A DNA stretch of 62,948 nt, filler included, from Reticulomyxa filosa (lineage: Eukaryota > Protista > Foraminifera): the NCBI GenBank assembly GCA_000512085.1. It is 21 parts of 21 records of this genome, joined end to end, with 100 filler letters (N's around TTAATTAATTAA, not from the genome) between each part and the next. Parts side by side here need not be neighbours in the genome. Positions count along the whole stretch, not along the records: positions 46,086 to 50,518 come from ASPP01021518.1; 20 more parts are not named here. One strand, given 5' to 3'. The notes under the pieces were generated by a model. It ran no database searches. It was not told where the DNA came from and worked only from the letters and a program-made list of their open reading frames with translations. Shown here piece by piece: positions 1 to 62,948 of the stretch; position 1 is the stretch's first letter, and every line of letters starts with the position of its first letter. A program made the position numbers and the translations under genes.

Positions 1-488
1 AACACTCGTATTTTCTTTGGAGGGTGGGTAATAAACAAGAGATCATTGTTCATTCCTCCAATAACTCCACGTACTCCCTCCAAATTGTCACTAAACTCCC
101 CAATTTGAGAGTCTACCACTAACGTCCATGAATTTAGTCCTGGCTCTGATTTATGGCTGTCGCTCCAAACACTTTTGTATCGCATTGAGAACGTTTTTTT
201 TATTTCATTTACACCTTGTCCACCAAAAGATAGCAAATGGATTTCGTTCGGATTACCACTTTGATGACTTAATTGCAAAACGCAATGGCCTTTTAAACTC
301 ACTCCATGTGGGTAAGAACAGATCAATAAGTATTGTTTTTTTTCAATGTGATACGAATAACACTCATTGTTATTTTCGCCTCCAAAAATAAGAATTTCGT
401 CTTTCAATAGCACACATTGAGTAGCCACAAAGTTTTTATTCAAATGTGGCAACTCTTGAAAGGCCTCCTGAAAGATGTTCATCAACAT
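1..488 (-). CDS. Kelch/beta-propeller family protein, 5' part (runs off window start); paralogue of 3272-4777
   Basis: Not in the ORF track because it has no stop in the window. Manual translation from ATG 488: MLMNIFQEAFQELPHLNKNFVATQCVLLKDEILIFGGENNNECYSYHIEKKQYLLICSYPHGVSLKGHCV...LLSFGGQG...MRYKSVW...IGEFSDNLEGVRGVIGGMNNDLLFITHPPKKIRV. Colinear with the N-half of ORF 3272-4777. Confidence 0.85.
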   Translation of the reverse strand, partial: MLMNIFQEAFQELPHLNKNFVATQCVLLKDEILIFGGENNNECYSYHIEKKQYLLICSYPHGVSLKGHCVLQLSHQSGNPNEIHLLSFGGQGVNEIKKTFSMRYKSVWSDSHKSEPGLNSWTLVVDSQIGEFSDNLEGVRGVIGGMNNDLLFITHPPKKIRV

Positions 489-1352
489 TACGCCCCGAAA
501 CAACAAAACTAAACAGGTTTTAAAGCTAGAAAGAAGAACTCTTGTTGTCCCTTCGAATTTATTCCACACTTGGCTGCAAACATATTTTTTTGAAAAAAAT
601 TTGTACGCTCAAAAAAAAGAAACAAAATACAAAGTATTTCCACATCGAAGTTTAAGAAAGGTTCAAGGGAACAGTTTTATCTCTTTTTTTTGTTGTATTT
701 TAAAACTCTTGACACTTGGACTGCAATGAAAGGGAGAGAATATCGCAGCAAGCATTCTTTAGCCTGCAAAAATTTTGGCTTAATACTTATTTGTTTGGGT
801 GAAAAAAGACGAACATGAAAAAATGTGGACAGAAAGTTTGAAACCTTCTGATAAACTTTTCTTTTTTTTTTCTTATTTATTTTTTTGCACACGCCGCAAT
901 ATCGGGAAAAGTTGTAAATTGTGTGCAATGTAAAGCTAAGTTTTTACTACTTAAATTAGTAAAAATTGTACAAACCGTTTTTCTAATTGATTCTTTTAGG
1001 GTGTTTTTTATTTAATGTAACTCTCAAAAGCAAAAACTAATTCAAAAGAAGAAATTTCGCAGCATTTTGGGTGTCTACTTTCGTTGCAAATATCCAAAAC
1101 GAAATGTTAAATTTTTAATGACGGTGTATTCTTAAAAAAAGCAAATTTCACAAAACAGAAAGCCAAAATTCAAAATTCTTTCAAATACTTGCTTTTAATA
1201 GAATGTTACAAAGTATAATTTATCCTCAACAGCAAAAGGGGGGATGTATTTTGAATTTGAGAATTTTTTGGTGTGCTTGTATTTGTTCTGGATTTGGGAT
1301 AGAATATCATAATTTTTTTTGCCCAATTGTCGTTTCATAGTTTTTATTGAAA

Positions 1353-2976
1353 ATGAGTCAGAGTGGAACTCAATATGACTCACAAGTTGTGTATTGAGAG
1401 GGCATTTTCTCACGTTCACTCAGCATACCCTTGGAAGAAAGGAGGGGGACAAAGTAAAATAAGGGTATCACAAAAGAGACAAACACAACAATAATAATAA
1501 CAACAAACAGTCGGAGCTTGCATTTGTGGACTATGGAAGAAACATTGGAGATAAGAATAATGCGAACAAAAAACTGGGCAACAATAACAACAAGAGCCAT
1601 GTACCAACCGGCAACTTGGATTCTCGGTCCATCCTTGAATCACCACGATTGCCAGCAGATGTAATGGCGCCATTGCCATCCATGCATCTCTCACCTCCCA
1701 ACGCCAATGACAAAGACAGCAAGAATGCCGGAAAGGCAGGTTCTGAATCCACTGCACAAAGTGACACCCGCTCAACCATTAAGAACGTTCGAATGGCTTA
1801 CAACAAAGATAAAGACAGAGACGACGACGAAGACGACATTGAACTGAAATTCAAATCTTTTACTCCAGTTTCACAAGTATAAGATCTTTTTTTTTCCCCT
1901 CTTCTCTTTTCTCCTTCTTCCAAAACAAACGCGATTATGCGAGTTTTTTTTAAATAAATTGATCACCCCCTTTTTTTTTTAAAAAAAAAAGGTAAAGGGA
2001 AGCAACGTGAATGTGAAAAGCAAAAAAACGATGGGGTCAAGCGAGATGGAAAGTACAGGCACAATGTCGTCATCATTGCCGATGACCGAATTGTCATTTG
2101 ACCACTCGTCGAGTCTGCAGCATAGTCTTGTGCACAGCCAAGTGAATGCACCGAACGTCGGCGACAATAAGAAGAAGATAAAGAAGGCATTGGCAAGTGT
2201 GTTCCAGCAGTCGGTCGAAGGCCATCGCGACGAAATGGAGATCCGAGCGGAGGAAGAGTTGAGTCGTGGCCAAAATGTGGAGCGATCCTCCAAACTGGCG
2301 CTGAAGGAAGATAAGGAAAGCATAGTGGAAGAAGATAGCAACGACACGCAGAACAATGAAGAAGAGAAAAAAAAAACAAGTGCACGAAAGCGAATCAAAA
2401 AAGAACGTTTGCACGATGCCCGCAGCGTCAGTGGCAGTCCAAGTCAAGGGCCATTGGAGTTGACGGACAACTTGGGAGGTGAACGAATCCGAGAGGATCA
2501 AAAACTGCAACAACATCATCGTCAACAACAACAACAAAAGAAAAGACAAGGAGGGACGGAAAAAATTAAGTCCAATGAGGAAACACTAAATAACAAAGAG
2601 AGTGCAATGGAGTCAGTGATGTCGCACGCCAAACACAAAGCGGGAAGTGGCGGCGGTGCCATGATGGAAACACAGGACACGCTGACCAGCACTCAGCCGA
2701 GTCAAATGGATGGCGAAAAAATTCAAATGGAAGAACCACAGAGCCAACAGGAAGACGACGCGGACGTAGACGCAGACGCGGAAGTGAGGGCTGCAGAGGT
2801 GGAAGATGATGCTCAAGAGGCAGCCGAAGAGGAGGAAGAGAAAGGCGACAAAGAGTACGACTTTCAAAACTTGCCCTATTATGCTTGCAGCTATTGTGGG
2901 ATTCATAATCCACAATGTGTTGTCAAGTGCGACATGTGCAACAAATGGTTTTGTAATTCCAGAGGCAAGACTTCAG
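1353..2976 (+). CDS. UPF1: UPF1 (regulator of nonsense transcripts 1), 5' exons only: 1353-1385, 1511-1876, 1992-~2976; remainder missing
   Basis: Two phase-0 GT-AG introns give [11 protein letters not shown]|SELAFVDY..., then a long low-complexity region, ending in [36 protein letters not shown], the start of the UPF1 CH zinc domain. No helicase exons follow in the contig. Confidence 0.85.
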
Positions 2977-3071
2977 GTGTGTCGAATGTGGGTGTATACA
3001 TTTATAACAAATATTTATGTATATACATATACATAAATACATATGTATATGTATTTATATGTATGTTTCTT

Positions 3072-3102
<31 letters not shown>

Positions 3103-3271
3103 GAGCATATAAAAAAAAAAATATATATATGAATATAGCAAAGGATTTAAATAACTGCAGGCTTTATCTATTTATTATTCATTTCACATACAATAAATTT
3201 GCGTTTATTAACACATACATATATATATACATATATATATATAAATATATATTGTATATATTGTACATATA

Positions 3272-4777
3272 TTATATCATGTGTGTTTGGATACAAACAT
3301 TGGCCCAACCATATTTGATGGTACAGCAAACAATAGGCAAGTCTTGATGAGTAAAGTTGCCTCCCCATTTGCTTGTGGATTTGAACCAGGCTAAAAACTG
3401 GTCTTGAGGCAACTTATTTAACTTGTCAAACAGGTCAGCTTTCTCACTTTCGGTTAATCTGCCCCACCAGTCGACGCAGGTTTTGATTACTTTGGATTTG
3501 TTGTCCATATCGCTTACATTGTTGTTATTAATACTTTTATTGTTATTGTCATCGTTTGTATTGGATAAAAGTGCACTGTCATTGAGTTGCGAAAGTGTAG
3601 TGGTAGTGGTGGTAGTGGTGGTGGTGGTGGTGATGGTGGTGGTGTGCTGTGGAGTGAGCCAGTCGGTAGCTCTGGTTCTCATATGATTAGAGACCATGAG
3701 TTGATCAGAGAAGCCACCGAAGATGTGAATGAACTTGTTGTGTATGTTGAGACACGCAGTGCTGCCATACAATCCAGCAGGCAAGGTGTGTTCAGACTTG
3801 GCCCACGTGTTGTGTTTGATCGAATACACATGCACGACATTGACGCAACGTAACAGCGCGTCCATCCCGCCAAAGAACAAGACTGCATCGTCTATACACA
3901 CAAATGAACACCGACTCAGCGTGGAGAAGCTGTCGGGAACATTCAACGTGCGATATTCAAACGCGGCTTTGGCTCGGTTGAATCGAATCAATAATCCGTT
4001 GTGTCGACAAAAGAAGAGCATTTCGTATACGTCATTGCCACGACTTTGACTTTGACTTTGACTTTGACTTTGGTTGGGACTACTTAATGTTCGTGCTCGT
4101 TTGAGAGGAGGGGGAATATTTCCTGTTGTTGTTGTCACGTAAGGAAATGATATGGGAATTAGACAATGAAATGCAACCTCCACTTTGATGCCTGTCATTG
4201 GCAACTGTTCTTTGCAAAGTTGCGTCAGTGGTCGCAATGTGTCGGCGTCATACACGACGATGCGATTGGGACGGTATGTCACAAACAGCAATTCATCCGT
4301 GCCGTTGCTGACCACTGCTGCTCGCATGCCTCGCATGTCGTCTTGGAACTCTCCGATTGTTCTTTGAATTGTGTCACATACAAACGGTCGCCATTCATTC
4401 GCTGTGACCTTGTGCTGCGATTGCTTGTGCCAGTCGTTGTTACCTTCGTCCCATACGCTTACGTATCTCATCATCAGTGTCGTCTTGCGCTCGTTCGGAC
4501 CCTGTCCGCCAAACGAATATAATATTATCTCATTTGAATTGTACGGGTTCTCGCGCTTCACTACACAGTGTCCGTTCAACGCTATGTCCGTTGAGTATGT
4601 GCAGATTCGCTTGTACTGATCTTTCAGTATGTGATACGAGTAACACTCGTTCGCCTTGAAATGCCCTCCAAAAAATAACAGTTCATTTCTATACAACACA
4701 CACGGGCTATTTTCTACCAATATGGGCAACCTTTGCAACGGATGGAAGAGTTCCACTTTCTTCGTTTGGTTACTCAT
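3272..4777 (-). CDS. Kelch-repeat beta-propeller protein with QS/poly-T/poly-N linkers and a small C-terminal helical domain
   Basis: Single-exon 501-aa ORF with repeated hydrophobic-FGG motifs (LLFFGG, LYSFGG, VLFFGG, IHIFGG) and downstream Y/W residues typical of kelch blades. Confidence 0.85.
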   Translation of the reverse strand: MSNQTKKVELFHPLQRLPILVENSPCVLYRNELLFFGGHFKANECYSYHILKDQYKRICTYSTDIALNGHCVVKRENPYNSNEIILYSFGGQGPNERKTTLMMRYVSVWDEGNNDWHKQSQHKVTANEWRPFVCDTIQRTIGEFQDDMRGMRAAVVSNGTDELLFVTYRPNRIVVYDADTLRPLTQLCKEQLPMTGIKVEVAFHCLIPISFPYVTTTTGNIPPPLKRARTLSSPNQSQSQSQSQSRGNDVYEMLFFCRHNGLLIRFNRAKAAFEYRTLNVPDSFSTLSRCSFVCIDDAVLFFGGMDALLRCVNVVHVYSIKHNTWAKSEHTLPAGLYGSTACLNIHNKFIHIFGGFSDQLMVSNHMRTRATDWLTPQHTTTITTTTTTTTTTTTLSQLNDSALLSNTNDDNNNKSINNNNVSDMDNKSKVIKTCVDWWGRLTESEKADLFDKLNKLPQDQFLAWFKSTSKWGGNFTHQDLPIVCCTIKYGWANVCIQTHMI

Positions 4778-5291
4778 TTTAGTTTTAGTTGTATGAGGGC
4801 CGAGAAAACGAGTTTTTTTTCTTCCTATCCCAACAATACAACGTTGTTAAAAAAGCTTTCTTGGACTAGTCAAGTACAAGATGCTGACTATCATTGCTAT
4901 CATTGATTTGCGTCTTTTTAATAACTGTAATGTTGTCCTACACCTTGGTGATGTGAAATGTGTAGTCGAAATGGTGGAAGCAGGGACAGTTGAATGCGCA
5001 CAGTGTTTAAATTTTGAAATGTCAAATAATTAAAAAAAATAAGTAATCATCCCAACAGATGGAAATTTTTTTAAAAGGGGATAGAGAGGGGGGGGGGGAA
5101 GAGAGAATTTAATATTTAACCCTACAAAAGAAAAAAAATGGAAAAGGAAAAAAAAAAAATGGAGAAATAATCACAATGACAAATTGAGGCGACAACGAAC
5201 AATCGTCATCATGAAAAAACCCCCCTTTTTGAGTCGCAAAGTAGGAATTGATGCTTCCATTGTTGATGTGATTAATGGGTGTGGGAAATAA

Positions 5292-8200
5292 TTAAGACAC
5301 AGTAATTTGAGAAAATTTAGAGGCAATGTCTTGAACACCGCTTGGGCTAAATCCGTAATATACTGACATGACAATCGGAAGTACTGTTTGACCTCATCGA
5401 CTTTGTCCGGTTCTTCGGCGTCATTACAATCATTTAAGAGGTCTTTGATCACGCCAATGAGCTGGCTTACTTTCGGCAATTCAACCTAAAGTAAAAATAA
5501 AAATATATATTTCTAAAAAATCGATCGAAGAAAGAGAAAAGCAAACAGGTGTAGATACATAAATAAACAAAGTGAACAAATGGAAATATCATCGTAACAT
5601 CAGGGCATTGCTTCATAATTAAATACACATATTTATTCAACAATTCCACAAACATTTCAATCTTTTCGACTCCGTCCATCATTGAATTGATCTTTTGCCC
5701 AGATTTTTTCAAACACTTGGTTGCGACGTCTGCTTGCTTGAATTCCGTCTATTCAATGTCCACACCCGTTTGTACACATGCAAAAGGTATTATGAAATGG
5801 TTATCATAACAATAAAAAAAATACACATAATATGTAAATATTTTATATGCAAAAAAAAATTAAAAAATGGAGTATACGCAACATCCCAATAAAGGTGTGC
5901 ACAAAGCGCGAGAGTGCGTGCACAATGAGGTTTTTTCAATAAGCGCTGAGCATGTTGGACACATTTGCTACGCAACGTGTCAAAGTTGTCTTGTTCCAAG
6001 TTTTTGACTGATTGCAAACCACTGATGAAACATCGCAAAGCCTCATATTGCTCATTGCTGTCCGATACATATTCTTCGTAGCAGAGGAAGGCTTGCGAAA
6101 AGAATTCGTAACTGATTTCGGAGAGTGCACAACGCTCTGCAGCCAAAGCGGCTTGCAGCCATATGCGACAACCCAACTCGGGACAATGGGTTCCGTAAAT
6201 GTGGCATATTTTATGCACAAATTGGAACATTTTCTTGGGTTTCATTGTGATGGCGTTGCTGCGCTCCTCCGATGACAGCAGTCCGTGAGTGCGTGCGATC
6301 AGACTTAGGCAATTGAACACCAAAGGAGGGAAGGTGTATACCAGTCGACGATCGCCTCCTTGACCAAAATACTTTCTGGCCAAATGCAACGTCTTTTTTA
6401 AAAAATAAAACAATTTGTCAAAATATAAATGTATAAAAATATATATAAATATAAATATGTACATATATATATGTATATATGTATGCATATGTATATAATA
6501 ATGCCTGATAATGGGTATCCGTGTCTTCATTGTAAATGAGCTGAATCAATTTGGCCATCAAGTTTTGTTCGTTTTCAAAGGTTTCGTCATCACTACTCTT
6601 GGTCTCTTCTCTTCCGGCGGTATGCTGCTCATGAATAGACTCGCAAGATGAGTCGCCTCCGTCGTCGCGTTCCGAGTCGGCCTTCTTCTTGGACTTGTCC
6701 TTTTTCTTTGGAGCATCGTCTTTGTCTTGGCCTTGCTCGTCGTCATCTCCCGACTTTTTAACATTGCCCCCTTTTTCCGTATCCTTATCCTTGTCTTTGT
6801 CCAATCCCGCCGTGTCATGTTTTTTGGACTTGTCTTGGTCGGGGTCGCACCAGAGAGGTTCGATCATGCCAAACACGAGTTCGACCTGTTCGGGGGTGCG
6901 CAAATAGACGTTATCCAATTGGACCAACGACCCCACCATGTCGGCGCTGACCTGTCGTTTCTGAGCAAAGTCTAAAAATGAGATCAGGTCTCGATACTCC
7001 TTCACCTCAAACACTCGCAATTGCATGGACTTCAAAGGGGCCAACAGCATACGCGAGAGATGGGCGACGGAGGAGGCCGGCACTTGGTTGTTGTTTTTCT
7101 GAATGGTATGCAACGACTCCTTGATCATGGACACCACGTAATCGTCCTTGCCGGGATAGCATTGAGCTGCAAAGTTGACCAGTTCCACATAGAGGCCCAA
7201 TGTATCGTCAATGGTCAATTTCGTATGTTTTTGAATAATCTCTTTCACTTGCTGTTCAAATGTCTCAAATACATTCTTATCTTGAAATGATTGCCGATGA
7301 TCCGCGCCTTGCTCCGCGTACTTGGCCAGCCTGTTCATCAGCTTAATCACAATCTGATTCACCGCCACGCTGCTATGCAACTTATTCACTGCCGACAAAA
7401 ACGACTCCAATGTCGCCAAGTGGTATTCATCTCCAAACACCATTATTATGCATTCCATCAAATAGTCCTGCGCGATTTTGTCTTTTGACTTCACAATGTT
7501 CTCCAACAAGTTCTTCAACACGTAGTCTTGATACACTGCCTTGCTTATGCAGTTCAACTCACTCAATCGTCGCAAGTTCGTTCCCACAAGCATTCGCAAT
7601 TGCAAACGCTCTTTTTCGCGTCGAACGCGGTCTCGCACCGCTCCTTGATGTTGCATTCTCACCCACAGTCTTGTCATCTCCGCAAAGTTCTTTAATACAA
7701 AGTCCACTGATTGTTTGATGAATGGATGATCATCCAATGACCCTCTTTTTTATTTCACAAATACACATCATCATTATTATTATGGTTATAAAAGTTCAAA
7801 ACATTCTTCTACTGTCCCAACCCCCTTTTTTTTTTTTTTTTAATAAAAAGGGGAAGGGGAGGAGAAGGGGAAAAAAAAAAAAAAAAAGGTATACGTATTT
7901 TTTTTTGTCATTACACCAAAACGCCATCAGGGACATCTGGTAATGCGGATCGACACACTTGTGATAAGTAATTACGCAAAAACAAACCGCGAGTAGGGTG
8001 TTGGACACCTTTGGACAATTCCACCACATCGAATATAGTTTTCATAGTATCTTCATGCCATTCTTTGTACGCTTTCAATTTGACGCTTGCCACTGTTATT
8101 AACAAGTACAATCGTGGAACAATGTTCCCACAAAATTGCACGCGGTTATACAATTCCGTCAACCACTCCAATGCTGTTGCCTCATTCGCTTTCTGTTTCT

Positions 8201-8724
8201 CTCGAAATTTGTCCATCACGTGCGTTTCCAAATGTGCCAACTCTGAGGTTACCATCATCTTTTTTTTTTTTTTGCACATACAAACAAAACATTGACACAA
8301 AAATAAATTATTATTATTATTTTCAATCACTTGTCTACTTTAGTTAAAAAAAAAAAAAGGGGTAAAGACAAAGAAAAAAATAAAGGGAAAAAAAGATTGA
8401 GTTCAATCAATTTAATAATTAAAAAAAAAAAGAGGAAAAAGTGCTCAACAAAAGTTCGTAATAACGCGTTGGTAACAACTTCGATGTTCTTAGCTCACCG
8501 ATCATCGTATATGCATGTTTAATTGCATCGTGTAGTCGATCTTTGTCCAGTTCCTCTTGCATGTAAAACGCATTTCGCCGAACATTTTCTGTTGCGTCTT
8601 TCTGTGGGTGCGGTGCGAATTATTTTTTTTTATTAGTTATCAATGGATTTTGTTGTTTTCTTTTTTTTACACATTACAAAACGAAGTATCTCTCTTGCTC
8701 TTCCGGATTATTGGTATCGACCAT
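5292..8724 (-). CDS. VPS35: Retromer subunit VPS35 (multi-exon)
   Basis: Exon 1 8724-8683 MVDTNNPEEQERYF; exon 2 8601-~8450 ...AIKHAYTMIGELRTSKLLPTRYYEL; then GNIVPRLYLLITV, GVQHPTRGLFLRNYL, NFAEMTRLWVRMQHQG, RERLQLRMLVGTNL-like, AQDYLMECII, YEFFSQAF, LLKKPH. The end at 5292 assumes a 1-nt frameshift near 5342. Confidence 0.95.
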
Positions 8725-11429
8725 CCCGCTTTGTGCTTGTTTTCTGTTTTTTACCTTATATCAACGCCCCTTCAAAAACCAGGTTTGAACTTGAACGCTC
8801 AAAGAAAACGGCTGATGGTCTCAACGTTAATGGCGACACTGGTGTACTAAAAGGCGGTTGTTAATTGTAAAAATTAGATCGTATCTAAGCAACTTCAATG
8901 TAAAATGTTTCATCGTTTCACTAGGTACATCACTGTCTCGTCTGTCAATGTTGCACAAACAGTCATTTTGTACCACTATTGGAAGAAATCTTTTGAAGGC
9001 TCTACGAGTATATAAGTCTACAAAAAAATTTGAAAAATAATGTACGTTGCGCGTTCTTCACTACAGAAACGTAGAGCCCTGTTTTCTAAGAAATTTTCAA
9101 CTATCATCTTTTTTAAATATAAATTGGATCAGTGGAAAACATGTCGAAGGTCGAAGGTGTACTGCTGGTTTTGACGAAAACCAAAAACAAAGAAGTATGG
9201 ATTGGAGAACAAATTATTGTCACAAAAAACACAACCGAGGCTTGACTGACAAGGCAAACAAAAAGATCCGTTCATAGTGCTACCTTTGAATATGTCGAGA
9301 AACAAATGGCAATGAACAAAAAAATCATAGTACCTTTTGTAGAGCTGACAGTTAATTAATTTTCCTCTAAATTGTGTTGCAAATTATGCAACAAGGATTT
9401 TTTCCAGTCTATTTAAAAAGGGTACATAACTTGATTGAACAAATACAGATCAATGAACTTATGCATACATTTTGGAGGATAGCATAAGAACAAAGGGTGA
9501 CATTATTGAATTAAATTATTCATAATTTAACTGTAAAGTTATCATCATCTCAATTAAGTTACGCAAATTTAAAATTGGTTTAAGGAAATGATAAATAATT
9601 GATATTAAACATTATTGGATGAATAGTTGTTATTTGTTGGATTATTTATTTTTAAAAAATGGGAAAAAGATGAACATTAGGGGGGCGTTCCAAAATTGGC
9701 ACGCCGTTAAAAATTTCCCGCCGTCCCAGCTTTTAGGGCCAAGGGACGTAAGGAGGGCTATTGGTTTTAGTTTTCAATTAGCAATCATCCGCCATCAGTT
9801 TTTCAACTTCACGCAGTCGGATATTGCACCTGCCCAAGGATAGAGAAAAATGAACTTGTGTATACACAACGGAGATATCCAAATCTCGTTTGTAATGTAG
9901 TCATTCTTCACATTCTTAAAATCTTTGCACTTATCTCACAAATTTTTTTATTCTTATACCAATTTCAAACATTCTGTTATCATTTTATAATAATTGTCAA
10001 CATCTTTATTGTTTTTTCACATTTGTGTTTTCTGTAATATGTAGCGGTTGAGTCTCCTAAAAGTTTCCTTCAATTTCGCTTTAATGCGAAAGGGGATTAT
10101 CAATTGAATTTTATCTTTTTTGTGTCGTACATGAAGAATCGGATTACAAAAAGATTAAATTTTCTTGAAATGAGTGAGGTTATTTTAACGCAAGATTTTC
10201 GACATAAGATTCTTTTTTTCAAACAAAGCGAAATACGTTCTCACGGAACTTTTTGTTTAAAAATGGAATGGGCTATTTTTGATCAAAAACACAAAAGATA
10301 ACGTAGATGAATACGGCATACTTGTTCATTACTTTTTTTCCCTCTCAAAAAACGCGGTTTGAAATACAAAATATGTAAGCCTTTAGAAAAACACAATGTC
10401 AAGACGATTATACATCGATAAGTATTCTTGTTGAATACATTTGCTAACAATTATATCATCATTTTAGTTCGAAAAGTAAGATCCTAATGTACAATAGGAG
10501 AATTAAAGTTTGCTTTACTATTGGGTCTCATATATTTGTTAATTCAATTTTTGTTAATAGTATCGAAATTGGTTGTCATCAATCTCTTTTTTTTCTCTTG
10601 AGATTATCTCAGATGATGCAAGATGAAAATATTTTTTACTAAGATTATGAAGAAATCTATTTAAAAAAAACTCTCAATTAATTATATTACTTACATTGTA
10701 TCTACAATTGGATTATACCATTTTCCGATTTATTAAAACATTTCATATATTTTCATCATTTTGTTTTTTGTGAAATAACGAAACAAACATTTGACTGCGC
10801 TTACGTAAAGTCAAAACTTATTGATAAAAAAATTAAAAAAAGTGTAACTCAAGTGCTTGTTTTTGAATATAGAATATTATTATATATAATTGAATTTCTT
10901 CATAATATATCCATTTTTGAGTTGATTTAGTATAATTCCAGATTATTATTACATCTCAATATGAAACAAATACAATAAATTATACAAATGTAACAATTTT
11001 TTTTCAAAATATTTATTCAAATTATTATGATGCAAAATGGATTGTGTAAAAAGTGTTTTATATATTTTGCCAACAGCAATAAAAAAAAAATTATTGTTTT
11101 AAGAATAAATATAAAATGTGTTTTAAAAAAAAATTTAAATTATGACATGCTTTTCATTTTGCATTAAATTCATCCATTTAAAATATAAGTATAAATAAAT
11201 ATGCATATGCTCAAAAACAAGCACAAGACAAACACTTTTTTTTTCCGAGCTGGTTGAACAAATATGTCTCCGTAAAAAGATTACAGATTGTTTACTGGAA
11301 ACAGATCGCAAGAATCAAAAGTTAAATTTGGAATTTAGCAAAGTTGTTTTGTCCAGAAGTAAACAAGACGACTTTAATAAAGTCAAAAGGGGGAGAAGAT
11401 AGGGAGAAAAAGATCATTGAAAAGAAGCA

Positions 11430-11890
11430 AATGAATAGTTGGAGAAATTGGGGACCAGCTCGCCGTTTTGGGTTGTCAATTGGCAGACCTCGTTGGTTGA
11501 ATAGTTAATTTGATATTGCTTTTATCAATATTTTTTTTAAGCAAAGAGTGAGGAGAAAGCACTTAATTTGGCTTTCTTTTTTTTTTTTTGTTTTAAAAAA
11601 AGCACTACCGTGTCTACAGTCAAGCGGAAATGTGACAAGCAAGCGTAATATGGCAGCAAGCCGACACACAGCCAAAAAGGCATTATTGCAATATGGGCGT
11701 TACCACCACAACTTAGGCACGTCATGGCTAGCAATGAATAGAAATAGTATTCGAATAGCATCAACGCTGCCAACAAAGCCAGGCAAATATGCACTACACA
11801 ACAATGGACTCTATCGTCTAAGCAAATGCAGTTTTTCAGACGCCCAAGTTTTGTATTATGTCTTTTAGTGTCCAGGGTTAATTGCGCGAA
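11430..11890 (-). CDS. Hypothetical membrane protein, 3' exons (partial)
   Basis: Hydrophobic, Cys-rich ORF 11537-11794 flanked by homopolymer intron-like sequence; no family recognised. Confidence 0.35.
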
Positions 11891-11923
11891 TATTTCTTCG
11901 AAATCGATCCTTTTTTTTTTTTT

Positions 11924-12023
11924 NNNNNNNNNNNNNNNNNNNNNNNNNNNNNNNNNNNNNNNNNNNNTTAATTAATTAANNNNNNNNNNNNNNNNNNNNN
12001 NNNNNNNNNNNNNNNNNNNNNNN
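11924..12023. other. Artificial contig spacer N44-TTAATTAATTAA-N44 (first of 20)
   Basis: Identical 100-nt spacers start at 11924, 14195, 15965, 18001, 23477, 26536, 27759, 28998, 35092, 37189, 38296, 45986, 50519, 51841, 53780, 55376, 57199, 58370, 60010 and 61517. The core gives stops in all six frames. Confidence 0.99.
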
Positions 12024-12106
12024 GTATATAAGTGTATGTATATACGTGTACGTATATTGTAAATTTTTTTTTTTTTTTTTTTTTAAATTTTAAAAAAATA
12101 CAAAAG

Positions 12107-13276
12107 GATGGAAACGAAAGATGGTGAATGTGGGGTACATTTCAATGGACTGGGCGAATAATAACCCCTTGTATGTATATATTGCAGTTGGTGGAGGCAG
12201 TGTAGGTGTGATCCTGCTGATATTTATGCTGTTGTTTTTATGGGAAGTTAAAACGTATTGCATTTATAAGCACATTCAAAAACAAGATAAAAATGCCAGA
12301 GATCATTATTTCCATTCTTTTGTTGGCACTATCATTTATGGCCACGGGCAATTCCGTTCTTCCAGTAACAAAGTGTCTATGGTTATTTACCTTATCTCAA
12401 ATCTTTTTTTTTTTTTTTTTGCTACGTATACATTATACATATATGCGTATGTACGTATACATACAGATAATGAGATTGCTGTGTGATACGCTATTTTTGG
12501 TGATATGTGACAAATTGGTGATGATTCTTTGCTGTACAAGAGATGGAAAATGGCGAATGGATCCAGAGGTAACATGTTGGACCGGAATGCATTTAAAAAT
12601 TGGTACAATTGCGTTGATTGCATTAGCGTATTACATTCCATTTTGTATAATGGTGGCTCCAATGTTTGTCGAGTTCCCTACTCCATTGACTGGATCTTGC
12701 AAAGACTATTTTTCGCTTACTTCCACTGTTGAGTTTATCAAGCCTTATCTGTCGGTCATTACTTTGGCCAAGTCGTTCATGCTGATTTCGGCTCAACTTT
12801 TGAGCGAGGGAAAACCAATTGGTACCATATTGTCTCAGCTCGTCATATGTCTGGCCTTATTCATTTCCACTGTCCTCTGGTCGTGGAAGAATTTGAACTT
12901 GCAACAATATCACAAGGTATTCATGCCAGCATTTCCATATGGCGTGTCCATCATCAAATCCTTGGGATTTTTTGCTGGTATCATTGGCTCCGTTATTGAA
13001 CTGCTATTCGTTTATCAAGTCCTACCTGGCTCCATATTTGGACAGAAACTCGGCCAACAATCGATAGATATGCAGTACCTCTTGCTTTTATTTACTATTT
13101 CCTGTTTTTTTGCTGTCCTGTTTTTCCTCAGAGTAAAGCATACTGTCAGGAAAAACAGCCAAGGTAAGCAAAGTTTGTTGACTGAGACTGAAATTGAACT
13201 CCATAATACAACACGTGCTTCTCACGATGCGTCTTGGATTGTCTTTGATTCGGTTACCAAATGGTCCTGGAGATAA
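12107..13276 (+). CDS. Multi-pass membrane protein, C-terminal exons (~12107-12380 and ~12468-13276)
   Basis: Several hydrophobic helices and a C...W.MDP.V.CWTG.H loop, as seen in protist multi-TM receptor-like proteins. Intron with poly-T and TA repeats. Confidence 0.6.
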
Positions 13277-16200
13277 TAGTATTGTTTTGATTAAAGTATC
13301 CATATTTTTTCATTTTGTAAAGTTTTTGTACATTGCATTTCAAATGAAGTGTCAAATATTCCAAATAGTGTTTTAGAACTCATTCACATTTTTGTTTTGG
13401 GGAGACAAAAAAAAAGTCAAATAAAAACTCTCGAACAAAAAATTCATTGAACAAATTAATACTTTTCGAAATATCGTTCTCTAATTATTTGTGAATGATG
13501 GTACAAAAGTACACCATAATGTCGCCATCATTGACAATGCAAGAAGATTATGAACTATGCAATCAACAGAATCAGACGCGTCTGACGACAACCAATGGCA
13601 AAGTGATAATCATGACATCGAGCACAAACAAGAAGTAACAAAGAAGGGATACATTCCAGAAACATTGGGACAGAGAATGAGGATGCGGAAGTACGGAAGC
13701 AGCAAAAATAATTGAAGAAGTTTTACATAATAATGAGCATAAGTTGATTGTTATTGCTTATAACACACCAGAATGGAAAAGAATAAAAAATGATTATTCT
13801 TTTTCAAATTTTTCGTTTACAAAAAATTGGTGAATATTGAGAAAACGTGATAAATATTATGAATAATTATGAAAGAGACAGTATGTTTATTGCCAATTAT
13901 ATCATAACTTAGAGAGATCCATTTATTTGAAAAAGCAATCAAAATTAAATTGAATTTATGTAGTGAAAATAGCTTAAGCTTTTTTCTTTGTTAATAAATA
14001 TATCAGATTGTTATTTGAAACATAAAAATAAAAATTGATTACAAACAAAAATGCAAAATTCTCTAAAAAAAAATAAGAGCTTTGATTCTTGAAGCAATTT
14101 GAAATAATCAGTTCAATTTATAATAATTTTGAAAATAAAAGCTTTCAATTTTTTTGAAGTTAAAAAATTGGCAATACGTACAAAAAATGTATTCNNNNNN
14201 NNNNNNNNNNNNNNNNNNNNNNNNNNNNNNNNNNNNNNTTAATTAATTAANNNNNNNNNNNNNNNNNNNNNNNNNNNNNNNNNNNNNNNNNNNNCAAACT
14301 GTAAGTTGGAGAATAAAGATACTCGTTTGAATCAACAAACATTTTTATTCACTGGCAAGTTATGATGAACTTTTGTAAAAAAAAACTTGGTTTGGAGTTG
14401 CAATAATTCTCCTTTTGTTTTAACGTTTTATTACTTTTTCCAATTGATTGATATTTCAAAATTCTTCTATTTCAATATTTTTCAAATTTTCAATCAAATA
14501 TTGTATCTCTAAGAAAAAAAATTTTAGGACTTTTTTTATGAATTCGGTCATCGTTATGCAAGGCTACTTGAGATTTTTTAAAGAAAAATGAATTAATTAA
14601 CTTTTTCAATCTCACACTTTGTTGGCCAATTACAAAAAAAAAAAAGGTTAATTCACTCTAGCAAAAGGCAAACATGTAAGAGAAGACACACTCTGGAAGG
14701 CGGACAATCCCTGTGATTCAAACGGATTTGTAGCTTAGCAGCGAATGAGATACAATAAAGAAGAAAGACAGCAAACGCGGAAAAATATAGAGTGGAATTG
14801 AAATGTTGAGACTGGATGATCAATCGGCAAGGATTGGGATGACTTTGTTGTTTGGTACCATGATCAAGAGTAAAATTGCATCGAGCATTGTCAAATTGCA
14901 AGATGCTCTCCACAAATACTCCATTCGATTCAATTTCTGAATGTCTTGCAGAAGAAAAGCACATTTGATATGGGCTGATTTTTCCATTACGGAGCATGGG
15001 TTGAGACGATTAAATCAATGGTATTTTGACAATTGTGAAGTCCCATTACATGTTACACTTTCTGTGTTTGTACAACATCATTGCTACATTTAAACAATAT
15101 GTTGACAGAATGTAGCAAACCAACTCCGCAATAATACCCATTTGTATACTTTAACCAAAGTGTCTCTTCATTCAAATCCATACATGTGTCTTTTCAAATA
15201 TTCCCAAAGTCCAAACAATGCCAGTTCTCATTTTGTGTATTTTCCGCTTGCACATTCCAAACATTATTTATCCTTTCGTGTCATATATTGTACAATTTCC
15301 AGATGAGCTATTTCACTGTTTTGCAATTTTTCATTCGCAGCGCATGAATTTGTGGGTCATATATTATTATTATTATCTTTATTGTTATTGTTTGTTCACA
15401 TTTTGATTTGAGTTGTAATTATTATATGAATTGATATTGTTAAAATTCCCGTAATTACTCGAATAACTTTGTTATTTTATTTATATTGCACGATGATATA
15501 TACATATATAGGTAGCTTATCTATCAAGTCCAAAAAAAAAAAAAGGAGTGTACATATCTCGCTTTTGGAGTGAGAGATTTGACTATGTTTATTTTTAATG
15601 TAAGAATAGTTATAAATATATAACTTTTATGTTTGTTTGTTTCGATATTCGTTTGGGACCTCTCTCCCTTGTCTCAATAAATAACAGGAATGTTTTCTTC
15701 TTCTTTTTATTGCCTGTGAACTTGGTGTTACTTTCTGTGTCGTATTGTGTTTCGGCTTTCTTTGTTTCATTTCCAAATTCGTCCTTTTGGTAAGGAGAAA
15801 TAACACGAAACTAGTTTTCATTAAAAAGATCTTGTTCAAATGTTTAGAATTTTAGATCTTTCATTAAAAAGAAATCTTTTTTTAGTCTAGAACTTTTTTT
15901 TTCCTGTTTGACAAAAAAAAAGTAACGAGTTATCTTGATAAAATGTGTAAATAAAAACAATTTTNNNNNNNNNNNNNNNNNNNNNNNNNNNNNNNNNNNN
16001 NNNNNNNNTTAATTAATTAANNNNNNNNNNNNNNNNNNNNNNNNNNNNNNNNNNNNNNNNNNNNAAAAAAAAAAAAAGGTCAAAATTCTAGAAAAAAGTC
16101 ATCCCACGGGTTCAAGTTAAGATAGCACAACTGCAAAGTGCTCTTTTGTTTGTCTATATCGTTGCTTGTTCCCGTTCTTTGCAAACTTGTTCAATGCTTC

Positions 16201-16293
16201 TTTCTTCGGATGTAATAATGCGTACATGTCCTATTGTCTGAGACCCATAAAAAAAAAATCAAGGATGCAAAAAAAAAAAAAAAAAAAAATAAG

Positions 16294-16953
16294 TGCGTTC
16301 AAGGAGTGGTTCTGCTCAATGATTGCACACCTGAAAGTGGTGGATTAATAGTGATCCCCAAATCACATTTATATCACGAAGAAGTATGCAACCGAATTAA
16401 ATACCCTGGTGGAGACTTTGTGCCGTTGCCAAGAAATGACCCGTTGTTTGACACTCTGCCCGATGGAGGAGTTTTGGTGCAATGCAAAGCTGGAGATTTA
16501 TGTTTGTGGGACTCGAGAACGGTTCATGCCAATCAATGCTCTACTCTACCTGATATCAATCCAATCACAAACCAACCATGGGAAATGCCCAAAGAGGGAT
16601 GGGACTTAATTCGAGTCGCGTATTATGTGTGCATGACCCCTCGATATAAAGCCACCAATAGTATCTTACGAAAGCGACTGAAAAGCTTTGCCTTGCACAT
16701 TACAAGTACACATTGGCCACATTATTTTGCCCATCGTCTTGGTACTGGCTATGTCCAGCATGATCCAAATTTTACGTTAAATGAATATCAACAATCGCTG
16801 GTTGGAAGGCCACGTCATTGGTGGGAGGAGTTGCATTGGCAGATTTACTATCAGTACGAAGTAGATATACCCTCTGCCTTTGTCAAGTGTTTGTGGATGG
16901 GTACCTTTGCTGCCATTGTCGCAAAGGCAATCAGGCCAAATCCTTCCCATTGA
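16294..16953 (+). CDS. Phytanoyl-CoA dioxygenase (PhyH)-family Fe(II)/2-oxoglutarate dioxygenase, 3' exon
   Basis: CVQGVV...GGLIVIPKSH, KAGDLCLWDSRTVHAN and a distal R (LIRVAYYVCM). Preceded by an A-tract plus AG acceptor. Confidence 0.8.
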   Translation, partial: CVQGVVLLNDCTPESGGLIVIPKSHLYHEEVCNRIKYPGGDFVPLPRNDPLFDTLPDGGVLVQCKAGDLCLWDSRTVHANQCSTLPDINPITNQPWEMPKEGWDLIRVAYYVCMTPRYKATNSILRKRLKSFALHITSTHWPHYFAHRLGTGYVQHDPNFTLNEYQQSLVGRPRHWWEELHWQIYYQYEVDIPSAFVKCLWMGTFAAIVAKAIRPNPSH

Positions 16954-17165
16954 ATATTGCTCATTTTTTTTTTATTTTTTATTTTTTAAAAAAAAAAGGG
17001 TGTTTTTATGTCATGGAAGTTTAAACAATTGTGAAATTGATGGAAATATTGAATTGTGATGCAATATTTTCTTACATAAATTTTTTTTTTTTTTTTGGGA
17101 ATGAAATAACATTTCAATTGAAATATGTCCGACAATAAAAAGCAAAACAAAACAAAATACGATAA

Positions 17166-17926
17166 TTACTGCTCGCAACAAACTCTACAAGGCAAACAAC
17201 ACTTCAAATACAACAAATGATATGTATTGAAGCTTAAGACTAAACAAAAACAACTGACAATGTTATCGATCATGATGCCTGCAGTGCTAATGACTGGATA
17301 AAGTGCCCAAAATACGAGTGACGAACTCACAGCAACACAAGTTAAAATAGTCAGCTTGATAATTAAATTCTTTGTTTTGATGACAGTGTTGTCTGCTTCG
17401 GCTTGACTCTCTTTGGCAATAGTCTTTGCAGTGTGCACCACTGATTTCATTTTATGAACAAAAGCGATCAGCAGAAAAATGGACATTCCTGCATCGCACA
17501 TCACTCCTGGACAGAGGGCAATGATTATGCGCTCTCGACTTAAACAATTGCTCGAACTGTAGTAATAATACCAGGCTAAGCTAAATGGTACAACAACGCA
17601 GGCTACCGCGACAGTGACACTGAAGAACTTGTCCGAATATGCGTAAACAGAATTTTTAAAAGTATGTTTCAAACGTAAGAAGAAATATCCGAACAGCGTA
17701 GTTCTTTGTGATAAAACAAAAAGAAATCGAATATTCGTAAAGTCACAAACTAATGTAACGTTTAAATATAGCAGCTGGGCTATCACTGAAGTCGAAAGCA
17801 AAAAAATAAGACCAGACAGTAATGATAAAAATACCAAAAGTACAGTGGGCGATATTGGTCTTCGCTTTCGTTTGGCTGGACATATTATGCAATGATATCG
17901 ATTTCCACCCCAACAATCTGTTTTGG
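17166..17926 (-). CDS. Serpentine (7TM-like) membrane protein, 5' end missing
   Basis: About six hydrophobic helices. C-terminal LIIKLTILTCVAVSSS...IDNIVSCFCLVLSF...Y pattern shared with 41702-42771. Confidence 0.65.
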
Positions 17927-18414
17927 CTTTTTTTTTTTTTTTTTATTATACATTTAAAAAAAAAATAGAACTTTTCTTTTTAATACAACCAATAACAATA
18001 NNNNNNNNNNNNNNNNNNNNNNNNNNNNNNNNNNNNNNNNNNNNTTAATTAATTAANNNNNNNNNNNNNNNNNNNNNNNNNNNNNNNNNNNNNNNNNNNN
18101 ATAAATGATACAAGATCTATTTTCACCAAAACAAATTTTAAAGTGAAATTATTGCTTCAATGTTGAAGCATGGATGTTATTTGTTGTTACTCTTTGTAAC
18201 GTATTGTATTATTTAGTACTGTATTCAATTTTGAGTGAGGTGCTTGTTTTGCAATATTTTGCCTTTGTGTCAATTTAACAAATTACATTCTTCTCATCTT
18301 CTCATCTTCTCATCATCTAATAGAATAGTTGTTCACTTTTGTTCGACATTCTCTTGTTTTGACTGTTCATTTTGAGTGTTTCGTTTGTTATCTTGTACAT
18401 ATCTGATCTCGCTC

Positions 18415-18667
18415 AAAATCGAAATATCAGATATACAACTAATAAAAAAGATTTTTTATCACGATAAAAAAAATTTCTTTTTTTAGTAGTTTGAAAGTAT
18501 TTTCTTTGTATCTTTGTCTTTGTTTCTGTTTTCGCCACGATCTTGTTGGCGACGAAAATCGTTGTTAATAATCGAAGATTAACTTCGAACTTCTTTCAGA
18601 TACTGCTAGATGTTGCAGTAGCTAGTTGTTCTGTGTTTGCCTTCCTTCAAAATACAACTTTTTTTTT
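18415..18667. repeat. Left arm of ~250-bp inverted repeat (partner 23238-23476)
   Basis: ttgaaagtattttctttgtatctttgtc...cgacgaaaatcgttgttaataatcgaagatta...ctgctagatgttgcagtagctagttgt...cttccttcaaaatacaacttttttt is the reverse complement of 23238-23476, apart from substitutions and a ~21-nt insertion. Confidence 0.92.
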
Positions 18668-18689
18668 CAAAAGTTTATATCGATGATGA

Positions 18690-20550
18690 AGGATTATTTT
18701 TATTTTTATTTTTTTTACAGCATAAGTCTTGTGGATTGTATCCCATTCGGAAACTCCATCCAAATAGGAATACCAATGATTCAAGCATTGCATTGCAACT
18801 ATTCTTTAACATTTGATTGTGGATATTATCTGGACCTTGCGCTTTGTACGGCAACAAATGTCTAATAGCTCAATGACTTCTTCTTTGTAATATCACTCAA
18901 ACCAATGAAATCATCAGCCAATTCCAATGGTTTAGATATTGCAACTTTATATCTCGACAATTTCATAATGCTTTTCATCCACATTTTTTGGATGTTGAGG
19001 GGGTTCTGAAAATGTTTTGCCAATAGACACGCTTTATCAGTATCTGCTCTTGCCACTGAATTTGTCTCTTTGTTCACCAATGCTGGAATAATACATATCT
19101 TATTGGTGTTCAATGCCTTGAATTGTGTGAATAAATTTTTTGTGTTTCCTTCATGCAGCGCATTTATGCTGTTTACCATATGTTGATACTTTTCTAATTG
19201 CAATTTCCTTCGCAATTGCTTGGCAGCTCTCTTACAGCATTAAATTCCTTGGTGTTCTTTGTTTACGAATCTGTTCTTTGAACTCACTTTCGTAATCGAT
19301 TTAGACTATCAAATGATCTTATTGCACATCCAATTCAACATCATCCGTCTTCCAATTACTAATCAATTGAAGAATAGACCAAACATAATGTGATATCAAT
19401 GCTTGATATCGCATTTTCTTTCATGAACTTGCAGTCAAATGGCAATGTATTGATAATGTGTAATCCATAATCGTGATGATTTAATCTGTAGCATTTTCTG
19501 CATTGCTTGAAATGCGACTTTAGACTTGATTTGTTTTTATCCAATCTGAATGTCAATATCTTAACGACATCATTAGAATTGGATAGCATCACTTTAACAA
19601 TTGGCATCTTATGTAATCGTTTCACTTCTTGAACATGATATCCATAATCCTCCAATGTTTCTTTTATCTCATTTTCACTTTCTTGGATTGATATACCTCG
19701 AAGCAGGAATGCTTATTTATTTCAGGATTGACCACTGCTTTCTTTTGTTCCGCAGCGAATATCTTGAGATAAATATCACATCTTGGCTGCTTTACAATTC
19801 ATCTTTACTTTCTTTTTGCATTCTTGATGTTGTTAAAATTATTTGCAAGTTGAATAAGCTGCTGCTCGCTAATATCAACCGCAAAATGGACAAATAGTGT
19901 GCGGAAATTTCCAGAAAATGTATTAGCTAATACCTTTTTGGACAGAATATTTTTATTCTCTGGACTTAATTGGAGTTACGACAATTGTTGGAGTATTTGC
20001 ACACATGAATTATCGTCGAACTTGCATATTCTTTTTCCACGTTCTCAAATGTAATCTCTTTTCTTTATTGTGTTATACATTTAAACTTGACACCGAGAAT
20101 ACTTTGCCTTCTTCAAATCATCATACATTAATCCACCATCTTATGTTTTCCTTTTTGTCTCGCTTCTTTTAGCGCTATTATGTCAATTTCCATTTTGTTC
20201 TGATTCGTTGGTATTTCAGGATTATGGGACAAAATACACCACTTGGAATTGGATCAAGAATCCAATCTAATGGTAAGTCAGACATGTTAACTATACTTAC
20301 GAACACTAGTGAACTATTAAATGCCTGTATGCATGGTGGCATTGGAAATAATTGGAAATGGAATTAATTGCAGTATAGCAATTAGTATAAAAACACCTTG
20401 CCTCGGCCGTCCGGATCACCTTCACAGCCTTGTTATCAGCGAGTGGGTTTCGGTTTTGCCCGAGTTCTGCCAAATACAAAAGACTGGTATTTCCCTCGAG
20501 ATTGCTAATTTCCCGAAAGCGTCGAATACTCTTAAGGTTAAAAAAGTATC
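18690..20550 (-). mobile_element. Decayed non-LTR (LINE-like) retrotransposon, copy 1
   Basis: ORF1 start ATG 20285; VLANTFSGNFRTLFVHFA; zinc knuckle QCRKCYRLNH; APE endonuclease C-terminus SSIDITL; linker DKACLLAKHF; RT-proximal KAQGPDNIHNQMLK...LVFLF..SF..GY.P. Many stops, frameshifts and internal deletions. Confidence 0.85.
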
Positions 20551-20569
20551 TATACCATCTCACACAAGC

Positions 20570-22200
20570 CGCCGTCTAAATTCTTCACATTTATTGCTTC
20601 TCAGATTCCAAGTCTCAATCTTTTGTCGTTCAATTCGTAGCGAAGATTACGTGGTTTTAATATTAAACGTGATTTGACACATCCAATTCAACATCATCTG
20701 TCCAATGGAAGAATAGTAAATAATGTAATATCAATACTTGATGTTGTATTATCCTTCATAAATGTATTTATTATGTAATCAATTGGACAAAATAAACTTA
20801 AGAATACATTCACCCACATCGTCAGTATTTTGATCCAACCATGCGGGATGATGTGCATTCCAACCTCCTCCAATAGGCATATGTAATTCTTGCTCGAATG
20901 CTTGAATATTGAATTGTTTATACTGCAGATTTCGATAAAAGCTTCAGAATAATCATGGTCAGGACAATATATTTCCACCCAACACGATTCGTAACCAAAC
21001 ACATTAAATATATCAGTCATGTTATTGAATGATCGTGAAATGTAATGTAAATTTCTTCGACATAACACTGATTTGGGTAATGTCACCATGATAATATGTA
21101 TATCCCTTTAATTTTGTTTTCACTTTCCCGAACTGGAACATTTCTCAGTCTTATTCAGTTCAGAATTGAATACTTCTTGTTGTTTCCTTTTTTTAATTTC
21201 ATCGACATAATTTCGTCGATATATTTGACATCTGGGCTGTCGTTTGGCTTTCTTGGATTTATCTTCCGATTTCTCATCTCCGTTTGACATCGTTTATTTA
21301 TTGTTGAATATTTCATATAATTCACATTCGCAGCAAAATGAATATAGACTGTTCTAAGATTGCCAGAGAATGCGTGAGCAACAACTCTTCGTGCCAATGG
21401 AACTTAAGCACTGATTTTGCTAACTTAAATTCTTTAGCTTAAATTGATGTAATCACTAATGTCGGTTAGATGAACATAGAAATTATGTCGAATTCTTGAA
21501 GGAAATTTCCACATGTTGTCAGAAGTGATTTCTTCATCTTTTTCTTATCCACTTCAGGTCGCACAGCGACTTGCACTTGCATTTGCGAATGTTGTTCATT
21601 CATTCTTTTTTCTTTGTATTCATATCATCATTTTCTGACAATTTCAATATCCATTGCTGATTTCGTTTGTTGACTTGATCTTGTGATAATGTAGTTCCAG
21701 AATCGTTAATACCAATTCCAGAATTTCCAAATAACTCATTCAACATATCCGATTCGTTCTATGCTTCAATGTCCATTGAATCCTTTAGAATTACAATAGG
21801 CACCATCACCAGTTTGATAATTTGCTTTCTGCAAATAAAAGTTTTAAAGCTCTTCTTTTCAATCGCAAAATACAGGCCGATAAAAGATAACTTCTTTTAT
21901 GATCCTGTGTTTCTAGGCCTGAGTATAGATAGCATCTCTCGATTACGTCTGCAAATGAATATATTCAACCCCATAACAACTCACTAATGAATGAGTGTGC
22001 TGATTATACCTTTATTGGACGTCTAGCCTTGCCAAAGGCTTTCTTGTTAGCACATCGCTCGATAAAAGACTCTCTTTTAACTGCGCGAAAGCCCCACCCA
22101 AAAATAAATTGCAACAAGTACGTTGCCAGATGGTAACAAAATAGTTGAAGCCACACCCCATTCACAATATTACAAAATCCAACTACTATAAAAATCTTTA
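20570..22200 (-). mobile_element. Decayed non-LTR retrotransposon, copy 2 (ORF1 and APE endonuclease relics)
   Basis: VVAHAFSGNLRTVYIHFA (homologous to copy 1 ORF1); ESCWVEI; GGWNAHHPAW at ~20839-20868 (APE GDxNAHH motif); SSIDITL. Shares cacatccaattcaacatcatc with copy 1 (19326 vs 20679). Confidence 0.8.
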
Positions 22201-22449
22201 TATCACTATAAAAAAAAATTTCACTAGTTGAAATTTCTTCTGATTTTGTATTGCGATATCTTGTTGGTTTGAAAATTGTCGAATTTTTCAGGATCTTTCG
22301 ATATCTTTTGAAATATCTACTTGATATTAGATCTTGCGAATCTTTCACTATAGATTTTTTTTTCTTTTCAATCTTCTTTTCTTCGTTTTGTTGCATACTT
22401 GTGCTATTTAATACAACTTGACATGTTGATTATTTATGCTTTGCTTTAT

Positions 22450-23120
22450 TCGAAATGTCATCCGTTAATCCATTATTTGGCTCTTTTGTCTTGTACCATT
22501 TGCGTTGACGTCAATATCGTTACTCGATGTCATTTTGAATTGTCGTTGGTGATTTCTGAGATTAGACATATCAATACAATATCCAATTTCCAATTTCACT
22601 AGTGGCTGACATGTTCGGAAGTACAGTTAGATTTGATTCTATGCTGTGTATTTTGTCAATATATTTCTTGTAGTATAGTCAATTAGTGCAAAAACGCCTT
22701 GCCTCGGCCGTCCGGGTGGCATTCAAAAGCCTTGTTATCAGCTAGTGAGTTTCAATTTTGCCCGGGCAGTAGAAGCTACCCGACCATTATAGTGCTGCTA
22801 AACGGAAAAAACCAGTATTTGCTTCGAATACCAATTTTTCAAAGGCGTCAAACACTCTTAAGACAACAATGTTCGACCTTCTCCCCCCTTTCCAGTAAAA
22901 GGGATACTATCACAGTTACCATGAGTTTGCACCTCGGTACTCTTAAAGCAACTTAGTACAAGATATGATTGAAGTTTAAACAAGCACACGCTACGCAGTT
23001 GCTAAACTGACGACACCACCGAAAATAAATTGTAACAAAATACGTTACCAAAAACAGTAACAAAATGGAAGAAGTCATAATATTACAAAATCCAATTATT
23101 ATTAAAAAATTTTTATTAGT
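22450..23120 (-). mobile_element. 5' fragment of a third element copy (5' module plus ORF1 start near ATG 22612)
   Basis: 22681-22862 aligns with 20381-20547; 23015-23110 aligns with 22095-22195. Confidence 0.65.
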
Positions 23121-23237
23121 TAAAAAATTCTTCTTGGCCCGAAAGTTCTTGCAGAACTTTCTTGGACAAAACGACTTTGGAATACTTGAAAATTTCAAGG
23201 TACAAGATATTGCGATTTTGCGCAAGATCATGTATCT

Positions 23238-23476
23238 AAAAAAAAAAAGTTGTATTTTGAAGGAAGACAAACACAAAACAACTAGCTACTGCAACATCTA
23301 GCAGTAATCTTCGATTATTAACAACGATTTTCGTCGTCAACAAGATCGTGGCAAAAATGAAACAAGACAAAGATACAAAGAAAATACTTTCAAACCACTA
23401 AAAAAAAGAAATTTTTTTTTAACTAGTAAAATTTTTTCTACTAGTTGAAACTTCAGATATCTGATATTGAGATTTT
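23238..23476. repeat. Right arm of inverted repeat (runs to contig end)
   Basis: Reverse complement of 18415-18667. Confidence 0.92.
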
Positions 23477-23749
23477 NNNNNNNNNNNNNNNNNNNNNNNN
23501 NNNNNNNNNNNNNNNNNNNNTTAATTAATTAANNNNNNNNNNNNNNNNNNNNNNNNNNNNNNNNNNNNNNNNNNNNTGTATGTACGCATGTCATGTATGT
23601 ACGTGTGTGTACGGGGGGGGGGGGGGGGGGAAAAATAGTGTTAGTAATTACTCGTGGATTGGATTCACCAAGTCACCTCCCACCACGTTTACTACGAATT
23701 GGTATGTTTGATCATATGTCACCATAAACATCTTTGTTAGACACATGTT

Positions 23750-24103
23750 TTGAGAGTAAGAGAGGACGCCATATGTGGACTGTGCTTGCTATTGAATCGA
23801 ACAATGGACAGGGACTCCTTCCTGGGCGGTGCCACTGACTATAGTCTAGGAGTGGGGCTAGGATCCACAAGCTTGAGTGTGTATACTTTGGGTGTCAGTC
23901 GAACAGTGACTACCTCCACCGCAGTTCAAAATGGAGACAAGTTCCGATTTATCATCAACGGCAAAAAGCAAACTTGTGACGTATTTCACAACAAAAATAA
24001 TTTGGGAACGATTTTCACTGGCATTTATGAAGAGGTGTGTCCAGCAGTGTCGGGAAACACCACCGCTAGTGAGGTCAGTATCCATTACAAACCATCCAAA
24101 TAA
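23750..24103 (+). CDS. SPRY/B30.2-like beta-sandwich protein, 3' exon
   Basis: GDKFRFIINGKKQTCDVFHNKNNLGTIFTGI...VCPAVS resembles the SPRY C-terminal pattern (GD.IG...D.....F.KNG..LG.AF......YPAVS). Confidence 0.45.
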   Translation: MRVREDAICGLCLLLNRTMDRDSFLGGATDYSLGVGLGSTSLSVYTLGVSRTVTTSTAVQNGDKFRFIINGKKQTCDVFHNKNNLGTIFTGIYEEVCPAVSGNTTASEVSIHYKPSK

Positions 24104-24413
24104 AGAATGTTGTTCGACGTCGTATCCTAATTTGTGGTCCTTTTTTTTTGGTCTCAAGTTGTAACAACATCCAAACAGTTCAAATGTTGGTAATTGTTTT
24201 TTAACTAAAACAGTGACCGTAAATCTTTCATTTGATAAAAGATATGCAAACTTTTTTCTCCTTTGTTATCTACGCTGTTCATTTATACAAAGGCTGTGGT
24301 TCAACAGAAAGTACACAGAACACTCTTTTTTCTCCACCACGTAAGAAAACCTCTTCTAAAAAAAAATCTTATAAATACTCCTCTGAATTTCGCGTTAAAA
24401 GAAAATATAAAAA

Positions 24414-25231
24414 ATGTCATCTTGCAAGAGTGAAGCTCATGAACATGGACATGGTCATGATGATCATGATAAAGACTGTGAACATAACCATGATGGAGAC
24501 TCAAAATTACCAGAGAACGACATAGGCGCTTCGTTGTATCAGTACATAGACACCGAGAGCGTCCACTGCTTCAATGAACAAAAAGAGGGAACAGGAAAGT
24601 TGGTATTCAAACAATGGACGGAGAGAAACGACAATACAAAATTTGTGGTCTCAGATACCGACGAAGAGCCAGAGCTATTGTTTAAAATACCATTGACAAA
24701 CATCTGCACATTGAGAAGCATCCAAGTCTTTTTTGAAGATGTGACATCAATGCCAACAATTGTCAAACTGTTTTAGTAAATTATCTTTTTTTCAAACAAA
24801 CAAAAAAAAACAATTATGTAAATTTTAATTTATTTTTTTTTGAAATTAAAAGGTGGAAAGATAAAGAAGAAATGGACTTTGAAGATGCACACACGGTGGC
24901 ACCACATGACCAATTTAATTTGATATTTGATGACAAAGCAGACTACTTTACAAAAGTATCGAAATGGACAAATACCACACACATTACAATGTTGTTTCAA
25001 AGACCAAATGCTAGTGGTCACCATCATCATGGCAGTGACGATGACAATGACGACGATGATGATGAAGAAGAGTCACACATTGTCCCCATTCGAATTAATT
25101 ACATTGGACTAAAAGGTGAGTGGCGATCACAAGCCCGAAAGGCTGTTAAAACTGTCTATGAATCAAAGCCGATGCCTACTGATCATCAAACCAAGGCCGA
25201 TACTGGTGGCCAGTCCTCTTACATTTCTTAG
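24414..25231 (+). CDS. PITHD1: PITH domain-containing protein (2 exons; intron ~24770-24851)
   Basis: SLYQYID...CFNE, VVSDTDEEPELLFKIP, MDFEDA, RINYIGLKGE, VYESKPMPTDH. Splicing gives ...IVKL|WKDKEEMDF in frame. Confidence 0.9.
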
Positions 25232-25821
25232 ATTTTTTTAATCTTTATTTTTATTTTTTAGCCCACAACTTTTGTTTTTTGTTGTTGGTTTGACGAGCAA
25301 AATGTTCATGAACTCAAATTTTGAATTGTCATAGCCTTTCTCGCATTTATTATTTTTTTCCGGTTTTCAAAAAAGCAAATATGGCGGTCTCTTAGAGTAA
25401 TCAAGTTTTTTGTTAATGTTTAGATAATTTTCAATAGCTGCGATTTAGGATGTAGCAATGCAATCTTAATTTTATTTAATAATTTAGAAACTAGCGCGAA
25501 ACATAACTTCGAAATCTATTTAAAAGTTTCAACTTGCTTTTTTTTTTTAGGGTATCAACGGTTCTGTCCGAAATGACCCTCTTTTTCTCACCATAAAAAA
25601 AACTTTAGTGGATATGACCAACAAAAGGAGGAAGAAATGGAGAAAATTTCGCAAAAAAAAAAACAAAACAAAGGCCTACTTTAAAACAAATATTGATAAA
25701 GTGACGCTTTTTTTTAAGTTATTTTCTAACCCTATCATTTTAGTTCGGAGAAAGTGGCATATTACATGATGGGTTTTGTCAACCCCTTTTTTTCTTTTTT
25801 GCGATAATATTTTTGGTCGGT

Positions 25822-26354
25822 TTATCCAGTGGCATGTGGGTTGTCCATTGGTGCGATCTTCAAATCAGGATGTCTAGTTGGATAATTATAAATTTTGATG
25901 TTATCAAAGTCAAAGTCGTTTTGTAATTCCAATGCTGCCACACGTGACATTGTTCGAAGTTTATCAGTTTCACCGAAGCGGCTATTGTTATTATCGACAT
26001 CAATCATTATTATTCTGAGTAGTGTCATTTTAACTTAAAAAATTAAAAACAAAGGCAATAATTTGAGGTTAACAATTTGTCTTCTTCATTCTTGTAAAGA
26101 GGGAATAATCGATTCAAAATATCTCTTTGCATTTCTATATTGTATTTTTGATTTCTTCGATAAACGGCCATCTTATACACTCCCATCACCGTTCCAAGGC
26201 ATGCAATTGGATAGAACAGTGCTATTATGCGAAAGTCTCCGATTCTTGCTTTACGAAAACCTAGGCGCGCTTCTCGACGCATTCGAGCTATTTCATACGG
26301 CCTAAAATTCTTGTAGCCTGGATGTCCACGAGAGGAATTTGTAACCTCCGCCAT
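25822..26354 (-). CDS. NDUFA13: Complex I accessory subunit B16.6/GRIM-19-like (2 exons)
   Basis: HPGY motif, single TM helix, then YRRNQK...LFPLYKNEEDK (cf. LLPLLQAETDR) and C-terminal IYNYPTRHP. Phase-2 GT-AG intron ~26073-25983. Confidence 0.6.
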
Positions 26355-27858
26355 CGCTATCTTTCTAGTTCAAAAGGGTATTTTTACTTTTTTACTTAAA
26401 AAAGTTCAAAGTCAGGTCTACGACGGAAAACTTTTCAAAGTTTGAACATTAAATATATCCGTCACTGTCTCACAAATCACTGTCTTGAAACAACTAGTCA
26501 AAGATAAAGATGAATTATTTCTTATACTTGTCAACNNNNNNNNNNNNNNNNNNNNNNNNNNNNNNNNNNNNNNNNNNNNTTAATTAATTAANNNNNNNNN
26601 NNNNNNNNNNNNNNNNNNNNNNNNNNNNNNNNNNNTGGGTGTTTTACTGATCGACTTTACTTTTTTTTGAGCGGCAAGCATTTCAAACATTTGTCGATAA
26701 AACCAAGTCCTAGTCTGTCCATTCAGCATTGCTGTCAATATTTTGATCAATAAATGGCATTGCTCCACTAACATCCACAATTGCACATGTTTCTCCATCA
26801 AAATGCTACAAAAATAAAACTTACATATTCAATATATTATATGGAATATGTAACATAACGACAAATGTCCAATTTGTAAGTGATACAAGAGCTGACATAA
26901 GAAATGAATCGAAGGACTAAGATTTCCAGGCGGCTAGAGTGGAGTTGGCAATGGCTTGTGCATTTGTGTCGATGGCCAACGCCCGCATGAGCCTTACTAA
27001 GCCAAGCGCTGGGTCGGACAAGCTTTGCAAAGTCTTCAAAGTTACATTTCTCGCCAACGGCCCTATCCTCCATGTCGTGCATCGGTCCAATCATACCTAA
27101 GTTGTCGCCTATGTTGTCACTGCTATTGCTCTTCTCCAACCTGTTCACCACCGCGTCGGCTATCGTCAGCTCCGGTCCATTGCCATCACTATTTGCATTT
27201 GCACTTACATTTTGCTTATATTAATACTTGCTTGTGCTTGTATTCGTAAGCGAAGGCAGCATTGCTATTGCAATCACAGCTTCGCCAGTCTCCATTTTGA
27301 CAGTGATTATTGTATTCTCCGTTTCTTGACTGTTATTTAATCGCCGTGTTTGATATGTTTTTTTTGTTACAAAGAGAGGGAGTAACAAAGAGATACCTAC
27401 CTAGTGATAGCTTGAATGCTGGTAATTGTTATCACGATGCTCCGTTTTGACGACCTTTTTTCGTCTCGTACAAACGATTCACCAACACAGATTCATTAAC
27501 TTCTGTCTTTCTTTGCTCATGTCCTGTCTTTGTTGTTAATGATGTACGTACATTCGCTTCATATACTTCACTTCTTTATATTTTTATCGTCTTTTCTGTT
27601 ACCACGTTGCTTATGGGCGGTTGATCTGTTCTTGGTCTTTGGAACGAAACAAAACAATAAGATATATGAAAATGATATTGACAAAGAGATACTTTTTTTT
27701 GATTGATTTGAAGAAGTGATAGTTGTCAACTAATTAAACAAAACAAAAAAAACACGTCNNNNNNNNNNNNNNNNNNNNNNNNNNNNNNNNNNNNNNNNNN
27801 NNTTAATTAATTAANNNNNNNNNNNNNNNNNNNNNNNNNNNNNNNNNNNNNNNNNNNN

Positions 27859-27900
27859 AGCTGCCGGTCGACCGAGAGGCTGCTGGGACGCAAGGCCTGA
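27859..27900 (+). CDS. 3' end of an upstream bacterial gene, possibly glutamyl-tRNA synthetase
   Basis: ...STERLLGRKA-stop. gltX commonly precedes cysS in Alphaproteobacteria, but only 13 codons are visible. Confidence 0.3.
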   Translation, partial: SCRSTERLLGRKA

Positions 27901-27923
27901 AAAGGCCTGTCCCAGGCGTTCAA

Positions 27924-27952
27924 TTGCGCGGCAGGAACCGGTCGTATAGATT
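27924..27952 (+). promoter_or_regulatory. Sigma70-type promoter TTGCGC-N17-TAGATT
   Basis: -35 at 27924-27929 and -10 at 27947-27952 with a 17-nt spacer. The predicted start falls on the A of ATG 27959. Confidence 0.55.
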
Positions 27953-27958
27953 GCCGGC

Positions 27959-28012
27959 ATGACGCAGTTCGTTCTTCCCGGCGCGCGCCTGGCGCGATGT
28001 ATCGAGGCCTGA
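27959..28012 (+). CDS. Putative leaderless leader peptide MTQFVLPGARLARCIEA
   Basis: 17-codon uORF with one Cys (TGT, codon 14); its stop lies inside the 5' arm of a terminator hairpin. Confidence 0.5.
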   Translation: MTQFVLPGARLARCIEA

Positions 28013-28048
28013 GGCCCAGCGGGCCGCGTCAGGTTTCGTTCGTTTTTT
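28004..28048 (+). terminator. Intrinsic terminator/attenuator hairpin upstream of cysS
   Basis: GAGGCCTGA-GGCCC-AGC-GGGCC-(GCG)-TCAGGTTTC followed by GTTCGTTTTTT. Confidence 0.65.
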
Positions 28049-28066
28049 GAGTCGGGAGAAGGGGCG

Positions 28067-28997
28067 ATGTCCCTCGTCGTTTACAACACGCTGTCGCGCG
28101 AAAAAGAGCCGTTCGTGCCGCTCGATCCGTCGCACGTGCGCCTCTATGTCTGCGGCCCCACGGTCTACGACTATGTCCATATCGGCAACGCGCGTCCGGT
28201 CGTCGTCTTCGACGTGCTCTACCGGCTGCTGAAGCGGCGCTATCCGCGCGTGACCTATGTCCGCAACATCACCGACATCGACGACAAGATCATGGTGCGC
28301 GCTGCCGAGAATCATGAGTCGATCGACGCGCTGACCGAACGCACGGCCGCCGCCTATCAGAGCGACATGAGCCGGCTCGGGGCGCTGTCGCCGGACGTCG
28401 AGCCGCGCGCCACGAAGTATGTGGGCGAGATGATCGCGCTGATCGAGCGGCTGGTCGCCCGCGGCCATGCCTATGAAGCGGAAGGCCATGTGCTGTTCGA
28501 TGTGCCCAGCATGGCGGAGTACGGCCGGCTGTCGCGACGCTCGCATGACGAGCTGATCGCCGGCGCCCGGGTCGAGGTCGCGCCCTACAAGAAGGACGCC
28601 GCCGACTTCGTCCTGTGGAAGCCCTCCACCGACGTGCAGGCAGGCTGGCAGAGCCCGTGGGGCCGCGGACGCCCGGGCTGGCACATCGAGTGCTCCGCCA
28701 TGAGCGGCGCGCTGCTCGGCGAGACGTTCGACATCCATGCCGGCGGCCTCGACCTCATCTTCCCGCACCATGAGAACGAGATTGCGCAGAGCCGCAGCGC
28801 CTTCGGACACGCCATCATGGCGAAGTACTGGATGCACAACGGCTTCCTGAACATCTCCGGGGAGAAGATGAGCAAGTCGCTCGGCAACTTCTTCACCGTG
28901 CACGAGCTGCTCGACCAGTATCCCGGCGAGGTGATCCGGCTGCTGTTGCTGTCGGCGCAGTATCGCCAGCCGCTCGATTTCACGCCCGAAGGACTGG
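28067..28997 (+). CDS. cysS: Bacterial cysteinyl-tRNA synthetase (3' truncated by contig end)
   Basis: [71 protein letters not shown]-like GGAGAAGG upstream; intronless; high GC. Confidence 0.98.
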
Positions 28998-30149
28998 NNN
29001 NNNNNNNNNNNNNNNNNNNNNNNNNNNNNNNNNNNNNNNNNTTAATTAATTAANNNNNNNNNNNNNNNNNNNNNNNNNNNNNNNNNNNNNNNNNNNNTTT
29101 TTTTTTTTTTTTTTTTTTTTTTTTGTGTGTTTTTTTTTTTTATTATCATTATGTTGTTGTTTGAGCAAAATAAAAGAAACCATGACCTTTTTTTGGTTTT
29201 CTGGACGCCCTTTTTGGGGAATTTTTTTTTTTTTTCTTATTTATCCAATTTTTTTTTTAAAATACTCTGTTTTCAATGTTTTTTTTCCACAACATTTTAT
29301 GATTTGAAACGTAGGCGTTTAAAATTGATCTTTTTTTTCCCCAGCCAACGGGTGTATGAAGTTGAATTTTCTCGTAAGCTTGAACTTTTTTCTTGTCCTT
29401 CTATTGCTTTTATAATTTTTTTTTTTTCCAAATTATTCCCCCAATTATATCCCATTTTGCGTGTGTTGTTTTTTTCTGTTGATGTGATATTTGAAGATGA
29501 AAAATTCTTTGAAAAGATTTTTCTTGAAACTAAATTGAAGGCATTTGATTTGTCTTGGACCTGTTATGTGTGAAAATCTTTTCTTGCTTTGATTTTTGTT
29601 TGTTTTATGCGAGCGTACGCTTGTAAACAGAGATCCCCGTTTTTTTTTTTTTTTTTTTCCTTTTTTTCCAAAAAAAAATAACTAGTTAAAAAAGTAAAAC
29701 ATTGATGAATGTAGGGTTCTTTGAAGACCAAAAATTACAAAGGGTTTGATTTGGTGGTTTCTTTTTTTTTTTTTGTTTGTCATGTGCTCGTGATATTTTT
29801 CTTTTCCTGGCCATTTTTTTTTGAATGTGTTGTTTTGTTGGGTAAGTTTTTGATTATTGTGTTCATGTGTCTAATCCAACATCTCCAACAACTCTTCCGA
29901 ATGCTGACAAGTGAACGGTTTTTTTCTTTTCTTTTTTTTATTTGAGAAAAATTTATGCAGTTGCACCAAAAAAAATTGCCTGCATTATCCCACAATCCAT
30001 CTGTGAGATGTGATAATTTAACCCCATCCCAATACAAAAGATGAATTTGTATTTAGCTGTTTAAATCTTTAGAGTTGCCTCACCAAAAGTAAGAATGTGG
30101 CTCTTTGCACAAGAAAAAGAAAGGATTGCTCATAAGAAGCAAGAATAAA

Positions 30150-31032
30150 TTACTTCAACAGAAAGGGAAGTAAAAAGGCCAAAAATACTCCAAAAACCGC
30201 TAACGTAAAAAACAGAGCAATATTCCTTTTTGTCAACTTGGTGAAGTTTTGAAAATCGTATCCAAAGAGTGAGAATAATAATCGAAATAGCCACTCAAAG
30301 CGGTTGACAATTTGATCACAAAAACCATCGCAAAAGGTCTCATTGTTTATTTCGTTCAGCATGTCTTCATATACTTTATCCATTTTTTCTTTCTTATTTT
30401 TTTTGGCTAACCATTGCTCGACTTTTTGGCTATCGCGTTCCATTTGTTCCTCTTTTCCAGTGTCAGCATTTAAGGGACCATCATTAGCACCTTCGTCATC
30501 GTTAAACAATTCCCAATCAACTTTACAATAGTTCTGTTCATCAAGTTCTTTTTTTGTTTTTATTGGTTTAAAAAAAAAAATTGCAAACACCCACACCTAC
30601 GACCATAAAAACCTCAAAAAAAACCATAAATATAAGATAATAATTTGTGTCATTCCCATGGATATTGTTTATTTTTCTTAGTTTTCTTTTTGTTTGTACC
30701 GATAATCTTTTCTTGTCCTGTGGAGCCAGCAAATGAGCCCAACTTTTTTGGAATTCTTTGTTTTTTAGAACAACGATCGAAATGTGTCTTGTATTAGCCA
30801 GAGAAGTTTTGGTGATTTTGGGGTCGATCAAATGGCAAAATTCAAAACCAATTTGATACTTTTTGTTTGTTTGGCTGTCCGTGCACGAAAAAGTGAAGGA
30901 TTTTTCAGTGACATTCACTTTTACGGAATCTTCTTTTACATTCGTCACCAGGACTTTCAAGTATAATTTTTCATTGTCTTGTGCCCATTCCAGAGTCGGT
31001 GTGAACGTTTTTTCTGACTGACTTGAGGCCAT
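30150..31032 (-). CDS. p23/CS-domain co-chaperone-like protein with C-terminal transmembrane segment (2 exons)
   Basis: PTLEWAQDNEKLYLKV, W.HLL, spliced to NYCKVDWELFNDDE (p23 signature), then an acidic tail ending IALFFTLAVFGVFLAFLLPFLLK-stop. Confidence 0.75.
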
Positions 31033-31429
31033 AGCTTGATTGCTTCAATAGTTTTTTTTTTTGTTTCAAAAAAAACTTACGTGACAAGTAACGATCACAA
31101 GTTGCAAGACATTAAAATCTTCAAACAGCTCAGAATAATCTTTGATACTGATACTTCACTATATTACATCTATAAGTAATCGCAAAACTTTCTCGATCGC
31201 AAGGCATCAGTTAATGTTATTAAAAAAAGATAATAAACTCTTTATTAACAAAAATATACATTGAAAAAATTTACAATATATGTTCTCGAATATCGTAAGC
31301 AAAGACTTGTGTGCATTATCTATCTGTAAAAAAACTCTTTTCTGATAGACAACAAAATTTAAACAAGCTAAATTTACACATGCATTTTTATCGATACCCT
31401 TGCAATACGTGTATTTCTGTTTCTGCGAG

Positions 31430-32050
31430 AAAACAACAGTCTTGTAATAGCAACATCCTCATGTAATTTTTTCAGCTGTGTTCATGAAATTAGTCAGATA
31501 TTTGAAGTATTCAATGTTTTGCTAAAACAATAAACAAGAAAATTGAGCCTTTATTGTGAGATCACACTACAAAATTTGAATTGCTTTGTCGTGTGATGCT
31601 TGATCATTTGATGGATACCTTAGTTCATTGTTTGATAAAAATTATGTGTGGATATTTACTGCATTTGTCCAAATTATACATTACATAATATATTATCAAA
31701 TCCGATAAAATTGACACAATATTTTTTCCATCTAGTGAAAACTGTGCAGAATCTACAAATCAATCATATAGTTTTGTGATTCAAACGAGATGCAATCAAA
31801 TTTTGATCATTGGACATGACAAATCAAATAGGTGTATACCAATCAATATTTACATTTCTTTTCCACATGTTCAAATCTCATACCGAATTGTTTGGTCATC
31901 AGGACCTAGCTTCATCTGGTGAAAATTTTGTATTAAGCATTATTTTTGGGAACGCTTTGAAAATCTTGAATAGTTTAGAATATGTCATCTGTTTGTGTGA
32001 ATGCTTACCTGTTGCATTACTATCAAACATTCAAACAAATAAGCATAGCA
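31430..32050 (+). pseudogene. Heavily decayed WD40-repeat gene relic
   Basis: Fragments such as SFDG...DKNYVWIF and LFGHQD resemble WD40 GH...DKT.R.WD units. No intact frame. Confidence 0.3.
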
Positions 32051-34209
32051 AGCAGTGAGAGCCACATATTATGCCTATTGTAATAAACAAAGGCATGAAA
32101 AATATTTTATTAAAATAGGGAATACAATTAATATTGCATGTGTTGAATTATAATCAAGGCTCACTTCTTAATAAACATCAAGTCCACTTGCATTGAAACA
32201 AGAGTGTCAGAGTAATATATAAAAATCTCTTACCTTTCCTTTTTAAATTCATATGTGTTGTTATTACTATCTTACTTGGAATGGGATATGTTTTAGTTAA
32301 AAAACCTCACTTTTTCTTTTACTGAATTTACGATAGACTGTTATATTCTATTTTGTCTTTTTTTTTTGGAGTAGTGTACATCCTACATGAGTGAGGGTGT
32401 TAATTAAATTAATTGAAAACTAAGTTGTTTCTGGCAAGTAGTGACAATAAAATACATAAATATTTATTTTTCATTTGAAAGATAAATCCAAGCAAGACGT
32501 GGTTAACCTTGTAAAAAAAACTACGCAGGTTCATCAAATGCCAAAATATGTTTGACTAAAGCCGGGCTGGACATTGTAAATGTATCATGGGAAGATACAG
32601 CAAGAAATAGGAAATGAGCAATTGATTGCGCCAGATAGTGACAAAAAGAAGACATTTAAGACAATAATGTTGAGTGAATATTTAAAAAAGTATCACAATT
32701 TCATGTCGTATCCAGTGCGAGATGGAAATGAAACTATTTAATGAAAAGGAGGATAAACATGTGATCATGCCATCCCAATGTTGCATATTGCTGATAACAA
32801 ATGGAGACAATGCAGAAATCCCTTTCAATATATCCCTTTACAATTATCAAGTATATCAGAACATGCAACTGGGTGATCATCTTACACTTGTGGATTGTAT
32901 TGTCCATTTAGTCCTTCGACTAAGAGAAGGATGTTTTTTTGCTGGCACTCGAGTTTAGATCCAACCAAATTTTTTTTAAAGAGATACATTAAAAAAAAAA
33001 AGAATAAATGTTGATTTTTCATGGAGAAAACCAATTATCATCATAAGATATCGTTTTATGCGCTCAGTTTTCTCTACAACCTACTGCACATTACTTTTCT
33101 TTTTAAACGCGCAATTTATGCAAATCTATTTAATCGGAGTTTACAAATAAGTTCATTTCAAAACTATCAAAAAAATTTTTCAATACTGATATCCTTAGAT
33201 TTTTTTACTGTATTCTTAACTTTTCATGATAATTTAAAATATGTTTAGGAGTAACTTATATTTTCGTATATAAACACAAAATTTTGTATATCTCGATATT
33301 GTATAAATCCTTAAGTAATTTTTTCAATACTGATATGCTTAGATTTTTTTACTGTAGCAAAAAAAAAGAAAAAAAGACAAACTAACCACAAATAAAAAAT
33401 ATTACTTTTTCTTTTTTGTCTTTTTTGAGGAATTTTGCTTATTGCGCTGCTTTGATCAATTTTTAGAATTGAAACATTGATGCTTTGGTTGTTTTTTAAA
33501 TGTTTTTCATGTAAACACGTTATTATTGAAAATAATCGACAGATAAAATTTTTTTTTATTATTTCATTTTTTTTAATTTTTTGATGTGTTTGTTTTGGTT
33601 TTGTTTGCACAGTTGCATTTGTTTTCTATTCATAATTGTTAATCTTTGTTCATCGTTTTTGAGAAGCAAAATTTAGATGTAATTTTATAGAATTCAAATT
33701 ACATAATTTTACGTTTTATCAAACGATGCATAATATTTTTTGCCGTAAACATTGATGCTTTCGTCAGTATATTCTATTATCGACTTATTGTCTTAACATT
33801 AAAATTATTTATTTAAATAAAGGCGAATAATGCTTTTTTTTGTTATATATTTAATGATTTGCAAATTTTTACACAGCCACTGAAGATTTACATGTATTAC
33901 GTTATGTAATCGTTTTTGATTATGCCACGTACACATGAACGGGGCGGGGAATATAATTAAAATGGCCTACTTCTGTGGAAAATTCTTCAAAATTTTCTAA
34001 GTTTGAACGCAGACCGAAAAGAACAAACGACGTAAAAATAAATGTTTCATCGCAATTCGGAATGTTTATGAAGTATGTTTTAGTCAGAAAAAAAAAAAGT
34101 TCGCACATGACATTAGCTACCCCAGTGAAAAAGATGTGACTTTTGCGGCCCGAAAGAAACAACAAACGCAATGACAGTGACTATCAACAGCCCATTGAAA
34201 AAACTGTTT

Positions 34210-35091
34210 TTATGAGCTGGTTTGTGTGTCTCCGACATGTAATGCGAGCAATTTGGTAAATCGTGGTTTGGCAGCTTCGATATTGATCATAACGCCTTCC
34301 ATTTCTAAACAAACAAACAAAAATTCAAAAGAGGGGGAGGAGGGGAAGGAAACGTTTTTTTTTTTGCTAATGGTACAATTTTAAAAAAAACATACCAATA
34401 TTAGGATCACTTAATACTACCAAAATATTAGTGGTGAGTGTGAAGGTGCCAATGTAAGCAGAAAAATGTTTATTGCTGACTTTCATGCTGTTGAATCGGA
34501 GACTGCCTTGACTCGACCTGAGTTTGAACTGTTTGACGATATTGGCGATTTTCTCGTGTCTATATCTGTCAGGTTGTTTGCGTTGCGGATTTTCGGCACC
34601 GGAAACGAGCAGCAAGGTGCTTGACTCATACAACACAATCTCATCCGCCTTGCACAGTTCTCGCAATTCCTTTAGCGACCCTTCCAACTGTGAGCGATTC
34701 ATCAATAAACTGCCAACAATTTTGCTCCATGCTGCAAACAATGACTCATCCCATATACCTTTCATTTTTTAAAAAAATTTTAAATTTCAAAGTTCATTGA
34801 TTGAATGTTTTTTTTCCCCCCCCCCCCTCCCCCTTTGAACTTTAAAAAAAAAAAAAAAAAAAGTTCAAAGCTAACAAACTGGTCTTATCACAATCGATTT
34901 TGCAGTCGTAAGTGTTCGCACGCTTGACCAATTGCTCTTTGCATTCGTTGAACACTTCATCACGCAAATGACGGGGGACTGTGTCCATTTTGTGAATCAA
35001 CACAAAGATCTTCGCGCCTGGAGAATGCTCCCGTATCGCCCCCAACGCCATTTCAAACTTTACCATGTCGTGGAATAGATTCGCTGCTGTT
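34210..35091 (-). CDS. RRAGA: Rag GTPase A/B (Gtr1), 3' exons
   Basis: SPGAKIFVLIHKMD, KTS|IWDESLFAAWSKIV, ADEIVLYESSTLL, RHEKIANIVKQFK; last exon ...VMINIEAAKPRFTKL...stop 34210. Confidence 0.92.
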
Positions 35092-38000
35092 NNNNNNNNN
35101 NNNNNNNNNNNNNNNNNNNNNNNNNNNNNNNNNNNTTAATTAATTAANNNNNNNNNNNNNNNNNNNNNNNNNNNNNNNNNNNNNNNNNNNNCCATAAAAA
35201 CGAAAAAGTCGAAGAAGAGGAGCTATAAAAAAAAATTAACGTCTAAATTGCAATTGAAATTGAGTACAAATGCAACCAGGATTAATGGAGGAGGAGAACA
35301 CTTTACTGTCCATGTTATGAACCCTATGATCGAATGAATGATGAGCAGCCATATCCACGCCTTGAAATGCGAACTGTTGGATTATATTTCGCTTTTGTAT
35401 TTTGAAGTAAATTTATATTTATGACCATTTTTCCAGATTTGCTTTTCGAACCGAATTAATCAATTATATTCTTTTCTATCAAAAAACAATGCTCAAGTGT
35501 ATGTGTATGTATATTTGTGTAATTTCTTTCTTTTGTTATTAGGACAACACTTTTATCAAAAACAAATATAAATAATAATAATAAACTTAAATATAGGATG
35601 CTACGTATGGCTTGTTTCTGCTGATTAATCAATATACGTATTTAAATAAATCTATTTAAAGAAGACGAGGTATTTATCAATTCTATAAAAAGAAGAAAGA
35701 AACTTAATATAGTTGACATTACAAATTTATCTTTATCTTATATTTATAATATTTATGAATGATGAAATAAAAACTTGTAACTTGATCTTTTTTTTTTGAC
35801 TAACTTCTATAAATGGAAACCAAAAAACATCACTTATGCCAAAAGTTAGAATTATTGCGGTCAAAAGATGAAGATAAAAGAGATAGTGCCTTTGAACTTG
35901 GGAAAAAGAAACTAGTATGTGAGTATCAAGTGGAAACATCATCTTTGGAAAAGTGTATTGGAAATATTAAAGATGAAATGACTTGGCAAAGAAAGATACT
36001 CTAACGTATTAATAATGGGCATTGTTAAGGCCAAGTCTAAAAGAGTTGTTCGACTATTTCCATTGATAGTTATTGACAGATTAAATGACAACTCTTTTTT
36101 ATCTCAAAAAAGATTATGTCAACATAGTTACATATATATATTACATATGTAATATAAGACTCATTCATCAAACAAACAACGTTGATAGAAACACTGTGAC
36201 AATGCTAGTGATTGTAATTTTTATGAAAAAAACACAATCAGCCCTTGCGCAATTTGAAGCTATTTGTGAATGAATTGATATTACGATCAGATTCTCAAGA
36301 TTTTTCAAATAGCTTTTTTTAAAGAAATAATAGAAAGTTGAGTTATAATAATACAAATGATGGTAATTGGCAGCGATTGTAAACACAATATAACGTTCGT
36401 ATTCGACAGCAGACACACATCAAGGAAGTTATTTAAAATGGCGTCTCCTCATGAGAGAGAAGACAGTGATAAAAAGATCCGCATAGTGAACTGGAAAAAA
36501 AATATATTATCGAACAAAATGAACGAATAAATAAAAAAAACTCTAGTATAAATAATGTTATAATTTCAAAGAAGACATTATTGAGAAAATGCTATAACAA
36601 AAAATAGTCGATAGCCAAAGTTGATATCAACTACCTTGATGGCGGTAGATCGGTTTGTAAGATTGTTATTAGATTATATGAAAAATGACACGTTTTACAA
36701 CATTGCCATCCACAGGATCAAGGTCAATAAATGTGTCAAAGTAAGTTTCCAAGCACAAACGGAAGCTTCTTATTTTCGGCATGATTTTGATTTGTTGATT
36801 TTAACTAAAAAAGAGCAAATGTAAGTAACTTGATTTATGAGTGCTTTTTTTGTACACAAATGGGTCTTCTCGTTAAAAATTAATTAATATTTGTCTCTGT
36901 ATGAAAGATAACATAATAATAAGGCAATCTTTTTTTTCAATTTTTTAAAAGGACATTGTATTTGATCAAAATGTAAACACTCTTTTTTAAAAGTATGACT
37001 CAAAACATTCTGATTAATCATAAAATTAAACAACTTTCTTTTTGCTGATAGTAAAAGAAGCCAAATACATATGATATCCATTAATAGCAATATTTTTATT
37101 TTATTTACGATAAAATAGGAAATTAAAGATGTTGATGAGCACTGTACTTCACCACATCCAAAGACTCACACAAACGTGACCAACAACTNNNNNNNNNNNN
37201 NNNNNNNNNNNNNNNNNNNNNNNNNNNNNNNNTTAATTAATTAANNNNNNNNNNNNNNNNNNNNNNNNNNNNNNNNNNNNNNNNNNNNTTAATTACGATT
37301 CGTTTATTTTTGATATTTTCAATAAAAAGACACAGTACGTGTATTTGTTTAGTTAAACTTTTTTTGGCTATGCACAACCCGAGAAGTAAGAACAGCATCA
37401 ATTGAAATGTCACATACAAGATAATCGAAAATAGATGCTTCTTTGCTTTACCTTGGGTTACTGGAAAATCCGATGCTTGGCCCAGTCTGCAAGGCTGATA
37501 TTGGTGTACGGAGGTCACAGCAATTTTGCTGCACCTACCTTCAATTGGATGTTGAATTTAAATTTGGTTTGGAATTTCCAAATCGCCCTTATCTGCAATT
37601 CAAATAACCAGGAATCCACAATTGCTATCTTCACTACGAATACAATATTAGTCCTATTTTATTTGATGTAATACCTTTATCACGCACTCCAAACTTTTAG
37701 TTTTTCAAAACAAAAAAAAACGAAAAATAGGTAAGTTAACTTGACGGAGCGATATCGATACTCAATCGCTCGTAATCATAGCACCAACAACTTGAACAGT
37801 AACAACAGGTAACAACTTCAAAAGAAAGGGAGAAAAAGTTCAACCTTCAACTTTTAAATTCGTACAAAGCACTCCTTTTGACACGAGATGTTCGGCAGTC
37901 TGTAGATGATGATGTATATCATGCATCCTTATTTGAGGTTTCAAACCAGGTTTTTATTTAAAAAACAGTGGAGGGAAAATTTATAAAAGGGAAACAATGG

Positions 38001-38466
38001 AGCAAAGAGGGAAAAACAAGTGCAAAAGGGAAAAAAAAACAAGAATCAAACGATAAATTATCTGGAATAATGACAATACTACTAATCGATACCATAATCT
38101 CCATAATAACTCCATATCAATCTATTTACAAAAAAAAAGCACTAAATTAGTATCAATGAAATGCAAGTATTAATCAAGCAGAAATAACTTTGAGATTCGG
38201 ATAAATGTCGTATGACGGCCGTCGTCAGCCCAGTAGGCGCTTTTATCGTCCTCGTATGGCCTCTACATCCCTCTGTTAGCACGGCGCACTGCCGGNNNNN
38301 NNNNNNNNNNNNNNNNNNNNNNNNNNNNNNNNNNNNNNNTTAATTAATTAANNNNNNNNNNNNNNNNNNNNNNNNNNNNNNNNNNNNNNNNNNNNCCCCC
38401 CCCCCCCCCCCCCAAAAAAAAAAAAAAAAAAAAAAAAAACTACAAATTGCCACTTTAAAAAACTAG

Positions 38467-39576
38467 AAAAAGCAAACCGCAGCTGAACTGATGCAAAAAA
38501 TTCATGAGGGAGCATTCCCAATGGGATTCGTGGAATCTTTTCGTAACTATGTTAAAAAACAAGAAAGTTTAGTTGCAGAGTTCCGACAATCAGTAGTTCG
38601 CAAACGACAAAATTTGGAAGAAGCCGCCCAAGCAATTCAGTCTCATGTGGAACATCACCAAAAACAAGTATTTATTTGCTTTTTTTTTTTTTTGGCAAAT
38701 ATATGTAAATATATGTATATGTATACATTATTATGTATATACACACATGTATACACACATATGTATATATAAAAGAACTTTTCTCGCTATTGATACCCCT
38801 TTTTTTGTTGTTTGAAATGAATGAATAAATATTGGACTTGGGTGCAAACTGAAATGCATAGGATATGATTGCCTTGCAAAAATATGAAAAATTTAATGAA
38901 GATCGACAAATATTACAACTGAATGATCGAAGACTTCGGTTGCGACAGCACAAAATGTGTAGTCAATTGATACATATCTTCCCCATTGGAATGAAACATG
39001 AAGAGAACAACGGGACATTTCGCGTCCATAGCTACACAATTCGAAGTCGAGAATTACCTGGAAGTGTCGACAAAGTAATGGAATTAATCGGTACTAACAA
39101 AGAAGAAGAAATGAACATTGGCCTGGGACACATTGCACATTTGTGTATGTTGTTGTGTCGTTATCTGTACATTCCATTGAGACATCCCATTGAGTATCGT
39201 GGAAGCCGATCTTATATTATTGATTGTTTCATTGAAGCCGAAACTTAGTTTTGTTTTTAAAATAAATAAATAAATCTTTTTGCTGTAATGTTTATATTGC
39301 ATATACATATACATTTATATAATATATGTATATGTATATATTTGTGTGTATGTCTTACAGTGCATCGCGCAGAGAAGGTAAAAAACTAAATGGGACCCCA
39401 GATATCCTTTGTTTAGCAAAGATGTTCAACGTGCTCGTTTCAGACGTGGAGTTGATTTGCTCGCTGAAAATATTGCCGGCTTGTGTACTCAATGTAAAAT
39501 TAAGGACTACAAACCCGCCAATTTTATACATAATATTCGAAATGTTTTGTATGTCATGGCCTTGACTAGATTTTAA
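38467..39576 (+). CDS. UVRAG: UVRAG/Vps38 (Atg14-family) protein, 3' exons
   Basis: Coiled coil, then IGLGHIAHLCMLLCRYLYIPLRHPIEYRGSRSYIID and a last exon RYPLFSKDVQRARFRRGVDLLAENIAGL. Confidence 0.75.
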
Positions 39577-40264
39577 ATTTTTTTTTTTTTTGAAAAATAA
39601 CAAGAGAATATTGGCAAATTGAAACAAACAAAAAAAAAAAAATAACGATCGAGTTTTTCCTTTGTTCATTTTCCTCTCCCTTTTTCCCTCTTCATTGGCC
39701 ATTTTGTGACTCCATATTTCCTTGTGTGAAGTGTACTCTTTTTTCTCCTTTTTCAAAATTTTATCCGTTCGGGCTTTGCCCAGGAGGAAAAAAAAAAGAC
39801 TACGTCGGGTTGTGTTTGTCTTCGACAAAAAGACTCTTCACAGAGCATTTGAAAGAATTACGTTTAACAATTAAATTTGTTTGTCCTTTGTTAGATGTGT
39901 GGCTTTTTGTTCCCTTCCCCTTTTCTAATTTTCATAGTAATTAGTTGTGAACACGAAAATTTTCCTTAAAATGTGAACACACTTTGAATTGAAAGGAAAT
40001 TTGTTCTTGTTTTTGTTATTTTTTAATCACAAACAATCCAACTTCTCCCTCGTTTATTTTAAACCAAGGTAATAGATGGGCTATGGAAACATTAAGACTG
40101 TCTTTTTTTCCCGTAAACACAGAAAATTGTCAGAAAGTTCTTGCATGTTTCAATAGGATGAAATACAAACGTATTCAACATCAATAAATCTTTTATTATA
40201 AAAAAAAAGGCATAATCAAAGGGAATAACCATTTTTCACGATTGCTTGTTGTGAATAGCATAAA

Positions 40265-40498
40265 TTATACCCAAATTCGTGCCCACAGGAGGAGGAATAA
40301 AAATCCAGGTCCCAGGAAAGCGCTGGCAATAATTGCCAAAAAAATTTCCTTGGGGCATGACCGATCCTTTGAGGAATGAGAGCATTGATAAACAAACAGC
40401 ATGACTGTAAATACTAGCCCCAACGACATGAAAACTACAAACAAGCTGAAGAAGCTTGCTGGATCGACTGGTGGAACTAACGGGACTTCATTTGCCAT
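40265..40498 (-). CDS. TMEM258: Oligosaccharyltransferase subunit OST5/TMEM258
   Basis: 77 aa, PVDP N-terminus, two TM helices, KE...A..AS.FLG.G.LFLLLW..IWV C-terminus. Confidence 0.88.
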   Translation of the reverse strand: MANEVPLVPPVDPASFFSLFVVFMSLGLVFTVMLFVYQCSHSSKDRSCPKEIFLAIIASAFLGPGFLFLLLWARIWV

Positions 40499-40971
40499 TT
40501 CTACACTTTAAAGTATTCACAAGATGCTCGGATAAATCAAAGGTTATTCGAAAATATTTTAATTATTGTTATTAGTTTTTGGTTTCCCCTCTTTTTGAAC
40601 AGCTTAGTTTGCCCTCTTGAAAAAAAAATCATGCAAAAAATAGCAAAGTCGTTTCTAGTTTGTAATGATATTTACATTTCACAGAATCATATTTTTTTGT
40701 ATTGATGAATAATTTTTTATAATTACGAAGTACAAGACCAATATACGGTTTTATTTATTGGTAAATTATCGAAATTGTTGTCATTTAGAGAACTCAGAAA
40801 TAAAAGTTCAAATTAAAATCAATACCACCCAACAAATCTCTTGCCAACACTTAGGACAACAAAAAAGGTGAATTTATTGCTTCTAGGAAAAAAATTTAAG
40901 CGGCGCATGTCTTCAGAATTGCATTTGTAGTTTTTTTTCCCAAACATCCACCCGCGAATCCGCACTTTAAA

Positions 40972-41364
40972 TTAGATGAGTAATTTTTCAACTTGAAGGT
41001 TCATTTTGTCGATTTGGCTGTCCAATTGTGATCCCTCAGTCTCAGCCTCAGTAATGCTGCAACAAATCACAGGTCGAGTAACACCGCATGATCTGCCCAA
41101 AGACAATTTACTAGGTACAAACACATAACGAACATTTTTATCCTCACACAACAATGGAATTTGCATCAAGATCTCAATCGGATCAGCGTCAGCAGCCATT
41201 ACAATTAATTTGGCCGAACCACGGTTCAGTGTCTTTGTTGCCTCATTTGCACCGCGTTTCAATTGTTTATAGTTTGCTGCTTGTTGGACTAATTCCAGTA
41301 TTTGCTTCGACAACTCTGGAGGAGCTAAAGGGAATGCTTTTGGATTTGGTTTGCCTTGACTCAT
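40972..41364 (-). CDS. SNU13: Snu13/15.5K kink-turn binding protein
   Basis: [58 protein letters not shown]. Confidence 0.97.
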
Positions 41365-41701
41365 TATTTCACAACAGTGGAATTAAATTCAGAAAGAAAT
41401 TTAACACAAGCTTCTCAACTTTTCAAATATCAATGCAAAAGTCTCATTGAAGCAAAAAAAAAAAAACGACCTTTTTCAGGGAACACATAGCTATGTCGTT
41501 GTGCAAAAAAACTTATTAATATTTTGAAGGATTATATTCCAGCCTTACAATAGAAACTCTTTCCTTGTAATGAAAAATATAGAAGACTGTATTTTTGCAG
41601 ATAGCCGCATTTTTCATCGATTCATCCAGGAGTGCATTAACAAGCAGAACTACAAAACCAAAGGTTTGTAGCGAGCAACGGGACTAAAATAAAAAAAAAA
41701 A

Positions 41702-42771
41702 ATGACTACACTTCTCAATCGACCTGTAAGGGATTGGATAGCAACTTGCGTCCAAGTGATAGTATTTTTGTTCATCATTGGGGTCTGGATAGTTTTGTTT
41801 TATGAGCTGCTAAAACAGGAGAGTTTGAAGCGCTCAAGGTCGCCAAGTAGTAGTAAATCGCTAAGTTCCAACAGTAACCCAAGGCTCGGCTCAAAAAAAG
41901 TGAAGTGGTTGGGGTGTGTGACGATAGTGCAGTTGGTGGTGATAAGTTCAAGTTTTATATTAACAAAGGAGATTCTGTCGACAATAGATTGGTTGCTATG
42001 GCTAAAAACAAGTGGAAGTTTCAATCAAGATTCAGGATTGATACTGGGCACTGATTTATGTTTTGCACTGTCATTATTTTTTATGCAGACACTATTTGTG
42101 GAGAGGTTGTATGCGTCACTACGCGATACGGTCTATGGATACAGTACTATGACGTACTGGTGTTTGCGAGCAATGACAATACCAATATTGGCTTTTGGGA
42201 TTGCCCTTGCGTACTTTGAATTTTCGCAAAACGCTGATTCCTTAAGTGTTTCTATGCTCCTGTTATGTATCTCTATGTTTGTCAATACATTTGCGGTCAC
42301 TTATCTGCTAAATAAGTCCTTGTCTAAAATATTGGATCGTTTTGCCATGTCTCAAACTAAGACTCTAAATGCACTAATTCGTCTCACTATTGTTTCTTCA
42401 TTTGCTCTCGGTTAACATATATTCATATATTCATATATGTATGTATATATTTTATTACACTTGTGTATATAAATGTACATATAATGCTTCTAACGTATTG
42501 GAACAAAATAGGGAGCACCACATTAATGCTGATCTCTGGATCAATCGCATACTATCTTTGCATATTTTGCGACGCTTCTTATGTTTATTATTGTTTATAT
42601 CCTGTCGATTCTTGTATCAATATCTCTTCGTTGTTTTTTAGTCTTAAGTTCGGCGAAAAATATTATTTCAAATTATTTGGCTCAGTCCATCATTACTTTT
42701 TTCAAAAATTTGTGGAAAAGCACAAATCTCGTACCTCAGTTGTGCTCAGCACTACTCTAGAGTCACCTTGA
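41702..42771 (+). CDS. Serpentine (7TM-like) membrane protein (2 exons)
   Basis: Seven hydrophobic segments across ORFs 41702-42415 and 42463-42771, with a TA-rich intron between them. RL...L.DT.YGYS and DSCIN...FSLKF...Y motifs. Confidence 0.7.
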
Positions 42772-44998
42772 GTTCCTCTTTTATTTTTTGTTTTTGTTTG
42801 CTTTTTTTAATGCTTATTCATTCAATAAACACTAGCTTTTGGGAGACTTATTTCAATTTTGTGCTATGTATATTTTTTTGTCAGTTCCACATTTTTGTTG
42901 CTTTGTTTTATACTTTTCTGATTTTCTTCGGGGGTACATTGATTTAGTTCACCTTCGTGAGTCTTTGCTTGGATCACTGTCAAACTTTTTGTAAAATTTT
43001 TTTTACTACATTTTTTGTGGTTATGTTGGCTTGCTTATACATTCACTTGTCCTCAACACTCTGGATTTTTACATCGTTTGAAATGGTCATTCGCAAACAC
43101 TAAATTGATCAAATACTTCTTTTTTCATTCAGATTTTATCTTTTTTTTGAAACAAAAAGAAAATGTTATAAAAAATATTATGCACGCGATGAAATTCAGC
43201 ATATAATTACATTTTAAAACTGACAGTATTGCGTGAAAATAGAACCAAATGTTGCCCAAGTCAAGTGCCTTACATTTATATATTTATCATTTTTTTTAAA
43301 TACTAATCATGTGTACATGACAAATAAAAATGATAAACATTTACACTATTTTCATTTTACACTAGTATCAATTCTTTTTTTTCTTTTGAAATTTTACAAA
43401 ATACTTATTTTCAGTTTTGTGATAAAACCTTTCATGACAGAATAACTCATCAACTTCTGTTGGTGTTGTTTGTTCAACAAAAAAGTATATTACAATTTCC
43501 AGACAAAACAACTCCAAAACTTATGTGTAATATTTAAATAAGTTGAAGTTCTGGCGTATATTTTTATTCTAAGCTTGCAAAACTATTGTATAAAGGCTAG
43601 TCAAGTGATAGATTGACAAATAATTGCAACACAATGATCTATCATGTTTTTATCTTCTGTACATCAGATTATATAACGCTTTTAATTTTTTCAAAAAAAG
43701 ACGACAAACTTGCTGAATTTTCTTTTCGTACATGGAACAATAATTAGTAAAAAGATAAAAACTTGGAATGTCCTTTCAAATCCTCTAATTTTTGCCAAAA
43801 ATGGTTATGCACTTTGTTGTTTTTGATTAAGTCGCTATATATTGAAACTGTTGATATATTTTCTAGTTATTCTGACTGTACCCTGAGGATAATGGAGAGT
43901 TCAGCAGGTTCTCTACTGATTTAAACAGGACAGATTTATGAATTATGTGTAATTTTCAATTTGGATTAGTAAAATTTCAGTTAAGTTTGTTAAATATCTG
44001 AAGAATCAAACTTTTAATTTGTAAAAACTATATTCCTCGAATGTGGCAAGAAAAAAATTAAGATTAAACGGAAATGAATTCCCATTAATTTCACATGTAA
44101 TGACTCTAATTTTATTATCTATGTGAAGGAAATGAAAAGAAACAAAAATCTTTTGTGTTTTGTTTGATGTTCCACTAGATAATTGTTATTGTTTTCTTAA
44201 AAGAATATTGCTAACTTTTGTCGACTTACTTTTTTAACGATAAATGAAAAAAATTAATGTTTAACATAACTTTCGTCAGCAAAATTGACAATTTTGCGAC
44301 TGCAAATGCAGCGCATTTGATTCTTAAAAAAATATTATAAAAAGTGCGATTCATGTGATGTAATCAAGACATGTAATTATATTTCACAATTGCGTATAGA
44401 ATCAATTGTTGTACAATTAAAGATCATCCGGCTTATATATGTATTTTTCAAGTTTATTATAACTGACATTACACAGAAAAAAGTAAATATAACTATTTTC
44501 ATTTTACATTGGCCACACTTCTTTTTTTGAAATTTTTACAAAATGTTTTATTCTATACAAATTCGTTTGATCTTTCAAAAAAAAAATAATTAATTTTTAG
44601 TTTGTTATAATATCTTTTGCATAGAATAATACAATGAAATTCTTTGAGTCATTCGATTTTTGCACAAAAGTATTTCCAAATAAAATTTGAAAAATATTTT
44701 CTTGGAACATGTCCACCTAGGTACAATGTTAAGCACTGTCAGTTGTGCATTTTGAAAGATATGAATGTAACACGATTATTGCTTTGAAGACTGTTCAATA
44801 TATAAAGAATTAAATTTTCAACGTGTAAAAGCTGAATTAAGATTAAATAGACATGAATTTTCCATCAATTTAATTCCTCATGTGATTCCATACTTTGCAA
44901 AGAGATATCTTTTCTTTTGTCGATAATTGTTACTGTTTTTAACACAAACAAGCACAAGAAGAAAATTTTTTTAAAAAAAATTCAGTGAATTCATCAGA

Positions 44999-45479
44999 AT
45001 GATGCTAGTGTTCTTAGTAACGCTATTGGATTTAGCATGGTTGGTATGCCTGCAATCGTTATTGATATGTTTTTTTTTGAACTATCGTTGGACGAATCAT
45101 AATTATCTGATGAAGGGACGCGTTCCTTCGCACGTGTATATAACGACCCTGGCGCTGTCGTATTCGTTGTTGATGGAACCAATCGGGTTGTATGAAGCAA
45201 CGAAAACAGTAGGGCCGATCGTGATAATAGGGACATGTCACGTGAGCATATTCATAGTAGTGGCGGTGTTGGTGTTACGTATCTACACAGTGTATCGACG
45301 ATTGCAAGCGGAGCACCAAAGCGTGTTAAATCGACTTCAAAACAAGATCTTTGAAACGGAGTTGTCGGAGCAGCGTTCCGTATTAAAGATAAGTTCGATT
45401 CAGCTGGCAAAGTCAAGAAGATTATCGACTATAATTTTAGAAGAATCACAATCCAATAGTGACGATAATGACGACAATG

Positions 45480-45518
<39 letters not shown>

Positions 45519-45985
45519 TTATGATAATAATAATAATGATAATAATAATAATAATAACAATAATAAGGACGAAAAGTCCAATTCAAACAATGGAAAAGAA
45601 TCATCTCCTCCAATGTTTCCCTTGGACCCGTCAGAGATGGTTCTGCCCGATATTCAGACATCGACCAGCCGCGTGCAAAGTCAGTCGGTGTCGATGAAGA
45701 TGAACCCTTCGAAGCCCAAATCGATCGACACGATCATGCAAGGCATGGCCAACAGCGCCAGCTCGCCGCGATTCAACCACGGCGACGCGGTGATGGGCAC
45801 TGCGACGACGACAGCAGCAGTATCAGCGACGACAGCGATAAACACCATCACACCTATGGCGATAGCAACCAATGAATCGAACTGTTTCCAGCGTTGTGAG
45901 CAGCGTTTGTTTTCCGTTCGTTTCAAACTTGTTTTCTCCGTTTATGCTGCATTTATACTTATCCAAGGATTCATCCTTTTTTTTT
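44999..45985 (+). CDS. Multi-pass membrane protein with Asn-rich loop (partial; apparent frameshift in the AAT repeat)
   Basis: Three N-terminal TM helices, a poly-N loop, and continuation in ORF 45613 with a further TM helix at the contig end. Confidence 0.55.
45477..45566. repeat. (AAT)n microsatellite within coding sequence
   Basis: Roughly 28 AAT-like units, directly visible. Confidence 0.95.
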
Positions 45986-46615
45986 NNNNNNNNNNNNNNN
46001 NNNNNNNNNNNNNNNNNNNNNNNNNNNNNTTAATTAATTAANNNNNNNNNNNNNNNNNNNNNNNNNNNNNNNNNNNNNNNNNNNNACACAACCTCACTTT
46101 CATTCAAATAGAGGATTTAATCTTACTTCGTACGAGCTTATGTTTTCAATAGGTTTTAATTTACATTTTTCTTTTTGGGTGTATATTTATGAAGCTTGTG
46201 AGTAACTAAATAAAAATAAAAGAACAAAAATTAAGTTCTGAAAGTGAACTGCACAAGCAAAGGATAAATGTGGATAATAAAAAAGCATCAAAGATTCATG
46301 CAAATGGCATGATAGTGATTTGATGTAGTGTAATGTTATATATACTATTTGGCAAGATTTTCGAGGTTATGAACATATACATGTACGTATATGCATACAT
46401 ATATATAACCGCGATTATTTTGGCACAGAACAATGTCGTAACATTATTGTATCTGTGATGACCATGGGACCAACATCACGATAATTTGGAGTAGAATTTG
46501 TGAAGCATATGTCCGCACATGGATCGGTTGAATTTCTGTGAGTTGAATAAAGTTTAAAAAAAAAAAAAGAAAGTTTGACAAAAAAAAAAGTGTCCCACCC
46601 AATCAAAAAAAAATT

Positions 46616-48459
46616 TCAAAGTATGATCGAAAACTGAGAAAAAAAAGGATGACATGTCGAATTAAATGCAAGTGAATGTTGGTTGTTGAACGCATCCCAA
46701 AGCAAATGAACGTTTCCGGCAGTACACTCACCGGCCAACCAAGAATCACAAACACCATCCAGCAAAGTCGCGTTTGGGAATGGCAAAGGGCAGTCGAAAT
46801 TGCAATTGCGTGCAAATGCGAACGAGGCGTTGTTTTCGCAGTCGATTTGCGCATAGTGTTGCGTTTGATCGTGGTGGCTTTGGTAGGGATCCGTGCATTG
46901 GTCGGTGTTTCCAAGCAAAACACAGCATAACAACATACAGGCCTGGCGATAATGAACCGGCTGTTTCAAGTGTCGCTTCTCGTGTTCCAAGTTGATTGCA
47001 TTTGTGGTGGGGCTCGTGGCATTGCTCAAAGTCTGGCTTGTGCTATGGATGTCACTTGCATGCAAATTCAATTCGATGCCCGAGTTCATTAGTGTGTCGT
47101 TATCCACATGCGTCTTGCCATCTTCGGTGCAATCATCACCCAATATGAACATGTCGCTGCTGCTTTCGCTTACGTGTGAATTGTTTCTTTGATGTTCCCG
47201 AGGGTGCACGAATATGTATTTATGTATACATATATGTATACGTATAAAAGAGGGGAGGGGGAGGAAGTGAGAGAAGGAACAGAAAAGGGAGATTTAACAT
47301 TTAAATATACAACAAAAAAAAAAAAAAAAAAAATAGTTCCAAACATAAAAGTGCTATGATTGGATAATTCGGTCATCACAGAATAATATGCAGGATGGCT
47401 ATTTGCAATGTTCATAGCTTGTAAGCGTTTACACACTACGTCTTTCAGCTCATCAATAGACAACGTATAATCACTTAAATTCAACACATTCTTGTTTTTT
47501 CCAAAACACACATATGTGTACATATGTCACGATAATATTAAAAATAACCAATCAAACAAACAAATATATGTGTATACATATATATATATATATATGTATA
47601 ATTAACAGTTTGTTTGTATCGGTGGATCGCAGCACTTATTTGTGGGACTTGCTCAGACAACCACTGCTTCCTACAGCGACGGTTATTTCTGGAGGCTTCG
47701 GCAGATCGGCGATTGCGCGCTTTCCTCTGAAGTTGTTGCTTTTCGCGTATTTCTGCCTCTGTCGCGTCTGGATACTGGCTGACGATTTTTCGATTGATAC
47801 TTCGAGGCTTACGATGTTTTTTGTTTTCGTTCTTTTTGTCGTATTGGTGTTGATGTCCATATTCACATTCATGTCCATGTTCATTTTCTTGTTCGTGTCC
47901 ATTTTCTTGTCGTTCAACTTGTCCCTGTTGTTCTTGTTGTTTTTGTTGTTCTTGTTGTCCTTGCTGTTCTTGCTGTTCTTGCTGTTCTTGCTGTTCTTGT
48001 TGCTGTGGCTCATATCGGCTAAACATATCGAGTATTTGTGGAGGTAATGTCAACAAAGCTAAGGAAAAGATTGACTCACTTTCATCGGGCTGATTTTCCA
48101 TTTTCAATCGCTTTGTGCGCAAGTGTATATTTGGACTGGCGACAACGGCCTCAGACACCGCGTCCATCTCATTGCCATTGCAAAAGTGGTGGCCACTGGA
48201 ATACTGTTCGAACCCCCGTTTGCGGGCGCAGCCGCTCTTAGATACGTGTTGACTGCGTGTCTTCGACGCATTCCTTTTCAGCTCGTAATACTTTTGCTGA
48301 CAACTGGCAGGAGTCCGTCCGGGCAATTGGTTCGAAATTTCCTCCCAATTTATTTCCCCATTTTCCGTCGATGCACTTTCGATATTTTCCAACAAACTTT
48401 GTGTTTCTCCTTCTGTCCAGCGACGTCGAGATGTTTTCTCTTCATTATATATATACATG

Positions 48460-48491
<32 letters not shown>

Positions 48492-50230
48492 AATATATAC
48501 ATATATATATATATATATGTATATACAAATGTATATACATATATAAATATATATTTATATATGTATACTTTTGAATAATGGCTGTGGAGTTTGTGTAATG
48601 GAGAGACTCAGATTCAAATTGGTGCTGGATGGTGATATGGACTCTTGTACGATTGGAGGCTGTGCTAATGGACTGTTATTGCAAACACTTTGAAAACACG
48701 GGAAGTGGGAAGCTTGCAGCGATTCGACTTTGACAAGAGGGAGATGGAGAGACGCTTGAATTGGACATTCTGGAATGTGCGGAAGGGTGAATTTGGCGTT
48801 TAACATTTGCATTACGTCGTCAGGATAACCACGGATGCGAATGTTGGCGTACTGGTCGATAGCCGTTGGGTGCAAGCTGATAACGCATACCCCATTTTTT
48901 TTTTTCCCGCTCATCATTTTGCATAGATGGATACCGAGGCCTGTTTGTACGCAATTGTCCACAACCAAACACACATCCGCCAACGCCAGTCGTTCTTCCA
49001 TCGTTTCAATGCCAATCTTGTTGTCTTTTACCTCTGTGTTCCAATGGTGCATTACCGTCAATCCATTGATGTCTATTGTTTGTATATTGTTTACAAGGAT
49101 TTTTTTTTTTTGGATTACGTGTAAGGTTTTGAACTTTGCCAGGTACCTGTCACTGCTCTTTGTTGGCCCAACGTACTCTCGGAAAAGTTTGGAATCAGCC
49201 CATTGAAAAGTGATCTCTCCCTGTCATCGTCCCTTTCATACAAGGTATCCCCGATTTCCAACAACCAATGCTTTAAGTATCCTGCCTTTTTCAATGTCAT
49301 CAATGCCAAATACGTCGGGCTTGGTTTCATTGGGAAATGCCAGCCATTGCCATTTATCAAATGAAATTTTTCTCCAAAAAGATTTGCCGACATACTCCAA
49401 TCTCCTTCTATATTCATTCATACGCACAAATACATAAACAACCCAAAGATTTTCTTTTTTTCTCTCTCTCTTTTTTTTTTTTTTTCGTCTGTGCGTCATT
49501 GCGTCAAGCCTTGTACTGACGAACAAAACAAAAAAGCGCTTGGGTACGTATACGTCTTTGGTGACGCAGATTATATTTTCTATTTCGCAAGCACGCTTAT
49601 GCAATAAAATATGTATCAAAAGGCTTTTTTTTTTTTTTTTCCTCTCTCTCTTTCGAATCTTGCTGTGGTTTTTTTGTTTTCTTCTTACACTTGGATACCT
49701 GCACAAAACACGTCATCACAACGTATTAGTTTTTTTTAACAATGTGCCGACTTCCACATTTTTTTTTTTGTATTAAGAAAACAAAAAAAACGGAATGTCT
49801 GACCATTAAACCAAAAAAAATGCAAAATTAGGAGTTGATGATGTGTTTCCATAAGAATTAAAGGAAAAAAAAACTTCATAGGAATGGAAACAATCATATC
49901 TTGGTGAAGCTTTCGAGATTTCTCGTCCCTCTTCCCCTTTTTCATTTGTTTGTTTTTTTTTATAAATTTTTTTGTTCCTTGATGGCAAAAAAATGACCGG
50001 GTTCATTGTATTGCTTGTGGTCGAAAAAAATCTTTTTTGTTTCTCATGGACCACAGAAAGACCAAACACAGTCAAAAAGTCCTACCATAAGCAGAAGCGC
50101 CACCGATGTCTGCACTTGTTAGTGCAATCATGTGCTTGGAAGACGTGATGACTTTAACAAGTTGAGTCACTTTCTCTGCGAGGCTTTGACCGTTGTCCAT
50201 TTCTGTATTGCCCTTTAGAAACGGCCACAT
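46616..50230 (-). CDS. Degenerate class IV (SIRT6/7-like) sirtuin domain - Myb/SANT - Q/E-rich - bZIP fusion protein, ~819 aa
   Basis: Exons 50230-50086, 49407-49147, 49072-48569, 48439-47607, 47490-47345, 47186-46616; all introns GT-AG and phase-compatible. Sirtuin: [69 protein letters not shown]. Myb: RWTEGE...[20 protein letters not shown]. bZIP: [15 protein letters not shown]. The 3' end is uncertain. Confidence 0.7.
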
Positions 50231-51371
50231 TTTTCCTTTCCCAGTAACAAAATTGTTGTGATATGTCCACCGGTTATGTAGTTTTTTTTTAAATTTGTGA
50301 GACAAACAGCGACACGTTCGTGCCAAACGCTTTCTGGAAGCTTAGCTTCTCGTTTTACTGTACACCCAAGTTTTGAACAAAACTTGAGGGTTTTGGTTTC
50401 AACAAAAACTAGATCTTTTACAATGTAACAGTTCTGAAAAACGATTTTGAAATATAACTATGTTTATGGGAATAATTTTTTAAATTGTTTTAAAAGTGCA
50501 ACTGCTACAATCAACAAANNNNNNNNNNNNNNNNNNNNNNNNNNNNNNNNNNNNNNNNNNNNTTAATTAATTAANNNNNNNNNNNNNNNNNNNNNNNNNN
50601 NNNNNNNNNNNNNNNNNNCAAGACGTCCTGAATCCAAATCTGAAATCAGAAAGTTTCTACGAGGAATAGATAGTGAGCATTATTCAATTTCCCATTAAGC
50701 TATAAAACATGATTTTTTCATAGTACACTGACTGTAAAATGGTATACTCATAGATTGAAAAATAGGTTTATTTTTTATTATAAAGGTTTAAGTTGAAATC
50801 GTTTTGGCAAACTTACAATTAATATTGATTAATACATGATGGATAAAACACCGGACAAATACTTTGTCATATTTTTAGCTAATTTGGAAAATGAGGTTCA
50901 GTATGTTTGCCAATTTGTTTTTTGTGATAACATTATGTCAAATTGCATTTTCATAAAGCAAGTCAGTTAAAATCTTATCACATTAAGCATGACTTTGGTT
51001 TCATGCCCAAATAAATGACTATTTGCTTTTTTATTATTGCCATTATTATCATTTGAAATAAAATGACAAATAAACAATTGTTTTTTAAATGGTTATACAA
51101 ATTGAGATATTACGATTTGTTGCGTTGATTTGATGATCATTATAGAAATGAGATATCAGAATCGTTACAAGCTATCCATGACAGTATGCCTGTTAGAGAC
51201 AGTATCAAAATACTGAGCTTGGCTGGTGAGCGAGCTTTGCAAACGTATATTACCCAAGTTTTTGTGTTTGTGTGCTTACAGTCTTGCTCATTTATGTTGC
51301 ATATACATATATGTATATATATTTTATAACTAGTCCAAACTATTCATCCATTGTAATGGAATATCATAATG

Positions 51372-51735
51372 GTCCCGCAGTTGCAATCACAATGACTGGA
51401 ATTTTCAACAGTTGCGAAATTTTGTCGCAGTCCAATTCGCGAATGCTTGTTGCCAATCGATTCAGGTTTGTTATGTCTTCGCGACGCTTACATGTGCGTC
51501 GTCTTAGTTGTTGCTACCGCTACGCGATATCACAATCACGTCTTGTGCTGCTGCTCAAACAGTGGCAACACTTGCAATGGCCTTTGGCGCAACAATTGAC
51601 CCATCTTTGGTCACGCCCTTCAGGTCCACTTCCACAAAGTAATGCTTTTTGTCTTAATTCGCGCTCAACTGATCGCGATAGATAAAGTTGTTGTCTTCTA
51701 CAATAAACTCACGCAACATCCACACATGGCGTTGC
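51372..51735 (-). pseudogene. MCM5: MCM5 N-terminal domain pseudogene fragment
   Basis: Manual translation: LREFIVEDNNFIYRDQLSAN*DKKHYFVEVDL...PLQVLPLFEQ/AAQDV...TSIRELDCDKISQLLKIPVIVIATA, with in-frame stops and frameshifts. Confidence 0.7.
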
Positions 51736-54700
51736 TGGTTTTGATGCGAAAAGGTCACTACGACTTCATCTCAATTCATTTTTCAGCTTGGATGCACTTG
51801 AAATAAGCGAGCAATATTATGTCGACTTCAATTATTCGTTNNNNNNNNNNNNNNNNNNNNNNNNNNNNNNNNNNNNNNNNNNNNTTAATTAATTAANNNN
51901 NNNNNNNNNNNNNNNNNNNNNNNNNNNNNNNNNNNNNNNNTCGTTTTAGATGTCAGCATCATTGTTTTTTTTTCCAATAAAAATATTTATCTACTCACAA
52001 AATATTTCTGGTGTAATTTCACTAATGATGTACATGTATTACCTATTTCACTCTAAACTTTTTTACACAATTTTGTTTACTTTTTGACTATTTTTTTTTT
52101 TTTTCCAAGATCTTTTTAAATAGAATTGTAAAATTTTGTATCAAGATTAAACAATTGGAATTGGAATCATTGAACTTCAGTTGAATAACTAAAAGACGAC
52201 TTAATCTAATGATGATGATGATTGTAATTGCAAAAGAAACAATATATCATCATTTTTTAAAACAAAAATATAATCTATTTTAATATAACTGGCTGTTTAA
52301 AATTACTTTTTTGTTTTTAAAAGGATGGAATATAATGTAAAATAATAAAGATTATTTGTAAAATATTTTTCTTTTTTTCAGAATAGTTTTAAATTTTTTT
52401 TGTAAAAAACTTGAGCAATTTCAATTGTAAATACTTTAAATAGACGATTCTTTTTACAAAATTGTAAATTTGTTTCAACAAAAGTGTATTATTTGATTGG
52501 AATTATTCACTCAACTTTTTGCTCTTTTATTCTTAATTTTGTATTTGTCTAATTGCATTCCAAAAGATAAAACAGCTAATTGTTAGAATTATCAAGTGGT
52601 AATTTCGAAGTAAAGTGTTCTTTATACACTTAATCATTTCATCAATTTATCTACAGTAGTTTGCAAAAAAAATGGTAAACATATTATGCTACTTTATGAA
52701 GATAATCAATTTTCTCTAGAAAACAAATATTTAATATTATTTTTTAAAAATATCTACGATGTTTGTAGTTTTTATATAGTATATTGTCAAAGTTTTAAAT
52801 GAATTTGTTTGAAAGAAAAATCAGATAGTGAAAACATGCAATTTTATCAATGTATAATATATATTTTGCAATACTATTACCATTTAAAATATTTTTCCCA
52901 AATATATTTTATTGTCACAATTTGATTGTTATTTGTGATTTAAAAAACTGTAACATACACAATCGTTCATAAAAGAAAAGATTGCCACATTCAAGAAATA
53001 TAGTTTGCAAATTTACAATAATTGTATTGAAATTTCTGTTGTAATCAATTCCTTTCATTTACACAAAACTGAACTCGACTTTACAGTAGTTATAGGAAAT
53101 GTTGCGTTTATTTTGTGTTCAATTAGTGCAATTGTTTTAACATAAAACAAATATTATGCGAATTCAAGGCAATAAAGCAGAATGGACCATAGCAAAAGAT
53201 CAGTTTGGAGTGACCTTTGGCGAGAGGATAGCTATTTGAAAAAACATAGAAAGAACCAACAAAAGTAACAAAATGATAGTTCTTGGATTTTTTCGTTACT
53301 CTGGTTATTATCAAACTCTATATTTTCATATAACTTTGGAGTCAATTCCCTATATTCTTTTTTATGTTAAAAAAATATATCTCTTATATGAAAATTTTTG
53401 AAATGGCAATTGAAATAGTTAAAAGTTATTTAATGCTAATAACACTTGAATAAAGGCTGATGTACAAATTCAAAAATTTTTTATTTTACTTTTTAAAAAT
53501 GTTTTAAAAGAGTGCAGTCACTCTAAATTTAATAAAAGATTCCAATTTTTATAATTACATTGATATTGCAACAATGTGAAAAAAAATTTTTTTTGGTATA
53601 CATTTCAACACAATGCTCAGGCTGACGAAAATTAAATAAATAAAAGAAATTTCCTGGAAGAAAACAAGTCTCCTGGAAGGAAAAAAGAGTCCCTCTGTGT
53701 AGAAGGATGTCGAACCAAAAAATCATTTCACCAAATAAACTTCTATTTCCTGCACTACAAATTTTTCACTTTCTGCCAANNNNNNNNNNNNNNNNNNNNN
53801 NNNNNNNNNNNNNNNNNNNNNNNTTAATTAATTAANNNNNNNNNNNNNNNNNNNNNNNNNNNNNNNNNNNNNNNNNNNNATATTTTGTTGCATTTTCCGA
53901 CTCCAGTTCAATTCGATCGGTGAAGTGTGTCTATTATCACAGCGGCGACTAGAGCAGACGGACTTGTAGTTTGAAATCATCGCGATATGGAGTCAGGACA
54001 GTTGGCAAGGTTCTCCCAAGTCAATCACAGACAATCTAGACCTTGGTGCCGCCAAATATAAAAGCAAGCTCACCAAGAGAAAAAAAAAAGCGACGATAAC
54101 ACGCAAAGTGGAAACAATGCCGAAATTATGGTACATCGACGGCGGGTAGCGACTGAACTGAGGAAGAAGTGGAAGTCAAGAAAGAAAATGGCGTAGAAGT
54201 TGTCAAGAAAATACCCATTCACGACGATCGAGCAAATGACTACATCGGGAGAATCGCTCCATGTAAAAGTGGCCCAATTCGGTGGAGGAGCTATGCGAAA
54301 CTCGTGTCAAGATACCGAGCAAGAAGATGGAGACGATGAGAAGAAAAAGAATTCCGAGCACATATCACATTCGGTTAGTTTTATATAAAAAAAAAATAAA
54401 TAAAGCAGTCGAAGGGCTTTGCTGAGTTTAGTTATGGAATTATCCTTCATGCCTGGGAACGCGCAAAGTCGCCACTCGCGAGCATCGCCTAACTTCCCAT
54501 ACCGCGCCCCAATAGAAAAATGATGGTCAGTGGCAGTTCAAACAATTGGGAAAGGACGTTTAAAATCAAAATAGGCTCGCAAACGTTTCTACTGATAATT
54601 GTTAGCCGGCAAAGCACCAAAGATTGCGTCGAAATGCAGTCAACTGGCACCAATAAACAAGGAACACTCGGTCATTATGGAAATTGCTCTAATCTTGTTA

Positions 54701-55540
54701 ACGCAGAGATTGAGCACTCGTTCCAAAAGTGGTTGTATATGTGCGCAAATTCGCAACTTAGATTTTGAATCTTGAAAAAAGATAGATAGAGAAAGAGAGC
54801 TGATCGCATTTCCCGACTCCATCGGTGCAAGAGTTGTGTGCCTTACGTTCGGCAAAGATAAGATACGTTTCTTCGACAAACTACTTCCGAAGTCGACTAT
54901 TGACTACCGACGGCATGTTCGATGGCACTCAAGAAAGCAAGAAAGAAAAACAACAGCGATCACGTCAATAATAAAAAAAGCAATTACAAATGATGCTCTC
55001 CCTCATCGAATCGACAATCCAAAAATTGCTGAATGGATGCATGATGCATGATGATGGATGCATAGAATTTCCAATAACGACAAATTATCCAAGGCCAAAA
55101 TGTGTCTCTTATCACAAAGGCGACGGAGTGAATAAATTTGGTATTTTAGAAAATGTACATTGTATCATTGCATTGGAACAATTTGAAAAAAATTATTCCA
55201 GTTCAATCAATGACTATCTGGATTAACAATGCCAAGTACAGCGTTAGTGATGCTTGTAATGACGACGACGACGAAACGCAGTCCAGGTCCTCGTTTACTC
55301 ATTTGTCAATTGTTTGAACACATTGGACTTGTGACGGCGCGCATCAAATATGGGTCATCGCTTGCGTTTTAAATTNNNNNNNNNNNNNNNNNNNNNNNNN
55401 NNNNNNNNNNNNNNNNNNNTTAATTAATTAANNNNNNNNNNNNNNNNNNNNNNNNNNNNNNNNNNNNNNNNNNNNTACTTTACTTTCCCTCCCTCTCTGC
55501 TACGTAATCCAAAAAAAAAAAAAAAAAAAACACAAAGTAC

Positions 55541-56362
55541 TTTGGCAATATCCTTTTCCCACAACGAATCGGAAGCAATCAAATAGCGATTGCCATTGGC
55601 CTTATCAGAAGTAAGTGCGTTGACATGTGCAAGAGCGACATCCCGAACATCGCAAAGGATAACATGTGTGGACGATATGGGATGTACCGGAGAGAAAGCA
55701 AAGACGGTAGGAAGCATGCAATTGGGCAAGCGAGGATAAAGCAAAGGTCCAAAGCAATGAGCCGGACAAATGGAGACCACTTGAAATGGATAGTTATGTG
55801 TCTTCACAAAATCGAACGCCAATTGTTCGGCCAACACTTTGGATTTGGCATAATCGGTAACCATTGGCTTAGTCAGATCTGTCCATACCTCGCTCGACAC
55901 ATAAATGACGTCACGAGGACGCGGATGGTTATTCCATCCGAATGCATTCATTGCCGCACCACTCCCTGTGTACACAAATTTTTTCACTGTTTTGCTTTTC
56001 AAACATGCCTCCAAAATTCGACGTGTCCCTTCTACCACTGGTGCTATTATGTCTTCCTTTGCTTTGTTCCCGGCATGCATGTACGTCTTACGTACCGTCG
56101 CTGTGTGCAATACGTACTCGCAACCTTCCACTGCCTTATCCCAATTCTTGTCCAAACTCAAGTCGCACTCCACCAACTCAATGTCTCCTTTGCTTTTCGA
56201 CAAATTGTAAATCGGCTTGTGCTTGTCTTGCGCGCCATTATTGCGCACCGTCCCGCGCACGCGGTAGCCCCTTTCTACCAGCTGCTTTATCACATGACCG
56301 GCTATAAAGCCTGTCGCTCCGGTCACTAACACCAACGGCTTTTTCTCTGTTTGTCCAGACAT
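55541..56362 (-). CDS. NAD(P)-dependent epimerase/dehydratase (extended SDR; GRE2/aldehyde reductase II-like), 3' end missing
   Basis: VLVTGATGFIAGH, GYRVRGTVR, catalytic YAKSK, DVRDVALAHV. Confidence 0.92.
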
Positions 56363-56655
56363 TCTTTTAATGAAAACAAATTATCAATTATTATTAGAAT
56401 AAAATTATTATAGTATTTTTCCCATTTTTGGGGAGCCCCGACAGTTTTTAAAAAAAAACACGTGTAAAAAATAATGCAAAAAAAAAAAAGATAAAAAATG
56501 TAATAATAGTAAGAAAAGGATGTTTGTTTTACAAATGATTACACTTATCGAAATATTTTCAGTGGAATGAATGAAATTTACAATACACGTATAATTTTTT
56601 TGGCGGACCTGCTCAATTTGAGAGTTATTCACTTTTTTTTTTTAAAAAATAAAAT

Positions 56656-57153
56656 TTATTTGGCTTTACTGGCTGACTGCTGTTTGAAGTTTTTGACAAA
56701 ATTGATAAAGCCATCTAGATCAGTGACAAAGCCAATGCCATTGCGATTTTTCATGTCAACAAACTCTTTCATTAAGTTGGTTCCGTTTTTCATGCCTTCC
56801 AACAAAATGCACGGATAAGTTGGAGGCGTGGACAGATAGGTTTTTTTGGTTTTGTCTCTCAGATCAAGCATGTGAGATCTGTCACTATAAAAAGTGTTCA
56901 AGTACTGCTGTGCAGGAATACACCGAAATTGGTGCTTCCATTTTTTGGGGATAGGTTGGGACTCAACCAATTGTGGCTGGAAACTTCCCTCCACAAATGT
57001 CCCGACCTTGCACGGGAAAGACAAACGACTGTCCACGTCCAGTATCACACTTTCACTCCAATTGCTTGGGTGCAAGTATAGACCTATCACGTGATAATCC
57101 CATATTATTGGGTTTAATGAGTTACTTGACGATTTGCTATTCCAAATAGGTAT
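56656..57153 (-). CDS. NTAQ1: Protein N-terminal glutamine amidohydrolase, last exon
   Basis: Extending ORF 56656-57090 upstream gives IPIWN...PIIWDYHVI; also ILDVDSRLSFPC, YLNTFYSDRSHM, PPTYPCI. Confidence 0.9.
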   Translation of the reverse strand: MPIWNSKSSSNSLNPIIWDYHVIGLYLHPSNWSESVILDVDSRLSFPCKVGTFVEGSFQPQLVESQPIPKKWKHQFRCIPAQQYLNTFYSDRSHMLDLRDKTKKTYLSTPPTYPCILLEGMKNGTNLMKEFVDMKNRNGIGFVTDLDGFINFVKNFKQQSASKAK

Positions 57154-57163
57154 CTTTTATTAT

Positions 57164-57198
<35 letters not shown>

Positions 57199-57346
57199 NN
57201 NNNNNNNNNNNNNNNNNNNNNNNNNNNNNNNNNNNNNNNNNNTTAATTAATTAANNNNNNNNNNNNNNNNNNNNNNNNNNNNNNNNNNNNNNNNNNNNAA
57301 AAAAAAAAAGCTTTTTTGATGGATAGAAGAGTTAACAAATACAAAC

Positions 57347-58244
57347 CAAAGCATCCATTAACAATGCCACATAATCGTCATTGGAGAAAGCATTAGATTG
57401 ATTGGTCGAATCCAACAAGGATTTTTTCTCTTGCGATTGTGTATCGTCTTCGGGAAATTCATCGTCATTGGAGCGTGTATGTTCTTCCGAACTGCCACTC
57501 TTATTGTTTGAATCGCTCACAAGCTTGTTGGGTGTGTGTTGATGCCATTGATTTTTAAAGCCTAATACTAAAATATTTCCGCGCAGTTTTCCTAGCCCGG
57601 CCAATTGGAACAACAGATGCGCTCCTTTCCGAATGGTCGGCGCAGTGACATTTTCAAAAAAAGCTTGCATTTTCATTTGCTCTGGCAAATAGCTTGTGTA
57701 TTGACTTAGTTCGTCAATGTGTTGAGTAAAATCACCTGTGATAACATTGGCATAAATGAGCATCCCGTGACCTCGTTGCAACGTATACACAAATTTCACC
57801 AAAGGAATGCAATTTTCAGGATTTCCACACAAAACAAGAAACGAGGGTTGAAAGTTTTTCACATGGACTTTGTAATGCATCAGTTGCAGCACTGCCCGAT
57901 TTGCCTACACATCAAATCCAAGCAATGTCAAACTAAATCACCAACACAACAAAAAAATAACAAATAGTGCCCCCAAACCTTCCATTTGTCTCTCGATTCG
58001 AAGGCAGAGCCCCAGTTGACATTGGGCTTGGAATACGACACATATCCATAGATGCTGGCGCCAATAATGATGGCAACGACAGCGTAGTCCAGACGCGTGG
58101 CCAACATAATGACAACACACAACAGACCCCCTATCAAGGCTGTGTGTTGACTATAATATTTGAAGGCCGGACGCCAAGCTGGTGAATGGCTGATGGTCAT
58201 GAAATAACACGCTATCGAAATAAATGCATATGTCCCCAAAAAGA
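57347..58244 (-). CDS. SLC12 cation-chloride cotransporter, internal exons
   Basis: SPAWRPAFKYY, PNVNWGS, HVKNFQPSFLVLCGNP, AGLGKLRGNILVLGFK..W. Confidence 0.9.
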
Positions 58245-58674
58245 CTGTATTTATGTGTTGGCAATTCCATTGCATTTGGGATGGAATGGGATGGGATGGA
58301 CATTACAAACATATCCACACATACAAACGCACACACACACACACACACTTGTGTGATTAAAGGAGCAATNNNNNNNNNNNNNNNNNNNNNNNNNNNNNNN
58401 NNNNNNNNNNNNNTTAATTAATTAANNNNNNNNNNNNNNNNNNNNNNNNNNNNNNNNNNNNNNNNNNNNTATATATATATATATATACAATTTCATTTTT
58501 TAAAAATAGATATGCATATATATAAATGTAAAAATTTTTTTTTATACTAAACTCGATAAATATGTTGAAAGTAGTTTTTGAAGAAATTATGAAAGCGAAG
58601 TTTAAATTCATCGTTAATTTCTTGTGGCTTTTGTAACTCATTCTGTGTAAAAACATGTCATGCACATCATATCA

Positions 58675-60009
58675 TCATTGAGAGGGAAAAAAAAAACAAA
58701 AAAAAAAACAACACACCAATTCGGTAGTGATATCAGGGAATAATTCGGCATGCTTCAAAAACTTTGCCTCTCGAGAGGGAATATCTTGTTTCGGCGTTAT
58801 GTCGGGTGTCTTTGATTCGGTTTGGGCGAGCGCAGCTTCCACATCTTTTCTATTAACATCCTTCAACATGTTATCGATACCAAAGCTCGAGTCAATGGTG
58901 GGGTTGATGATATCCGGTTTTGATTGCAGCGCATTCAAGAGAGTAGATTCAAGTCTGCCGGCCAATTGATCCAACTCGCAGAACAGCAAGCGACAATCTT
59001 CGAGCACATCTTGCGACTGTTGCGAAATTCGAACATATGATTCTTTTCGCATATTTTCGACAGCCACACTGCCTGTCAAATAGCACATGGCATCTCTGGT
59101 GATTAACGCCTTCGGCCAAAAGTGTTCATTATCGGCATCCTGATCATTTGGAGCATGGACAGGCAAGAACCCATATGCAATCGACATATCTTTGAGAGGC
59201 GAGTCGGGTGTGAAGAATCTTGCCTGAGCCAAGCACTCATTCACAGTTGTGCCTTGCGGAATAATCATGGCAAAGCGACAATAGATTGCATCATTCGAAG
59301 ATATTCGTGAATTTATGATGTGTAAGTCGTTTTGCCAAATCTCCGCCACCTCTTTAATTCTATGTTTCAGATGGCCCGGCAAGTCCTTCTTCTTCCCGTC
59401 CAACAATTGCGACACGTACTCTTCGCATACGTGAGCATTTGCGAAGCGTTGCTCAACAAACATAATTTCGTCATTCTCGATAACAGGCCATTCTTTTTGG
59501 AGGGTCTGCTCGCTTGCAAAGCGGGTCAGGTTTTGGATCTTGCTTCCTTCCAACAGACTGGTTGTCATCTTTTGCGGGAGCAGCTTATTGCTGTGGTCAA
59601 ACTGGCTCAAATCTGTCATTTGTGGCGAACTCACCAAGGTCTGCCATTGTTTGTCGTCATAACACCACTCTGGATTGGTTTGGCAAGTCGTCAAGTTTTT
59701 ATCATGCGACTTTTGCAGCTTTCTTGGAATCGCCAACGATTTTATTGGCTCTTCTTTTGTTTGTCCACCTGAAGATGGCAATGGCCTTGGTTGGAAAGTC
59801 TTGGATGGCTCGGATTTTTTGGGTGGTTCTGATTTTTTGGTTGTCTCTGGTTTTTTTGGAGGCTCTGATTTTTCGAATCGCTCTAATTTTTTTGGTGGCT
59901 GCATGGAAATTGATGGTTTTCGATCAAGGATTGGTTTTGGTTCTGAGATTGTTGGCTCTGGGATCTTTGTCGCTTCTGGGGTTTTTGTTGGTTCTAAGGG
60001 TTTTGTTGG
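58675..60009 (-). CDS. Hypothetical protein, internal exon with Pro/Lys-rich repeats (KSEPPKK)
   Basis: More than 400 codons open; no family recognised. Confidence 0.6.
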   Translation of the reverse strand, partial: PTKPLEPTKTPEATKIPEPTISEPKPILDRKPSISMQPPKKLERFEKSEPPKKPETTKKSEPPKKSEPSKTFQPRPLPSSGGQTKEEPIKSLAIPRKLQKSHDKNLTTCQTNPEWCYDDKQWQTLVSSPQMTDLSQFDHSNKLLPQKMTTSLLEGSKIQNLTRFASEQTLQKEWPVIENDEIMFVEQRFANAHVCEEYVSQLLDGKKKDLPGHLKHRIKEVAEIWQNDLHIINSRISSNDAIYCRFAMIIPQGTTVNECLAQARFFTPDSPLKDMSIAYGFLPVHAPNDQDADNEHFWPKALITRDAMCYLTGSVAVENMRKESYVRISQQSQDVLEDCRLLFCELDQLAGRLESTLLNALQSKPDIINPTIDSSFGIDNMLKDVNRKDVEAALAQTESKTPDITPKQDIPSREAKFLKHAELFPDITTELVCCFFFCFFFPSQ

Positions 60010-60713
60010 NNNNNNNNNNNNNNNNNNNNNNNNNNNNNNNNNNNNNNNNNNNNTTAATTAATTAANNNNNNNNNNNNNNNNNNNNNNNNNNNNNNNNNNN
60101 NNNNNNNNNAGTGAGATTAAACATCTCAAACCTCTTTTATTTTCTCATAGGGATACCAAAATAAATTCCATTGCGATGGCGCCTGTGGCAAAGGCTTATA
60201 TTTGTACACATCGCCCAAAGATGCATTTGCAAGAAGGAGATTTCAACAGACAAACAACTTTGTGTTTTTGTTTTGTAATATTGTCACTTGTGGAGAGTCT
60301 TACGTCGGAAATCCACAACTCTCCAATGCTCCCAAAAAAACCTGGCAGCATTGCAAACTATGAAACGTTGGTCGACAATCTGCAAAGCCCCACCTTTTTT
60401 TGTTTCTCATGTCAGTGACCAAATCTACCCCTTCTTGGCCTTCAAAATCACACAAAACGATTTAACGTCGAACCAAAAGACTCGGTCCTAAGCAACCAAG
60501 TCTTCTCATGCTCGGACCCCAAAGTTTGACCTACTTTTCTTTTTTTTTTTAAATTTTTTTTAGAATCTTACAACTTGATACTAAGAAAACATCGTTTCAT
60601 CTACAAGGCAAGCCAATTTAATTTGTAAACTAAAAACAAATCGACACAGTGACACCCTTTTCTTTTAAAAAAAAGTTCTCTCTATAAAAAGGCCCCTTTT
60701 CCTAAAGCTTGAC

Positions 60714-61258
60714 ATGACCCAACCAACTACAGATAAAGTCGACTTTAATCTTGAGGAGACCATAAGCAATGTGTTGAAGAATGGGACCTGGAAATCAACT
60801 TCCTACATAGACTTTCCGCGAATGGCGAGCAAGTACACAGTAATTGACAACAGCAATCAAAAGAATGTAGTGTTGTTTAGGAACGGAGTATTTTCTCCGG
60901 ACAGCAAGAAGAAGAAGCAAGCAAAAGCGGACAAGGAAGACAAAGGGGACAAGACAAAAGTGGAAGCGAAAAGTGAAGAAGAGGAGAAGAAAAGCGAAGG
61001 CAAGACAAGTGAAGACAAGGATGAGAGTCAATTATATCCGAATCGGTTTGAGTATTTGTGCGCCATACTGGACATTTTGGCACGCCAATGTGACTCAATA
61101 ATGAAAGATCACGACAAAATGACAATCACTAATGCATTGGCGGTGGCAATCGTCAAAGCGAAAAAAGAGTTGACAGAGCAGTCAGCAAACTTGAGTGCAC
61201 AGGATATGTCCGAAGCTGTCGAGACTATTTTTAAACAGGACTCTGTCATACAAAACAG
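60714..61258 (+). CDS. Hypothetical protein, first exon (probably continues at 61457)
   Basis: ATG-initiated ORF with a charged linker; candidate donor AG|GTGTGA at 61259 and acceptor TAG ending at 61456. Confidence 0.55.
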
Positions 61259-61371
61259 GTGTGAGATCGAATTTGTCAAACAATTTGATCTGATTAACAG
61301 ATGTAACAACAAGAATGACAAATAAACAAATAAATAAATAATTATTATTAATAAATACATATAATATTATA

Positions 61372-61404
<33 letters not shown>

Positions 61405-62911
61405 TAATTAATTAATTATTATTATTTGTTTGTCATTTTGTTGTTATCTGTCATAGCTTGCTCTCGCGAGTACTCGCTTTGTGCTGCCAAAAAATGCTAT
61501 TTGGTGCGGTTCACAANNNNNNNNNNNNNNNNNNNNNNNNNNNNNNNNNNNNNNNNNNNNTTAATTAATTAANNNNNNNNNNNNNNNNNNNNNNNNNNNN
61601 NNNNNNNNNNNNNNNNTCACAAAAAAATCACAAAGCTGCTTGGTAATGTGACTAAAAACAACTTTAATAGTATCTGATTATTTATAGCGTAAATTTTTTT
61701 CATTTGACATTTCTTGATTGTTTTCAAAATGTTTGTATTGTCAAAATTTGTTTAATAAAGTCAAATGCAAATGTTACGTACGATGAACAATAAAACATTA
61801 TACAACTTTTTTTTATGTCGCTATATGTTTCTTGTATTCAAAGTACTTCGATGCCTTTTTGAAGAAAAAAGATTATATATTCAAAACAACACTAACTCGT
61901 AAACAAAAAATTATCATCTGAAGTCCAGCTCTTGGCGGGGTCGCGCCGTCGTCATTGGGGCAAGGAGGCGCATTTCCATTCCAAGCACACTCTTTTGATT
62001 GTTTTTTTTAATCATATTGTCGAGGACTATTACCAACAAAGACTTACACGTAATGCTTGTTTAAGTCAAATCCACCGTGATTGCTTTTATCATGTCAGAT
62101 AATTGTCGTGTTTTGGGATTGTGTACCTTTTCGACTATCTTTTTCCAATTTGATTGGATACGTCTAGTGGTTGAAAACGTGCAGAAAGCTGTTTGCTCAT
62201 CCAAGAGATGAAATATGATAACAACACATAGGATTGAGAAGGACCATTTGAAGGAGGCAGAAAAGGAAAAGAAAATTGTTTGTTTTCAGGAAACACTGAC
62301 ATGTGAATTTTACGCACGTTATTTTTAAAAAAAGGGAATGCCAATAAGTCTGTGTTTAACTGCTACTGATTATTTGCAGTTCTCCTTCAATAAGAATTGC
62401 AAACAAAAATTTAATTGAATATTGCCAATATTCCATAAATATTAGTCCTTTTTTTCCCCAACTTACAAAAAATTTTGTTTCCTTTGTTTTGTAACAAAAG
62501 GGGAAAATTTTGAAAATGAGCTTTGTGCAATAGTCGAAATTGCTTCATTTGTGTCAACTTAAACTTGATTCATAATTAGATGCCGCTTTGTAACTTTGTT
62601 TTTCTCTGTCTGTGTTAAGAACTGTGAACGACATACTACACAAAAAAACAACGGACATAAAAATGCGACAAATAAACAACGAACAGTAGACAAGCCGATA
62701 TGGCAATGCAAATCAATGGCGACGGAAAAAGATATAGAAAAAGATGATGACGAAGATATTACAGCGTGGAATTGCTGGAAGTTATTGTTATATGCATATT
62801 ATCATTTTGCATGTTTTTGCTGTTTGTTTTTTTTTTTGAGTGCATTACTTTGCAAAGGATTTTTATACGTATACTACATGCAATTTGTTTATATTTGGAA
62901 AGTGATAATGA

Positions 62912-62948
<37 letters not shown>

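Follow-up and report, generated by a model that had tools for sequence, protein, structure and literature searches.

Sirtuins rank with the most highly conserved enzymes of chromatin, and it is normally separate factors that recruit them to DNA. In known sirtuin structures, the glycine and QN loops hold the pyrophosphate and the ribose of NAD+, and roles of the sirtuin fold that do not depend on catalysis are usually approached with engineered His mutants. Bacterial one-component regulators such as Rex and NrtR sense cofactors and carry winged-helix domains, and in these proteins ligand binding is kept.

The GAG.S, QN.D and HG motifs are hallmarks of the sirtuin family (PMC4781818), and His133 of SIRT6 acts as the general base (PMC8389836). 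SIRT6 docks on the nucleosome acidic patch via its zinc finger and contacts DNA through R220, R231 and R248 (PMC10942634). In the HUSH complex, the pseudo-PARP domain of TASOR has no NAD+ site, yet silencing requires the domain (PMC7532188). Among foraminifera, multiple sirtuins of Allogromia laticollaris are upregulated during the genome reorganisation known as Zerfall (bioRxiv 10.64898/2026.10.21.760831).

Here we describe a locus in a 62,948-nucleotide stretch of DNA, hereafter the window, from the foraminifer Reticulomyxa filosa (assembly GCA_000512085.1). The piece of the window spanning positions 46086-50518 holds a single predicted gene, on the minus strand. The reading that we prefer, with a probability of about 0.5, is that of one gene whose product is a nuclear regulator of transcription, about 819 amino acids long, in which a dead sirtuin fold would serve as a protein-interaction scaffold.

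Gene model

Joining the six exons in a script (145+261+504+833+146+571 = 2460 nt) gave 819 codons with no internal stop. All five introns show GT..AG borders and the phases (1, 1, 1, 0 and 2) match across the junctions, which reproduces the uninterrupted six-exon frame reported in the preliminary description. The GC content is 0.43-0.46 in the exons, with the exception of exon 5 (0.34), as compared to 0.09-0.33 in the introns. The joined frame was used solely for the stop count, and every search presented below was carried out on single exons. The features of the locus are as follows.

50086..50230, minus strand: exon 1, with the start codon, the first helix and strand of the predicted sirtuin Rossmann domain, and the altered glycine loop TSADIG
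49408..50085, minus strand: intron 1, 678 nt, GT..AG, GC 0.33, stops in all three frames
49147..49407, minus strand: exon 2, with the PSPTY helix, the LEIGD strand, the His-less LFNG segment and a shortened, Cys-free zinc region
48569..49072, minus strand: exon 3, with the predicted C-terminal half of the Rossmann fold of the sirtuin (as far as about 48780) and, beyond it, a linker rich in P, S and Q
48440..48568, minus strand: intron 3, a 129-nt imperfect TA array, the one stretch that connects the sirtuin part with the Myb part; GT..AG, phase 1/1, GC 0.09
47607..48439, minus strand: exon 4, an open frame with the Myb repeat, a linker, the QQE repeat and the bZIP-like basic region
48279..48428, minus strand: single Myb/SANT repeat (PF00249), about residues 308-357
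47904..48002, minus strand: QQE-coding 9-nt tandem array (TRF, period 9, 11 copies)
47613..47744, minus strand: bZIP-like basic region, pattern N-x7-R-x9-L, followed by a degenerate zipper; about residues 536-579; PF00170 below the cut-off
47345..47490, minus strand: exon 5, the least certain, possibly continuing the zipper helix; GC 0.34, stop-free in 2% of shuffles, weak donor GTTAAT upstream
46616..47186, minus strand: exon 6, a 189-codon C-terminal region ending in TGA; GC 0.46

The match of exons 1, 2 and 3 to a class IV sirtuin profile, described below, is colinear, and therefore supports junctions 1/2 and 2/3. In addition, the matches of exons 1 and 2 lie only about three profile columns apart, so that no sizeable exon appears to be hidden in intron 1, and the additional exons that had been suspected there are not needed. 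Candidate exons within this intron were rejected, as they show no sirtuin likeness and the colinear profile leaves no sizeable room for them. Retention of intron 2 was also rejected, since it introduces an in-frame stop.

The gene model is at its weakest in exon 5 and the junctions on either side of it, homology support being absent for junctions 4/5 and 5/6. Exon 6 is very likely coding, because its length was stop-free in none of 5000 shuffles; it gave no family or Atlas match and contains no recognised domain. The second half of exon 6 (46616-47186, minus strand) is rich in Cys, His and aromatic residues and could be a small lineage-specific domain.

Some further observations concern the surroundings of these exons. 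The exon 5 frame stays open through intron 5 up to a stop at 47170, giving a 117-aa ORF (47170-47523, minus strand); retention of intron 5 would add a Phe-rich stretch encoded by a T20 run and lose exon 6, but the open frame probably arises by chance from the pyrimidine tract. Two short hairpins lie upstream of the start codon (50310-50350; two found as compared to 0.2 expected in a bacterial terminator scan), and possibly represent palindromic promoter elements. The Rfam search returned nothing and the plasmid search only noise.

Exons 1-3 and class IV sirtuins

Two profiles were used to assay the likeness of each exon to class IV sirtuins. The first was built on 49 full cores from 120 metagenome loci fetched with a class IV motif. 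Exons 1, 2 and 3 match its columns 4-37, 71-104 and 160-246, in this order, with E-values of 1e-7, 3e-6 and 2e-13, respectively (single comparisons), while exons 4-6 do not match it. The second profile was built on 120 intact class IV database proteins obtained in a separate search, and each of the three exons outscored all of 1000 shuffles. Specifically, exon 1 reached 22.5 bits against a shuffle maximum of 7.0, and exon 2 reached 9.4 bits against 4.9.

As a test unbiased by the choice of the family, exon 3 was searched against PDB sequences with no family preselected, and human SIRT6 was the only one retrieved at E-values up to 1 (best E 1e-3). The structural model of exon 3 (pLDDT 76), which was built from a sirtuin alignment and whose fold match is thus not fully independent, had SIRT6 chains among its 30 best Foldseek rows (TM 0.6-0.7, E about 0.01) and matched an Atlas cluster of sirtuins (TM 0.74); the Atlas features also lead towards sirtuins. 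None of the exons matched SIR2 in Pfam, and for exon 3 the NCBIfam matches were all weak and of CobB type (E 0.06-0.12). In a quick tree, exon 3 is placed within the SIRT6-like part, and its branch, at 3.56 changes per site, is ten times as long as the median one; the identity of exon 3 is 15-30% to all the relatives sampled, with about 30% as the upper limit to any of them.

All together, the colinear profile matches and the position of SIRT6 as the nearest relative by both sequence and model bear out the class IV scaffold that had been recognised at first sight, and the exon-by-exon profile and structure searches for a sirtuin fold gave a positive answer. Therefore, on profile and model evidence, exons 1-3 are of sirtuin origin and are predicted to form a sirtuin Rossmann scaffold, with class IV as the nearest class.

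Loss of catalytic, NAD+ and zinc residues

The motif used for fetching makes columns 214-233 conserved by construction in the loci of the first profile, and for this reason the motif counts were repeated on the 120 proteins of the separate search; the human motif occurs in none of the fetched class IV loci. Twelve columns are present in 119-120 of these 120 intact proteins, a near-invariance inflated by their being close kin of one query, and all of the twelve are changed or absent at this locus: G32S, G34D, S36G, H76Y, Q94E, N95I, G187D, S188N, S189C, N214S and Q216H, with H114 not retained. The core columns T31, A33, P72, D97, L99, L215, T218 and D233 are kept; overall, 9 of the 21 alignable near-invariant columns are lost.

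In terms of motifs, the GAG.S phosphate loop has become SADIG and the G[TS]S loop DNC, so that both glycine loops now carry Asp; the QN.D motif reads EIGD, the NLQ motif is also altered, and nothing corresponds to the IPDFR cofactor loop. The replacements first noticed by eye, namely TSADIG, the strand containing EIGD, and DNCV, were confirmed, as the profile places them in the expected columns with high posterior. The proposal that LFNG stands for the catalytic ELHG held in part: neither His nor Cys occurs downstream of the EIGD motif in exon 2, which has no His after residue 46, but the profile does not assign a position to LFNG itself.

Likewise, the zinc-binding CxxC pairs are absent, as previously stated: no Cys is found in the zinc interval, nor before the ADVCL strand of exon 3, and the region is about 25 residues short (D-to-G distance of 72, as compared to 98-99). 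Loss of the zinc cysteines alone is no proof of a dead enzyme, because six class IV sirtuins in our sample are also without them, and yet keep GAG.S, QN.D and HG. These members of a zinc-less class IV-like clade (L025:928-1602:-, L057:691-1365:-, L061:166-834:+, L073:479-1147:-, L093:155-808:+ and L110:143-784:+) separate HG from GTS by 33-36 residues that include 0-2 Cys, and the clade is well supported in the quick tree. Descent of the present gene from this clade was rejected, as exon 3, on its long branch, does not group there.

In conclusion, the loss of the catalytic His and of the GAG.S, QN.D, G[TS]S and NLQ motifs supports the earlier proposal of a catalytically dead sirtuin: by its motifs the sirtuin part is dead, and deacylase activity is predicted to be absent because the catalytic and cofactor motifs are lost. 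With an Asp in each glycine loop, phosphate is expected to be repelled, and the pseudo-sirtuin is probably blind to NAD+. Moreover, since the defining catalytic features fail, the gene product is to be classified, as far as its sequence tells, as a derivative of class IV sirtuins and not as a working member of the class.

Myb and bZIP-like regions

The Myb/SANT repeat noted at the beginning was borne out above the Pfam cut-off, with PF00249 at E 6e-9 (36.3 bits, cut-off 24.4) and PF13921 at 38.1 bits (cut-off 22.9). The best PDB match was c-Myb (E 6e-9), with the W..W..Y residues aligned, and SANT proteins were also among the matches. On these scores, the repeat is a true Myb repeat. The QQE repeat was located at the coordinates reported above, and is followed by a second short array of period 6 and 10.5 copies (47848-47910, minus strand), which codes for His/Glu-rich dipeptides.

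The bZIP assignment stood in one part and not in the other. The basic region shows the invariant N, the R at +8 and the L at +18 in register, corresponding to the N-x7-R-x9-L pattern, but PF00170 remains below its cut-off (E 0.04, 14.4-16.4 bits against 27.6) and the zipper is degenerate, with L, I and Y at the d positions and a Pro in the first heptad. One weak PDB match was obtained (6iak, E 2.9). Accordingly worded, 47613..47744 would encode a bZIP-like basic region and not a member of the bZIP family. A membrane-tethered bZIP was considered and rejected, as no 19-residue window in the exons exceeds a hydropathy of 1.4.

The proposed join between the sirtuin and Myb parts

Intron 3, which had been described as a pure TA repeat, is in fact an imperfect array, whose longest perfect TA run is 23 nt and which contains 12 G/C and an in-frame TAA at 48557. 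Its first GT and first AG produce an in-frame join, although chance alone would be expected to match the phases across a TA intron in no fewer than one case out of three. Introns 4 and 5 are likewise filled with TA arrays, and intron 3 can thus be regarded as the local intron type.

It is conceivable, if unlikely, that the fusion is unreal and that a stand-alone pseudo-sirtuin gene, ending at the TAA, adjoins a Myb/bZIP-like gene, either truly or by misassembly. The link is indeed a low-complexity, self-complementary array of a kind that recurs within the piece and is likely to be common in the genome; the Myb frame has its own in-frame ATG at 48458, inside the intron, and the architecture is seen at one locus, with no second one found. 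Against two genes, just 97 nt of TA would be left for a 3' end and a promoter. A misassembly across intron 3 is possible, but the array, at 129 nt, is short and imperfect enough to be spanned by ordinary reads. In addition, both parts lie on one strand, have a like GC content (0.45) and meet in a clean phase-1 join, which argues against either version. We therefore regard the sirtuin-Myb fusion as probably real, judging from these features of the DNA; should the join fail, a stand-alone pseudo-sirtuin would still remain.

Database searches found no relatives of exon 3 among 1.84 billion representatives, the homologue search with the Myb exon was blank and exact ORF look-ups gave no match. The lone homologue match, P0001 (E 6e-4, 2507 aa, in six stretches), was taken as chance.

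Proposed role of the sirtuin part

According to the one-gene reading that we prefer, the N-terminal pseudo-sirtuin, which derives from a SIRT6-type class IV enzyme, would be followed by the Myb repeat and the bZIP-like basic helix. DNA binding would take place through the Myb repeat, helped by the basic helix, with a dimerisation that is probably weak or partner-dependent. The dead domain, predicted to perform no lysine deacylation and probably devoid of NAD+ binding, may have kept or gained partners of the ancestral chromatin sirtuin, such as co-repressors or an active sirtuin paralogue, and these partners would be brought to promoters picked by the Myb part. The scaffold reading is suggested by the combination of a remodelled NAD pocket with preserved core residues, and is argued by elimination of other roles.

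The preliminary description had suggested reuse as a ligand-, acyl-lysine- or nucleosome-binding module. Binding of NAD+ or ADP-ribose is argued against, since Asp has taken the place of both phosphate-loop glycines and the contacts made by S, N and Q have disappeared. Nucleosome binding is weakened as well: in the alignment of exon 3 with SIRT6, the positions of R220, R231 and R248 are occupied by G, K and Q, that is, two of the three DNA-contacting Arg are lost. With the zinc finger also gone, SIRT6-style nucleosome docking is unlikely.

A related and, in our judgement, improbable proposal is that the dead sirtuin in a single gene acts as a metabolite or acyl-lysine sensor with a rebuilt pocket, switching the DNA binding of the fused Myb/bZIP-like part as a eukaryotic one-component regulator like Rex or NrtR. 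The pocket would then bind some ligand that is not NAD+, or acylated lysine would still be recognised by the Trp in the acyl-lysine channel. The order of the domains, sensor before DNA-binding domain, is consistent with this proposal, as are the conservation of the Trp at the 'DW' position of SIRT6 and the polar nature of the pocket replacements (Asp, Asn, Cys and His), which are not bulky hydrophobic residues. On the other hand, the Gly to Asp changes in both phosphate loops and the missing cofactor loop speak against it, and so does the shortening by about 25 residues of the small domain that walls the acyl-lysine cleft.

Maintenance of the open frame

The sirtuin part consists of about 230 codons in three exons, stop-free and colinear with the profile despite the very long branch. 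Neutral decay was simulated on real class IV coding DNA, and stops were counted per 240 codons. With 64% of the residues kept, 5.6 stops accumulated on average and 0.7% of the runs were stop-free; with about 52% kept, the average was 7.5 stops and none of the 600 runs was stop-free. An open frame on such a long branch is unlike this simulated decay, and we therefore conclude that the sirtuin part is, by the state of its frame, a maintained pseudo-sirtuin and not a simple pseudogene. That a pseudoenzyme is kept under selection here is thus supported by the 0/600 open frames at comparable loss, and the loss of active-site columns with the core kept is, column by column, the usual pattern of pseudoenzymes.

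That the sirtuin part is instead a functionless decaying relic, either a passive N-terminal extension or a region recently freed from selection, is very improbable: the very long branch, the low identity to all sampled relatives and the deletions in the cofactor loop and zinc region would fit it, but the changes concentrate on active-site columns in a stop-free, colinear frame, and selection for the downstream frame alone, while it keeps the ORF open, does not explain the kept core.

Comparison with known systems

No pseudo-sirtuin domain or sirtuin-Myb fusion is described in the searchable literature, outside of which most subscription journals lie, and the architecture, known from one locus, looks new. 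Pseudoenzyme modules in chromatin regulators are an already known kind. A naturally dead sirtuin under selection would offer a rare natural test of the sirtuin fold minus catalysis and, if the fusion is real, recruiter and recruited domain are joined in one chain.

Compared to the class IV sirtuins SIRT6, SIRT7 and plant SRT1, the locus shares the Rossmann scaffold, in the same order, with SIRT6 as the best match. Those enzymes differ in that they keep the catalytic His, GAG.S, QN.D, G[TS]S, NLQ and usually the zinc cysteines, and the probable Myb fusion sets the present locus apart. In the 120 nearest class IV proteins, a sample kept small by limits on length and rank, no Myb or bZIP fusion occurs; the extra domains in this sample are zf-UBP, EF-hand and CAP_C, found fused to intact class IV sirtuins in P0004, P0026, P0033, P0049 and P0075. 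Since intact members carry such domains, the class IV clade accepts domain fusions.

Rex and NrtR resemble the predicted product in the combination of a nucleotide-binding or dead-enzyme domain with a DNA-binding domain. They are bacterial winged-helix proteins with a ligand, whereas the present protein has lost the NAD contacts and would bind DNA with a eukaryotic Myb repeat and a basic helix. The TASOR pseudo-PARP is similar as a dead NAD+-enzyme domain used as a module in a chromatin regulator (PMC7532188). It differs in having a PARP fold, in belonging to a multi-subunit complex and in its role being shown by experiment, so that for the present protein, known from its sequence, the comparison is one of analogy only.

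Finally, single-repeat Myb-related and bZIP factors share with this locus, respectively, one Myb repeat above the cut-off and the basic-region Asn and Arg in register; what sets the present gene apart from them is the N-terminal pseudo-sirtuin, the degenerate zipper, and the presence of the Myb repeat and the bZIP-like region in one exon.
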